Part shown: positions 1 through 64,000 of the stretch, piece after piece
Position numbering within the stretch: position 1 is the stretch's first letter
How the letters are laid out: the number at the start of each line of letters is the position of its first letter
Assembly (NCBI GenBank): GCA_963727485.1
Contig: CAVSGM010000003.1
Coordinates: forward strand, 1 to 64,000
Direction: 5' to 3'
Source: an uncultured delta proteobacterium
GTDB taxonomy: Bacteria > Myxococcota > Myxococcia > SLRQ01
Length of the DNA: 64,000 bases
Made by a program: the position numbers and the translations under genes
The notes under the pieces: model-generated
Seen by the model: the letters and a program-made list of their open reading frames with translations, nothing else
Databases searched by the model: none
What the model was told of the DNA's origin: nothing

Positions 1-1
1 G

Positions 2-520
2 GACCACCTGCGGCGCCTCTACTGGGACGACGCGGACCGGCTAAGCGCGGTGGTGGACACCCAGGGCCGGCGGGTGACGCGGTTCGTGTACGACGCGGGC
101 GGGAACCGGGTGATCAAGGAGGGTCACCTCGGCACCAGCATCACGGTGGGCCCGTACTTCAACCTGCGGCGGAACCGGCTGGCGAGCGTGCACGTGATGG
201 TGGGCGCGACGCGGATCGCGACGCACCTCGAGGGGGTGCACGGGTGGGGGGCGCAGGGCCCGACGGCACACCCGGGGTCAGGCGGGGGCGTGCCGGGGCA
301 GGGCACCGGTCCCCAGAACACCAACGGCTGCGATCCGAGCAACTACCAGCCGCAGAAGTGCCCCATCGACGCGAGCGGGAGCCCGATCGCGGTGAGCGGG
401 GGCGACGAGGTGGGCCGGCCGCACACATACTTCTACCACCCGGACCCCCTGGGCTCGACGAGCTGGGTGACGGACGAGGCGGGACGCGAAGAACGACGCG
501 GAGGGGCCGCGGCTCATTGA
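2..520 (+). pseudogene. 3' part of an RHS/YD-repeat protein, truncated before the RHS core end and toxin tip; runs off the window 5' end
   Basis: Frame is open from position 2 (DHLRRLYWDDADRLSAVVD...FVYDAGGNRVIK...YFYHPDPLGSTSWVTDEAG). It stops at TGA 518-520 about 11 codons later, with no YxPFGE or PxxxxDPxG motif. Confidence 0.75.
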
Positions 521-1711
521 CCCACGATTACCCGGACCGCCGGCGCCGCGGCCCCGAGGTGCTCGGCGACGCCCGCGGCGAGGTCGGGATTGGCCAGCGC
601 CGCCGGCACCCGGATCTCCACCGCATCCAGCCCGGGGAAGATCCGATTCCGCAGCCACGCCGCGAACCGGCTCGGCCCCGGCGGCGACGCCGCCGGCCCG
701 TAGCCCACCATCGCCACCAGCCGGCCGTCGCGCACCGCCACGAAGGGCGCTGCCTGCACCACCTCCGGCGCGCCGGCACCGGCGAGGGCCAGGGCGAGGC
801 GAGGCCGGCCGGGGTAGGGCGCGAGAATCGGCGCCGAGGCGCAGCTTGTGGATGAGCACCCCGTCCTCGAGGGAGGCGGAGCACAGGCCCAGGTCCACCG
901 CCGCGTGCCCGGTCTGAAGGGCGTGGCCCACCACCGCCAGCTCCAGGGCCGCCGTGGCCTCGCCCCGCTCCGAGGCCGAGAGGGTGTCGGAGTCGGTGAG
1001 GCCGAGCTTGGCCCACGTCAGGACCCCGGGCTCGCTGCGCGGGGTGTAGACCAGGGCCCCGCCCACCATCCGCCCCCGCCGATGGACCAGGAGCAGGGCG
1101 CCCCGGCGCGAGACCAGGCGCATCAGCTCCGCCTCCGGCTCGAGGTGTGCCCGGGTGCCGAAGCGGCACACCGCCTGGGGCACGTAGAGCTCCCGGTAGA
1201 AGCGGTCGAGGTCCGCCGGGTCCCGGGTCACCGTGACCGCGCCGTCCTCCCGGTGGAGGCGGCGGAGGCGCGAGCGCAGCTGGCGGCTGCGCACCTGGTC
1301 GAGCCAGGCGTCCACCGAGCCGCTCAGGGCGAGGCGGGCGCGGAGGTACGGGGCCACCACCAGGTGCCCGTCGAGGCCGGTGGCCAGGCCCGGGACCAGG
1401 TCCACCAGGCGCACCGCGGCCAACGACGCCTGGGCCACCGCCTGGGCCCGCCGGGCGAGGAGCCCCGGGAGGCTGCCGTCGAAGCGCATCGCCACCTCGG
1501 GTGGCGCGTGGGCGAAGAAGGTGACCAGGGCCTGCTCGAGGTGGCGCTGCCGCCCCAGGACGTGGACGGTCAGCGGATTCCCACCGCCCGGCCGACCGGT
1601 GGCCACGGCGTGGATCCACCCATGCCCGGCGACCAGATCTCCCCCGAACGCGGTCCCCTGGCGGATTGCCCGAGCGAGGCTCAAGGCCCTATCCTGAAAG
1701 TGCGGTGTCAT
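514..1711 (-). CDS. GNAT-fold (Acetyltransf_6/FemAB-like) protein; 1-nt frameshift at ~827
   Basis: LRSRLRRL...DLDRFYRELY...GALLLV...VDLG pattern. Removing one base from GAATC (825-829) joins ORF 278..1711 to ORF 514..762 (GADLAPYPGRPRLALALAGAGAPEVVQAAPF). Confidence 0.6.
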
Positions 1712-1785
1712 CCCCCGGCGGGGCGCCGCGTTGCGGAGACGCCCCGTGTCGAAGAATAAGCAGGATATCCCCAGGGGCGAGCCCC

Positions 1786-3066
1786 TCAGGACTTCGGGCC
1801 GTCGTCACCCTTGGGCTTCTCCCCCGGTGCCGCCTTCGCCTCCTCGGCCTCCAGCGGCGGTGGGCGCACCGGCCCGGGCTTCGGCGGCCGCACCACCTGG
1901 TCGGCGGGGCCGGCGTAGGTCTCCTCGGCGCGCAGCGGCGGGGGCACCACCGACGGCTTCGGGGGCTGGTAGCGCCGGAGGATCTCGCGCACCGCCTCCA
2001 GCGGCAGGGCCGGGGCCCGGTGGCCGTCGGCGCCCTCCATGGCCTCGGCGGCGCACAGGGCGTTGAGGATCGCCTCCTCGGTGGCCTCGATGGCCGCCTC
2101 GTAGAGGGGGTCCATGTGGGTGTCGAGGAGGACCTTGATCCGGTAGACCATCTTCCGGGTCTCCCGGGGCACGCTGTTGGCCGTGGAGAACCCGAGCACG
2201 ATCTCCCCCGACCCGTGGGCCGCGTAGGAGCCGACCCGCCCGATCCCCAGCGCCACCCGCTTGCAGAGCCGGGCGAGCTGGTGGGGCAAGAGCGGCGCGT
2301 CGGTGGAGACCACGGCGATGATGCTCCCGTAGGTGTTCTGGCGCAGCAGCTCGCCGGCGTAGGAGGGCGCGAGGATCTCGCCCACCGGGACCCCGTTCAT
2401 CCGCAGGTCGGGCATGGTGCCGAAGTTGCTCATCACCAGCACCCCGATGGTGTAGCCGCCCTCCTTCTGGGGGAGCTTGCGGGACGACGTGCCGATGCCG
2501 CCCTTGAAGTCGCAGGTGATCATCCCGGTGCCCCCGCCCACCGCGCCCTCGGGCACCGGCCCACTGGCGGCGGCCTCGATGGCGGCGCGGACGTGCTCCT
2601 CGCGGACGTGGCGGCCGGCGATGTCGTTGAGCCACGAGTCGTCGCACTCGCCGACCACCGGGATGATCACGTCGTGGGCCGAGCCGATGCCCGGGTAGGC
2701 GTCGACCATGTACTTCACGCAGGCCTCGGAGCAGGTGCCCACCGACAGGGTGTTGGTCAGCAGGATCGGCGTCTCGATGAGCCCCCACTCCATCACCTGG
2801 GTGAGCCCGGCGACCTCGCCGGCGCCGTTCAGGATGAAGCCCCCGCCGACCACCCGCTCGTAGAAGATGTTCCCGGCGTTGGGGAGGATGGCGGTGACCC
2901 CGGTGCGCACCGGGCCCCGGCCGGGCTTCAAGGGCCCGCTCCCGCGGATCACGGTCGAGTGGCCCACCCGCACCCCGGCGACGTCGGTGATGGCGTTGTA
3001 CCGCCCGGGCTTGTAGCGCCCGAGGGTGAGCCCGATGTCCCGCGCCCGCGGCCGCGCCTCAGCCAT
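1786..3066 (-). CDS. P1/S58 family peptidase (DmpA-like L-aminopeptidase/D-esterase)
   Basis: NAITDVAGVRVGH, RTGVTAILP, EGAVGGGTGM, FKGGIGTSSR, autocleavage site YG|SIIAVVSTDAPL, SGEIVLGFST. Confidence 0.93.
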   Translation of the reverse strand: MAEARPRARDIGLTLGRYKPGRYNAITDVAGVRVGHSTVIRGSGPLKPGRGPVRTGVTAILPNAGNIFYERVVGGGFILNGAGEVAGLTQVMEWGLIETPILLTNTLSVGTCSEACVKYMVDAYPGIGSAHDVIIPVVGECDDSWLNDIAGRHVREEHVRAAIEAAASGPVPEGAVGGGTGMITCDFKGGIGTSSRKLPQKEGGYTIGVLVMSNFGTMPDLRMNGVPVGEILAPSYAGELLRQNTYGSIIAVVSTDAPLLPHQLARLCKRVALGIGRVGSYAAHGSGEIVLGFSTANSVPRETRKMVYRIKVLLDTHMDPLYEAAIEATEEAILNALCAAEAMEGADGHRAPALPLEAVREILRRYQPPKPSVVPPPLRAEETYAGPADQVVRPPKPGPVRPPPLEAEEAKAAPGEKPKGDDGPKS

Positions 3067-3219
3067 GGTGGGGCTCCGGGATCGCGGGGGCGTTGCCGGG
3101 GCGCGGTGGGTGCGGGCTCGGGAGCTGGGGGCGCGAGGTACAGGCAGTCATGGCTCTGCTTGTATCCCGTCCACGGCGCCAGGCAATGGCGCGCGGGGAT
3201 TGGTCCGGCCGGCGCCGGC

Positions 3220-5280
3220 TCAGCGCCGGAAGGTCACCTCGCCGTCGCAGATCGTGACCTGCGCGTGCAGGTCCCCGGGCGCGGCGTCGTCGCGGCGCCC
3301 GTCGAGGCACCCGTCGAGGATCACCAGGTCCGCCATCATCCCGGTCTCCACGCGCCCCAGCCGATCCTCGAGGTGCTCCACCACCGCGGTGCTGGCGGAG
3401 AAGCCGTCGAGGGCCTGCTTCACCGAGAGGCTCTGGTCCTTCATCCCCTCGGCCCAGGGCTTGCGGTCCACCGCGTGCTGGGCGGCCCGGAGGCAGTCGC
3501 AGGAGACGATGGGCCAGTCGCTCCCCAGGACCAGGGGCACCCCGGTCCCCAGGAGGGTCTGCCAGAGGAACGCCCGGTCCCAGCGATCCTTCGGCACCGT
3601 CTGGTGCCACAGGGTGACGGGCTCGCGCTCGTGGAACGGCTGCATCGAGGGGACCACCTCCAGCTCCCGGAACCGGGGGAGGTCGGCGGGGTCGCACAGC
3701 TCGATGTGCTCGATCCGGTGGCGCACCGCCCGGCCCCGCTTCCCGGTGGCGTCGGCGTTGGCCTTGCGGGCCGCGGCGATGGCGTCGAGCATGGCGTGGA
3801 CCGCGCCGTCGCCGATGGAGTGGGCGGCGACCTGGAGCCCGGCGCGGTCGGCGGCGGCGACCACCTGGTCGATCTCGTCCTGGGAGAAGGCGGGGATCCC
3901 CTCGCCCGGCGTCTCGTCCAGGCGGTAGGCGGTGTGCTTCTCCACCACCCCGTCCATGAACGCCTTCACCGCCTGGATCCACACCCGGCCCGTCGCCGGG
4001 AGGGTGTCGGCGTGGCCCGCGGCCACCCGCGCCTGGCGCCGCTGCTGGTGGGGGGCCACGTGGGTCTGGTAGGCCAGCGCGTGGACCTGCTTCGCGTGCT
4101 CGGCGAGGGCACCCGCGTGGCGGTGGTCCTTGAGGCCGGGCTTCTGCCCGGTCATCTGGGCCATGGAGTCGTCGCGCTTGCCGGAGACCTGCTCGAGCTG
4201 GTCGAGGAGCAGCGCGTGGACCTCGCCGTAGGTGCGCCCCTCCCGGCGGCCGTCGACGAGGGCCCGGGCGGCGGCGGCCGCCTCCTCGACGTCGGTGAGC
4301 ATGTGCTCGTCCGGGAGCACCGAGTAGGAGCTGAACACCCGCAGCGGCAGCCGCCCCTGCTGCTCGAGCTCGAGGAGGAGCAGGAGGATCTCGATGTCCT
4401 CCTCCGGGGAGCCGAGGCCCATGTTGTGGACCCGGGTGATCCCGAACTCGGCGAGGCTCGCGCAGGTCTCTTCCAGGTAGTCGAGCTTCTCCTCGGCGGT
4501 GAGGGGGAAGTGGTGGTGGAGCACCCCCTCCACCAGGAAGTAGACCGGGGGCTCGCGCAGCTCGCCCGAGGGCGCCCCGTCGTCGCCGAGGATGAGGTTC
4601 TCCTTCAGGTCGAGGACCTCGAGGAGCTCGGGGTAGGGCGGCACCGGTCCCCGGAGGCCGGCCATCTGAAGGGCCCGGGTGTTGGCCCAGGCGGTGTGGA
4701 GGTCGTGGGCGTAGACGAAGAGCGGCCGCTCGGTCTCGATCTCGTCGAGGAACTGCCGCGCCGTCCGGGCGGGGATCAGCGGCGGATCGGTGTAGTGGAC
4801 CCCGTAGACGTGGAGGACCTCCTTGTCCGGGTGGTCCTCGGCGTAGCGGCGCAGGCGGTCCTTCAGGGCCTCCGGGTCGCGCACCTCCTCGACGTCGCAG
4901 CCCTGGAGGCGCTCGGCGCCGACCAGGAGGTGCACGTGGGCGTCGCACAGGCCCGGGAGCACCGTGTGGCCCCCGGCGTCGAGGGTCTCGGTGTCCGGAC
5001 CCACGAACGCCCCGGCCCCGTCGTCGTCGCCGACGAAGCTCAAGACCCCGCCGGTGATCGCCAGGGTGACCGGGCGGTCCGGATCCTCGAGCAGCCGGGC
5101 GCCCCGGATCACCAGGTCCGCGGGGCCGGGCGCGGCGGTGGGGGCCGGGACCGACGCCGGGTGATCGAGGGGGGCGCCCCGGTGCTTCGGCTGGTGCAGC
5201 TGCTTGGGCCCGGTCGCGAGCCCGTGGGCCGTCCGGTGCAGGGCGCCCCGGACCTTCTCGTATCCACGGATGAGCGTCAT
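3220..5280 (-). CDS. Amidohydrolase 3 family (YtcJ-like) metallohydrolase
   Basis: VLPGLCDAHVH, HTAWANTRAL, KAFMDG, AAHSIGD, RHRIEH, LGSDWP, GMMADLVILD. ATG at 5280 chosen; alternative start at 5316. Confidence 0.9.
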   Translation of the reverse strand: MTLIRGYEKVRGALHRTAHGLATGPKQLHQPKHRGAPLDHPASVPAPTAAPGPADLVIRGARLLEDPDRPVTLAITGGVLSFVGDDDGAGAFVGPDTETLDAGGHTVLPGLCDAHVHLLVGAERLQGCDVEEVRDPEALKDRLRRYAEDHPDKEVLHVYGVHYTDPPLIPARTARQFLDEIETERPLFVYAHDLHTAWANTRALQMAGLRGPVPPYPELLEVLDLKENLILGDDGAPSGELREPPVYFLVEGVLHHHFPLTAEEKLDYLEETCASLAEFGITRVHNMGLGSPEEDIEILLLLLELEQQGRLPLRVFSSYSVLPDEHMLTDVEEAAAAARALVDGRREGRTYGEVHALLLDQLEQVSGKRDDSMAQMTGQKPGLKDHRHAGALAEHAKQVHALAYQTHVAPHQQRRQARVAAGHADTLPATGRVWIQAVKAFMDGVVEKHTAYRLDETPGEGIPAFSQDEIDQVVAAADRAGLQVAAHSIGDGAVHAMLDAIAAARKANADATGKRGRAVRHRIEHIELCDPADLPRFRELEVVPSMQPFHEREPVTLWHQTVPKDRWDRAFLWQTLLGTGVPLVLGSDWPIVSCDCLRAAQHAVDRKPWAEGMKDQSLSVKQALDGFSASTAVVEHLEDRLGRVETGMMADLVILDGCLDGRRDDAAPGDLHAQVTICDGEVTFRR

Positions 5281-5312
5281 GGGCGCGAACCCTACACGCT
5301 CACCCGCGGACT

Positions 5313-7363
5313 TCAACCGGGCGCCGGATTACTTCGCCGGCTGGCGCGCACCTGCTCCCGCCACCTGCGGATTGCCGGCGCCAGGATCTCGCCCACCAGC
5401 GTCCGGTAGTCCATCCCCGCGCTCTCGGCGATGAGGCACAGATCCGACCACCCCGGGGTCAGCCCCGGCAGGGGGTTGCACTCGATGAAGTTGACCTTGC
5501 CGTCGGCGTCGAGGCGCAGATCCACCCGGGCCACGTCCCGGCACCCGAGCGCCTGGAACGCCGTGCGCGCCGCCCGCTCGATCTCCTTGAGCAGGGGCGG
5601 GTCGACCTTCGCCGGCGCGTCGTAGCGGATCTCCTGGGACCAGTCGAGCTTGTGGTCGAAGGTGTAGATGGGCCGCGGGTTGTCCGGGTCGAGGAACACG
5701 ATCTCCATGGGCGGGAGCACCTTGGGGCGCCGCTCCCCGAGGAGGCCCACGGTGAACTCCCGGCCGGTGAGGAACTGCTCCACCAGCGCGCCCTGGCGGT
5801 AGCGGCCCGCCATCTCCCGGGCCACCTCCCGCAGCTGGGCCTCGTCCTCGACCACGCTCGAGGGGAGCACGCCCTTGCTCGACCCCTCGGCGACCGGCTT
5901 GACCATCGCCGGGAACCGGAAGCCCTTGGGGAGGCGCTCCTTGCCGGTGGTCATCACCAAGAACGCCGGGGTCGCCACCCCCGCCTGGGCCACGATGCGC
6001 TTGGCGAGGCCCTTGTCCAGGGCCAGCGAGAGGGCCGCCGGGTCCGAGCCGGTGTAGGGGATGTCGACGAGCTCGAGGAGGGCGGGGATCTGGGACTCGC
6101 GGTTGCGGCCCTTGATGCCCTCGGCGATGTTGAAGGCCACGTCCACCTGGCTGGCGGCGACGATCTGGGGCAGCTCCGGGGTCGCCTCGAGCTCGACCAC
6201 CTCGTGGCCGAAGGAGGCGATGGCCGCCTTGATGGCCTCGATGGTCTTGGGCGCGTCGTACTCGGCCTCGGTGTCCTCGGCGCCCCCGGCCACGGGCCTC
6301 ACCCGCTTCATGTTGAAGGCGAGGCCCACCCGGAGGTTCTTCCGGATCCGCTTGGGCGTGGGCCTCACCTCGACCCCCTGGCGGCCGGCGGCGCTCCTGA
6401 CCACCGCGTCGAGGACCGCGTCCATGCTCTTGAGCCCGGCCCGCTCGGCCGAGAGGTAGAGCCCGGCGCCGGGCTCGAGGCTCGGCAGGGCGTTCATCTC
6501 GATGAAGTACACGCTGCCCGTCGTCGGTGATCCGGTAGTCGATGCGCCCGAGGTCCCGGATCCCCAGGACCTGGAAGGCCTTGCGGCTCGACGGCCTCGA
6601 CCTCGGCGGCGACCTTGGGGTCGAGGTCGGCGGGGCAGCGCACGCTCACCGCGTCGGAGAGCGTCTGCTTCAGCTCGTAGTCGTAGATCCGGTAGCGGCG
6701 CCCGGCGGTGGCCTTGGGGTCGAAGTCGTACTCGCAGGCGGCGAGCACCCCGCCGGTGGCCGCCGAGGCCCGCTCCAGCATCGGCACCACCACGTCCCGG
6801 CCCACGATGTACTCCTCGATGAGCAGCCCGGTGGGGTAGCGGGCCAGCAGCTCCTTCACCCGCGTCTCGAGGCCGGCCCGGTCCTCGACGATGGAGTCCT
6901 GGGTGATGCCCTTGCTCGATCCCTCGAAGTTCGGCTTGACCATCAGGGGGTAGCGCAGGTCGTCCGGCAGCGGCGTCTTGGGATCGTCGACGAAGGCCCA
7001 GCCTGGCGTGGGGATCCCGTGGCGGGCCACCAGCATCTTGGTGAGCTGCTTGTCCAGGGTCAGGGCGCAGACGTAGGCGTCGGAGCCGGTGTAGGGGATC
7101 GAGAGGTGCTCGAAGAGGCCCGGGTAGAAGGCCTCGCGGTAGCGACCGGAGCGCCCCTCGGCGGTGTTGAACACCAGGTCCGGGGACAGGGCCTCGAGGC
7201 GGGCCACCGTCCGGGACGCCGGGCCGCTGACCTCCACCGGCTCCACCTGGTGGCCGAGGCGGGCGAGGGCCTCGGAGAGGGCGTCGACGGTGGCGGGGGT
7301 GTCGAACTCCGCCTCCTCCTCGGTGGGATGGAGCTGGAGGTTGTGGGTGAAGGCGATGCGCAT
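5313..7363 (-). CDS. Tandem double ATP-grasp (D-Ala-D-Ala ligase-like) protein; two 1-nt frameshifts at ~6590 and ~6520
   Basis: Two homologous units (FNTAEG...IPYTGSD...LDK...VKPNFEGSSKGI and FNIAEG...IPYTGSD...LDK...VKPVAEGSSKGV...IECNPLPGL). The bridging frame reads SRKAFQVLGIRDLGRIDYRITDDGSVYFIEMNALPSL. Confidence 0.8.
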
Positions 7364-7423
7364 GGTCGCGAGCATAGGGTGCTCGCGCCGGACGGCCAAG
7401 ACGCCGCGGGCCTGGGGGGCCGC

Positions 7424-8023
7424 TCAGCGACCGAGGAAGAGCCGCAGCCCGACGAGCACCAGGCTCAGGGTCTTGAGCTCGGCGGTCCCCGGGTCGCCGT
7501 CGTGGAGCACGACCCCCCCGGAGCCGGCGGCGCTCCCGGAGAGGAAGTTGCTCCCGGCCATCTGGTCCAGGCCCGGGGCGCAGCCCGCGCAGGCCAGCCC
7601 CTGGACGGTGGTCACCCCCAGGTCGGCGTCCCGGCGCTCGCCGCAGCCGGGGCACACGAAGGTGAGGTCCTCGCGGGTGGGGTCGGCGTCCGCCCGGGCG
7701 AGCGCCACCGCCCCGGCGAGGCGCTCGAGCTCCCCGGCGTCGAGGTAGATCGCCGCGCACGAAGGGCACAGGTCCACGGTGACCGCCCCCGCCCGAGCCG
7801 GGGCCAGGGACGCCCCGCAGCCGGCGCAGATCCGCTCGCCGGGGTGGCCCCCGGGGGTGATGTCGACCGCATGGCCGACCACCCGGTCGAGCTCGCCCCG
7901 GTCGAGGAACACCCCGCCGCAGAAGAAGCAGCGCTCCAGCTCGACCTCCCCGGCGTGGAAGGTCTGCATGGCGCTCTGGCAGCCGGGGCAGACCCGGCGC
8001 GGCGTGTCGGTCGTGGCGCTCAT
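7424..8023 (-). CDS. zf-TFIIB-like multi zinc-ribbon protein
   Basis: CPGC...CFFCGGVFLDRGEL, CAGC...CPSCAAIYLDAGEL, CPGC...CAGC. Confidence 0.8.
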   Translation of the reverse strand: MSATTDTPRRVCPGCQSAMQTFHAGEVELERCFFCGGVFLDRGELDRVVGHAVDITPGGHPGERICAGCGASLAPARAGAVTVDLCPSCAAIYLDAGELERLAGAVALARADADPTREDLTFVCPGCGERRDADLGVTTVQGLACAGCAPGLDQMAGSNFLSGSAAGSGGVVLHDGDPGTAELKTLSLVLVGLRLFLGR

Positions 8024-8026
8024 GGC

Positions 8027-8890
8027 TCAAGCATAGCCGACGACCAGCCGCTCCTCGAACCGGCCGTTCGCCAGCGGCCGGCGCCGCGCGTAGCGTGCCG
8101 CCCAGTCGCGCAGCCCGGTGTCCGAGGCGACCTCGAGGCCCGCGGCGCGGATCAGGCCCGCCATCTCGGCCTCGGGCAGCAGGCCCACGAAGGGCTCGCC
8201 CAACCGGTCGACCAGGTGGCCCACCGCCGCCAGGGGGCCCCCCTCGAAGCGCCCTCGGGGCGGGATGTAGGTCACCGCGATCCGGCTGCCCTTGGCCATG
8301 GCCCGGGCCACGGCCTTCAGGGTGTCCCCGGTGACCTCGGGGGGCAGGTAGGGGGTGACGCCCTCGAGGACGAGGAACGCCGGGGCGCCGGTGTCGTAGC
8401 CGGCCCTGGCGAGGGCCGCGCCGGGATCGTCCACCGCGAAGTCCACCGGGACGTAGGTGAGCGACCCGGCCTTCAGGGGCAGCGAGGCGGCCCGCTCGCG
8501 CTTGAGGGCCTGGGTCCCCGGGCGGTCGAGCTCGAAGACCCGGGTGCCCGCCAGGGTCTCCAGGCGGTGGGCCCGGCCGTCGAGACCGGCGCCGAGGAGC
8601 ACCAGCTGCCTCGCCCCGGCGGCGTGGGCCTCGCCCCAGGCGTCGTCGATGGCCCGGGTGCGCAGCGGCAGGAGGTCGAAGCCCCCGAGGGTCACCCACC
8701 ACAGGGCCCGGCCCAGGACCGGGGCCCGGGTCAGCGGCACGGCGGCGAGGCGGGTGAGCTCGCCCACCGGGCCCGGGAGGAGCACCCGGGCGGTGGGGTC
8801 GGCGAAGTCCCGGACCTGGGTGAGGCCGGCGTCGGCCAGCCCCCGGAGGGCGGCGACCAGGGTGGAGGTGCGGCTGGGCCGGTCGGGCAT
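8027..8890 (-). CDS. SAM-dependent methyltransferase, LCM/TIGR00027-like family
   Basis: RTRAID, QLVLLGAGLDGRAHRL, VFELD, VPVDF, LEGVTPYL. Confidence 0.88.
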   Translation of the reverse strand: MPDRPSRTSTLVAALRGLADAGLTQVRDFADPTARVLLPGPVGELTRLAAVPLTRAPVLGRALWWVTLGGFDLLPLRTRAIDDAWGEAHAAGARQLVLLGAGLDGRAHRLETLAGTRVFELDRPGTQALKRERAASLPLKAGSLTYVPVDFAVDDPGAALARAGYDTGAPAFLVLEGVTPYLPPEVTGDTLKAVARAMAKGSRIAVTYIPPRGRFEGGPLAAVGHLVDRLGEPFVGLLPEAEMAGLIRAAGLEVASDTGLRDWAARYARRRPLANGRFEERLVVGYA

Positions 8891-8947
8891 GGGCGCATCC
8901 TACCCGCCCTTGGCCGGCCCCGGGGGACGGTCCTATGCTCCCCGGTC

Positions 8948-9544
8948 GTGCCCCCCAATCTCACCGCCCTCAAGTCCCGCCTCGCCGGCCGCCCCCGCCG
9001 GGCCATGGCGCGCCCGGCCGCGGCGGCGGTCCTGGTGCCGGTGGTGGACGACGGAGGCCCCCGGCGCCTGATCCTCACCCGGCGCACCGAGCACCTGCCC
9101 ACCCACGCCGGCCAGGTGGCCTTCCCCGGCGGCGGCATCGACCCGGGCGACCAGGGCCCGGTGGACGCGGCGCTCCGGGAGGCCCGCGAGGAGATCGGCC
9201 TGCCCCCGTCCCGGGTGGAGGTGCTGGGCCTCCTCGACGACTTTCCCACGGTCACCGACCGGGTGGTGGTGACCCCGGTGGTCGGACGGCTGGTCGAGGT
9301 CCCGAAGCTCGTCCCCGAGCCCGGGGAGGTGGCGCGGATCTTCTCCATCCCCGTCGCCGACCTCCTCGACCCGTCGGGGTGGCGCACCCAGGACTTCGAG
9401 CGCGGCGGGCGCACCTGGCCGGTCTACTTCTTCGACTACGACGGGGAGACCCTCTGGGGGCTCTCGGCGTACATCGTGCTCCACCTCCTGGACCTGCTCC
9501 CCGAGGGGGCGCCCTTCGCGCTGCCCCCGGCGCGCGTCGGATGA
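8948..9544 (+). CDS. Nudix CoA pyrophosphatase (NudL-like)
   Basis: AAVLVP...LILTRR...HAGQVAFPGG...AALREAREEIGL...LWGLSA. GTG start at 8948 within the 6542..9544 frame. Confidence 0.9.
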   Translation: MPPNLTALKSRLAGRPRRAMARPAAAAVLVPVVDDGGPRRLILTRRTEHLPTHAGQVAFPGGGIDPGDQGPVDAALREAREEIGLPPSRVEVLGLLDDFPTVTDRVVVTPVVGRLVEVPKLVPEPGEVARIFSIPVADLLDPSGWRTQDFERGGRTWPVYFFDYDGETLWGLSAYIVLHLLDLLPEGAPFALPPARVG

Positions 9545-9585
9545 ACCCGCCGCGGCCGGTCGTCGCGGGCGGCACCAGCGGGGAA

Positions 9586-11458
9586 TCAGGCGAGGGCGGC
9601 GTCCGCCACCGGGCCGGCCGCACCGCCGGCGTCGAGGTCGAGCTCGAGGCCGGTGTCGAGGCCCACCACCGGGAGGCGCACCTGGAACCGGGTCCCCTGG
9701 CCCAGGGTGCTGCGCACCACCAGCTCCCCGCCGTGGCGGCGCACGGTCTCGTAGCTGATCGACAGCCCCAGGCCGGTGCCCTCGCCGGGGCCCTTGGTGG
9801 TGAAGAAGGGCTCGAAGATCCGGGTGCGCAGGGCGCCGGGGATCCCGGGGCCGTCGTCGGCGACCTCGATGACCGCGGTCCCCCCCTCGATCCACCCGGC
9901 GACGGTGATGGTCCCGTGGTCCCCGAGCGCCTGCCCGGCGTTGACCACCAGGTTGGAGCACACCCGGGACAGCTCCCCGGGGACGCCGCGGACGGGCAGC
10001 TCGGCCTCGAGGTAGGTGAGGACCTGGATCGAGGGGTTGACGCTGGTGCGGGCGATCTTCACCGCCTGCCCGGCGAGGGCCGCGAGGTTGGTGTCCTGCT
10101 CGGGCTCGTTCTGGCGCGAGAGGGTGCGCATCGAGCCGACGATGGTGGCGATGCGCTCGCAGCCGTCGAGGCCGTCGCCGATGGCGTCGGCGGCGTCCTG
10201 GAGGATCCTCGGCGAAGCGCTCGCTCCGGATCTGGTCCAGGAACCCGGCGGCCGCCGCCGGGTCCTCGCCGGCGGCGCGGATCCGGTCCACCGCGTCCGT
10301 GAGGTCCTGGAGGTAGTCCCGGAGCACCCGGAGGTTGCTCCCGACATAGGCCACCGGGTTGTTGATCTCGTGGCTCACCCCGCTGATGAGCGAGCCCAGC
10401 GCCGCCATCTTCTCCTGGACCACCATCCGCTCGTGGGCGTCGGCGAGCTCGGCGAGGGCCTGCTCGGCCGCCTCGGTGGCCCGGACCCGCTCGGTGATGT
10501 CGGTGAGGTGGAGGAGGGCCAGGGCGTCCTGGGCGGCGTAGGCCACCGAGAGCTCGAAGCTCCGGCCCTCGAGGTCGACGAGGGTGCGGGCGGTCCGGTC
10601 GCCGGGGCAGAGCAGACCCTCGCAGGCGTCGGCGACGGTCTCGCCGAGGCCGAGGCGCCTGACCACCCCCACCGGGTCGGCCAGCGACGGCCCGAGGAGG
10701 GCGGCGGCGGCGCCGTTGCCCCGCACCTCCATGGCGTCGAGGTTGACGAAGATCATCGGCTCCCCGGCGTGATCGTAGAGGGCCGCGAAGGCGTCCCCCT
10801 GGAGGCTCGCCGGGCGGAAGCGCCGGAGGTTCAGGGCGTGGCCCACCGCGGCGACGATCACCGTGAGGGGGGTGGCCACGGCGAGGGCGGTGTCGCCGGC
10901 CAGCGCCGAGGCCACGATCGCGAGGCCCACGGCGGCCTGGAGCACGGCGGCGGCGAGGAGCCGGCGGCGGGTGATGGCGCCCCGGTGGCGCCGGGCGAGG
11001 AGGGCGCCGACCACGAAGGCCGCCGACGCCAGGGCCACCAGGTGGCCGCCGAAGAGCCGCCGGGTGGCGCCGGCGAGGAGGCGCTGGTGGTCGGTGAGGA
11101 GGGTGGTCACCGGCCCCTGGGCGAGGAGGAGCCCGCCGCCGAGGAACACCGCCACCGTGGCGGCGCCCAGGACCAGGGGCCAGGGGTGCCGGGGGGCGAA
11201 GCCGAGCGCGGCGCCGAGGGTCACCAGGGCACCGGTGGCCAGGGCGGCGCAGGCGGCGGAGGCGAGGAGGGCGTGCCAGTAGGTCTCGTCGGTGGCGGCG
11301 AGGCTGGCGAGCAGCCGGCCGGCGGCGACCCCCGCCAGGGCGAGGCAGAGGAACCCCACCAGGTTGGTCACCGTGCCCCCCGACCGGCGGCGGAGGACCT
11401 CGAGGCCCGAGACCAGGGCGAGGGCGAGGGCGACGGCGTCGAGGACGGAGAGGGCCAT
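9586..11458 (-). CDS. Membrane sensor histidine kinase (multi-TM, PAS-like, HisKA, HATPase); frameshift at ~10208
   Basis: [21 protein letters not shown]-box, [26 protein letters not shown]. An extra base next to GATC 10204-10207 splits the ORF. Confidence 0.88.
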
Positions 11459-11687
11459 GGCCGAAGCAGGAGCAAGGACCGGGCCGGGGCCGACGCCGTC
11501 GCCAAGACCCTGGATTCCCGGCGATCGCGCCGGGTGCGGATCAGGACGAACCCGGGGGTGCCTCCCGCCCCCCGGGTGCGCGCCGACCCGGGTCCCGGAG
11601 ACCGCCTCGCGCCGGCGCGCTCCCCCGGCCGGGGCAGGGGTGCGCACCACGCTTGCCGGCGCCGGGGACGGCTGGGACAATGGCCAA

Positions 11688-14454
11688 ATGCGCGCGCACC
11701 GTTTCCGCCTCGTCCCCCTCCTCGCCCTCTGCCTTCTGGCCACCGCCTGCCCCTCCAAGGGCGGCGGCGGGGGCGGTACCCCGGATCCCCTCGCGGGCCT
11801 GACCCCCGAGTACGACATCCAGATGCCCGGGCTCACCGGGCGGGTGGAGCTGCTCCGGGACGAGCACGGCATCGCCCACCTCTTCTGCCAGACCGACGAC
11901 GACTGCCTGAAGGCCGAGGGCTACGTGCAGGCCCACGACCGGTTCTTCGAGATGGACTTCTACCGGCACTACGCCGAGGGGCGTCTCGGGGCGGATCTCC
12001 TCTCGGCCTTCACCTCCAAGGTGCGCCCGGTGGACCGGCTCTACCGGCGGATGTTCACCGATCCCGACACCGGCGAGAGCGTGATCAAGGGCATCGACGC
12101 GGGGCTGGACGACGCCACCCGGGCCTTCATCCAGGACTTCACCGACGGCGTGAACGCCTACCTCGCCGACCTCCACACCAACCAGAAGTGGACCGAGGTC
12201 CCCGCCGAGTACCAGAGCGCCCTGCTGTCCAATGGGCCCGACATCTACCAGGGCAACGCCGACCCCAATCCCTGGACGGTGGACGACACCCTCGCCGTGG
12301 CCCGGTTCTTCACCTGGGACCTCTCGGAGACCTTCGACCAGGACCTCCTCGGCGGCAAGCTCGCCAGCCACCTCACGCCCACCCAGGTCGCCGACCTGGT
12401 GCCCTTCAAGGCCATGGACCCGACCTACGTGGTGCCGAACTACTGGGGCCAGCAGCCCCTCTCCCGGCCCCTGAAGCTGGCGCCGGCGGTGCAGACGCGC
12501 CTCCGGAGCGCGGCGCCGATCCTCGACAAGACCTTGAAGCAGGTTCAGGACCTGGGGCCCTGGGTCCATCCCCTGGGCCTGGTGCCGGCGTCGAACAACT
12601 GGGTGGTGAGCGCCAGCCAGTCCTCCACCGGCCACCCCCTGGTCGCCGACGACCCGCACCTCCAGCTGCTCTCCCCCTCCATCTGGTGGGAGGTGCACGT
12701 GGACTCAAAGAGCCTCCCCGGGGCCACCGGGTCGCTGAAGTTCGAGGGCACCATCTTCCCCGGGACCCCGGGGGTGATCATCGGCCACACCGACCACCTG
12801 GGGTGGGCGGTCACCGTCACCGGCTACGACGTCACCGACGACTTCGTGGAGACGGTCAGCGGCGTGGACAAGGTGAAGATCAATGGCCAGGACGTGGCGG
12901 TGAAGAAGACCCTGGTCAAGATGCCCAACGGCCCGGGGCCGAACGACTACGACATGGAGAAGATCTGCTACGTGCCCCAGCACGGGCCGATCATCTCGGT
13001 GGACGGGATGAGCGACAACGACCTCGCCGACCCGAGCAAGCCCTGCGTGGACCCGGCGGTGGGCACCCAGGCGATGAGCGTGAAGTGGACCGGGCAGCAG
13101 CCCACCTACGAGATCACCGCGGTGAACCAGCTGCTGCACGCCAGGACCGTCACCGAGGCCAAGGCGGCGCTGAACAACTTCGGGGTCGGGGCCCAGAACT
13201 GGGTGGTCGGGGACACCGCCGGCCACATCCTCTACTACCCCCACGCCAAGGTGCCCCTGCGCGCCGGCGACCTCACCCAGCACCCGCCCTACCTCCCGGT
13301 GCCCGGGGACGGGAGCGCCGACTGGACCGGGAAGTACATCCCCAACGCCGACATCCCCCAGGCGCTGGATCCGGGGCAGGGCTTCGTGGTCACCGCCAAC
13401 AACGACATCGAGGGCGTCACCGACGACGGCAACCCCCTCAACGACAAGTACTACCTCTATCCCACCCGGGACCTGGGGCTCCGGGCCGGGCGGATCACCC
13501 GGCTGCTCCAGAAGGCGATCGCCGACCACGGCAACGTCACCCCGGACGACATGAAGGCGATCCAGACCGACACCCACTGGGCCTTCGCCGAGTGGATCGC
13601 CCCCTACCTGATCCAGGCGGGCAAGGACGATCCCACCGACGTGACGAACCTGGGCCTGCAGCCCTACCTCGACCGCCTGGCCGCCTGGGACTTCTCCACG
13701 CCCACCGGCCTCGACGGCAGCGACCCGGTGAGCTCGAGCCCGGTGGCCGACGCCACGGTGAAGGCGAACTCGGTGGCGACCACGATCTTCGCCAGCTTCT
13801 TCCTCCACGCCATGGACCGGACCTTCGGGGACGAGCTCAAGGCCTCGGGGGTCATCAGCGACGACCACGTGCCCAACCAGCAGCCGTTCCAGCGGGTGCT
13901 CTACGAGATCCTCTCGGCGCCCAACGCCGCCCTCGACGGCTACTTCGACGACGTGAGCACCACGGGCGTCGTCGAGACCCGGGACCAGAATCCTCCTGGG
14001 GGCGCTGGCCGACGCGGTGACCGAGCTCAAGGGCCGCCTCGGGGACAACGCCGGCGACTGGCTCTGGGGCCGGCTGCACACCTCGGTCTTCCCCTCGGTC
14101 TTCGGGCTCCTGGGGGCGCCCAGCGATCCCTTCGCCATGGCCCCGGTGGCCAACGACGGCGCCGACCACACCATCGACGTGTCCAACTACGACCGGAGCT
14201 ACCACTCCGGCGCCGGGCCGAGCATGCGCATCGTCACCGACGTGGACCCCGCCGGCGTCCTCTCGTGGCAGGTGATCCCCGGCGGCGAGATCGACCTGCC
14301 GGACAGCCCCAACCTGGCGGATCAGCTCCCGATGTGGCTCGGGGACACCTACGTGCCCATGGCCTTCGACCTGAAGACGGCCCTCGGCGACGCCGAGGCG
14401 CGCCAGAAGGCCGGGAACGCCGGCGCCCGGTGGTCGTTCGGCCCGGGGAAGTGA
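11688..14454 (+). CDS. Penicillin acylase family (S45 Ntn-hydrolase) lipoprotein, paralog 1; frameshift at ~13990
   Basis: Lipobox-like LATAC, RDEHGIAH, GYVQAHDRFFEMD, beta-chain start SNNWVV, DPHL, TANN. GAATC to GATC at 13988-13992 restores TRDQILLGAL, matching paralog 2. Confidence 0.9.
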
Positions 14455-14568
14455 GCCGGGCCAGAGCCCGGCGGGCGGGGGCCGCCGGGTCCTCCCCGGA
14501 GGGCTTGCCGGGGGACCGGGACCTCTCTAGGGTCGGGTGCGCGCCACGCGCCCACCTCTGGAGGACCC

Positions 14569-17286
14569 ATGTCCACGAAGCGCCTCGTTCCCCTCCTTGC
14601 CCTCTGCCTCCTCGCGAGCGGCTGCCCCAAGTCGGGCGGCGGCGGCGGGACCGACGGCGGCACCCCCAATCCCTTCGCCGGCCTCAACGCCGAGGCCACG
14701 GTGAAGGTGAGCGGCATGACCGCCGCCGCCGACGTGCTCCGCGACGGGCAGGGCATCGCCCACATCTTCTGCAAGACCGACCTCGACTGCATCCGCGCCG
14801 AGGGCTACGTGATGGCCCACGACCGGCTCTTCGAGATGGACTTCTACCGGCACTACGCCGAGGGCGCGCTCGGGGCCATCACCCCCTCGGCCTTCGTGCG
14901 GCCCACCGACCGCTACTACCGGCGGATGATGACCGGCCGGGACGGGACCTGGGTCATCGACGCCATGGCCAAGGCGCTCCCCGACGCCGACCGGGCGTTC
15001 CTCCAGGCGTTCACCGACGGCGTCAACGCCTACATCAACGACCTGGGGAAGCAGCCTTGGGCCAAGGCCTCCGACGAGTACCAGTACCCCCTGCTCAACG
15101 GCGGGGTGAACCCGCCGGCACCCTGGACCATCAAGGACAGCCTCGCCGTCGGCCGGCTCTTCTCCTACCAGCTCTCCAACAGCTTCGACGACGAGGTGAA
15201 CATGGCGGTCTGGGCCTCGAAGCTCGACCCCCAGACCTACCAGGATCTCCAGCTCTCCAAGCCGGTGGACCCGACCTTCGCCCTCCCGGGCTTCTACGGC
15301 GGGGCGCCGCTGGCGAGCCCCCTCGACCCCAGGCCGTTCCTCCACCGGATGCGTGACCTCTCGCCGGTGATCGACCAGCTGCAGCAGTACGACGAGGCCC
15401 AGAAGGCCCTGCGCCTGGCGCCGCTCGGGCCCCACCCCGGCTCCAACGACTGGGTGGTGAGCGCGGGCATGTCCACCACCGGCCACCCCCTGGTCGCCAA
15501 CGATCCCCACCTCTCGCTCTACGCCCCGAGCGTGTGGTGGTCGGTGCACCTCGACTCGATGTCGCTGCCGGGCGCCAGCGGGAGCCTCGAGGCCAAGGGC
15601 AACACCTTCCCCGGCGTCCCCGGGGTGATCATCGGCACCACCCAGCACATCGGCTGGGGCGTGACCACCGTGGGCTACGACGTCACCGACGTCTACGTGG
15701 AGCAGGTCACCGGCGTGGACAAGGTGAGCTTCAATGGCCAGGACGTCACGGTGAAGAAGGTGATGGTCAAGATGCCCACCGGCCCCGGCGCCGACCAGTT
15801 CGACACCGAGAAGGTGTGCGTGGTGCCCGAGCACGGGCCGATCATGATGGTCACCGGGATGAGCGACCAGGACCTCGCCGACCCCAGCAAGCCCTGCGTC
15901 GATCCCGCGGTGGGCAGCACCGCGATCTCGGTGCGGTGGACGGGCCAGGACCCGTCCAACGAGCTGGGGACCTTCCGGGGCCTGCTCTACGCCAAGAACG
16001 TGAACGAGGCGAAGGCCGCCATCGCCCAGTTCCAGGTGGGCGCCCAGAACTTCGTGGTCGGCGACACCGCCGGCCACATCCTCTACGACCCCCACGCCAC
16101 GGTGCCCATCCGTGGCGGCGACCTGACCGCCAACCCGCCCTGGCTGCCGATGCCCGGGGACGGCTCCACCGAGTGGACCGGCACCATCTCCGACGCCGAC
16201 CTGCCCCAGGCCATGGATCCCCAGAAGGGCTGGGTGGTCACCGCCAACAACGACCAGGTGGGGACCACTGAGGACAACAACCCCCTCAACGACAAGTACT
16301 ACCTGTACTTCACCAACGCCATCGGCATCCGCGCCGGCCGGATCACCAAGCTCCTCACCGACACCCTCACCCAGAACGGCAAGGTGAGCCCCGACGACAT
16401 GAAGCGGATCCAGAACGACGCCTACTACCAGTTCGGGGCGCTGATGGTGCCGTTCCTCCAGCAGGCGGCCCAGGACGATCCCGCCGGCGTCACGGCCATG
16501 GGGCTGCAGCCCTACCTCGACCGGCTGGCCAGCTGGAGCTTCGACACCCCCACCGGCCTCGACGGCAGCGACCCGGCGGCGTCGAACCCGGTGACCGACG
16601 CGAAGACCCTCTCCGACTCCGTCGCCACCACGATCTTCGCCAGCTGGTACTTCCACGCCCTCGACGACACCCTCGCCGACGAGCTCACCGCCGCGGGGAT
16701 CATCAAGCCCGGGAGCTCGGTGCCCGGCGGGGGCCAGATGGACAAGGCGTTCTACTTCATCTGCAAGGAGAACAAGGACACCTACTTCGACAACGTGTCG
16801 ACCACTGGGACCACCGAGACCCGGGACCAGGTGCTCCTCGGCGCCCTCAAGGAGGCGGTGACCAGCCTCACCGCCAAGCTCGGCGCCGATCCGTCGAAGT
16901 GGCTCTGGGGCCGGCTGCACGTCACCGACCTCCCCTCGCCGTTCGGGGCCTTCAGCTCCAACAATCCCTACAAGGGGCCCACGGTCGCCAACAACGGCGG
17001 CCTCTACACCGTCGACGTCTCGCCCTACGGCCGCAGCTACCACAACGGCCACGGGCCCAGCATGCGCATCGTCACCGACGTCGACCCGGCGGGGGTGAAG
17101 TCGTGGCAGGTGATCCCGGGCGGGGAGATCGACTTCCTCAACAGCCCCAACCGGGAGGACCAGCTGCCCCTGTGGCTCTCCGGGGACTACCTCGACATCC
17201 CCTTCAGCCTCGACGGGGCGATCTCCGCCGAGAAGACGCGGGACGCCGCCGGGACCTCTCCGGGGCGCTGGGTCTTCGGGCCGTAG
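14569..17286 (+). CDS. Penicillin acylase family (S45 Ntn-hydrolase) lipoprotein, paralog 2
   Basis: RBS GGAGG, lipobox LASGC, GYVMAHDRLFEMD, SNDWVV, ANDPHL, TANN; intact 905 aa. Confidence 0.93.
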   Translation: MSTKRLVPLLALCLLASGCPKSGGGGGTDGGTPNPFAGLNAEATVKVSGMTAAADVLRDGQGIAHIFCKTDLDCIRAEGYVMAHDRLFEMDFYRHYAEGALGAITPSAFVRPTDRYYRRMMTGRDGTWVIDAMAKALPDADRAFLQAFTDGVNAYINDLGKQPWAKASDEYQYPLLNGGVNPPAPWTIKDSLAVGRLFSYQLSNSFDDEVNMAVWASKLDPQTYQDLQLSKPVDPTFALPGFYGGAPLASPLDPRPFLHRMRDLSPVIDQLQQYDEAQKALRLAPLGPHPGSNDWVVSAGMSTTGHPLVANDPHLSLYAPSVWWSVHLDSMSLPGASGSLEAKGNTFPGVPGVIIGTTQHIGWGVTTVGYDVTDVYVEQVTGVDKVSFNGQDVTVKKVMVKMPTGPGADQFDTEKVCVVPEHGPIMMVTGMSDQDLADPSKPCVDPAVGSTAISVRWTGQDPSNELGTFRGLLYAKNVNEAKAAIAQFQVGAQNFVVGDTAGHILYDPHATVPIRGGDLTANPPWLPMPGDGSTEWTGTISDADLPQAMDPQKGWVVTANNDQVGTTEDNNPLNDKYYLYFTNAIGIRAGRITKLLTDTLTQNGKVSPDDMKRIQNDAYYQFGALMVPFLQQAAQDDPAGVTAMGLQPYLDRLASWSFDTPTGLDGSDPAASNPVTDAKTLSDSVATTIFASWYFHALDDTLADELTAAGIIKPGSSVPGGGQMDKAFYFICKENKDTYFDNVSTTGTTETRDQVLLGALKEAVTSLTAKLGADPSKWLWGRLHVTDLPSPFGAFSSNNPYKGPTVANNGGLYTVDVSPYGRSYHNGHGPSMRIVTDVDPAGVKSWQVIPGGEIDFLNSPNREDQLPLWLSGDYLDIPFSLDGAISAEKTRDAAGTSPGRWVFGP

Positions 17287-17345
17287 GGGCGCGGGCATCC
17301 CCGGGGGCCGGCGTCGGGGGGGCCCCGGCGCGGCGCCCCTGAAAC

Positions 17346-17380
17346 AAAGAGGCCGGTCCCCATCCGGGGCCGGCCTCTTT
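17346..17380. terminator. Bidirectional intrinsic terminator between acylase 2 and sodB
   Basis: AAAGAGGCCGG-TCCCCATCCGGGG-CCGGCCTCTTT inverted repeat between convergent genes. Confidence 0.75.
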
Positions 17381-17425
17381 CACATCCGTCCGCCCCAGGG
17401 GCGGCCGGCGTGGACTGCCTCGTTG

Positions 17426-18013
17426 CTACTTGGTCGCCTTCTCGAAGTTCCCCGAGACGAAGTCCCAGTTGATCAGGTGATCGATGTAGGCGTCGAGGTA
17501 GCCACCGCGGTTGTTGCGGTAGTCGATGTAGTAGGCGTGCTCCCACAGGTCGCAGGTGAGCAGCGGGGTCATCCCGTCGCGCAGGGGGTTGGCGGCGTCG
17601 TGGGTGTCCACCACCTCGAGCTTGCCGGCGTTGTGGACCAGCCAGACCCAGCCCGAGCCGAAGTGGCCCGCGCCCTTGGTCTTGAAGGTCTCGCGGAGCT
17701 TGTCCACGGAGCCGAAGTCCTTGTTGATGGCGTCGAGGAGGGCGCCGGCCGGCTTCCCGCCGTCCTTCTTCAGGCAGTCCCAGTAGAAGGCGTGGTTCCA
17801 GGCCTGGGCGGCGTTGTTGAACAGCCCGCCGCTGGCGCTCTTGATGAGGTCCTCGAGGCTCTTCTCGGCCTCGGGCTTCCCCTCGACCTGGGCGTTGAGC
17901 TTGTTGACGTAGCCCTGGTGGTGCTTGCCGTAGTGGAACTCCAGGGTCTCGGCGCTGATGTACGGCGCCAGCGCGTCCATCGAGTAGGGCAGCGGCGGCA
18001 GCTTGAAGCTCAT
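17426..18013 (-). CDS. sodB: Superoxide dismutase [Fe]
   Basis: RBS GGAGG; LPPLPY, FHYGKHH, FNNAAQAWNH (Fe-type), FGSGWVWL, DLWEHAYYIDY. Confidence 0.95.
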   Translation of the reverse strand: MSFKLPPLPYSMDALAPYISAETLEFHYGKHHQGYVNKLNAQVEGKPEAEKSLEDLIKSASGGLFNNAAQAWNHAFYWDCLKKDGGKPAGALLDAINKDFGSVDKLRETFKTKGAGHFGSGWVWLVHNAGKLEVVDTHDAANPLRDGMTPLLTCDLWEHAYYIDYRNNRGGYLDAYIDHLINWDFVSGNFEKATK

Positions 18014-18277
18014 GTCGACCTCCATTCGTTGGGGTTGGTTCGCAGACGTGGGGTGAGTGGGTGTGTGTCCGCGGACGTATTCAGTGGGCCGGCCGGGCGC
18101 AAGCGCAACCCGGTCACAGGCCGGCCCGGTTGCCCCGGACGCCGGCGGGCCCCGGCCCGGTAAACCGGATGGCGGGGATATCGTCAAGGTGGTGGCGGGG
18201 CCGGGGCCGCGTTGACGGGGTTGCGCAGGCTGCGGCGGTGGCGGCCCGCGCTGGGGGCCTCGCCGGGGCCGGCCGCC

Positions 18278-19003
18278 TCACCCGGGCACCTCGAGGAGCC
18301 CATGCCTGCGCCAGCCCGCGCGCAGCAGCCAGGTGTGGGGCGGGCTCACCGGGGGCGTCTGGCGCATGGGGCCGCCTACCGCCAGGCCGGCCGACGTCCC
18401 TGCGCCCCCCGGCCCCCCGCCCCGCCACCCGTCGAAGAACCGGCCCGAGGTGCACCGGTCGGTCTCCGGCCCCCGCCGGCGGGACCGCCAGGCGAGGCGA
18501 TGGTGCTCCGCGTTCCGGAGCACGTAGGCCAGCGCGTTGCGGACCTCCCGCGGCGTCTTGAGGGCGCGAGCGTGGTACCGGTCCGCGAACACCGCGCCTC
18601 GACGGTCCATGACCCGGTTGAGACCCCGGGCCAGGCGGATGCACAGCCCCTGCATGCCTCGCGAGAGGCTCTCCCGGCCGCGCGCCTCGACCAGGAGGTG
18701 CACGTGGTTCCCCTGGACCGAGTAGTGGACCAGGCGCATGCCGTGGCGCTCGCGGGCGGCGGCGAAGGCGGCCTCGACGACCCGGAGGCAACGGCGGGCG
18801 CGCAGGTTGAACACGTGGCGGCGGACCCGGAGGGTCACGTGGACCGGGTGCCCCGAGGCGAGGCGCGGCCGCGGGGCGTGGGAGACGCCCGCGCGGTCGC
18901 CAGAGGGCGGACGGCCGGCGCCGCGGCGCCGGCCGCCCCAAGTGCGTAGGTCGAGGGCGAGCTGGCGGGAGGTCGGGCGGTGGGGGGCGTGGGCGTGGGG
19001 CAT
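18278..19003 (-). mobile_element. REP-associated tyrosine transposase-like (RAYT; IS200-like Y1 HUH) protein
   Basis: WGGRRRGAGR, PVHVTLR, HUH motif NHVHLLVE, VFADRYHARAL, catalytic Tyr in AYVLRN. No adjacent tnpB or terminal inverted repeats seen. Confidence 0.8.
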
Positions 19004-19084
19004 GGGCGTTCGGGGCCGGGCAGGGGAAGCGGGGGCGGCCGGGGCAGCGGGAGCGGCCGGCTGAACATGAATCGGCAGATATTG

Positions 19085-19106
19085 AGTCTAGCCGGAGGGT
19101 CTGACA
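19085..19106 (-). promoter_or_regulatory. Promoter matching TGTCRG-N10-TANNNT (PafBC/RecA-NDp-like) upstream of the transposase
   Basis: Minus strand reads TGTCAG-ACCCTCCGGC-TAGACT, about 80 bp upstream of ATG 19003. Confidence 0.55.
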
Positions 19107-19126
19107 CTCAGCGTCGGAGGGCGAGG

Positions 19127-19161
19127 TGCCATTCGGCAGATTGGAAGATCGCCGAATGGCA
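19127..19161. repeat. Perfect 11-bp inverted repeat (REP-like hairpin) next to the RAYT
   Basis: TGCCATTCGGC-N13-GCCGAATGGCA. Confidence 0.6.
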
Positions 19162-19422
19162 GAGGGTGGGTCGGCGGAACCGGCCGCCGCCGCACGACGC
19201 CAGAGGCTCCGCGCCACCGGGCGCCCGGTTGGAGGGCCCGGCGGCTGTGCCCGTGGCGAGCCGCCTGCAACGGCCGCCGGCAACCGGCCGCCGGCGACTC
19301 GCCGCCCCCACCCGGCACACGCCTCCCCCCGCGGCCCCCCGCCGGCCACGCCGCACGCCACCCGCTCGGACCGTCCACGCCGGCCCCACCCGGGGGCCGG
19401 CACGCCACGGCCGACCGGCCGG

Positions 19423-20080
19423 CTACGCCATCTCGTTCTCGATGGCGAAGCGCGTCAGCTCGGCCACCGAGTGGATGTCGAGCTTCCGGGCGAGCTTGCC
19501 CCGGTGCTTCTCCACGGTCTTGGGGCTGATGCCGAGAATCGCTGGCGATGGACTTGGTGGTCCCACCGCGGGCGATGAGGGTCAGCACCTGCCGCTCACG
19601 GGGCGAGAGCAGGCGCAGCGACGGACCGGTCTCCCGGTGGCCGTTGCCGTTCCCGTTGCCGTTCCCGTTGGTCACCGAGGCGAGCTCCGGCGCCAGGTAG
19701 GTCCGGCCCTCGCGCACCGCGGCGATGGCCGCCTTGAGGGCGTCGAGGGTGTCACTCTTGGTGACGTAGGCGGAAGCCCCCGCCTGGAGGGAGGCCTCGA
19801 CCATGGCCCGCCGGCGATCCGCGGAGAGCACGATGAGGCGCGTCTCCGGCAGCTCCCGGCGGAAGGCGGCCGCGAGGTCGATCCCATGGAGGATCCCCTC
19901 GAGGACGAGATCCATCACCACCACCTCGTAGCGGGTGGGCCCCTCCTTGGCCATCCGCAGCGCCTCCTCCCCGGAAGACGCCTGCCCCACGGAGGAGACG
20001 CCCTCCATGCGGCCGAGAATGCACGCCATACCTTCACGGACGATGTGGTGGCCATCGACCACCAGGATGTTCGTATCCAC
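19423..20080 (-). CDS. NarL/LuxR family response regulator; frameshift at ~19538
   Basis: [13 protein letters not shown]...VVMDL...[27 protein letters not shown] to GATC at 19536-19540 restores [16 protein letters not shown]...[13 protein letters not shown]. Confidence 0.88.
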
Positions 20081-20277
20081 GTCACGCTCCCCCTGGGTCC
20101 TGCCACGCGGGAGCCGTCCCCCGGCTCATACGTATCGACCCCTGTGTGTTGGTTCGACCCTTGCGCCGCCCATCCCCGATGTAGGCAAGGGTAGGTCGCC
20201 GATCGGGCACCCTACCCACCGAATCGTACTGTCGCGATTGTAAGCACGCCACCTGGGGGAGGCGACCCCCTCAGGAG

Positions 20278-20309
20278 ACGTTGACACGGTGCGTCAGCGT
20301 GGATAGACC
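20278..20309 (+). promoter_or_regulatory. Sigma70-type promoter for fadIJ with overlapping palindromic operator
   Basis: TTGACA (20281-20286), 17 bp spacer, TAGACC (20304-20309); palindrome ACGTTGAC-N7-GTCAGCGT. Confidence 0.6.
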
Positions 20310-20339
20310 ACCGGCACCTCGATCCCAAGGAGCCGTGGC

Positions 20340-21647
20340 ATGCCAGCTTCGAAGAACGGAACGTTCAACGGACGACGGGTCGCCATCATCGCTGGGCTTC
20401 GTACGCCCTTCATGAAGAGCGGTACCGCGTTCGCCAACCAGAGCACCCTTGATCTCGCGACCGGCGTCGTCTCCGAGCTGGTCCAGCGGGCCGATCTCGA
20501 TCCCGAGGTCATCGACCAGGTCGTCTATGGCCAGGTGGTCCCCGCCATCGAGACCCCGAACATCGCCCGGGAGGTGGTCCTCGGCACCGGGCTGCCCCGG
20601 AAGATCGAGGCCTACTCGGTGGTCCGCGCCTGCGCCACCAGCACCCAGTCCATCGTCAACGGCGCCATGGCCATCCTCCTCGGCGACGCCGACGTGGTCA
20701 TCGCCGGCGGTGCCGACAGCCTCTCCAAGCCTCCCATCACCTACTCCGACCACTTCGTCGAGGCGCTGATGAAGGCCAACAGCGCCAAGGACCCCATGGG
20801 CAAGCTCCGGGCGTTCGGCGACATCAAGCCCAAGGACCTGCTCCCCAAGCCCCCGGCCATCGCCGAGTTCTCCACCGGCGAGAGCATGGGCGAGAGCGCG
20901 GAGAAGATGGCCAAGGAAAACGGCATCGCCCGCGCCGACCAGGACGCCTTCGCCGTGCGCTCCCACCGGAAGGCCGCCGAGGCCTGGGAGAAGGGCGTGT
21001 ACGCCGACGAGGTGATGCACTTCCCGGTGGGCCCCAAGTTCAAGGAGACGGTCTCCCGGGACGGCCTCATCCGCCCGGACACCACCCTGGAGAAGCTCGC
21101 CGGCCTCAAGCCCGTCTTCGACCGGAAGTACGGGACCGTGACCGCCGCCAACGCCTCGCCCCTCACCGACGGGGCCTCCGCGATCATCCTCATGGACGAG
21201 AAGCGGGCCAAGGCGCTCGGCTTCGAGCCCATCGCCTTCATCCGGTCCTGGGCGTTCGCCGCCCTCGACCCGGCGTGGCAGCTCCTCATGGGGCCCAGCT
21301 TCGCCACCCCCAAGGCCCTCGACAAGGCGGGCCTCAAGCTCGACGACCTCGACGTCATCGACATGCACGAGGCCTTCGCCGCCCAGATGCTCTCCAACCT
21401 GCAGGCCTTCAAGTCCAAGGCCTGGGCCAAGAAGTACCTGGGCCGCGACGAGGCCATCGGCGAGATCCCCGACGAGAAGCTCAACATCTACGGTGGCTCC
21501 ATCAGCCTGGGGCACCCCTTCGCCGCCACCGGCGCGCGTCAGGTGCTCACCATGTCGAAGGAGCTCGAGCGCCGGGGCGGTGGCAAGGCCCTGGTCACCC
21601 AGTGCGCCGCCGGTGGTCTCGGGGCGGCCGTGATCCTGGAGCGATAA
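20340..21647 (+). CDS. fadI: Acetyl-CoA C-acyltransferase (3-ketoacyl-CoA thiolase)
   Basis: GLRTPF, PNIAREVVLGTG, RACATS, NASPLTDGAS, DMHEAFAAQ, GHPFAATG, CAAGGLG. Confidence 0.93.
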   Translation: MPASKNGTFNGRRVAIIAGLRTPFMKSGTAFANQSTLDLATGVVSELVQRADLDPEVIDQVVYGQVVPAIETPNIAREVVLGTGLPRKIEAYSVVRACATSTQSIVNGAMAILLGDADVVIAGGADSLSKPPITYSDHFVEALMKANSAKDPMGKLRAFGDIKPKDLLPKPPAIAEFSTGESMGESAEKMAKENGIARADQDAFAVRSHRKAAEAWEKGVYADEVMHFPVGPKFKETVSRDGLIRPDTTLEKLAGLKPVFDRKYGTVTAANASPLTDGASAIILMDEKRAKALGFEPIAFIRSWAFAALDPAWQLLMGPSFATPKALDKAGLKLDDLDVIDMHEAFAAQMLSNLQAFKSKAWAKKYLGRDEAIGEIPDEKLNIYGGSISLGHPFAATGARQVLTMSKELERRGGGKALVTQCAAGGLGAAVILER

Positions 21648-21658
21648 GGAGAATCGAC

Positions 21659-23887
<2,229 letters not shown>

Positions 23888-24024
23888 CGGTTCTTCTCCC
23901 AGGTCGCCGGCCGTCCGAGGGGGCCGGCCGGCGACGGGATGTGCGGGGCGCTTGCCGAGAGGCGGGCGCCCCGTCGTCGATCCGGGGGGCGGTCGCCGGT
24001 CGCCGGTCGCCGGTCGCGTCGTCT

Positions 24025-24368
24025 CCCGCGCCCCGGCGGGCGGGCCCGGTGCGTGATGCCGGCGCCGAGTGGCACGGAGCCGTTTCCGGAGACGGCCCTG
24101 CGCCACGTGGCGCCGGCATCACTCCGACGTCAGGCCCCGCCGGCACCGGTCGCCAGCCGGCCGGTCTCGATCCGGCAGACATCGGCGCCCGGCTGCCGGC
24201 CATCTCGATCCGGCAGACATCGCCGCCGGTCGCCGGTCGCCGTCGTCCCCCGCGCCCCGGCGGGCGGGCCCGGTGCGTGATGCCGGCGCCGAGTGGCACG
24301 GAGCCGTTTCCGGAGACGGCCCTGCGCCACATGGCGCCGGCATCACTCCGACGTCAGGCCCCGCCGGC
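24025..24368. repeat. Two 120-bp direct repeats (24025-24144, 24249-24368), each with a ~70-nt hairpin; spacer holds a 20-bp direct repeat
   Basis: Copies differ by one base (G/A). Outer stem GTGATGCCGGCGCC...GGCGCCGGCATCAC. TCTCGATCCGGCAGACATCG at 24165-24184 and 24203-24222. Confidence 0.9.
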
Positions 24369-24374
24369 GCCGGC

Positions 24375-25945
24375 TCACCCCTCCGAGTACCGGTCCCGCA
24401 GCTCCCGCTTCAACAGCTTCCCCGCGGTGTTCCGGGGCAGGTCGTGGACGAACACGACCTTCTTGGGCACCTTGAACGGCGCCAGGTGCGCCTTGGCGTG
24501 GGCGGTGAGCTCGGCGGCGCTCGCCGACTCCCCGGCCTTGAGCACCACGATGGCGGTGATCGCCTCGATCCACCGGTCGTCCGGCAGCCCCACCACCGCC
24601 ACCTCGGAGACCGCCGGGTGGGTGAAGAGCGCTTCCTCCACCTCGCGGCTCGAGACCACCACCCCGCCGGTGTTGATGACGTCCTTGATGCGGTCGACGA
24701 TGAACAGGTACCCGCCGGCGTCGAGCGTCCCCACGTCGCCGGAGTGGAACCACCCGCCCCGGAAGGCCGCCTCGGTCTCCTCGGGCTTGTCCCAGTAGCC
24801 CACCAGCAGCTGCGGCGAGCGGTGGACGATCTCCCCCTGCTCGCCCACGGGGACGTCGGCCATGGTCTCGGGATCCACCACCCGGGTCTGGACGTTCAAG
24901 ATGGGCCGGCCCGCCGACGCCGGGCGGTCGTCGTGCTCCTCGGGCAGGAGCACCGTGGCCAGCGGCCCGATCTCGCTCTGGCCGTAGCAGTTGTAGAAGT
25001 TGGCGCTGGCCAGCCGCGCGCGCAGCTCCTCGAGGACCGGGACCGGCATGATCGAGGCGCCGTAGTAGATCTTCGAGAGGCTGGAGAGGTCGTGGGTGTC
25101 GAAGTCCGGGTGGCGCAGCAGCGAGATCCACACCGTGGGCGGGGCGAAGAAGCCCCGGATGCCCTCGTTCTCGATCACCGGGAAGCAGGCGTCGGGGACC
25201 GGCGCCGGGAGCAGGAAGGTCGTCACCCCGGCCAGCAGGCCCGGCAGGAGGAACACGTGCATCTGCGCCGAGTGGTAGAGGGGCAGGGCGGCGAGCTGGG
25301 GGTCGCTGCCCTGGATGTCCAGGACCGGGATGCAGCTCATGTAGTGGGCCATGAGCGCCCGGTGGGTCATCATCGCGCCCTTGGGGGCGGCGGTGGTCCC
25401 GGAGGTGTAGAGGATTCTGGGTCACCGCGTCGTCGTCGATGTCGACGTCCACCGGCTCCACCGGGGCCCCGTCCACCACCGTCTCCAGGAGGCTCGGGTC
25501 GTCGCCGTGCGGCCGGGCCGTTGAGGCGCAGGTAGTGCTCGGCGCCCACCCGCCCCCGGACCTGGGTGAGCGGCGCCTCGAGCTCGGGATCGTAGAGCAC
25601 CGCCCGGGCGCCGCACTGGCCCAGGATGTAGGCGAGCTCGTCGCCGGTCAGCGCGAAGTTCACCGGGACGTGGATGAGCCCCGCCCGGGCGCAGGCGAGA
25701 AACGCCATGGCGTAGACGTCCGAGTTCTTGCCGTAGGCGGCGACCCGGTCGCCGGTCTTGAGACCCAGGTCGAGGAGCTGGCGGGCCACCCGGTCCACCG
25801 CCTGGTCGAAGGCGGTGAAGGTGTGGCGGCGCTCGCCGAAGACCAGGGCGAGCTTCTCGGGGGTGCGGGCGGCGCTGCGGCGCAGGGCGTCGCCGAGGGT
25901 GTTGCGGGTGACGCGGCGGATGACGGGGTCTTCGGGCCGGGGCAT
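24375..25945 (-). CDS. Fatty acyl-CoA synthetase (AMP-binding); frameshifts at ~25415 and ~25515
   Basis: Corrected P-loop QILYTSGTTAAPKG; YGQSE, WFHSGD, DRIKDVI, LPRNTAGKLLKR. Confidence 0.9.
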
Positions 25946-26106
25946 GGGGCGGCTCCTGGGGTGACGGGTGGCGCCTGGGCGCAGGCGGGTCAGCCCATGG
26001 GTACGGACTCGATCCCCAGGGGTCAATGCGGCAGGTCAGGGCGCGCCGGCAAAGGTCGCCAGCCGCCGCCGGGCGCCGATCGGCCACCGGTGCTACCCTC
26101 CGCCCC

Positions 26107-27045
26107 ATGACCGCGCACCCCCCCTTCAGCAGCGACGCGGCGAAGCGGGACCGGGCCCCCGCCGACGCCGCCACCGTGGTCCTCCTCCGGGACCGCCCGT
26201 CGGGGGACGACCTGGAGATCCTCTTCGTCCGCCGGCACCAGAGAAGCGCCTTCATGGCCGGGGCCTACGTGTTCCCCGGTGGGCGCCTCGACGCCGCCGA
26301 CCAGGCCCCGGACGCCCTCGCGCGCCTCCCTGAAGGCGCCGTCGACGCCTGCGCCGCCCGCCTCGATCCGACGCCCGGCCACCCGCTTCCCCCCGAGGCC
26401 GCCGCGGGCCTCCACGTCGCCGCCTGCCGGGAGCTCTTCGAGGAGGCCGGGGTGCTGCTGGCCCGGGACCCCGGCCGCGCCGCCCCGGCCGAGGGCCCCG
26501 AGGCCTGGCTCGAGGCGAGGCGCGAGGTCCACGAGGGCGAGCGCGCCTTCGCCGCGGTCCTCGCCGAGGCGGACCTCCACCTGGAGCTCGACGACCTCGC
26601 CTACGCCGCCCACTGGATCACCCCCAGCTTCGAGAAGCGCCGCTTCGACGCGAGGTTCTTCCTCGCCCGCTTCCCCGCCGGGCAGACCGCGCGCTACGAC
26701 GCCGAGGAGACGGTGGACCAGAAGTGGCTCACCCCCGAGCAGGCGCTCGCGGCCCACGCCGCCAAGGAGATTGTGCTGCCCCCGCCGACCCTGCGGACCG
26801 TGGAGGACCTCCGGGCGCACGGCACCGTCGCCGAGGCCCTGGCCGAAGCCCGCGCCCGCGAGGTGGCGCCGATCCTCCCCAAGGTCGGCCAGGCCGGCGA
26901 CGCCATGGGCATCCTGCTCCCCTGGGACCCCCTCTACGCCGAGACCGAGGGCGAGGGCCTTGCCCTCGAGGGCCCCCACCCCATGGCCGGCGGGATCTCC
27001 CGGGTGGTCCTGGTGGACGGGCGCTGGGTGAGCCGGTCGGCCTGA
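26107..27045 (+). CDS. Nudix hydrolase (Nudt19-like acyl-CoA diphosphatase)
   Basis: AATVVLLRD, FMAGAYVFPGG, RELFEEAG, HWITP, RRFDARFF, LPPPT. Confidence 0.85.
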   Translation: MTAHPPFSSDAAKRDRAPADAATVVLLRDRPSGDDLEILFVRRHQRSAFMAGAYVFPGGRLDAADQAPDALARLPEGAVDACAARLDPTPGHPLPPEAAAGLHVAACRELFEEAGVLLARDPGRAAPAEGPEAWLEARREVHEGERAFAAVLAEADLHLELDDLAYAAHWITPSFEKRRFDARFFLARFPAGQTARYDAEETVDQKWLTPEQALAAHAAKEIVLPPPTLRTVEDLRAHGTVAEALAEARAREVAPILPKVGQAGDAMGILLPWDPLYAETEGEGLALEGPHPMAGGISRVVLVDGRWVSRSA

Positions 27046-27060
27046 GCGGTCCGGGACGTC

Positions 27061-27807
27061 CTAGGCCCCGGGCGCCGTCCTCGGGCGCCGGACCACGAGC
27101 AGCCCGAGCACCAGCGCCACGGGCAGGGCGAAGGGGAGCGCCGTGGCCGCTGAGACACAGTGCCAGCCGAGGGTCCAGAAGCGCCGGGTGGCGCCGAGCC
27201 GCCGGCCCACCGGACCGCCGAGGCTTCCGTCCGCCTCCCCGATGCCGAGGGTCCCGGGGAGGCCCCGGATCCACTTGCGCCACATGTGGACACCGGTGAT
27301 GAACGGCAGGATCGTGGCCGCCCGGAGGAGGTGCCCCGGGGGTGGCCCCGTCGCCGCGAACTGCGGCGCCACGCCCACCGGTCGCGTGCCCTCCCGCGGC
27401 ACGTGGAGGGTCACCTTCCGGCCCTGGCGCTCGACGGTGAGGTCGATGGGGCCCGGGTGGGTGCCCACGGCCTCGCGGACCGCCGCCCAGGTCTTCACCG
27501 GCTGGCCGGCGACCGCGGTCACCCGGTCGCCGGCGCGTACCCCGGCCCGGGCCGCGGGATGCGTGGGGATCGGCGTCACCACCGTGGTGGGCACCGTCGA
27601 GGGTCGGGTGGCCCACACCAGGAAGAGGACCGCCACCAGTACGTGGACCACGATCGGGGAGGCGAGCCCCGTGAGCCACCGGCGCCACGCCGGCGCCGCC
27701 TTCACGGGAGCGGCGTGCCCCAGTCTTAGGGGCACCCTCAGGGCGCGGGCGAGACCTGCCTCGGCGGCGAGGCCGGCGAGGGGCAGCACGAAGAGGTAGA
27801 AGAGCAC
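27061..27807 (-). CDS. Membrane protein with PDZ domain (RseP/M50-like remnant)
   Basis: RBS GGAGG before GTG; TM segments; HPAARAGVRAGDRVTAVAGQPVKTW (PDZ); LGGPVG; no HExxH. Confidence 0.55.
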   Translation of the reverse strand: MLFYLFVLPLAGLAAEAGLARALRVPLRLGHAAPVKAAPAWRRWLTGLASPIVVHVLVAVLFLVWATRPSTVPTTVVTPIPTHPAARAGVRAGDRVTAVAGQPVKTWAAVREAVGTHPGPIDLTVERQGRKVTLHVPREGTRPVGVAPQFAATGPPPGHLLRAATILPFITGVHMWRKWIRGLPGTLGIGEADGSLGGPVGRRLGATRRFWTLGWHCVSAATALPFALPVALVLGLLVVRRPRTAPGA

Positions 27808-27882
27808 CGGGGCCTCCGATCAGTAGCCCTGGCGAGTCTACCCTGGGGGCCCTGGCGCGTGGAGATGCCCCGCCGCGGCCTG

Positions 27883-29310
27883 CTACGCCACCCGCCGTTC
27901 GGGCCGCTGGCCCCGGGACGTCAGCGTCGCCGGCACCCCGCCCAGCGGCCGCAGCGTCAGCGTCGGGTCGATGGCCACCCGGTGCCCCTCGGCGACCTTC
28001 ACCTCGAAGCGCTGGGCCAACGTCGCCAGGACCAGCGGCGCCTCGGCCAGCGCGAAGTGGTCGCCCATGCACTGGCGCGGCCCGGCGCCAAACGGCAGGA
28101 ACGCCAGCCTGGGCCGGCCCTCACTGCGCTCGGGGAGGAAGCGATCGGGGTCGAAGGCGTCCGGGTTCTCCCAGTACTCGGGGCTCCGGTGGATGCTGTA
28201 GATGGACAGGGTGATGTCGGTGCCCTTCGCCACCTCGTAGCCGCAGAGGGTGTCGTCGTCCGCGGCCCGGCGCCCCACCGCCCACGCCGGCGGGTAGAGG
28301 CGCAGCGCCTCGTCGATGACCCGGGTGGTGTAGCCGAGGCGCGGCAGGTCTTCCAGGGTGGGGGTGCGGCCGGCGAGGACGGTGTCGAGCTCGGCGTGGA
28401 GCCGCGCGGCGGCCTCGGGGTGCTTGCCGAGGAGGAGGAAGGTCCAGGCGAGGGTGTTGGCGGTGGTCTCGTGGCCGGCGAGCAGCAGGGTCATCACCTC
28501 GTCCCGGAGCTGCTGGTCGTCCATGCCCTCGCCGGTGTCGGCGTCCCGGGCGGAGAGGAGCATGCCCAAGAGGTCGGTGCCCGGCTCGGGGGCGGCGCGG
28601 CGGGCGTCGATGATCCGCCACACGGTGGCGTCGAGGCGGGCGAGGGCGCGCCGGAACCGGAGGTTCCCCGGGGTGGGCCAGGTGCGGGGCAGGGAGACCA
28701 GGCTCGCGGTCTGCTTGTCGGCCCAGCGGAGGACCTCGGTGAGGTCGGTGCCGAAGGTGTCGAGGCCGCCGGCGAGGTCGGCGCCGAAGAGGGTGCGGGC
28801 GGCGATGGCCAGGGTGAGCCGGGCCATCTGTGCCGCCACGTCCACCGTCTCGCCGCGGTCGGCGAAGCCCTGCCAGCGATCGGCGGTCTCCTCGGCGACG
28901 CCGGTCATGGTGGACGCCATCGCCGCGATCTGGGGCTTGTGGAACGCCGGCTGGGCCAGGCGCCGCTGGCGTCGCCACAGATCGCCCTCGCTGGTCACCA
29001 GGCCCTTGCCGATGAACGGCTCGAGCATCTGGTACATGGGGCTCTTGGGGTAGTTGCGCTGGTTGGCCACCAGGATGCGGTGGGCGGCCTCGGCGTCGCT
29101 GACGATGAGCTGGCCTCCCGGGCGGCCCTTGACGCCGACGAAGAAGATCTCGCCGTGCCGCTTCACCATCTCGGTGAGCCCGGCGAGGCGGGCGGGGCCG
29201 GAGCGGGCCAGGGCGAAGACGCCCTTGAGCCCGGCGCTCGGCGGGGTGAGGGGTGCCGGGGTCTTCGGCCGGCGGCGGAGCTCGGGGTGGGTGGTGGCGG
29301 CCTGGGTCAT
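27883..29310 (-). CDS. Cytochrome P450
   Basis: AGHETT, EALRLYPP, FDPDRF, heme motif FGAGPRQCMG. Confidence 0.96.
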   Translation of the reverse strand: MTQAATTHPELRRRPKTPAPLTPPSAGLKGVFALARSGPARLAGLTEMVKRHGEIFFVGVKGRPGGQLIVSDAEAAHRILVANQRNYPKSPMYQMLEPFIGKGLVTSEGDLWRRQRRLAQPAFHKPQIAAMASTMTGVAEETADRWQGFADRGETVDVAAQMARLTLAIAARTLFGADLAGGLDTFGTDLTEVLRWADKQTASLVSLPRTWPTPGNLRFRRALARLDATVWRIIDARRAAPEPGTDLLGMLLSARDADTGEGMDDQQLRDEVMTLLLAGHETTANTLAWTFLLLGKHPEAAARLHAELDTVLAGRTPTLEDLPRLGYTTRVIDEALRLYPPAWAVGRRAADDDTLCGYEVAKGTDITLSIYSIHRSPEYWENPDAFDPDRFLPERSEGRPRLAFLPFGAGPRQCMGDHFALAEAPLVLATLAQRFEVKVAEGHRVAIDPTLTLRPLGGVPATLTSRGQRPERRVA

Positions 29311-29376
29311 GGTGGCCTCGGTTGGCTGACCCCGGGGGGTCGCCGGGGTAGGATGTGAGCGGCGTTCTTCGGAAAC

Positions 29377-29413
29377 CTGAGGAAAGTCTCAGCTAAGTAT
29401 GAGCCTCTCCTCA
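29377..29413. promoter_or_regulatory. Two TGAG-N6-CTCA palindromes, putative TetR operators
   Basis: CTGAG-GAAAGT-CTCAG (29377-29392) and TGAG-CCTCTC-CTCA (29400-29413), 22 bp apart, between divergent P450 and TetR genes. Confidence 0.65.
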
Positions 29414-29438
29414 CATACGCAAGCCGGGAGGCGACCCC

Positions 29439-30218
29439 ATGGCGGGGACGAGGAAGAAGGCGGCGAAGGGCGGGAAGGCGGCCCGGGGGCCGGCGGGGAA
29501 GAAGCCGGCGAAGCGGGCGGCCCCGGCGAAGCAGCGCCCGGCGAAGCAGCGCCCGGCGAAGCAGCCGGTCCCCCGGAAGGCGGCGCCCGCGGCGCCCCCG
29601 CCCCCGCCGGACGCCGGCCGCCGCATCCCCGCCCAGGCGAGGAGCCGCGCCCGCCTCGAGCGCATCCTCGACGCCGCCGCGGCGATCTTCGACGAGGTGG
29701 GCTACGAGGCGGCGACCACCGACGCCATCGCCCACCGCGCCGAGACCTCCATCGGGTCCATCTACCAGTTCTTTCCCAACAAGGACGCCGTCTTCGAGGC
29801 CCTGGCCGCCCGGCTCCGCGCCGACATCCGCGCGGTCTTCGAGGATCTGGCGACCCCCGAGGTGGCCACCCTCCCCCTCGAGGCCCTCATCGACCGCTTC
29901 CTCGCCACCTACGTGGGCTTCCTGCGCACCCGCCCCGGGGCCCGGGCGCTGCTCCGGGGCATCCCGGGCAGCGCCGAGCTCGCCGCCGGGGAGGCGGCCC
30001 TCCAGCGGGAGTTCGGGGACCGGGTGGCGCTGCTCCTGGCGTTCCGGGGCCAGGGCCTCTCACCGGCGCGGCGGCAGCTGGTGGCCACGGTGGTGGTCCA
30101 CGCTACCAGCGCCCTGATGCTGGTGGCGCTCCGTGACGACGCGCCCGGCTTCGGCGACCGGGTGATCGCCGAGGCCCGGAAGATCATGGTCGCCTACCTC
30201 GGGCCCTACCTGGGGTAG
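29439..30218 (+). CDS. TetR/AcrR family regulator with K/A/P-rich N-terminal extension
   Basis: PAQARSRARLERILDAA...GYEAATTDAIAHRAETSIGSIYQFFPNK; RBS GGAGG. Confidence 0.92.
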   Translation: MAGTRKKAAKGGKAARGPAGKKPAKRAAPAKQRPAKQRPAKQPVPRKAAPAAPPPPPDAGRRIPAQARSRARLERILDAAAAIFDEVGYEAATTDAIAHRAETSIGSIYQFFPNKDAVFEALAARLRADIRAVFEDLATPEVATLPLEALIDRFLATYVGFLRTRPGARALLRGIPGSAELAAGEAALQREFGDRVALLLAFRGQGLSPARRQLVATVVVHATSALMLVALRDDAPGFGDRVIAEARKIMVAYLGPYLG

Positions 30219-30239
30219 GGCTCCCGGCGCCCGTCCGGA

Positions 30240-32551
30240 TCAGGGGCACCCCACGGGCTTGTTGTGCACCAGGACGCCGCCGGCGAAGTAGTCGTGGACC
30301 CCGGCGACCTCGAGGTTGTAGGTGCGCATCCCCCCCGGGACCCGGGTGATGGACACCACCGGCGTGGGCCGCACCGCCCCGTGGGCACCGACCTCGAGGA
30401 GCATGTCCCCCACCCGGAGGTGATCCGCCCGCACCCAGGCGCCGCCGGCGTAGAACGGATGGTCGGGGGTGACCCGCAGGTGGCCGTTGACCACCAGGGT
30501 GGTCGGGGTCGCCGCCGCCGGATGGAGGAAGGTCTTGAGGACCCGCGCCGCCTCCACCCGGCCGGTGGCGGTGTCGTAGCCGAGGACCTCGTCGCCCACC
30601 CGCACCGCCTCGATGGCCCGGGTGCCGCCGCCGGCGAGGCGGATGGGGGTGCCGGCGACGAAGCAGGTGGGGGCGCAGCTCCCGCTCTTGCAGATGTCCC
30701 CGGTGAAGCAGCTGTTGCCGCAGCTGCCGCAGTCGTTGCAGGTGGAGACGCTGATGCAGGTGCCGCCGCAGCAGGCGGAGCCGGTCCCGCAGCCGGTGTT
30801 GTTCGGGGCGGGGCTCCAGGCGGTGGTGCTCGACGAGGGGACGCACGCCTGGCACGTCGCGGCAGGATCGAGGGCCCCGGAGGCGTAGAACCGGCCGCCG
30901 ATGTCGCAGCCGGCCACGCAGCCGCCCGAGCCGTCGCAGATGAGCCCGCCGCCGCAGGCGGTCCCCATGGAGGCATCCGGGTAGCTGCAGCTCCCTGTCT
31001 GGGGGGCGCAGGTGGCCCCGGCCGACACCTTGCAGGTCGGGGGGGCGTTGCAGGTCACCGGCGCGGTGGTCTGGGTGCAGCTGCCGTTCTGGCAGGTGTC
31101 GACGCCGTTGCAGAGGTTCCCGTCGTCGCAGCTCGTGCCCCCTGCCACCTGCGACCAGCTGGAGGTCGACCGGCTCGGGGTGCAGACCAGGCAGGGGTTG
31201 GACGGGTCCTTGCTCCCCGAGGCGTAGACGGTGCCGCCGATGTCGCAGCCGGCCGCGCAGGCGCCGGACGCAAGACAGATCAGGCCGCTGCCGCAGCTCG
31301 TCCCCTTGGGGACCTGGGGGTGGCCGCAGGTCCCCGACACGCACACGTCGTCGGTGCACGGGTCGCTGTCGCTGGCGCACGCCGTGGCGCTGCCGAGGTT
31401 CGTCCACGCCGTGGTCGACACTAGGGATCGCACGCCTGGCAGGCGTTGCCCGGACGGGTCGCGTTCGGGGCTTCGAAGCTCCCGCCGATGAAGCAGCCGC
31501 TGCGGCAGGTGCCGCCGCCGTCGCACACCCGCCCGGTGCCGCAGCTCCCCCCGCCCGCCGTCGCCGGGTGGGTGCAGGTGCCCGAGGTGCACACGTCGTC
31601 GGTGCAGGTGTTGCCGTCGTCGGTGCAGGCCGTGGCGTCGGCCACGTTCGACCAGGCGGTCTTGGAGACGGTGGGGTCGCAGAGCTGGCACGCGTCGGCC
31701 GGGTTCTTCGTCCCCGCCGGGTAGCTGTTCTGGCCGATGACGCAGCCCACGTTGCAGGTCCCGCTGGCGTTGCAGGTGCCGGTGCCGCTGCAGGCGCTGC
31801 CCGCGGCCACCGGGGGGTGGGCGCAGACGCCGGCGGCGCAGACGTCGTCGGTGCAGTCGTTGCCGTCGCTGGCGCAGGCGGTTCCGTCGGCCGCGGCCAG
31901 GTGGCTGCACGTCCCCGAGACGCAGACGTCGTTGGTGCAGTCGTTCCCATCGCCGGCGCAGGCGCTGGCGTCGGGCGCGGCCACGAAGGCCGTGGGGTCC
32001 TGGGCCGGATCACAGCGCTGGCAGAGGTTCCCCGGCGCGGGGTCGCCCACGGCGTAGGTGGCGCCACCGATGAGGCAACCGGCGGTGCAGCTGCCGCCGA
32101 CACACACGCCCGCGGCACCGCCGGTGGTGCACCCGGTGCCGTCGGCGCAGCCCGTACACGCAGTCGAGCCGGCGGTGAGGCAGGCCCCTCCGTCGGCGCC
32201 GCCCCCGTCGCCCTGGCCGCCGTCGCCGACCCCGCCGTCGCCGACCCCGCCGTCGCCGACCCCGCCGTCGCCGACCCCGCCGTCGCCGACCCCGCCGTCC
32301 CGACCCCCGTCGGACCCGCCGGACTGGCCCCCGCCGTCGCGCATGCCCCCATCCCCGCCCTGGCCACCGTCGACGTGGTCCGGCTGGAGGCACACGCCGC
32401 CGCTGCAGATGAGCCCCGCGGCGCAGCCCCCGTCGGGGTCACAGGGAAAGCCCTCGCGCTGGCTGTCCACGTTCACCCCGCAGGCGAGCATCGATCCCGC
32501 GGCGAGGACGGCGAGGGCCAGGGGCAGGCGGCGGCGGGCGGAGTCGGTCAT
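30240..32551 (-). CDS. Cys-rich repeat lipoprotein with C-terminal Hint domain; frameshift at ~31424
   Basis: Signal ending MLAC, DGG linker, repeated Cys modules; Hint at 30261-30665 (CFVAGT...TPDHPF...TYNLEV...VLVHN|KPVGCP). Confidence 0.85.
32220..32294. repeat. Five perfect 15-bp tandem repeats encoding a (GVGDG)n linker
   Basis: CCGTCGCCGACCCCG x5. Confidence 0.9.
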
Positions 32552-32651
32552 GGGGAAGGCCTGGGGCACGTGGGTGCGTGGGGAAGAGGCCCCGGCATGC
32601 TACCGCGCGGGTCCGGAGTGGACCAGCCACCGCCCATCGGCCTCCGCGGGA

Positions 32652-33842
32652 TCAGGGCGCCGTGAGGGTGAACGCCCCGGCGCTGCCGGTGAACGGCCCG
32701 CCGAAGAGCACCTGGAGCCCGGCGTAGGCCGGCGGGCAGCAGGTCCCCTTGGTGACCACCGCCACGTCGGCGAATCCGTCGGCGTCGAGGTCGGCCCCGG
32801 CGATGCCCACCGGCTGGGGCCCCACCGTCTGGGTGGGCGCCTCCACGTAGCTCAAGGCCCCGGCGCTCACGAAGGTGCGCAGGAGCCCGCTCTGGTTGCC
32901 CACCAGGATGTCGGGCTGCCCGTCTCCGTCCACGTCGGCGACCGCCAGGCCCTCGGGGACCAGGGCGTCGACGGGGTGCAGCCGCAGGGGATCGAAGCCG
33001 GTGGCGGTGCGCAGGTAGACCCCGATGAAGCCCTTGCCCGCGACCACCGCGTCGTCGAGCCCGTCGCCGTTGAGGTCCGCGGCGACCAGCGCCGTGATCA
33101 CCTTCCCCGAAGGTGGCGCCGGTGCCGCCTGGTCGAGGAAGGTCCCCGCCGGCTGGCCCAACAGCGCCACCAGCTCCGGCCCGTTCGCCCCCTGGCGCAT
33201 CCCCAGGAGGTCGTCGGTCTTCCCGGCGTCGAGGTGGGCCACCACCGGCACCGGCGGCACCAGCAGGTGGGGCGGCGGCGGGTCCTGGCGCACCGCGAAG
33301 CCGGGGCCGGGCCAGAGGTCGGAGTTGGTGCCGCCCACCACGTAGAGGTCGGGGTGCCCGTCGCCGGTGAAGTCGCCGACCACCAGCGCCGAGCACCCGG
33401 TGCAGGGCGCCACCCGGCCGCCGGTGGCCGGCACCGCGAACTGCCCGCCCCCCTGGTTCGCCAGGATCGCCACCCCCTTGGAGAGCAGGGTCACGATGTC
33501 GGGCTTCCCGTCGCCGGTGACGTCGGCGACCTGGGCGTCGAGGACGTGCTCGGTGGTCACCAGCTGGAGCGCCACCTCCGGGGCCAGGTGGCCGTCGCCG
33601 GTGTTCCAGTGGATGGAGATGGCGTCCCCGGCGTCGTTGGCGGTGAGAATGTCCGGCTTGCCGTTGCCGTCGAGGTCGGCGACGCGCACCGCCTGGGGGA
33701 TCTTGGAGAGGTAGTAGCGCGAGAGGTGCCGGTCGTAGAGCTTGGGCCCCCCGGGGCAGCCGGCGGCGAGGGTGAGGCCCGCCAGCGCCAGGAGGGTCGC
33801 CGCGCGTCGCGCGCCGCGCCCGTGCGTGCATCCAGATGCCAT
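32652..33842 (-). CDS. FG-GAP/VCBS repeat lipoprotein
   Basis: Lipobox LAAGC; repeats ADLDGNGKPDI, ADVTGDGKPDI, GDFTGDGHPDL, ADLNGDGLDD, ADVDGDGQPDI. Start uncertain. Confidence 0.85.
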   Translation of the reverse strand: MASGCTHGRGARRAATLLALAGLTLAAGCPGGPKLYDRHLSRYYLSKIPQAVRVADLDGNGKPDILTANDAGDAISIHWNTGDGHLAPEVALQLVTTEHVLDAQVADVTGDGKPDIVTLLSKGVAILANQGGGQFAVPATGGRVAPCTGCSALVVGDFTGDGHPDLYVVGGTNSDLWPGPGFAVRQDPPPPHLLVPPVPVVAHLDAGKTDDLLGMRQGANGPELVALLGQPAGTFLDQAAPAPPSGKVITALVAADLNGDGLDDAVVAGKGFIGVYLRTATGFDPLRLHPVDALVPEGLAVADVDGDGQPDILVGNQSGLLRTFVSAGALSYVEAPTQTVGPQPVGIAGADLDADGFADVAVVTKGTCCPPAYAGLQVLFGGPFTGSAGAFTLTAP

Positions 33843-33873
33843 CGGATCCATCCTAGGACATCGAGGTCCCCCC

Positions 33874-34383
33874 ATGCTCGAACCCTTCGGCGAATTCTCC
33901 CCCGAGATCCACCCCGACGCCTGGGTCCACGATCGCGCCACCGTCATCGGCCGGGTCCGCCTCGGCGCCCGCTCCACCGTCTGGCCCGGGGTGACCCTGC
34001 GCGGCGACGACGGCCCGATCACCATCGGCGCCGACACCTCGATCCAGGACAACACCGTCGCCCACATCACCGGCGGCAGGTCCGAGACCGTCATCGGCGA
34101 CCGGGTCACCGTCGGCCACTCGGTGATCCTCCACGGCTGCCAGGTCGCCGACGACGTCCTGGTGGGCATGGGCGCCATCCTCCTCGACAACTGCAAGGTC
34201 GGCCCGTTCACGGTCATCGGCGCCGGGTCGCTCCTGCCGCTGGGGCGCGAGTACCCCGGCGGGGTGCTCCTCCTCGGCCGCCCGGCCCGGGTGGTCCGCG
34301 AGCTCACCGACGAGGACCGCTCCCTCATCACGAACGGGGTGGAGGCGTACGCGCGCCTGCGCCGGATCTACTCGGGGCGCTGA
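33874..34383 (+). CDS. Gamma-class carbonic anhydrase family (hexapeptide-repeat) protein
   Basis: LRGD, SIQDNTVAH, TVGHSVILHGC, VGMGAILLD. Confidence 0.9.
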   Translation: MLEPFGEFSPEIHPDAWVHDRATVIGRVRLGARSTVWPGVTLRGDDGPITIGADTSIQDNTVAHITGGRSETVIGDRVTVGHSVILHGCQVADDVLVGMGAILLDNCKVGPFTVIGAGSLLPLGREYPGGVLLLGRPARVVRELTDEDRSLITNGVEAYARLRRIYSGR

Positions 34384-36235
34384 CCGCCGCCGCGCCCTCG
34401 AGGTGGAGGCCGGCGTCGAGGAGCGCGCGCTCTGCCTGCCCCGCCCGGGTCTGGTAGCCGGGGGCGGCCAGCCAGGCCTTGAGCCTGGGGCTCACCGGGA
34501 AGGCGTAGTCCGCCGGCTCCCAGGGCAGGCGGGTCCCGTCGCCGAGGGCGAGGCGCCCGTCCTCCACCAGCTGCGTCGCCTCCGGGAGCGGCCGGCCGCT
34601 GACCACCCGGCGGATGGCCTCGAAGCGCCCGGCGGCCTCGGGGTCGAGGAAGTGGAAGTGCCGGGCCCCCACCAGGGCGTTGTGGTAGTGCGCCGGGCGG
34701 TGGAGGATGCCGTCGAGGCCCAGGCGGTAGCAGATCTGCACCAGGGCCTCGAGGATCTCCCCGGACAGCCCCAGGCCCGGGTGGCTCTGCCCGGGGAGGC
34801 GCGGCCGGGCGGGGCTGAACTCGGCGGTGGGGTCCTGGAGCATCAGCCACTCCACCCACAGGACCTCCAGGGGCCCCGGGGGCTCGAGGGGCCCGGGCGC
34901 CGGGAGCTCGGTGCGCCTGGCCACGACCTCGGCGAGGAGGTGGTAGGTGTGCGCCGGATCCCGGCGCTTGCGCCCGTGGATGCGCACCACCTGGCGCCAC
35001 CGGTCCTCGAGCTCGCCTGTGACCCGCAGGTCCCGGAAGCCCAGGTCCCGGAGGCGGTCGAGGATCCCGTAGCGCTCCAGGGCGTACTCGATGCCCTGGA
35101 CGGTGTAGTAGCCGAGGAAGCGCCGCGCCGGCGGGTGGGCCCCGAGGTCGAGGAGGAGATCCTCGGCGGTGAGCTCGAGCTCGCCGGGCTGCTCCTTCTG
35201 GAGCTCGAAGGGATCGAGGGCCCGGGCCACCCGGCGGTAGAGGTGGCGCAGGTCGAAGCGCGGAGCCTTGCGCGCCGCCCGGGCCTCACCGGAGAGCGCG
35301 TAGCGCACCAGGTTCACCGAGCACTCCCAGGCCGGCCGGGAGTAGCCCCCGGCGAGGGTCACCACCGTCCTGGCGCCGACCTCGCGGATCCACTTGAGGG
35401 TCAGGCGGTCGCGCTCGAGGACGCCTGCGGGGGTGAGCTTCAGGTCCCCGAGGCGGTCGCCGGCGAGGACGTCGTTGCCGGCGAGGAAGAAGACGAGGGC
35501 CGGCTTGTGGGCCGCCAGCGCCTTCGGCAGCGTCTCCCGGAGCTGCGCCAGGTAGGCCGCGTCGCCGCTCCCGGTGGGCACCAGGACCCCCACGTCGGCG
35601 ACGGCGTCCACCTCGGTCCACACCGAGGCGTGCAGCGAGTAGGTGAGCACCGTGGGGTCGTTGGCGAAGAACACCAGGTTGCCGTTGCCCTGGTGGTAGT
35701 CGAGGTCGACGATGGCGATGCGGTCGGCGAAGCCCTTGTGGCGCAGCACCGCGATGGCCGCGGCCACGTCGTTGTAGATGCAGAAGCCCCCGCCCCGGTC
35801 GGGCTCGGCGTGGTGGAAGCCGCCGCCGAGGTTCACCGCGGTCTCCAGGAGGCCATGGCCGCAGGCGAGCGCCGCGCCGATGGTGCCCCCCACCGCGCGC
35901 CGGGCCGCGGTGAGCAGCGGGTCCACCGCCACCACCGCCGGGTCGAGGCCGAAGATGCGCCCCAGGGTCTCGGCGCGGGTCACCGACTCCAGGTAGGCGG
36001 GGGGGTGGACCCGGGCCAGGGTGTGGAGCGAGACCGGGTGGGGCGCCCGGACGTCGCCGGCGCGGATGAGGCGCTCGGTGACCAGCTGCCCGAGGATGAG
36101 CTCGCCGCGGTAGGGGACGATGCCGGGGATGCGTCCGTCGGGGCCGAGGTCCGGGGCGTACTCGGAGTGGTACCAGAGGCCCACCTCGCGGGTGAGGCGG
36201 AGGCGGGCCCGGAGGCGTGCCAGGGTCGCGAGCAC
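34328..36235 (-). CDS. Zn-dependent histone deacetylase family protein with extra C-terminal domain
   Basis: GGGFHHA, GFCIYND, DLDYHQGNG, GNDVLAGDRLG, AGGY; followed by roughly 300 aa containing VEWLMLQDP...RLPGQSHPGLGL. Confidence 0.88.
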   Translation of the reverse strand: MLATLARLRARLRLTREVGLWYHSEYAPDLGPDGRIPGIVPYRGELILGQLVTERLIRAGDVRAPHPVSLHTLARVHPPAYLESVTRAETLGRIFGLDPAVVAVDPLLTAARRAVGGTIGAALACGHGLLETAVNLGGGFHHAEPDRGGGFCIYNDVAAAIAVLRHKGFADRIAIVDLDYHQGNGNLVFFANDPTVLTYSLHASVWTEVDAVADVGVLVPTGSGDAAYLAQLRETLPKALAAHKPALVFFLAGNDVLAGDRLGDLKLTPAGVLERDRLTLKWIREVGARTVVTLAGGYSRPAWECSVNLVRYALSGEARAARKAPRFDLRHLYRRVARALDPFELQKEQPGELELTAEDLLLDLGAHPPARRFLGYYTVQGIEYALERYGILDRLRDLGFRDLRVTGELEDRWRQVVRIHGRKRRDPAHTYHLLAEVVARRTELPAPGPLEPPGPLEVLWVEWLMLQDPTAEFSPARPRLPGQSHPGLGLSGEILEALVQICYRLGLDGILHRPAHYHNALVGARHFHFLDPEAAGRFEAIRRVVSGRPLPEATQLVEDGRLALGDGTRLPWEPADYAFPVSPRLKAWLAAPGYQTRAGQAERALLDAGLHLEGAAAVSAPSRSGAGARTPPPRS

Positions 36236-36237
36236 GG

Positions 36238-37347
36238 TCAGACCCCCACGTCGCCGCCCCGGCGCTCGGGGGCGAGGCCCAGGGACTTCAGGAAGGCCTC
36301 GGGATCGCCGGCGACCTCCGCCGGGGTGCGGGCGCCGGGGGCCGGAGGGCGCTCGAGGAGGCGGCGGGCCCCGGCGACGAGGATCTCCCCGGTGAGGCCG
36401 TAGGGGTCGGTGAGGGGCACGGAGACGGTGACCGCGGCGCGGGCGCCGGCCTCGGTGCCGTGGGCGATGGCGAGGACCCGGCCCCGGGAGGCCTGGCGAC
36501 GGCCGGCCCCGGGGCCCCGGGGGAGCCGGTCGGAGGCGAAGCGCGCGAGGCGGCCGAGGGGGCCCCGGGCGAGGGCCGGGAGCGCGGGCCCGACAGGCGA
36601 GAGGACCCGGGCGGCGGCCCGGGGGACCTGGAGCCAGGTGCGCACCTCGGCCACGTCGAGGTGCCGGGGGACGGTGAGGACCTCGCCCGAGGGGAAGCTC
36701 GCCACGGTGGCCTCGCCGCCGCCGGGGAGGCTCACCGTTCGCACCTGCGCGGCCGGGGGCTCGGCGGTCCGGGCGCCGCGGAGGTGCTGCCACCCGCCCC
36801 GGGCGACGGCGGTGAGGGCGCTGGCCCGGGTGCCCCGGCTGGTGCCGAAGCCGTGGAGGGCGTAGACGACGCTCACCTCGTCCACGGTGTCGAGGGCGGC
36901 GGCGGCCATCGCCGCGGCGCAGTCGGCCACCGCCACCTCGAAGGCCATCGCCGGGCAGGCGACGATCCCGGCGTCCTTCGCCCGGGCGTCGTAGTCGTCG
37001 TAGACCCGCGCCATCCACGGCTGCTCGCCGGTGGAGTCGAGGTAGTGGACCCCGGCGTCGAGGCAGGCCTCGAGGACCGGGGGCCCCAGCTCGGTGAAGG
37101 GGCCCACGGTGGAGCAGCACACCCGGGCGCCCTCGACCAGGGCCGCGAGGCTCGCCCGGTCGCCGACGTCGGCGACCCGGAGCGCCGGGGGCGTGGGGAA
37201 GGTCCGGGCCACCGCCTCGAGGCCCGCGCGGTCGCGGCCCCCGAGGACGACCTCGAGGCCGGCGCGGGCGGCGGCGGCGGCCAGGAGGCGGCCGGTGTAG
37301 CCGGTGGCGCCGAAGAGCACCACCGGGCCGGTGGGCCGAGCGTCCAT
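36238..37347 (-). CDS. Saccharopine dehydrogenase-like NADP-binding oxidoreductase
   Basis: VLFGATGYTG, TVGPF, HYLDSTGE, SRGT, DPYGLTG. Confidence 0.85.
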   Translation of the reverse strand: MDARPTGPVVLFGATGYTGRLLAAAAARAGLEVVLGGRDRAGLEAVARTFPTPPALRVADVGDRASLAALVEGARVCCSTVGPFTELGPPVLEACLDAGVHYLDSTGEQPWMARVYDDYDARAKDAGIVACPAMAFEVAVADCAAAMAAAALDTVDEVSVVYALHGFGTSRGTRASALTAVARGGWQHLRGARTAEPPAAQVRTVSLPGGGEATVASFPSGEVLTVPRHLDVAEVRTWLQVPRAAARVLSPVGPALPALARGPLGRLARFASDRLPRGPGAGRRQASRGRVLAIAHGTEAGARAAVTVSVPLTDPYGLTGEILVAGARRLLERPPAPGARTPAEVAGDPEAFLKSLGLAPERRGGDVGV

Positions 37348-37393
37348 GGGGCGACCATAGTCGCCCGGTCGCCGGTGGGCTACATTGCCCGCC

Positions 37394-37873
37394 ATGGCCG
37401 GCCTCGACACCCTGGCGCCCACCGAGCAGCGGACCTTCTCGGTGGAGGAGGTCGGGGAGGTGATCCGCACCGCCAGCGCGCTGACCACCGCGGGCGCCAG
37501 CGGCCTGGCGCCGGCGGTCCGCGAGCGCCTGGGCTTCGCCGAGCTGCTGGAGGTGGCCCGGGAGCTGGGGATCCCCGAGGCGATGCTGCGCCAGGCGATC
37601 CCCGAGGCCGAGGCGAGGCGCCGGCGGGCGGTGAAGCGGACCAAGCGGAAGATGCGCTTCTACCGCCACCTCATCACCTGGACGCTGGTGTGCGGGGGGC
37701 TCGGCGCCCTCAACTTCCTGACCCACGGGCCGCCCTGGTCGGGAGTCGTGGCCCTGCTCTGGGGCATCCCCCTGGCGATGCATGGCTTCCGCACCTTCGT
37801 CACCGGCAAGGACGGCCGGCTCCACCAGGCGGTCTACCGCCGGGAGCTCGAGGCCGAGCGCCGGGGCGAGTGA
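37394..37873 (+). CDS. 2TM domain-containing membrane protein
   Basis: FYRHLITW...LNFLT...PWS...LLWGIPLAMH pattern after a helical N-terminus. Confidence 0.7.
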   Translation: MAGLDTLAPTEQRTFSVEEVGEVIRTASALTTAGASGLAPAVRERLGFAELLEVARELGIPEAMLRQAIPEAEARRRRAVKRTKRKMRFYRHLITWTLVCGGLGALNFLTHGPPWSGVVALLWGIPLAMHGFRTFVTGKDGRLHQAVYRRELEAERRGE

Positions 37874-37943
37874 CCCGGCGGGCGGGGGGCACGGTCCCAC
37901 GGGGGTTGGCCCGCCTCGGACCGGTGGCTAGGGTGGCCCCGTC

Positions 37944-39029
37944 ATGACCCTGCACCCTCGCGTCCCCCTCGCCCTCCTCGTCGCCCTCGCCGGCGGCCTC
38001 CTCGCTCCCGGCGCCGCCCGCGCCGACGTGCCCCTGAAGACGGTGGCGATCCTGGAGCGCGCTCCCGGGCAGCTCGCGGTCACCAAGACCGGCCAGGTGC
38101 TGGTGGCCCCGCACCCCTACTACGACCCGGACCTCAAGCTCGCCCGGGTGGTGCGCGGGGCGCTGGTCGCCTGGCCCAACCCGGTGCTGGGCCACGGCGC
38201 CGGGAAGGGCGACCTCCACCTCACGGCGGTCACCGGGCTCACGGTCGACACCGACGGGGTGGTGTGGATCCTCGACGCCGGGGGCAGCGGGGCGCCGCCG
38301 AAGGTCCTCGGCTGGGACCCGGCGCACAAGAAGCTGGTGAAGGTGGTCCACCTCTCGGCCCCGGCGACGGCGAGCGACTCCCGGCCGGTGGGCCTCGCCG
38401 CCGACGCCGCCCACCACGCCCTCTACATCGGGGATCCGGCCGGGGGCGACGATGCGGCGCTGATCGTGGTGGACCTGGAGACCGGGGCGGCGACCCGGGT
38501 GCTCGAGGGCGACCCCAGCGTGCGCCCGGCGCACCTGCGCCTGTTGGTCGACGGCCACCCGCTCCTCCACCGGGAGGCCGACGGGCGGGTGACCCGGCCG
38601 CTCATCGGGGTCGAGGCGCTGGCCCTGGATCCGGCGCACACCTGGCTCTACTACGCGCCGCTCACCGGCAAGCACCTGTTCCGGGTGAAGACCTCGGACC
38701 TCCGGGCCGGGGGCAAGGGGCTGTCGGCCAAGGTCCAGACCTACGCGGTCAAGCCGCCGTGCCAGGCGATCGCGGTGGACGCCAAGGGCAACGTCTACGT
38801 GGGCGACGTCACCCGCGACGCGGTGGGCTACCTCGACGCCGACCGGCACTGGCACGAGCTCGCCTACGACCGGCGCCTCTCGTGGCCCGGGGCGATGGCG
38901 CTGGGGCCCAAGGGCGAGACGCTCTACGTGGGCGGCACCCAGCTCCAGCGCTCGGCGCACTACCACGCCGGGCAGGCGGCGCCCATGCGGCCCTTCTACC
39001 TCTTCTCGCTCACGGTCCCAGGGAAGTAG
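37944..39029 (+). CDS. Secreted major royal jelly/yellow-like (SMP-30-type) beta-propeller protein
   Basis: Signal peptide ending ARA; VWILDAG, LYIGDP, ALIVVDL, WLYYAPL, RLSWP. Confidence 0.75.
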   Translation: MTLHPRVPLALLVALAGGLLAPGAARADVPLKTVAILERAPGQLAVTKTGQVLVAPHPYYDPDLKLARVVRGALVAWPNPVLGHGAGKGDLHLTAVTGLTVDTDGVVWILDAGGSGAPPKVLGWDPAHKKLVKVVHLSAPATASDSRPVGLAADAAHHALYIGDPAGGDDAALIVVDLETGAATRVLEGDPSVRPAHLRLLVDGHPLLHREADGRVTRPLIGVEALALDPAHTWLYYAPLTGKHLFRVKTSDLRAGGKGLSAKVQTYAVKPPCQAIAVDAKGNVYVGDVTRDAVGYLDADRHWHELAYDRRLSWPGAMALGPKGETLYVGGTQLQRSAHYHAGQAAPMRPFYLFSLTVPGK

Positions 39030-39103
39030 GCGAGGGGATCCCGCCCCCTTTGCCCGGGCGCCGGCGTTGCCCATGTTCCAGGTGACGCCACAAGGAGCCT
39101 GCC

Positions 39104-39496
39104 ATGATCCGCAGCATCGAGGAGAAGGCCCGGGCCGAGCTCTTCCGCCGTCGCGCGGAGCTGCTCAATCTCCGGGGGGAGCTCGCCGAGGCCGAGTCCG
39201 AGACCGGGAACGGGACCGGGGTGACCACCGGGGAGCTCGGCGGTGACTTCACCGACCAGGCGAGCCGGGCGGAGCTCGCCGAGCGCCTCGAGCGCCTCGA
39301 CGAGTCGGAGCTCCGGGAGCTCCAGGCGATCCAGGACGCCATCGCGCGCCTCGACGCCGGCGACTACGGCGTCTGCGAGGCCTGCGGCGGGCCCATCAAT
39401 CCCGAGCGCCTCCTGGCGATCCCCGAGACGCGCATCTGCATCGCCTGCGCCCAGCTCGAGGAGGACCGGGCGCGGCCGCTTCGCCGGCGGCCGTGA
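39104..39496 (+). CDS. TraR/DksA C4-type zinc finger protein
   Basis: DFTDQA acidic tip; YGVCEACG...ERLLAIPETRICIAC. Confidence 0.9.
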   Translation: MIRSIEEKARAELFRRRAELLNLRGELAEAESETGNGTGVTTGELGGDFTDQASRAELAERLERLDESELRELQAIQDAIARLDAGDYGVCEACGGPINPERLLAIPETRICIACAQLEEDRARPLRRRP

Positions 39497-39529
39497 GGCG
39501 CGGCGGCGTGCGCTGAAGGGACCCGCAGG

Positions 39530-39766
39530 TCAGGGGGTCTTGGGGACGTCCTTGTCCTGGGGCGCGCCCTTGCCGGTGTCCGGCGCGGTGGTCTTGGCGG
39601 CCTCGCCGGGCTGGGTGCCCTCCTTGCTCGTGGCCCCCAGCGCCTTCTCCCACTTGCCCTTGGTGGTCTGATCGTGGGGCTTGGTCGGCGGCTGGTTGTT
39701 GGGGCAGCCAGTGAGGGCGAGGGCCCCGAAGAGGGCCGAGGCGATGGCGAGGGTCCGGATGCGCAT
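39530..39766 (-). CDS. Small hypothetical lipoprotein
   Basis: Signal with lipobox LTGC; low-complexity mature part. Confidence 0.7.
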   Translation of the reverse strand: MRIRTLAIASALFGALALTGCPNNQPPTKPHDQTTKGKWEKALGATSKEGTQPGEAAKTTAPDTGKGAPQDKDVPKTP

Positions 39767-39777
39767 GACCGAACTTG

Positions 39778-41247
39778 CTACACCGGCGCCGCGCCGGATT
39801 CAAGACCGGCGTCGGCCCCCGGGCCCCCGGCGGAGCCCTCGACCCCGCCTCGGGCGAGCTCGGCGACGAGACGGGCGGTGCGCACGGCGTCGGCGGTGCA
39901 GTCGTTGAGGCCGATGCCCCGCAGGGCGTTGCCGGTGACGAAGAGGCCCGGGTGGCGGCTCTCGGCGGCCTCGACCCGGCGGACCCGGGTCCCGTGGCCC
40001 ACGACGTACTGGGGGATCGCCTTCTCCCACCGGAAGATCCGGAGGAACTCGGGCTCGTCCCAGGTGATGCCCATGGTGGCCTGGTGCTCGGCGCGGACCT
40101 TGGCGACGAGCTGGTCGTCGGGGAGGGCGGCGAGATCCGGGCGCCGGGCGCCGCCGACCATGGTCCGGAGGAGCACGTGGCCCTCGGGGGCGCGGTGGCC
40201 CGGGTAGATCGACGAGCTCCACAGGACGCCCAGGACGTCGCGCCCCTCGCCCGAGGGGACGAGGAAGCCGAAGCCGTGGAGGGGGTGGTCGAGGCGCTCG
40301 CGCTTGAAGCCGGTGGCGACCACCGACACGGCGGCGTAGGGGATCTCGCCGAGGGCGGCGCCGAGGTCCTCGTCGAGGGGGGCGAGGAACCGGCGGGCGG
40401 CGTGGGCCGGGGCCGAGGAGACCACCGCGTCGCAGTCGAGGGTCTCGCCGCTGTCGAGGCGCACCTGGAAGCCGCCGCCCGGGCGCTCGTGGACGCTCTT
40501 GACCGGGGCGCCGGTGCGCACCTCGCCGTCGATCGCCTCGGCGATGCCGGCGATGAGCTGGCCCATGCCCTTGTCCATGGAGTGGAGGCTCCCGCCCGGG
40601 CCCGCGGGGCCGCCGGCGGCCTTCTTGGTGTCGCCGCGCTTCTTCTTCTCCCGGGCCTTGGCGAACATCCCCCGGAACAGCCCCCCGTGCTCCATCTCCA
40701 GGGCCTTGATGCTGGGGAAGGCGCTGGTCACCGAGAGGCGCTCCACGTCGCCGGCGTGGACCCCGGAGACGAAGGGGTCGAGCATCCGTTGGACCATCTT
40801 GGGCCCGAGGCGCCGGCGCCCGAAGTCGGCCAGGGACTCGTCGGCGGGCCCCTTGCCCTTGAAGGGCTCGAGGAGGACCCGGAGCTTGGCGCCGAAGGGC
40901 AAGAGCGGGGTGGTGAGGAACGCCGGCGGCGAGCTCGGCAGCGCCACCAGCTTCCCGTCCACGAAGAGGTAACGGATCTTGGCGGCGTCGTCGGCGCGGA
41001 TCATCTTGCCTTCGAGGCCGAGGTCACGGACCAGGTCCACGGTGGCGGGCTTGGAGTCGAGGAAGCCGTTGGGGCCGCCCTCGGCGACCCAGCCGTCGTC
41101 GCCCGCCGAGCCCACGGTGCCGCCGAGGCTCGGGCCCGCCTCGAGGACGGTGAGCTCCGCGGGCTCGCCCTCGGCGGCGAGGGCGCCCTGGATGCGATAG
41201 GCGGTGGACAGGCCGGAGATCCCGGCTCCGATGACGACGACGCGCAT
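39778..41247 (-). CDS. hemG: FAD-dependent protoporphyrinogen oxidase (HemY type)
   Basis: VIGAGISGL, EGGPNGF, PFVSGVHAGD, GFGFLVP, AIPQYVVGH, GIGLNDC; downstream of hemE. Confidence 0.92.
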   Translation of the reverse strand: MRVVVIGAGISGLSTAYRIQGALAAEGEPAELTVLEAGPSLGGTVGSAGDDGWVAEGGPNGFLDSKPATVDLVRDLGLEGKMIRADDAAKIRYLFVDGKLVALPSSPPAFLTTPLLPFGAKLRVLLEPFKGKGPADESLADFGRRRLGPKMVQRMLDPFVSGVHAGDVERLSVTSAFPSIKALEMEHGGLFRGMFAKAREKKKRGDTKKAAGGPAGPGGSLHSMDKGMGQLIAGIAEAIDGEVRTGAPVKSVHERPGGGFQVRLDSGETLDCDAVVSSAPAHAARRFLAPLDEDLGAALGEIPYAAVSVVATGFKRERLDHPLHGFGFLVPSGEGRDVLGVLWSSSIYPGHRAPEGHVLLRTMVGGARRPDLAALPDDQLVAKVRAEHQATMGITWDEPEFLRIFRWEKAIPQYVVGHGTRVRRVEAAESRHPGLFVTGNALRGIGLNDCTADAVRTARLVAELARGGVEGSAGGPGADAGLESGAAPV

Positions 41248-41375
41248 GGTGCCTCCTTCGGTGCGGGGGCAGCTTCAGCGCCCGATGGGCTGGGGGCCAC
41301 CACCTAGCGCGGGTTTTGCGCCGCTTTGTGCGCGGGGGCCCGCCGGGCCACGAGCGCCCGCCCACTCGTTGCCGC

Positions 41376-42436
41376 CTACCGCCCCTTGCGCCGCGCCCGG
41401 CTCAAGGCGTGCACCGCGTCGACCATCGCCTTGGCGTGGTCGGGCTCGGTCGGCGGCAGGATCCCGTGCCCGAGGTTGAACACGTGCCCGGGGGCGTCGC
41501 CGGCCTCGTCGAGGATCCCCGCACCCGCTTCTCGATCTCCGGGATCGGCGCGAAGAGCGTGCAGGGGTCGAGGTTCCCCTGCACCGCGGCCCGGCCGCCG
41601 ATGCGCCGGCGCGCCTCGCCGAGCGGCACCCGCCAGTCCACCGAGAGCACGTCGGCGCCGCTCTCGAGCATGGGCTCGATGAGCGCCGCCGACTCGCCCA
41701 CGAAGTAGATCACCGGGACGTCGTCGGCGTTGAGCTGGGCGATGACCTTCTGCACGTAGGGCAGGGCGTAGGCCCGGAAGTCGGGGACCGAGAGCGCGCC
41801 GCCCCAGGAGTCGAAGAGCTGCACCGCCTGGGCCCCGGCCTCGATCTGGGCGTTGAGGTAGAGCGCGGTGGTGTCGGCGATCTTGTCGAGGAGCGCCCGG
41901 TAGGTCGCCGGCGACTCGTACATCAGGGTCTTGAGGTGGATGAAGTTGCGGCTGGTGCCGCCCTCGACCATGTAGCTCGCGAGCGTGAAGGGCGCGCCGG
42001 CGAAGCCGATGAGCGGCACCCGGCCCTGGAGGCGGCGGCGGATGAGCCGGACCGCGTCCATCACGAAGCCGGTGGTCTCCACCGGGTCGGGGACGCCGAG
42101 CTTCTCCACGTCGCCGGGGCCGCGGACCGGGGGCTCCAGGGTCGGCGGGCCGCCCTCGAAGGCCAGGGTCTGCCCCATGGCCTCGCAGGGGACGAGGATG
42201 TCCGAGAAGAGGATCGCCGCGTCGACCCCGAGGCGCTCCACCGGCTGGAGGGTGACCTCGGCGGCGAGCTCCGGGGTCTTGCACACCTCGAGGAAGCTCG
42301 CCCGGGCGCGGACGGCCCGGTACTCGGGGAGGAACCGGCCCGCCTGGCGCATCATCCACACCGGGGTGAAGTCGGTGGGCAGGCCGAAGCAGGCGCGGAG
42401 GAAGGCGTGGGAGGGCTCGATGCGGGGCTGTCGCAC
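41376..42436 (-). CDS. hemE: Uroporphyrinogen decarboxylase; frameshift at ~41518
   Basis: PVWMMRQAGR, AAILFSDIL, GFAGAPFTLASY, QLFDSW, QGNLDP; C-terminus GHVFNLGHGI in the adjacent frame. Confidence 0.93.
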
Positions 42437-42569
42437 GGGGCGACCCTAGACGAGCCCGGGCCCCCCGGCAATATCCCCGTGCGGCCGGCGCCCGGGCCCC
42501 GGCTGCCGCCCGCTCGAACCTTGCGCGAGGCGGGAGACGGGCCGACCGTGTCGCAGTAGGCTCTGCGAC

Positions 42570-44158
42570 ATGGACTGCGACTACCTCATCGTCGGCTCGG
42601 GCTTCGGGGGCAGCGTCAGCGGCCTGCGCCTGGTGGAGAAGGGCTACAAGGTCCTGATGCTGGAGAAGGGCCGGCGCTTCGGCCCCGAGGACTTCCCCGA
42701 GACCAACTGGGACCTCAAGCGCTGGCTGTGGCGCCCGGAGGTCGGGTGGCGCGGCCTGTTCAAGATGACCTTCCTCCGCCACGTCACCGTGCTCTCCGGG
42801 GTCGGCGTCGGGGGCGGGTCGCTGGTCTACGCCAACACCCTCCCGGTCCCCGAGGACGACTTCTTCGAGTCGGCGAGCTGGGCCCACCTGGACCAGTGGA
42901 AGGACGCCCTCGCCCCCCACTACCAGACCGCCCGCCGGATGCTCGGCGCCGTCACGAACCCCAACACCACCTACCCCGACGAGATCATCCGCGAGATCGG
43001 GAAGGACCTCGGCCGCGAGGACACCTTCCGGCCCACCAACGTCGCCGTGTACTTCGGGACGCCGGGGACCACCGTCCCCGACCCGTTCTTCGACGGCGAG
43101 GGCCCCGAGCGCGCCGGGTGCATCCAGTGCGGCGGGTGCATGCTCGGCTGCCGCTACAACGCCAAGAACACCCTGGACAAGAACTACCTCTACCTCGCCG
43201 AGAAGAAGGGCCTCGAGATCCACCCGGACACCGAGGTCACGAACGTCCGGCCCCTCGACGGCGGGGGCTACGAGATCACCGCCCGGGAGGGCGCCTCGCG
43301 CTTCGGCCGGCAGACCCGGACCTTCACCGCCGGCAACGTGATCTTCTCCGGCGGGGTCCTCGGGACCGTGCCGCTCCTCCTCCAGCTCAAGGACGACCCC
43401 GAGGCGCTGCCGAGGCTCTCCGATCGCCTCGGCGACTTCGTGCGCACCAACTCCGAGGCGCTCCTCGGCGTCGTCACCCGCAGGCGCGACCGGGACCTCT
43501 CCCAGGGCATCGCCATCGGCTCCATCGTCCACACCGACGACCACAGCCACCTGGAGCCGGTGCGCTACCCGGCGGGCGCCGGCTTCTTCCGCCTCATGGG
43601 CACCCCCCACTCCCGGGGTCGACCCTCCCCGGGCGCCTGTGGAGCGCCTTCAAGGCCGCGGTCCGCCACCCCTTGAGGCTCCTCGGCGCCTACCTCGTCC
43701 CCGACTGGGCCAAGTACACGATGATCCTCCTCTACATGCGGACGCTCGAGGGGCACCTGTCCATTCGCCTCGGCCGCAGCCTCCGCTCCGCCTTCGGGCG
43801 CGGCCTCGTGACCCGGGTCGACGCCGGCACCGCGCCCACCGCCTCCATCCCCGAGGCCACCGACCTCGCCCATAGGGTCGCCGAGAAGATCGACGGCGTC
43901 CCCATGAGCCTCGCCCCGGAGACGATCTTCGGCACCCCGACCACGGCCCACATCCTCGGGGGCTGCGCCATGGGCGCCGACGCCTCCGAGGGGGTCATCG
44001 ACGCCCGGCACCGGGTGTTCGGCTACGACGGGCTCTTTGTCATCGACGGCTCGGCGATATCCGCCAACCCCGGGGTGAACCCGTCGCTGACCATCACCGC
44101 GCTGGCCGAGCGGGCCATGACCTTCATCCCCGAGAAGGGCGCCGGCGACGCCCCGTAG
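42570..44158 (+). CDS. Cholesterol oxidase-like (ChoD-type) GMC oxidoreductase; frameshift at ~43610
   Basis: IVGSGFGGSVS, GVGGGSLVYAN, CIQCGGCMLGCRYNAKNTLDKNYL, TAHILGG, ANPGVNPSLTI. Confidence 0.88.
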
Positions 44159-44193
44159 GACGCCGCCGGCGGGCCCGGTTCAGGGGGCGGGCG

Positions 44194-46464
44194 CTACTGG
44201 CAGGACGCCGTGTTCCTTGTGGAGCAGACGCTGCTGCTGCCGCCACCGGTTACGACGATCACGCAGCACGAGCTCCCCGACTGGTTGCACCGGTTGCACA
44301 TCCCAGAGCTGTTGCAGTAGCCGCTGGCGCCGCAGTCCGTCAGGTTGCAGGCCGTGCCGGCCGGCGCGGTCCCGCGGTTGCACCCGCCGCTGCCGTCACA
44401 CGTGGCGGTCTGGCAGGTCCCAGGGACGCAGGTGTAGGCCGTGCCGGCGCAGGTCCCGCCGGTGCACACGTCGTTCTTGGTGCACGCGTTCCCGTCGTCG
44501 CAGGTGGTGCCGTTGGTGACGCTCGACCAGCTCGTGGTGGAGATCGACGGGGCGCACACCTGGCAGGCGTTGCTGGGGTTGGCGGTGGTGGCGGTGTAGT
44601 AGCTGCCGCTGATGTAGCAGCCGGTCTTGCAGGTCCCGCTGGTGCACACCTGGCCCGCCCCGCAGCTCGTCCCGTTCGGGGAGCTCGGGTAGGTGCAGGT
44701 GCCGGAGGTGGTGTTGCAGGTGGCGCCGTTGGTGGTGTGGCAGGTGGTCGGCGCGTTGCAGCTCACCGGGGCGGTGGTCTGCTGGCAGGTGCCGGTCTGG
44801 CAGGTGTTCACGCCGTTGCAGAGGTTCCCGTCGTCGCAGTTGGTGCCGTTGGACTTGTTGCTCCAGCCGGTGGTGCTGCGGGTCGGGTCACAGACCTGGC
44901 AGACGTTGCTGGGGTTGGTGTTGCCCGAGGCGTAGAGCTGCCCGCCGATGTAGCAGTCGGCGGTGCAGGCGCCCGACCCGTCGCAGACCTTTCCGGAGGC
45001 GCAGGCGGTCCCGGCCGGCTGGTAGGGGTGGCCGCAGGTGCCGTTGGCGTTGCAGAGGTCCTGGGTGCACGCGTTCCCGTCGCTGGCGCAGGCATCGCCG
45101 GTGGTGCTCCGGGAGCAGCTCGCGGTGTTGGTGGAGTTGCTCCCGGCGCAGGTCCCGGCGCTGCAGGCGTAGGTGGTGCAGGTCTGGGACTTGGTGCCGG
45201 TCTGGGTGCAGGTGTTGGCGTAGGTGCAGCTGCCGTAGGCGCCGCAGGAGCCGCTCCGGCAGGTGGTGCCGTCCGCCACGTTCGACCATCCGGTGGTGCT
45301 CGTCGCCGGGTCGCAGACCTCGCAGTTGTTGGCCGGGTTGCCGGCGGCGCCGGCCACGAGCTGGCCGTTGATCAAGCAGTCCGACACGCAGGTGCCGGTC
45401 GCGTTGCAGATCTGGCCGCTGGCGCAGGCGGTCCCGGCCGACCTGGCCGCGTGGGTGCAGGTGCCGCTGGTGCAGACGTCGCTGGTGCAGGCGTTTCCAT
45501 CGCTGGCACAGGCGGTGCCGTCCGTCACGCTGCTCCAGGCGCTGGCGCTGGTGGCCACGTTGCAGGCCTGGCAGGCGTTGTTGGGGTTGGCCTGGCCGTC
45601 CGGGTGGAAGGTGCCGTTGATGGTGCAGCCCTGGCTGCACTGGCCGCTGCCGTCGCACTGGCCCGAGGTGCCGCAAGCAGTCCCCGCCGACATGGCCGGG
45701 TGGGTGCAGGTGCCGCTGGTGCAGACGTTGGCGGTGCAGTCGTTGCCGTCGCTGGCGCAGGCGGTGTTGTCCGCCGCGAAGCTCCAGGCGGTGGTGCTGG
45801 TGGCCACGGTGCAGACCTGGCAGGCGTCGTTGGGATTGGCCTGGCCGTCCGGGTAGAAGGTCCCGGCGATGGTGCAGCCCTGGCTGCACTGGCCGCTGGC
45901 GTCGCACTGACCCGAGGTGCCGCAGGCGGTGCCCTGGGCGGACGCCGGGTGGCTGCACTGGCCGTTGCCGTCGCACTGGTCGTCGGTGCACGCGTTTCCG
46001 TCGTCAGCGCACGCGGTGCCCGAGGCCGCCGGCGACCAGTCGCCGAGGCTGGTCGCCGGGTCGCAGGCCTGGCAGGCGTTGGTGGGGTCGACGGCGCCGG
46101 CCTGGTAGAACGCGCCGCCGATGAAGCAGCCGCTCTGGCAGCTCCCGCTCGTGCACACGCTGTCGGTGCCACAGGCGGTGCCGTCGGCGCAGGGGCCGCA
46201 GTCGCTGACCGGGGCCGTGCCGCAGGTGGTGCCCCCGTCGGGCTGGCCCGAGGTCGAAGTGGCGCAGGTGCCGCTCTGGCAGGTCAGCCCGCTGTTGCAG
46301 GGGTTGGTGGCGCTGCAGGCCGCGCCCACGCCGTGACCCGCCGCCGGGGGGCTGGGAGGCGTCTGGCCGCAGCCCTGCGCGGCGAGCACGCCGAGGGCGA
46401 GCCCGACCAGGGCCGTGAACGAGATGGAGAGAAGGTGTCCCGACCGGCGCTTCGTGGTGCCCAT
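44194..46464 (-). CDS. Large Cys/Thr-rich repeat (lipo)protein, 756 aa
   Basis: Signal ending AQGC; six CxIxG...NPxNxCQxC...W modules; CDDGNxCT repeats. Confidence 0.85.
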   Translation of the reverse strand: MGTTKRRSGHLLSISFTALVGLALGVLAAQGCGQTPPSPPAAGHGVGAACSATNPCNSGLTCQSGTCATSTSGQPDGGTTCGTAPVSDCGPCADGTACGTDSVCTSGSCQSGCFIGGAFYQAGAVDPTNACQACDPATSLGDWSPAASGTACADDGNACTDDQCDGNGQCSHPASAQGTACGTSGQCDASGQCSQGCTIAGTFYPDGQANPNDACQVCTVATSTTAWSFAADNTACASDGNDCTANVCTSGTCTHPAMSAGTACGTSGQCDGSGQCSQGCTINGTFHPDGQANPNNACQACNVATSASAWSSVTDGTACASDGNACTSDVCTSGTCTHAARSAGTACASGQICNATGTCVSDCLINGQLVAGAAGNPANNCEVCDPATSTTGWSNVADGTTCRSGSCGAYGSCTYANTCTQTGTKSQTCTTYACSAGTCAGSNSTNTASCSRSTTGDACASDGNACTQDLCNANGTCGHPYQPAGTACASGKVCDGSGACTADCYIGGQLYASGNTNPSNVCQVCDPTRSTTGWSNKSNGTNCDDGNLCNGVNTCQTGTCQQTTAPVSCNAPTTCHTTNGATCNTTSGTCTYPSSPNGTSCGAGQVCTSGTCKTGCYISGSYYTATTANPSNACQVCAPSISTTSWSSVTNGTTCDDGNACTKNDVCTGGTCAGTAYTCVPGTCQTATCDGSGGCNRGTAPAGTACNLTDCGASGYCNSSGMCNRCNQSGSSCCVIVVTGGGSSSVCSTRNTASCQ

Positions 46465-46619
46465 GGGCGATTTCCTCTGCCGCTGGAATGTTGCACAAAT
46501 GCTAGAATAACCCTAAAACAAAATACCCATATCAGGTCGGGCCGGGCTCGACAAATGATCCAGGTCAGCAACCGGCGAGGAAGCGCCGATCCTGGACCGG
46601 CGCCGGGGACCCGCGGGCG

Positions 46620-48368
46620 CTAGAGGCACACGCCGGCGACGGGATCGGTGCAGGTGCCGCTGACCGACGAGCAGCACGCCCCCGGCGCCCCCGCGGCGGC
46701 GCAGGCGACACACTCCCCGTCGCGGCAGGCGCCGTCGCTGCAGGCGGCGGGCTCGCAGGCCGCGCCGTCGGGCGCCGGCGTGGAGACGCACCCGCCGCTG
46801 CCGTCGCAGGCGATGGCCTGGACGCAGGTGCCCGGCCGCGCATCGGGGCAGCGGTAGGCCTCTCCCGCGCACCGGCCGTGGTCGCACCGGTCGCCCTCGG
46901 TGCAGGGGTCGCCGTCGTCGCAGGCGGTCCCCGCGGGCGCGCGCAGGTGGTGGCACTTGCCCTTGCCGTCGCAGGTCACCGCGACCTCGCACTCGGTGGG
47001 CGCCGGGCAGCTGTAGGCCCGGCCGCCGCAGACCCCGTCGGTGCACACGTCGTCCCGGGTGCAGGGGTCGCCATCGTCACAGTGGGTGCCGTCGCGCTTG
47101 GGGGTCCCGAGGCAGCCTCCCTGGCCGTCGCAGGCGACCGACTTCTCGCAGGGGTTGTCGGGGCAGGCGTAGGCCTGGCCCGAGCAGGCGCCGCCGCCGC
47201 AGCGGTCGTCGGCCGTGCAGGCGTTCCCGTCGTCGCAGGCGGCGCCGTCCTGGGTGCCCCGGCTGCAGGCCCGGGTCTGAAGGTGGGCGCGGTCGGAGAC
47301 GCAGGTCCCGGCGGCGCACACCAGGGGGGCGCAGCCTCGGGTCTGTTCGCCGTCGCTGGCGCAGGCGTCGGGGAAGACGCAGTCGGACCAGCCCCCGCAC
47401 AGGTCGGCCCCGCACCGCGCCCCGTTGGAGGCGGCGCTCCAGGCGGCGGTGGCGCTCGTCGCCCGGCAGACCTGGCAGGGGTTCTCGGGGTTGGGGGCGC
47501 CGTCGTCGTGGAAGGTGCCCAGGATCACGCACCCGGCGGCGCAGCGGCCGGCGCCGTCGCAGATGCGGCCCCCGGCCCCGCAGGCGGTGCCGGCGGGGCC
47601 GGGCGACCAGGTGGTGGGGCTCCGCGTGGTGTCGCAGCGCTGGCAGGCATTCGCCGGGTTCGGGGCGCCGTCGGCGACCCCCACGCCCTGGATGAGGCAG
47701 CGGGCGCTGCAGGTGCCCGCTCCGTCGCAGGCCCCCAGCTCGCCGCAGGGCGCGCCGGCGCTCGCCGCCTCGTGCCCACAGGTCCCCGCGACGCACCGGT
47801 CCACGGTGCAGGGGTTCCCGTCGTCGGGGCAGGCGGTGCCGTCGGCGTCCACGGTCCAGGCGGCGGTGTCGACGCGGACGTCGCAGCGCTGGCAGGGGTC
47901 TTCGGGGTCGGGGTCGCCGTCGGCGTGGAGCACCCCGGCGATGAGGCAGGCGGCGGCGCAGGCCCCGCCGCTGCACACCCCGTCCGCGCAGGGCGTGCCC
48001 TCGGGGACCGGCGAGAACCGGGTCGTCGACCGCGCCGGGTCGCAGACCAGGCAGCGGTCCGCCGGATCCTCCTCGTCCGCCGCGAACACCGCTGCGTCCA
48101 CCAGGCAGCCGGGCAGGCACCGGCCGCCGCCGCAGAGGCACTGGCCGCCGCGGCAGGCCGCGGTGCCGTCGTCGCAGGCGGTGCCGTCGTCACAGGTCCC
48201 GCACGCCGCCACCGGGACCACCTCGCAGGTCGCCCCACCGTCCTCGCCCCCGTCGGCGGGGTGGTGGATGGTCGGCAGGGCGCAGGCCCCGACCAGGACG
48301 AGGACCGTCGCCCACAGGACCGGGACGGTCCGGGTCCTCTCACGCACCAGACTTCGCGTCGGCTCCAT
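46620..48368 (-). CDS. Cys-rich repeat lipoprotein, 582 aa
   Basis: Lipobox LVGAC; same module family (PxNxCQxC...W; CDDGDPCT). Confidence 0.8.
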   Translation of the reverse strand: MEPTRSLVRERTRTVPVLWATVLVLVGACALPTIHHPADGGEDGGATCEVVPVAACGTCDDGTACDDGTAACRGGQCLCGGGRCLPGCLVDAAVFAADEEDPADRCLVCDPARSTTRFSPVPEGTPCADGVCSGGACAAACLIAGVLHADGDPDPEDPCQRCDVRVDTAAWTVDADGTACPDDGNPCTVDRCVAGTCGHEAASAGAPCGELGACDGAGTCSARCLIQGVGVADGAPNPANACQRCDTTRSPTTWSPGPAGTACGAGGRICDGAGRCAAGCVILGTFHDDGAPNPENPCQVCRATSATAAWSAASNGARCGADLCGGWSDCVFPDACASDGEQTRGCAPLVCAAGTCVSDRAHLQTRACSRGTQDGAACDDGNACTADDRCGGGACSGQAYACPDNPCEKSVACDGQGGCLGTPKRDGTHCDDGDPCTRDDVCTDGVCGGRAYSCPAPTECEVAVTCDGKGKCHHLRAPAGTACDDGDPCTEGDRCDHGRCAGEAYRCPDARPGTCVQAIACDGSGGCVSTPAPDGAACEPAACSDGACRDGECVACAAAGAPGACCSSVSGTCTDPVAGVCL

Positions 48369-48467
48369 CGCCCCCCCGGGTCTACGGGGAGGTAGGCGCG
48401 CCCTACGGCGGCCGCCAGCCGGGCGAACCCCTCAGGGAAGCGCTCCTCTGGGGGACATCGCCGGGTG

Positions 48468-49667
48468 TTAGAAGGGCAGGCGCCCGGCGGCCACGACCAT
48501 GGCGCCCCCGGGCACCGGCGCCACCGAGAGGGCCGCGTCGGGGCCCGAGGCCGGCGCGGCCTGCCCGTGGCCCACCAGGAGCAGGACGCCCCCGGCCACC
48601 GCCAGGGCCCCGCCGCCGATGAAGAGCCCGGTGGCGAGCTGGGCGTGGGCGACGGCCGCGGCGCCCACCTGCTGGGCGTGGGTCGAGGAGCCGAGCTTCG
48701 TCGGGTCCCCGTTGTAGAGGGCGGCCTCGTTCTGGGCCTGGACCTCGAAGAGGGTCCCGGCACCGAGGGCCACCACCCCGGCGCCTCCGGCGATCCAGCC
48801 GGCGAGCATCAGGCCGTGGCCCGGGTGGGGCGCGGGCGGCGCGGTGGCGCCGGGCGGGGCGCGGTGCGCCGCGGTGGACGCGGTGGCGCCGGGCGGGGCG
48901 CGGTGCGCCGCGGCGGGGTGGGACGCCGGTGGGGGGGCGACGGCGAGCTCCCCGTGGGCGCCGTGCGCCGCCGGCGACGCCTCGGCCTTCGGCGGCCCGG
49001 GGAGCGCCAGCATCTTCGGCGCCGCCCGGCTCCCGGCGTGGGCGATGGCGAAGCCCGCGGCGTTCTCGGCGGTGACCGCCGCGTCCACGGCCTGGCCCGC
49101 GCCCCCTGGCACCTTCGCCACGAAGTGCCCCTCCCCGCGGCGCGACACCGCGGGGGTCTGCCAGGCGCCGCCGGGGAGGCGCACCGAGAGCACCACCCGG
49201 TGGATCCGGTGCCCCGGGTCGCGGGCGGTGATCACCAGCTCCCCGGGGGCGCCCGCGGGCGCCGAGAGGGCGAGGCTCACCGGCGACAGGTGGAGCCCGG
49301 CCCGGGCGGCCTGCACCGCCCCGGCGAGCTTGGGCGAGAGGTCCGGGGGCGCCGACCACCCGGGGTTCAGGGTCAGCGCCTCGGCGAGGGCCCGCCGGGC
49401 CATTCGCCCCTGGCCCAGGATCACCAGGCACCAGCCCTCGCCGAGGAGGGCCTGGAAGCGCTGGGGCCCGGTGAGGTCCCGGGCCTTCAGGGCCCGGCGG
49501 TAGGCGCGCAGGGCCTTGGCGTACGCGAGGTTCCCGTAGAGGCCCTTGGCGGTGGCCAGGCGCCTGGCCGCCACCGGCCCGCCGGCGTCCCCGGCCCGGG
49601 CCAGGTTCGGACCGAGGGCCAGGGACACGGTGAGGGCGAGGGCTGCGGCGCGGACGAGGGGACGCAT
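48468..49667 (-). CDS. Secreted TPR-like protein with hydrophobic C-terminal region
   Basis: Signal peptide ending ARA; helical repeats (YAKALRAY...ALTLNP...LSPK); P/A linker with a duplicated AAHRAPPGATA; TM-like segments; terminal Phe. Confidence 0.7.
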   Translation of the reverse strand: MRPLVRAAALALTVSLALGPNLARAGDAGGPVAARRLATAKGLYGNLAYAKALRAYRRALKARDLTGPQRFQALLGEGWCLVILGQGRMARRALAEALTLNPGWSAPPDLSPKLAGAVQAARAGLHLSPVSLALSAPAGAPGELVITARDPGHRIHRVVLSVRLPGGAWQTPAVSRRGEGHFVAKVPGGAGQAVDAAVTAENAAGFAIAHAGSRAAPKMLALPGPPKAEASPAAHGAHGELAVAPPPASHPAAAHRAPPGATASTAAHRAPPGATAPPAPHPGHGLMLAGWIAGGAGVVALGAGTLFEVQAQNEAALYNGDPTKLGSSTHAQQVGAAAVAHAQLATGLFIGGGALAVAGGVLLLVGHGQAAPASGPDAALSVAPVPGGAMVVAAGRLPF

Positions 49668-49726
49668 GGGGGACGGATCCTAACAGGACTCCCGCTGCCG
49701 GTCGCCTTCCCGGCCGGGGACGGGTC

Positions 49727-50971
49727 CTACTCGCGGACGACTTCCACCCGTCGGTTCTGGGAGCGACCCGCTTCGGTGCTGTTGCTGGCGACCGGGCGGC
49801 TGGCGCCGAAGCCCTGGGTGCGCAGCCGTGACGCCGAGATGCCCGCCTTGACCAGGTCGTCCTTGACCGCGGCCGCGCGTTGCTCCGAGAGCCCCTGGTT
49901 GTGGGCCTTCCCGCCGGTGTCGTCGGTGTGCCCCTCGATGAGGAACTTCCAGGCCGGGTGCGCCTTGGCCGTGGCCACCAGCTCGTCGAGGGTGGTCTTG
50001 GACTCGGCCTTCAGGCGGGCGGAGTCCGTGTCGAAGAGGATGCCGTAGAGGCGCGCGCGTCCCTGGCTGGCGAGCTGCGCTTCGACGGCATTGCCACCGG
50101 GCTTCCAATGGGGGCAGGTGCCGACCTGGTGTGACACGCGCTTGCCGTTCCAGACACCATCGAAGCGCTTGTTGCCCGTGTAGGCCCAGAAGCCGCGGAA
50201 GGACTTGCCGTCGGCGGGAAAGATCAGGATGGCCGGCCCGGTGACGTAGTGACCCTTCTTGCCCTCGCGCCAGGTGAAGCGCAACACGCGGCCATCGAAC
50301 CCGCCGTTCTCGATCACGCCTTGCTTGTGCTCGTAGCAGCCGGACACGGTCGCCCCGAGCTGCTGCAGGTGGAAGAGGCCGAAGTCGGAGGTGAAGGTCC
50401 CGGTGTTGTCGGGCGGCGGCGTGTGGGTGAGCTGCCGGCCGAGCGCCGAGAACTCCATCAGCTCGTTGTACTGCGGGTCCCCCCAGTTATCGACGAGGGT
50501 GAGGCGCAGGTAGCGGCCGGTGGCCGGCTTCTTCAGGGTGAAGGTCTGGCCGTCCTTCCGCTTGTCCAGGGTGGCGCTGAGGATCCGGACGTACCCGGAG
50601 TCCTGGTGCGCGGAGATCTCGACGCGCACGTGCCTGGCGGATCGCGTCGGACGCTCGGTGTGGGCGGTGTCGAAGACCAGGCGGTCGATGCGGCTGCGTT
50701 CGGCGAGCTCGAAGACGAAGGTCTTGGGCGTCAGATCGCCCGCTGGCGACGCCCAGCCGGTGTTCGGATCCTCGTCCTGCAGGTCCATCGGGGCCCAGTT
50801 GCCCGGGGCCGTGCCGTAGGACGGTGGCCGCTTCACCGCCAGGGTCCCGGCCCCCAGGGCCAGGAGGTTCGTCGACTTGGCCGGCGGGGTCCCTGCCGTC
50901 GCCGGCGAGGCCACAATCAGGAGAACGCCAACGAGCACGCCGCCAATTGCGTCACGGAGCAAAGGCTTCAC
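49727..50971 (-). CDS. OmpA-like peptidoglycan-binding protein with N-terminal discoidin (F5/8C)-like domain
   Basis: IEGHTD...NQGLSEQRA...GFGASRP...NRRVE; DEDPNTGWAS...GRYLRLT...ELMEF. Confidence 0.85.
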   Translation of the reverse strand: MKPLLRDAIGGVLVGVLLIVASPATAGTPPAKSTNLLALGAGTLAVKRPPSYGTAPGNWAPMDLQDEDPNTGWASPAGDLTPKTFVFELAERSRIDRLVFDTAHTERPTRSARHVRVEISAHQDSGYVRILSATLDKRKDGQTFTLKKPATGRYLRLTLVDNWGDPQYNELMEFSALGRQLTHTPPPDNTGTFTSDFGLFHLQQLGATVSGCYEHKQGVIENGGFDGRVLRFTWREGKKGHYVTGPAILIFPADGKSFRGFWAYTGNKRFDGVWNGKRVSHQVGTCPHWKPGGNAVEAQLASQGRARLYGILFDTDSARLKAESKTTLDELVATAKAHPAWKFLIEGHTDDTGGKAHNQGLSEQRAAAVKDDLVKAGISASRLRTQGFGASRPVASNSTEAGRSQNRRVEVVRE

Positions 50972-50989
50972 GGGCCACCCCCTCTTGGA

Positions 50990-53137
50990 TCAGTGAAACG
51001 ACATCGGCCTCAACGGCACGGAGCGAGACGAAGCCTGGCAGGACGCCCGCGGCCGGGCGTCCATCCGGCCGGGGCCGCGCCCCCGGCGGCGGCGCAGGGC
51101 CACCGCCAGCAGGAGGAACGCCACGGCGCCGGCGGGCCCCGAGCCGGCGGGCCCCGAGGAGGTGGCCGCGCAGCCGCACCCGGGCCCGGCGCCGGCCCCG
51201 GTGGCCCCGGTGCCTCCGTCGGCCGCGAGGCCGCCGTCCCCGGTCCCGGCGGTCGATCCGCCGTCGCCCGAGCCGGCCGTCGACCCGCCGTCGCTCGAGC
51301 CGGCCGTCGACCCGCCGTCGCCGACCCCGCCGTCGCTGCCGCCGGTGGTCTGCTGCCCCTGGCCCACCAGGGTGGCGACGCCGTAGCCGGGCACGGTCAC
51401 CGACACCGTGCCCCCGCTGGCGGTGGCCGAGGCCTGCTGCCACAGGGCCCCGTCGCTGGAGGTGGTCACCGCAAAGTCCGTGAGCCCCGCCGGATCCGCG
51501 GGCACCGCCACGTCCACCTGCGCCGCGGTGTCCGAGGCGTTGATGAGCTCGACCACCAGGGTCGAGGTGGCGTCGTCGAGGTAGGTGCTCGCCGAGAGGG
51601 TGCTGCTCCCGCTCACTGCGGTGGCCACCCGCACCGAGCCGGGGCGGATGAAGCGGAAGAAGTGCTTGGCGGCGACGTACTTGGGCGAGGTGTCGAGGGC
51701 GGTGGCGTCGGTGAGGGTCTCCCCCGCCACCGGCTTGCCGTCGGTGAGCTGCCAGTAGACCCAGGCGCTCTCGTCGCCGGTGGTCAGCGCCTGCTCAATC
51801 TCGAGCGCCACCCCGAAGGCGCCCTTCCCGGGGAAGCCGGTCGCAGGCGAAAGCCACGCGGTCTGCTCCCCACTGGTCTCGGTCATCCAGCTCTTCTTCC
51901 CGTACGCCGAGAAGCCCTTCAGCGTCGCCGGGAGGCCCGCGGCGGGGCTCTGGGTCCACCCGTCGCGCCACCACTGCCACTGGGTGGGGGCGGCGCCGGC
52001 GCTGGCGACCCCGTCGGGGGCGTAGCCGTGGATGCAGAAGAACGAGAGGTCCTTCGCCGCCACCGGGTCGGCGTCGATGGCCTCGAGGATCTTGAGGTTC
52101 TTGTCGGTGGCGGTGGCGCCGCCGCCGTACTGCCACATCCCGTAGGGGCCGCCGCCGAGGAGGTCCTCGGGCCCCATGATCTTGATGTCCTTGAGGTCGG
52201 GGTAGGCGTCGAGCTCGGCCCGCGCCGCCTCGAGCACCTTGAGGTACGCCGCCGCCTGGGGGTAGCTGCAGGAGTTGTAGAACTCCTCGAAGCCCAGCTC
52301 GTTCTGGAGGCTCACCGCGTAGAACTTCACCCCGTAGGTGTCCTGGAAGCCCCGGAGCCAGGCGGCGAGCGACCGGGCGTACTGGGTCAGGGCGCTGGTG
52401 GGCCCGGTGCCGCCGAGGGCGCTGTCGTCGAACTCGGCCCGCGGGGTCCCCGAGGTGTCGAGGTGGCCCCCGGCGAAGTTCCCGCCCCAGATGAAGGGCC
52501 AGGGCGTCCCGTTCTTCGGCAGCGGGTCCGACTGGTTCTGGATGCTGTTCCCGCTCAAGACCTTGAGCCACGGCGCCGGCGACCACATGGAGCCGATGAG
52601 CTTGAAGTCGCCGAGCTTCGCCTTCAGCGAGGTGCCCATCGCCGCCACCGTGCCCTCGGTGAGCGGCCCCGGGGCCCCGAAGTCGAAGTCCTTGAGGTTC
52701 TGGTCGATGTCCGGGCCCATCACCGCGATGGGCGCCGAGTGGCCGCCGAAGCTGCGGGTGTAGTCGGCGGCGCCGGTGTAGGTGCGCACGTTGTTCCCGT
52801 CGGGGCCCGGGAGGGCGAGGGGCGCCGCCTGCCCGAACCAGGGCGAGACGTAGCGCAGGTCCGACCAGGGCGAGGCGAACACCGGGGTGATGTCGACCCG
52901 GAGGATCGAGGCCTTCAGGTCGTCGAAGTAGAGGTGCTGCCACCAGCTCTGCTGGCCCTCCTTCCCCGAGAGGCAGGTGCCGAAGCCGTCGAGGGTCTGG
53001 CGCCGACCCGCGGCGCTGGTGTCCGGGGTGACCGTGACCTGCTGGGCCCATGCCGGGCCCGCCGTCGCCAGCGCCACCAGCACCGGCACCCATCGCCAGA
53101 CCCCGGGCCGCGTCGCCCCCGTCCCCGTCGCCCGCAT
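50990..53137 (-). CDS. Secreted GH30-like glycoside hydrolase with MYXO-CTERM sorting signal
   Basis: QTLDGFG, WSPAPWLK, SLQNE (acid/base), IHGY, SWMTETSG (nucleophile), RFIRPGSVRV; tail GCGCAA...AVAFLLLAVALRRRR. Confidence 0.8.
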   Translation of the reverse strand: MRATGTGATRPGVWRWVPVLVALATAGPAWAQQVTVTPDTSAAGRRQTLDGFGTCLSGKEGQQSWWQHLYFDDLKASILRVDITPVFASPWSDLRYVSPWFGQAAPLALPGPDGNNVRTYTGAADYTRSFGGHSAPIAVMGPDIDQNLKDFDFGAPGPLTEGTVAAMGTSLKAKLGDFKLIGSMWSPAPWLKVLSGNSIQNQSDPLPKNGTPWPFIWGGNFAGGHLDTSGTPRAEFDDSALGGTGPTSALTQYARSLAAWLRGFQDTYGVKFYAVSLQNELGFEEFYNSCSYPQAAAYLKVLEAARAELDAYPDLKDIKIMGPEDLLGGGPYGMWQYGGGATATDKNLKILEAIDADPVAAKDLSFFCIHGYAPDGVASAGAAPTQWQWWRDGWTQSPAAGLPATLKGFSAYGKKSWMTETSGEQTAWLSPATGFPGKGAFGVALEIEQALTTGDESAWVYWQLTDGKPVAGETLTDATALDTSPKYVAAKHFFRFIRPGSVRVATAVSGSSTLSASTYLDDATSTLVVELINASDTAAQVDVAVPADPAGLTDFAVTTSSDGALWQQASATASGGTVSVTVPGYGVATLVGQGQQTTGGSDGGVGDGGSTAGSSDGGSTAGSGDGGSTAGTGDGGLAADGGTGATGAGAGPGCGCAATSSGPAGSGPAGAVAFLLLAVALRRRRGRGPGRMDARPRASCQASSRSVPLRPMSFH

Positions 53138-53183
53138 CGTCCCCTCCCCGGTCGCTTTGACCCCCAGGGGGCCGACCGTTAGC

Positions 53184-55194
53184 ATGTGCCCTGCCTTCTG
53201 GCCCCCGGAACCCCTCGTGAACCAGCAGATCGGCCGGTACCGGCTCCTCAAGCGCCTCGCCCTCGGTGGCATGGCCGAGATCTGGCTCGCCCGCCAGGGT
53301 GGCGCCCAGGGTTTCGAGAAGCTGGTGGTGATCAAGCGGATCCTACCGCATCTCGCCGAGAACCCGGAGTTCGTGGAGATGTTCCTCGACGAGGCGCGCC
53401 TCGTGGCCCACCTCAGCCACCCGAACATCGCCCAGATCTACGACCTGGGCCACGAGGACGGCAGCTACTTCATCGCCATGGAGCACGTCCACGGCGAGAA
53501 CCTGCGCACCGTGCTCAAGCGCCGCGGCGAGCTCGGGCTCGGGGCCCTGCCCGGACCGCTGGTCGCCCGCATCGGCGCCGCCTGCTGCCAGGCGCTCGCC
53601 TACGCCCACGCCGCCACCGACGCCGGGGGCCGGCCCCTGAACGTGGTCCACCGGGACGTGAGCCCCCAGAACCTCCTCCTCGCCTACGACGGCCAGGTGA
53701 AGGTCGTGGACTTCGGCATCGCCAAGGCGGCGACCCAGGCGGTGGAGACCCGCACCGGGGTGCTCAAGGGCAAGTACAGCTACATGTCGCCGGAGCACTG
53801 CAAGGGCGACCCCCTCGACGGGCGCTCGGACCTCTTCGCCCTGGGGGTGGTGCTCTGGGAGCTGGTCAGCGGCCGCCGGCTCTACAGCCGCACGACCGAC
53901 ATGCAGACCTTCATGGCCATCTGCAACGAGCCGCCGCCGAGCCTGGCCGAGGTGGGCGCCGAGGTCTCGGCGTCCCTGGACTCGGTGATCCGAAGGGCCC
54001 TGGAGAAGGACCGCGACGCCCGGTTCGCCGATGGCTACCAGATGGCCGACGCCCTCGAGCGCTACCTCCGGGAGCTCGAGGCGCCGGTGACCCAGCGCGA
54101 CCTGGCCGCGTCGATGGAGGGGCTCTTCGCCGAGCGCATCGCCGGGTGGCGCACGCTGCTCCAGGGCGACGCCGCCGAGGTGGACGAGGCCCTGATGGGC
54201 GCGCGCTCGGATCTCTTCCAGCAGGGGACCCCCTCGCGGTCGGCGCAGCCGGCGCCCGAGGGGTCGGCCCCGGACCTCGCCACCGGGGCCACGGTGATCC
54301 GGCCCGATGCCGTGGCACCTGCGGCGCCGGTGGTCGTGCCGGTGGCCCTCGCGGGCAGTGACGATCCCGCCGACGAGGCGACCCGTCTCCGGGGTGCGGT
54401 CCCCGACGCCGAAGCCGCCGCGCGCCGACGCGGCCGCCGACGCCGGTGCGGGCGCCCCTGGCGAGCCCCGGCCCCGGCGGCCCCTGCTCTTCGGGGGCCT
54501 GGCGGTGGCGACGGCGGGGGTGGTCGCGGCGGTGCTCCTGGCCCTGGGGCACTCGGCCAAGGCCCCGGCGCATGCCGTCGCGTCGGCCCACCCGGCTCCG
54601 TCGACCGGGCTGACCGCACCCGCGCCCGCACCCGCGCCCGCGCCCCCGGCGGCCCCCTCGAAGCCCGCGGTGGCTCCCCGGACGCCCTCGCCGGCCCCCG
54701 CGGCGCACCCGATCCCACCTCGCCAGGCGCCGCCCGTCCACCACCCGGCCCCGGTCCACCACCTGCCGCACGTCCACCCTGCCGCCCCCGGCCACCTCAC
54801 CTTCGACGCCCGCCCCTGGTGCCGGGTCACCCTCGACGGCCACGCCCTGGGGACCACGCCGCTCGCCCGGGTCGCCGTCGCCGCCGGGGCCCACCGCCTG
54901 GTCTGCACCGGCCCCGGGGGCGCCGAGCAGCGCCTCACCCTCCACGTGGCCCCCGGCCAGACCGTGCGCCGGCGGGTCTCCTTCGAGCCCGGTCACCTCG
55001 CCTTCCGGGTCAAGCCCTGGGGCCGGGTCGCCGTCGACGGCCAGGACCTGGGGATCACGCCGCTCCCGGCGAAGGCCGTCCCCCCGGGGCCCCACCGGGT
55101 GGTGGTGACCAACGCCAAGCTCGGCGCCCGGCGCACCCTGAAGGTCGACGTCGCCGCCGGGAAGACCCGGGTGGTCAGCGTCGACCTGCGGTGA
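53184..55194 (+). CDS. Membrane Ser/Thr protein kinase with PEGA-like C-terminal repeats; frameshift at ~54390-54420
   Basis: GGMAEI, VVIKR, HRDVSPQN, DFG, YMSPE, DLFALG; TM LLFGGLAV...; two PWxRVxxDG..LGxTPL repeats. Start 53184 or 53217. Confidence 0.9.
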
Positions 55195-55222
55195 CGGCGC
55201 CCGGGTCGGTCACCCCGGCCGA

Positions 55223-56855
55223 CTAGGGGCAGTTGCTCCCGGGGGTGAGGCACTGGCCCCCGCACATGCACACCGTCTTGACCGGACAGTGGTCGGTGCA
55301 GAGCCCCGAGGAGCAGCTGGCGTTGCAGCCGATCCCGCAGGCGGTGCCGTCGGTGTTCCGGGTGCAGCTGGTGGTGTCGGTCTGGGTGGAGCTGGTGCCG
55401 CCGCAGGTGCCGCCGCCGCAGGTGTAGGCGGTGCAGGTCCTCGTCCGCGTCCCGGTGTTGCTGCAGGTGCCCGAGAAGGTGCAGGCGCTCCAGGCCCCGC
55501 AGCTCCCGCTGGCGCAGGTGGCACCCGCGTTCCCGGGGCTCCAGCCGGTGGTCGAGGCCGAAGGGTCGCAGACCTCGCACCCGTTCGCCGGGTTCTGGGT
55601 GCCCGGGAGCCAGGTCTGGCCGCCGATGGTGCAGCCGGTGACGCAGGCGCCGGTGGCGTCGCAGGCCTTGCCGGTGCCGCAGACGGCGCCGGTGGCCAGC
55701 GCCGGGTGGGTGCAGGCGCCGCTGGCGCAGAGGTCCGCGGTGCAGGGATCCGAGTCGGAGGCGCAGGCCGTCCCGTCGGTGTTCAAGGTGCAGCTCTGCT
55801 TCTGGGTGACGCTCCCGGAGGTGCAGCTCCCCGCCTGGCAGGCGGGCTGGGTGCAGGTGCGGCTCTGGGTGCCGGTGGTGTCGCAGGGGCCGGCGCCGGC
55901 GGCGGGCCCGCAGCTGCCCCACGCCCCGCAGCCGGTGATGGCGCCGCAGGTGGTGCCGTTGGACACCGGGGTGAAGGCGCTGGTGGACGTCGCCGGGTCG
56001 CAGGTCTGGCAGGCGTTGGCCGGGTTGGGGTCGCTGCCGGCGTAGAGGGTGCCGCCCACGTAGCAGCCGGACCGGCAGGCGCCGGTGGCGTCACAGACCT
56101 GGCCGGTGCCGCAGCCGGTCCCCGGCGGCCGCCTGGCTCCAGGCGGTCCCCGAGGAGGCGGGGTCGCAGACCTGGCAGGGGTTGGCGGGGTTCACCGCCC
56201 CGGCGGCGTAGTGGTTGGTGCCGATGTCGCAGCCGGCGCTGCAGCTGCCGCTGCCGTCGCACTGGCCGGTCCCGCCGCAGGTCGTCCCCTGGGCCGAGGC
56301 CGGGTGGGTGCAGGCGCCGCTGGCGCAGACGTCGTCGGTGCAGGGGTTCTGGTCGCTGGCGCAGGGGGTGCTGTCGGCGGCGGCGACGAAGCCGGTGGGG
56401 TTCGCCGAGGGATCGCAGACCTGGCAGGCGTTGGCGGGGTTGGCGTCCCCGGGGGCGTAGGGGGTGCCCTCGGCCAGACACCCGTGGAAGCAGGCGCCGG
56501 CGCTGCACACCCCCGCCTGGCCGCCGGTGGTGGTGCAGGCGGTCCCGTCACCGCAGCCCGCGCAGGGGTTGCCGCCGCTGGTGCCGCAGGCCGGGCCCGC
56601 GTCGGGGGTCCCGGCGTCGGTCACCCCGGCGTCGGCGATCCCGCCGTCGGTCACCCCGCCGTCGCCCCCGCCCTGGCCCACGTGCGCCGGGTTCCGGCAG
56701 GTCCCCTGGTCGCACACCAGCCCCGAGGCGCAGCCCCCGTCGGGATCACAGGGGAAGCCCTCGCGCTGGGTGTCCACCTTGACGCCGCAGGCGACGAAGG
56801 TGGCCGTGGCGGCCAGCCACAACATGAGGGCGAGGGAGCGGACGTGGCGGTGCAT
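55223..56855 (-). CDS. Cys-rich repeat lipoprotein, paralog of 30240-32551; frameshift at ~56121
   Basis: FVAC-GVKVDTQREGFPCDPDGGC N-terminus; an extra base in the C4 run 56120-56123 separates ORFs 56091..56855 and 55223..56059. Confidence 0.82.
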
Positions 56856-56940
56856 CGAGGGGCCTCCGGGGGGGACTACCCGAAACGCTAGCAGCTGCGC
56901 CGCGCGCCCGGCAACGTGCCCCCGGTGGAGCGCAGCCCCT

Positions 56941-59028
56941 TCAGGTCGAGGTGCCCCCCGCCGCCGGGAGATACGCCCGCTCCAGGTAGTCGATGACCAT
57001 CCGCCCGGCGCTGTACCGCCAGGCGCAGGTGGTCAGGGCCCGCTTCACGTGCTTCATCCACCCCAGCGGCACCCCGGTGGGGTCGCGGTCGTAGAAGAGC
57101 GGGACCACCTCTTCCTCGAGGCTCCGGTAGAGGGACTCGGCGTCGCGGGCGTCCTGGATCTCCACGTCGGTGTGGACGTGCTCCCCGCCGATGGCGAAGC
57201 CGTTGGTGCCGTCGTAGGCCTCCGCCCACCACCCGTCGAGGACCGAGAGGTTGAGGCCGCCGTTGAGGACCACCTTCTGGCCGCTGGTGCCGCAGGCCTC
57301 CAGGGGCCGGCGCGGGTTGTTCACCCACACGTCGACGCCGTGGGTCAGCGCCCGCCCCACGCCGATGTCGTAGTCCTCGAGGAAGACCACGCGCCCGGCG
57401 AACTCGGGGTCGTGGGAGAGCTGGTGGATCTGCTGGATCAGGGCCTTGCCCGGCTCGTCCTTGGGGTGGGCCTTGCCGGCGAAGACGATCTGCACCGGCC
57501 GCTCGCCGTCGAGGAGCAGGCGCTTGAGGCGGTCGCGGTCGGAGAGGAGCAGCACCGCCCGCTTGTAGGTGGCGAAGCGCCGGGCGAAGCCCAGGGTCAG
57601 GGCCGAGGGATCGAGGACGTCGATGCGGCCGGTGCGCCGGCGCACGTAGTCCACCAGGCGGTGGCGCATCACCTGGCGCGCCTCCCAGAGCTCGCCGTCG
57701 TCGATGCGGTTGAGCCCGCGCCAGGCGCCGGGCTCGTGGATCCGCGACTGGAAGTCCTGGGGGAGGAAGCGCTCGTAGACCCGGACCATCTGCGGGGCGA
57801 GCCAGGTGGGCACGTGCACCCCGTTGGTGATGTGGCCGATGGGGATCTCCTGCTCCGGGCGCCCGGGCCACAGGCCCTGCCACATGTGGCGGGAGACGTG
57901 GCCGTGGAGCGAGCTGACCCCGTTGGCGTGGCGGCTGGTCTTGAGGGCCAGCACCGTCATGCAGAAGCGCTCGCTTTGGTCCTCGGGGGCCACCCGCCCC
58001 AGGGCGAGGAAGGCCTCGAGGTCGAGGCCGAGGGCCTCGCGGAAGGGCCGGAGGTGGGCGTCCACGAGCTCCGGGCCGAAGCGGTCGTGCCCGGCGGGCA
58101 CCGGGGTGTGGGTGGTGAACACCGAGCGGATCGCCACCTCCCGGAAGGCGGCCTCGAAGCTCTGGCCGTCGTCGGCCATCCGCTCGCGGATCGCCTCCAG
58201 GGTGGCCAGCGCCGAGTGCCCCTCGTTCATGTGGATCACGCTGGGCGTGATGCCCAGGGCCTTGAGGGCGCGGACGCCGCCGATGCCCAGGAGCATCTCC
58301 TGGCGCAGGCGCACCGTCTCGTCGCCGCCGTAGAGGCGGGCGGTGAGCTGGCGGTCCTCGGGGCTGTTGCCCTCGACGTTGGCGTCGAGGAGGATGAGCT
58401 GGGTCCGTCCCACGTGGGCCCGCCACACCCCGGCCTTGAGGATGCCGGTGGGGGTCTCGATCTCCACCTGGAGGGGGGTGCCGTCGTCGGTGGTCTCCCG
58501 GCCGAGGGGCAGGAGCTCCACGTCGATGTCGCCGTAGACCTCCTCCTGCCGGCCCTCGCCGGTGACGCGCTGGTGGAAGTAGCCCTCGGCGTAGAAGAGG
58601 CCCACGCCCACCAGGGGGACGCCCAGGTCGCTGGCGGCCTTGAGGTGGTCGCCGGCGAGGACCCCGAGGCCCCCGGCGTAGGTGGGCAGGGACTCGTGGA
58701 TCCCGAACTCGGCGGAGAAGTAGGCCACCGGCCGGGCGAGGATGGGGCCGGCGTGGTCGACGCCGTAGGTGTCGTCGCCGCGCTGGTAGTCCTCGAGGCG
58801 GCGCAGGGCGTAGATCACCCGGCTCTCGATGGCCAGCTCCCGGGCCCGGCGCAGGACCGTGTCCCGGTCGAGGCGGCGCAGCAGGAGGATCGGGTTGTGG
58901 TTCACCTCGGTCCAGAGGACCGGGTCCAGGTCCCGGAAGATGGTCATCACCTCGGGCTGCCAGGCCCACCAGAAGTTGTGGGCCAGTTTTTCCAGGTGCT
59001 CGAAGAGGCCGCGAATGGGGTCGGTCAT
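56941..59028 (-). CDS. glgP: Alpha-glucan (glycogen/maltodextrin) phosphorylase
   Basis: YFSAEFG, GGLGVLAGDHLK, NEGH, TTHTP, ARRFATYKR, GKAHP, EACGTSGQK. Confidence 0.95.
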   Translation of the reverse strand: MTDPIRGLFEHLEKLAHNFWWAWQPEVMTIFRDLDPVLWTEVNHNPILLLRRLDRDTVLRRARELAIESRVIYALRRLEDYQRGDDTYGVDHAGPILARPVAYFSAEFGIHESLPTYAGGLGVLAGDHLKAASDLGVPLVGVGLFYAEGYFHQRVTGEGRQEEVYGDIDVELLPLGRETTDDGTPLQVEIETPTGILKAGVWRAHVGRTQLILLDANVEGNSPEDRQLTARLYGGDETVRLRQEMLLGIGGVRALKALGITPSVIHMNEGHSALATLEAIRERMADDGQSFEAAFREVAIRSVFTTHTPVPAGHDRFGPELVDAHLRPFREALGLDLEAFLALGRVAPEDQSERFCMTVLALKTSRHANGVSSLHGHVSRHMWQGLWPGRPEQEIPIGHITNGVHVPTWLAPQMVRVYERFLPQDFQSRIHEPGAWRGLNRIDDGELWEARQVMRHRLVDYVRRRTGRIDVLDPSALTLGFARRFATYKRAVLLLSDRDRLKRLLLDGERPVQIVFAGKAHPKDEPGKALIQQIHQLSHDPEFAGRVVFLEDYDIGVGRALTHGVDVWVNNPRRPLEACGTSGQKVVLNGGLNLSVLDGWWAEAYDGTNGFAIGGEHVHTDVEIQDARDAESLYRSLEEEVVPLFYDRDPTGVPLGWMKHVKRALTTCAWRYSAGRMVIDYLERAYLPAAGGTST

Positions 59029-59142
59029 GGGCGCAAGGTGCTACCAGCGGGCCGAGGGGTGGGCAAGCCCGGCGAAGCACATGTCACGACGCGCCGCGTT
59101 GAGGTGCCGGGGCGCGCCCCTCGGGGCTACCACTCGAAAGCC

Positions 59143-59247
59143 ATGCGCTTCGTCTACCTCCTCGACTCGGATCACGCCCTGGAGGACGTCACCGAGCGGG
59201 TGTGGTCGGTGGCCTCCGCCCTGGTGACCCCGCTGCTCCGCCGGTAG
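59143..59247 (+). CDS. Possible 34-aa small protein
   Basis: ATG...TAG, MRFVYLLDSDHALEDVTERVWSVASALVTPLLRR; third positions nearly all G/C; ends 11 bp before the cyclase GTG. Confidence 0.35.
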   Translation: MRFVYLLDSDHALEDVTERVWSVASALVTPLLRR

Positions 59248-59258
59248 GATGGGGGCCC

Positions 59259-61694
59259 GTGCCCGGGCCCTCCGACAGCGGCGACCTCGAGCGCCTCATC
59301 GCCGAGCGCGAGGACATCGAGCGCCGGCTCCGGGAGCACCACGCCCGGCGCCTGGGGATCCTCTTCAGCGACATCGTCGGCTCCACCGAGATCTTCGAGC
59401 GCCAGGGGGACATCGCCGGCCTCGCCCTGGTGCGCCGGCACAACGCCCTCCTCTTCCCGGTGGTCGAGGGCCACCGGGGGCGGGTGGTCAAGACCATCGG
59501 CGACGCCATCCTGGCGGTCTTCGACGACCCGGCCGACGGGGTGCGCTGCGCGGTGGCGATGCAGCAGGCCCTGGCCCGGGCCCGCCAGACCGACCCCGCC
59601 GCGGCGCCGATCCACATCCGGGTGGGGGTCCACGCCGGCGAGGCGATGCTCGACGGCGGCGACGTCTTCGGCGACGCGGTGAACACCGCCGCCCGGGTGG
59701 TGGGGCAGGCCGGCGGCGACGAGGTGCTGGTGAGCCAGGCCCTCTTCGACGCCCTCCCGGCGGGCCACGGCCTCGACGGCCGGCCCCGGGGGGCGGTGGC
59801 CCTCAAGGGCAAGCGGGACCCGGTGCCCCTGGTGGCGGTGGCCTGGGACGGAGCACCGGCCGCGCCGCCGCCGGCGGACGCGCGCCTCGCCGCGCCGTCG
59901 GGGGACGCCGACGCGGACCGGCCGATCTTCGTCCTCGATCTCGGCCTCGGACCGAGGGGCCTGCGGGTCGCCGCGGTGGACGGCCCCGGGGACAAGGGCC
60001 CGGTGCGCGCCTACGCCGAGCCCGGCCTCGATCTCGCCGGCCTCGACGCCCTCGCCGGCCACTTCGCCGCCTACCTCGACGGCGACGCCGACGCCGGCAC
60101 CTACGCCGACGGCCTCGAGGCCGCCGGCCGCGAGCTCTTCGACACCGCCCTCTCCGACCGGGCCCGGCGCCACCTCCGGGAGACCGGCTGCCACTACCTG
60201 CGCCTCCACCTCGACGACGCCCTGGCCCACCTCCCCTGGGAGCTCGCCCACGACGGCACCGCCTGTCTTGGTGGGCGCTTCGCCGTGGGCCGGGTGGTGG
60301 AGACCCGCAGCGACGAGGGCGAGGGGAGCGTCATCGCCTACCGCCCCGGGACGGGCCACGCCCTGGTGGTCTCGGACCCCACCGGTGATCTCCCCGAGGC
60401 GCGGCGCGAGGGCGAGGCGGTGGCCGGCCTCTACCGCGAGGGCTTCGGCGGCGAGGTCCGCCACCTCGCCGGCCCGGTCACCCGCGAGGCGCTGCTGGCG
60501 GCGCTCCCCGGGTGCCGGATCCTCCACTTCGCCGGCCACGTGATCCGCGGCGGCGCCGACGCCGACGGGGGCTTCCAGCTCGCCGACGGCCTGCTCCCGG
60601 CCTCGGCCATCGCCCACGCCGTGGGCTCGGCGCCCCCGGAGCTGGTCTTCGCCAACGGCTGCCACGGCGGCGGCGACCGGGCCTTCACCGACGGCGCGCG
60701 CCGGGCCGGGAGCGTCGCCGCCTCGCTGCTCCTCGGTGGGGTGGGCCACTTCCTCGGGCCCCTGGGGCGGGTCCCCGACGCCGACGCCCTCGCCTTCGCC
60801 CTGCGCTTCCACGAGGTGATCCTCGCCGGCCAGCCCTACGGCGAGGCGGTGCGCCTGGCCCGGGAGGCGCTCCAGGCCAACCGGCGCCTCGCCTTCGCCC
60901 GCTACCTCTTCTATGGCGAGCCACGCAGCGCCCTCGAATCCGGCCCTGGCCCGGCGCCAGGTCGAGGCCACCCGGTCGTTCCCGCCCCGGGCGATCCCCG
61001 AGGCGGTCACCGGTGAGACCCGGCGGCGGTGGACCCGGTGGCAGCGCCGGCGACCCCGGCGACGCCCGCGACACGGGGGACGGGCGGCCGGATCGGGGTG
61101 GGCCTGGGGATCGTCGCGGTGGCGGCGGCGGGGGGGCTGTGGCTCACCCGGCACCTGGTCACCCGGAAGCCCGCCGCGCCGACCGCGCCCATGGCGAAGC
61201 AGGCCCTGCCCCCGGCCCGGGCGAGGCCGGCAGACCCCGCGCAGAAGGCCGCCCCGCGCACCGGCCCGGTGACCATCGCCGTCCTCCCCTTCAAGAACCT
61301 CACCGGCACTTCGGCCCTCCAGCCGCTCGCCGAGGGCCTCACCGAGTCGGTGATCACCGGCTTCGCCGGCGCCGAGGGCATCCACCTCGTGGAGCACGTG
61401 CAGATCGGCGCCGACGTCCACTACCAGGCGTGGACCCACTCCAAGTACGTCGACCCGGCGACCCGGGCGCGCATCGGGAAGATCGTCGGCTGCGAGGTGG
61501 TGGTCCTCGGGGGCTACCAGAAGGCCGGCCACGTCCTCCGGGCCACGGCGCGGCTGGTGCGGGTGGACACCGGGGAGATCCTGGCGGCGGTGGAGGTGGA
61601 GCGGCCCCAGGCGAAGGTCTTCGCCCTCCAGGACGCGGTGGCCAAGGCCCTGCGCGGGGACCTCCCGGCGGTGGAGAAGGTGCTGCGGCCGTGA
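59259..61694 (+). CDS. Class III adenylate cyclase, CHAT (caspase-like) protease, TM and CsgG/TolB-like fusion; interrupted at 60936-61021
   Basis: FSDIVGST, VKTIGDA, DVFGDAVNTAAR; LPWELA, ILHFAGH, VFANGC; TM IGVGLGIVAVAAAGGLWL; IAVLPFKNL. Both halves are in the same frame across TGA 61014-61016. Confidence 0.75.
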
Positions 61695-63153
61695 GGCGCG
61701 CGGTCACCCCGGGCCTCGTCGCCGGGCTCATCGCTGTCGCCCTCGCCTTTGCGCCCCGGTCCGCCCGGGCGGGGAAGGCGGGGGCGTCTCCGGCCCGGTG
61801 GCGGTGCTCCCCTTCAAGAACCTCAACCAGGATCCCAAGCTCGACTGGCTGTCCGTGGGCATCGCCGAGACCATGGTCTCCGACGTGAAGAAGAGCGGCG
61901 GGGTGCAGGTGGTCGAGCGCGACCAAATCGACAAGGCGCTCGCCCAGATCGCGCTCCAGGGCGAGGTGAAGCTGGCGCCGGCCACCGCGGTGAAGGTGGG
62001 CAAGCTCGTCGGCGCCAGGACCATCGTCCTCGGCGCCTACCAGGAGGCGGGCAACACCGTGCGCATCACCGCGCGCTTCGTCTCGGTGGAGACCGGGGTG
62101 GTGAACGACGCCGCCAAGGTCACCGGGCCGCTCACCCGCATCTTCCACCTCCAGGACGCCATCGTGGCCCGGCTCCTGGGGCGTCCCCATGGACACCGCT
62201 ACCACGCGCCGAAGCGAGAGAAGGGCAGCGCCCGGACGGTGAAGGCCTACCGGCTCTACGCCATGAGCCTCTCCGTGGCCTCCGACGCCCAGCGGGTCAC
62301 CTACCTGAAGCAGGCGGTGAAGGTGGACCCGCACTTCCACTACGCGGCCGACGCCCTCGCGGCCCTGCAGCGGCGGATGCAGGGGTACGCCGCCGCCGAC
62401 CTCGCGGCCCGGAAGCAGGCCGCGGCCACCCTCCGGGCCCGCCTCGGGCGGCCCGGGCTCGATCCCAGGGTCCGGGCCCAGGAGGCCTTCCAGCTCCTCA
62501 CCGCGAGCCTCGGCAGCCGCCGCTACCACCAGTTGAGCCACGACGCCGGCATCGTGCTCAGCCTTCGCTGGAAGCCGCAGCCGGGGGGGGTGGACGTCCA
62601 GGAGTACGCCGGCTTCTGTCGCTTCGAGGCCCACTACTTCCTGGGGGACTACGACCTGGCGTTGCAGTACGGCGAGCACTTCCTCAAGGCCTACCCCGGC
62701 GGCACCTACTACGGCGCGGTGGAGGGCCTGATGAACCAGATGATCGCCGAGAAGCGCAAGGTCGAGGAGGGCAAGGTGGCGCTGCGGGACGAGTACGCCA
62801 AGCTGGAGAAGAAGCGGGCCGACGCGGTCGCCAAGGCCCGGCGGCAGCACCAGGCGCCCAACCGCTACCTGATCCGGGGGCTCGACCTCCAGCGGTGCGA
62901 CAAGGCCATGTCCCTCGACCAGTGGCGGACGGCCGTCCACGAGTGCCAGGCGTTCATCGCGGCCCATGGGCACGACAGCGACGAGGGCGCCGTGAGCCTG
63001 GCGAACGTCGCCAGCTACGACGTGATCCAGGCCTACGTCCACCTGGGGAGGTTCGACGACGCCCGGCGACTGGCCAAGAAGCTGATCAAGCGTGCGCCCA
63101 AGTGGTCGCGAACCACGGGCATCGCCACCCAGATGGCCTACTGGCCCCGGTGA
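61691..63153 (+). CDS. Secreted CsgG/TolB-like domain plus TPR-like helical protein; frameshift at ~61782
   Basis: GTGA start/stop overlap; signal VRRAVTPGLVAGLIAVALAFAPRSARA; VAVLPFKNL...VVERDQI...VGKLVGA...VRITARFVSVETG; helical repeats. Confidence 0.78.
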
Positions 63154-63208
63154 CCGCGGCGGCGTCACCTTGACCTCCCCGGGCCCGGGCCGCTACCGTC
63201 CCGCGCCC

Positions 63209-64000
63209 ATGAAGGACCTCCAGGAGAAGATCGAAGCCGCCTACGCCGACAAGGCCCTCCTCGACGACCCCGAGTACGCCGAGGCGGTGCGGCAGGTCAT
63301 CGGCCACCTCGACCGGGGCGCGCTCCGGGTCGCCGAGAAGCAGGGCGACGCCTGGACGGTCAACGCCTGGGTGAAGGAGGCGATCCTCCTCTACTTCTCG
63401 CTCCAGCAGATGGAGACGGTGCAGGTCGGCGCCTACGAGTACCACGACAAGATCCCCCTGAAGACCGGGCTCGCCGAGCAGGGGGTGCGCCTGGTGCCCC
63501 CGGGGACCATCCGCTACGGGGCCCACTGCGAGCCCGGCGTCGTGGTCATGCCCGGCTACGTGAACATCGGCGCCTACGTCGCCACCGGGACCATGGTCGA
63601 CACCTGGGCCACCGTGGGCAGCTGCGCCCAGATCGGCAAGGGCGTGCACCTCTCCGGGGGCGTCGGGATCGGCGGGGTGCTCGAGCCGCCGGGGGCCTCG
63701 CCGGTGATCATCGAGGACGGGGCCTTCATCGGCTCGCGGTGCATCGTGGTCGAGGGCGTGGTCGTGGAAGCGGGCGCGGTGCTGGGCGCGGGGACGGTGC
63801 TCACCGCCTCCACGCCCATCATCGACGTGCGCGGCACCGAGGAGAAGGTGGTCAAGGGCCGGGTGCCGGCGCGGGCGGTGGTGGTGCCGGGGAGCCGGCC
63901 CAAGGCGTTCCCCGCGGGGACCTACCACATGCCCTGCGCCCTCATCATCGGCGAGCGCTCCGAGAAGACCGACAAGAAGACCTCGCTGAACGCGGTGCTC
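63209..64000 (+). CDS. dapD: Tetrahydrodipicolinate N-succinyltransferase; runs off the 3' end and is absent from the ORF track
   Basis: MKDLQEKIE...LDRGALRVAE...WVKEAILLYF...HDKIPLK...TMVDTWATVGSCAQIG...LSGGVGIGGVLEP. Confidence 0.95.
   Translation, partial: MKDLQEKIEAAYADKALLDDPEYAEAVRQVIGHLDRGALRVAEKQGDAWTVNAWVKEAILLYFSLQQMETVQVGAYEYHDKIPLKTGLAEQGVRLVPPGTIRYGAHCEPGVVVMPGYVNIGAYVATGTMVDTWATVGSCAQIGKGVHLSGGVGIGGVLEPPGASPVIIEDGAFIGSRCIVVEGVVVEAGAVLGAGTVLTASTPIIDVRGTEEKVVKGRVPARAVVVPGSRPKAFPAGTYHMPCALIIGERSEKTDKKTSLNAVL

Follow-up and report, generated by a model that had tools for sequence, protein, structure and literature searches.

Two overlapping genes on the forward strand of a 64,000-nucleotide stretch of DNA from an uncultured member of the Myxococcota, referred to below as the window, encode a predicted membrane receptor and its secreted partner (Table 1). 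ORF 59259-61013 matches Pfam Guanylate_cyc at aa 30-186 (E 5.5e-17, 62.4 bits against a cut-off of 21.9) and CHAT at aa 288-543 (E 1.9e-23, 83.8 bits against a cut-off of 24). ORF 61017-61691 matches FlgO above the cut-off (E 1.8e-5) and CsgG weakly, and ORF 61798-63150 matches FlgO, CsgG and TPR. A promoter and terminator scan returned 0 promoters and 1 terminator-like site, which is not above shuffles.

Table 1. Features of the receptor-partner locus (positions in the window)
Feature	Position	Strand	Remarks
Receptor gene	59259..61694	+	~811 aa across two assembly indels; cyclase - CHAT - linker - TM - CsgG/FlgO-like domain
Class III nucleotide cyclase domain	59346..59849	+	adenine-type Lys/Asp, both metal Asp, Asn/Arg; Pfam
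Conserved ~130 aa segment, N-terminal part of CHAT module	59907..60305	+	precedes CHAT core in most homologues
CHAT (caspase-HetF) protease core	60348..60932	+	His codon 60537-60539, Cys codon 60660-60662; Pfam
Out-of-frame segment between two compensating indel errors	60936..61021	+	extra base in GAATC ~60937; second break ~61017-61021
TRS motif, shifted frame	60970..60978	+	invariant Arg, linker otherwise unconserved; candidate self-cleavage or self-inhibition site
Single transmembrane helix	61092..61148	+	mean hydropathy 1.93 over 19 residues
Predicted extracytoplasmic CsgG/FlgO/TolB-N-like domain, receptor C-terminus	61257..61691	+	Pfam and homologues
Partner gene	61691..63153	+	~487 aa across one indel at 61780-61784; start within GTGA overlap
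Partner Sec-type signal peptide, no lipobox	61691..61780	+	out of frame with remaining protein in assembly
Partner CsgG/FlgO-like domain	61795..62190	+	Pfam
Partner helical/TPR-like region	62230..63150	+	two conserved Cys, of which one is kept in all 112 sequences

The motifs FSDI, VKTIGDA, GDVFGDAVNTAAR, LHFAGH and FANGC are present in the receptor. The roles of the class III cyclase residues (metal Asp, adenine Lys/Asp, Asn/Arg) are well established. All six are kept in 33/35 aligned homologues, the other two being truncated, and the CHAT His and Cys dyad is kept in all 35. By sequence criteria the receptor is predicted to be both a class III adenylate cyclase and a CHAT protease, and the catalytic residues are intact, as the first-pass annotation had read them. 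The closest solved cyclase domain is Mycobacterium avium Ma1120 (PDB 4wp3/4wp9, E 8e-44 with the family profile), which shares the catalytic domain only. The only CHAT structure matched by the family profile is that of DdvA (8rot, E 2e-4), and a phmmer search of the PDB with the CHAT region gave nothing useful. The receptor has the sole CHAT match in the genome, which holds 16 class III cyclases and 22 cNMP-binding matches. An assignment to the TIGR04510 peptide modification system cyclases was rejected, with a score of 36 bits (31-42 for intact homologues) against a required >400.

In the assembly the receptor is interrupted by two breaks. The halves on both sides of a TGA at 61014 share one frame, the false TGA arises from the out-of-frame segment, and reading through with X at both breaks reproduces the 811 aa predicted for two corrections. 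A one-base codon-phase shift is seen genome-wide at 190/400 scorable coding GAATC/GATTC sites, against 17/2540 GATC and 6/662 CAATC/GATTG comparison sites. The proposal that the GAATC at 60936 should be read as GATC agrees with this signature and with an independent 151-nt contig (run X4, 60815-60966, depth 2.9) that does not contain base 60937 and reaches 29 bases past the site, the bridging threshold being 31 bases. The earlier claim of four other such errors in the window could be checked at three other scorable sites among 14 sites in all, and two of the three are shifted (13988, 25413). A near-identical genome (P0033) switches window frames at both breaks in the expected sense, and the shifted segment encodes the TRS that is conserved across the family. 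Because of these four lines of evidence, both receptor breaks are assembly errors and the genes are real. About 30 receptor homologues are single chains of 739-861 aa with the order cyclase-CHAT-TM-CsgG/FlgO-like; one orthologue (G047) carries a TAG near the end of CHAT.

A third break was missed by the first-pass annotation. The partner does start at a GTG (61691) within a GTGA overlap, but this start and the signal peptide are parted from the reading frame of the VAVLPFKNL domain by a break in the G run at 61780-61784. The reading of this break as an error rests on homologues, because no contig bridges it and the partner of a near-identical relative (P0258) likewise starts without a signal peptide. 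A crude test found a hydrophobic leader in 103/120 partner homologues, with 14 not scorable and 3 below the bar. That the stop is real and the locus split or decaying in the source genome is very improbable: the first break is touched by one low-depth contig only and the other two by none, and the relative without an in-frame signal peptide points the same way, but the error signature, the P0033 frames and the conserved TRS argue against it, as do the intact genes in 4/4 family relatives.

The receptor and partner CsgG-like domains are homologous, as claimed earlier (39% identity over 128 aa, E 2e-29), and the CsgG-like profile matches just these two genes in the genome. Lys and Arg are richer before the transmembrane helix in 19/29 receptors, with 6 ties and 4 reversed. 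Hydropathy and charge together suggest an N-in, single-pass receptor with the enzymes in the cytoplasm and the CsgG/FlgO-like domain outside. Among solved sequences, FlgO (58 chains per entry) comes closest to the partner profile, a weak match at E 0.23, and the neighbours of the partner in the ESM Atlas are uncharacterised CsgG/HfaB-TPR clusters (0.95-0.96). Assignment to curli CsgG or flagellar FlgO was rejected, as the matches are partial and near threshold and there is no lipobox and no curli or flagellar operon. The top ESM Atlas match of the receptor, to be taken as a lead only, is a longer cyclase-CHAT-TM-TPR-CsgG subfamily (0.82). This subfamily is a sister at ~33% identity; the receptor does not belong to it, having no TPR and no sigma/anti-sigma genes at the source locus.

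The receptor occurs in 19/401 genomes of the phylum (E<=1e-25), and a partner homologue is found in 19/19 of these, which bears out the expectation that the two genes co-occur. The partner lies directly downstream in 15, 4.3 kb away in one and on another contig in three. A 4-nt [AG]TGA overlap is seen at the source locus and in 11/12 other adjacent pairs with a readable junction. One unpublished genome (G081) was excluded from every count, and no counts were drawn from generic cyclase-motif locus searches (genome and metagenome contigs, with at least 1 and at least 3 informative loci). The receptor and partner trees, in which few of the deep forks are settled, are mirror-like, which speaks for co-inheritance only and not for co-evolution. 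Partner homologues are annotated in the cultured myxobacteria Archangium and Vitiosangium.

Fifteen other genomes hold the same pair without the cyclase or CHAT. In these stubs a short tail, a transmembrane helix and the same CsgG-like domain are followed by the partner with an ATGA overlap, and the dN/dS of the CsgG-like domain (0.14-0.50 over 21 pairs) indicates purifying selection. The slot before CHAT-TM-CsgG is also variable and is occupied by a cyclase, a TIR (P0215, P0257) or a kinase plus cyclase (P0199), all of which are proximity-activated enzyme types. The 15 enzyme-less pairs suggest a core formed by the periplasmic pair, to which exchangeable enzymes are joined as outputs. Since the pair is under purifying selection without enzymes, they are not the sole reason for it; the earlier reading is supported for the fused chain and for the coupled secreted partner with its homologous domain. 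The stubs and their purifying selection could also be explained if the pair were a structural or scaffolding envelope complex, a FlgO/CsgG-like ring on a membrane anchor (FlgO is a ring protein), with the cyclase and CHAT as passengers under cytoplasmic control. This is unlikely in our judgement: in the tree of receptor domains the stubs fall together in a single group that branches late (94/84 support), which fits enzyme loss, enzyme-bearing forms are spread over several families, and the interchangeable outputs fit signalling. A short motif is conserved in the stub tails, and the stubs adjoin a LytS/LytTR-type pair in 3 of the annotated loci, so they may signal in trans.

A hydrophobic-Arg-small motif, mostly TRS, lies 14-20 residues C-terminal of the CHAT domain in 46/46 receptors. 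The pattern [TVLIM]R[SGAT], picked after inspecting the alignment, is present in all 46, compared with a mean of 14 and a maximum of 26 in 1000 shuffles of the linkers and with 7/43 and 4/26 in control linkers. The motif is a candidate self-cleavage or self-inhibition site, and its strict conservation hints that the receptor may release itself from the membrane by cutting its own chain. Separase cleaves after Arg, and trans-autoproteolysis of a flexible linker beside the transmembrane helix has been proposed for DdvA (PMC11506125). Arg cleavage is not a given, because CHAT specificity differs among enzymes, craspases using Met or Leu (PMC11506125). The TRS could alternatively be a phosphorylation or docking site, and only that if the target of CHAT is another protein, such as a soluble anti-sigma, with its gene at a different place in the genome. 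Csx29 cleaves the anti-sigma Csx30 (PMC10028731), and in L043 and L126 the longer cyclase-CHAT-TM-TPR-CsgG gene is immediately preceded by genes for an ECF sigma and an anti-sigma-like protein. A separate substrate nevertheless seems rather improbable here: tblastn with these two anti-sigma-like proteins, a weak test with two queries, gave no match at E<1e-3 in the genome, and the annotated neighbours of the receptor loci include no sigma gene.

No description of a cyclase-CHAT-TM-CsgG/FlgO receptor with a secreted partner was found in the literature, in agreement with the first-pass annotation. Myxococcus xanthus DdvA/DdvS (PMC11506125) is likewise myxobacterial and has a one-pass membrane CHAT with a His-Cys dyad, however, DdvA places TPR-CHAT in the periplasm and an anti-sigma domain in the cytoplasm. 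In the receptor CHAT is predicted to be cytoplasmic and is fused to a cyclase, the CsgG/FlgO-like domain would lie outside with a separate secreted partner, and the locus has no sigma factor and no CRISPR/CBASS island. A DdvA-type anti-sigma is ruled out by the position of CHAT before the transmembrane helix, by the cyclase and by the phosphorylase and dapD flanks. SAVED-CHAT/PCaspase of Haliangium ochraceum (10.1101/2023.06.23.546230), which oligomerisation can activate, and Craspase Csx29-Csx30-CASP-sigma (PMC10028731) also have a signal-controlled cytoplasmic CHAT. The receptor differs in being membrane-anchored, with its own cyclase and a predicted input from outside the membrane, and an immune protease of either type was rejected since no SAVED or cytoplasmic TPR is fused to CHAT and there are no Cas genes. 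The EACC1-caspase 'System 4' of Kaur et al. 2020 (PMC7159879) is a predicted two-gene membrane system with an N-terminal caspase or cNMP cyclase and proposed autoproteolysis. Its partner is the small membrane protein EACC1, and caspase and cyclase alternate rather than standing in tandem; the main text mentions no CHAT or CsgG, although its source data could list such architectures. Class III cyclase-TolB-like-TPR receptors (e.g. L111), labelled 'class 3 adenylate cyclase/TolB-like protein' by JGI, share the cyclase-TM-IAVLPF-type domain and the TPRs. They have no CHAT, and their cyclase and TPR part belong to a single polypeptide. In the pair described here the TPR part sits on the secreted partner, together with another copy of the IAVLPF-type domain.

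It had been suggested that the locus is a conflict system, and in such a role envelope damage would lead to cAMP, caspase-like proteolysis and growth arrest in anti-phage or inter-bacterial defence. CHAT, cyclase and TIR are described as immune effectors or signal makers, the spread is patchy and the cyclase has weak PycC matches. We consider this role doubtful, as neighbour genes give it no support: PADLOC on 77 neighbour ORFs from 7 loci returned generic matches only (kinase, ABC ATPase, helicase, OmpA, PD-(D/E)XK). A single copy is present in 5/5 family genomes, glycogen phosphorylase and dapD flank the locus in the source genome and in G003, codon use resembles that of the host, and the locus has no cNMP-activated effector. 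The neighbourhoods look housekeeping-like. Pycsar was rejected on its weak PycC matches (35.7 bits), the adenine-type residues and a partner without a cNMP-binding domain.

The architecture, active-site residues, coupling-type overlap, co-inheritance and invariant linker Arg can all be read from sequence. The model built on them, in our estimate somewhat favoured to be correct, is that the two genes form a unit for signalling across the envelope, carried by Myxococcota that are mostly uncultured. The secreted partner would be made in step with the receptor through the overlapping genes, and the homologous outer domains of the two proteins would bind each other. The TPR part of the partner may sense some envelope or extracellular ligand, altering the oligomeric state of the receptor and turning on its cyclase, and the cAMP may pass to the many cNMP-binding proteins of the genome. 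It counts against the model that the source locus encodes neither a dedicated target nor a sigma factor. Class III cyclases are dimer-dependent. The first-pass annotation had extended this to CHAT, which does not hold in general: separase and craspase TPR-CHAT are monomeric (PMC11506125), and SAVED-CHAT is activated by filament formation (10.1101/2023.06.23.546230). With less assurance, CHAT may engage the TRS behind it, either as a self-inhibiting pseudo-substrate or for true cleavage after Arg. A cut there might free a soluble cyclase-CHAT fragment of ~570 aa from the membrane, and such shedding could make the response one-way, amplified or ended. The periplasmic pair would be the ancient core, with cytoplasmic outputs exchanged or lost. 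A more specific version, in which partner or ligand clusters the receptors, CHAT cuts its own chain after the TRS Arg to release a soluble cyclase-protease, and the CsgG/FlgO-like pair is a general periplasmic clustering module for cyclase, CHAT, TIR and kinase outputs, is tentative, and we would not yet expect it to hold in full.

The linker motif in every receptor and the enzyme-less pair are new. The receptor family is compact and can be tested, with cAMP and caspase-like proteolysis placed on one chain, apparently under extracytoplasmic control. The linker Arg is a named residue, with a fragment size, for probing self-cleavage. Genetics is within reach through the partner homologues of cultured myxobacteria, and the two-protein system can be used to ask what the widespread TolB-like/CsgG-like receptor domain does. 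If the version with a general clustering module is true, the 'TolB-like' domain, which is very common in receptor cyclases and kinases, would receive a first function.

Pfam profiles recovered, in the window genes, the cyclase, CHAT, CsgG/FlgO-like and TPR domains that the first-pass annotation had read in two adjacent genes, here called the receptor (cyclase, CHAT, linker, TM helix and CsgG/FlgO-like outer domain) and the partner (signal peptide, CsgG/FlgO-like domain and TPR-like helices). Receptor and partner share 39% identity between their outer domains. The genome (G000; 5.55 Mb, 73% GC, 14 contigs), whose contig C3 begins with the window, has CsgG-like matches only in these two genes and a CHAT match only in the receptor gene. 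It also has 16 class III cyclases and 22 cNMP-binding matches. Named homologues are from Deltaproteobacteria, Myxococcaceae and Myxococcota records, which points to an uncultured myxobacterium as the source, and sediment and salt-marsh runs contain near-identical DNA. Just 5' of the receptor, in the same orientation, is a short open frame of ~33 codons with host-like codon bias.

Coordinates of features in the window
Feature	Position	Source
Receptor gene (+)	59259-61694	
Cyclase and CHAT	59259-61013	Pfam
FlgO/CsgG-like domain of receptor	61017-61691	Pfam
Partner gene (+)	61691-63153	
FlgO/CsgG-like domain of partner, TPR at partner's end	61798 onward	Pfam
Third frame break (G run)	61780-61784	
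One-base insertions at GATC	13988; 25413	
Short open frame 5' of receptor	59145-59247	
Split Ser/Thr kinase	53186-55194	
Split Cys-rich gene	55223-56855	

The catalytic residues first reported as intact are conserved. Of 35 aligned homologues, 33 retain all six cyclase residues, the other two being truncated, and all 35 retain the CHAT His and Cys (the dyad). An architecture survey covered 172 proteins, 35 from the receptor protein search and 137 from a further search: 87 are cyclase-CHAT-CsgG-like, 32 are cyclase-CHAT with no outer domain detected, being fragments or chains that end differently, 30 are CHAT-CsgG-like without a cyclase, and a few have a swapped domain order. Among 20 chosen proteins searched with Pfam, CHAT is preceded by TIR in two and by a kinase and a cyclase in one, and P0178 is cyclase-TM-outer C14 caspase-CsgG-like. 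An exported C14 caspase in another genome (G047, L252:3940-5475) ends C-terminally in the same CsgG-like domain as the receptor; at a separate locus of that genome (L214:8533) an in-frame TAG near the CHAT end, an error or a natural split, parts the enzymes from TM-CsgG-like. Two subfamilies are seen, the short type of the window and a longer type of 900-1140 aa with TPRs within the chain, from a Thermodesulfobacteriota MAG and metagenomes. Four longer-type loci were read: in two (L043 and L126) genes for an ECF sigma and an anti-sigma-like protein lie upstream, L128 lacks CHAT and L123 has lost the dyad. The cassette at L043:4476-8571 and L126:1234-9818 comprises ECF sigma, anti-sigma-like, cyclase-CHAT-TM-TPR-CsgG-like, FadL-like barrel and secreted Ig/CsgG-like partner genes, and its anti-sigma-like proteins contain hydrophobic/small-Arg-Gly/Ser words.

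The short-type receptor was found in 11/251 class genomes and 19/401 phylum genomes searched. The proposed coupling of receptor and partner extends across genomes: the partner lies directly 3' in 15 of the 19, and a 4-nt overlap recurs in 11 of 12 other junctions read, with G090 and G198 outside this count. The junction in G004 has a gap of 15 nt and that in G048 an unusually long leader. In G003 the partner is 4.3 kb away on the opposite strand, duplicated in tandem within a single chain of 919 aa (L022:2751-5510), and the partner is on a separate contig in G047, G082 (partial matches, aa 2-340) and G357. G198 has a second copy of the partner (L251:2-8101), ~4 kb 3' of a long gene in which TPR-like and CHAT-like stretches are found.

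The linker that follows CHAT in short-type receptors is Pro/Ala-rich and unalignable apart from one motif, mostly TRS. The pattern [TVLIM]-R-[SGAT], set after the alignment was viewed, occurs in 46/46 receptors (shuffle mean 14, maximum 26) at an offset of 14-20, with P2 Thr in 30 and P1' Ser in 33; the Arg column is invariant in alignment A3. Control linkers contain it in 7/43 and 4/26 cases, and other CHAT-TM-CsgG-like proteins in the same interval in 30/70 (shuffle mean 11.6, maximum 23). According to PMC11506125, cleavage follows Arg in separase substrates and Met or Leu in those of craspases; for DdvA, an in-trans cut of the linker adjoining the TM helix is proposed there. We read TRS as a candidate site of self-cleavage or self-inhibition, although it may instead be a phosphorylation or docking site.

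Architecture, residues, coupling, co-inheritance and motif are established for the pair, and a mechanism that we favour with modest confidence would join them. The receptor would span the membrane with its N terminus inside, as it is without a signal peptide and Lys/Arg is richer before the helix in 19/29. The outer domains of receptor and partner would bind each other, the partner TPRs may sense a ligand, and the resulting proximity would switch on the cyclase. Class III cyclases require a dimer. CHAT would act at TRS.

A full-length partner (E<=1e-54) is present in 15 further class genomes without a match to the receptor CHAT region, unpublished G081 being left out of the count. The gene upstream of the partner carries the receptor's CsgG-like domain in all 15; in 14 it is a stub made up of a short tail, TM helix and CsgG-like domain, and a contig end cuts the 15th. 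The overlap is retained in both stub junctions checked, and dN/dS is 0.14-0.50 (21 pairs, 7 genomes; G087, which has a gap, was excluded). Stubs cluster together inside the receptor-domain tree, which fits enzyme loss. These pairs point to a conserved core of TM-CsgG-like plus secreted CsgG-like-TPR, of which cyclase and CHAT would be one output, and they cut against a simple reading of the unit. That the core is a scaffold on which the enzymes are passengers is nevertheless unlikely. Stub and partner loci (L245:6729-8944, L246:3769-6170, L247, L248 and L253) occur in large myxobacteria-like genomes, and many stub tails have a short (V/L)R(G/S/A)GTL(Y/H)-like motif. A LytS/LytTR-type two-component pair divergently adjoins the stub in all three loci annotated; in G090, which has a full receptor, such a pair is 3 kb upstream.

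It is rather unlikely that the CHAT substrate is supplied in trans instead of being TRS. The trans-envelope signalling reading also fares better than a conflict system, which is quite improbable. PADLOC on 77 ORFs around 7 loci gave generic matches only. By Pfam, phosphorylase and dapD are neighbours in the window and in G003, and other loci adjoin ABC-2/GldG-like/DUF4340 genes, gas vesicle genes, response regulators and LytS/LytTR pairs. Neither anti-sigma-like protein of the longer type has a tblastn match in G000. These results favour ordinary signalling over defence, so that of the signalling/conflict system first proposed the signalling half is retained.

It is very improbable that the stop is real and the receptor truly split, as about 30 homologues are single chains of 739-861 aa and the gene is fused in each of the 4 further genomes from the family. 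The first-pass annotation had joined the halves into one chain of ~811 aa broken by indel errors, and this is borne out. A codon-phase test across G000 found the phase displaced by one base at 190 of the 400 GAATC/GATTC sites that could be scored and at about 1% of control motif sites; the excess fits long-read error at methylated GATC, as inferred from established knowledge. Base 60937 is missing from one contig of sequencing run X4, at a depth of 2.9 that carries little weight by itself. P0033 comes from a near-identical genome with its breaks at other places, and it switches window frames at both receptor breaks, as expected if the indels of the window are errors. The shifted 26-residue segment includes TRS and scores 1027 bits vs 1014 bits for the assembled frame, and read-through gives 811 aa. 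A third break, between the partner signal peptide and partner body, had been overlooked; it is common to a near-identical relative, and no bridging contig was found for it. The proposed signal peptide itself is sustained by a hydrophobic leader in 103 of 120 partner homologues (14 not scorable, 3 below the bar). Systematic one-base insertions turn GATC into GAATC/GATTC in G000, and GAATG/CATTC, perhaps a second error motif, shifts in the opposite direction at 15/111 sites. A Ser/Thr kinase with TM and PEGA domains is split across frames in the window, probably by another indel, and a Cys-rich repeat lipoprotein-like gene typical of myxobacteria is split across two. Split genes in this assembly deserve distrust.

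No description of the receptor architecture was found in the main texts of the open-licence papers and preprints searched, and the pair falls outside the DdvA, craspase, SAVED-CHAT, Pycsar and curli systems. Judged from its sequence, the pair is real and conserved, an undescribed variant on receptor cyclases and on signalling through membrane CHAT proteins. With its striking architecture it lends itself to sharp tests of the predicted binding and activity.
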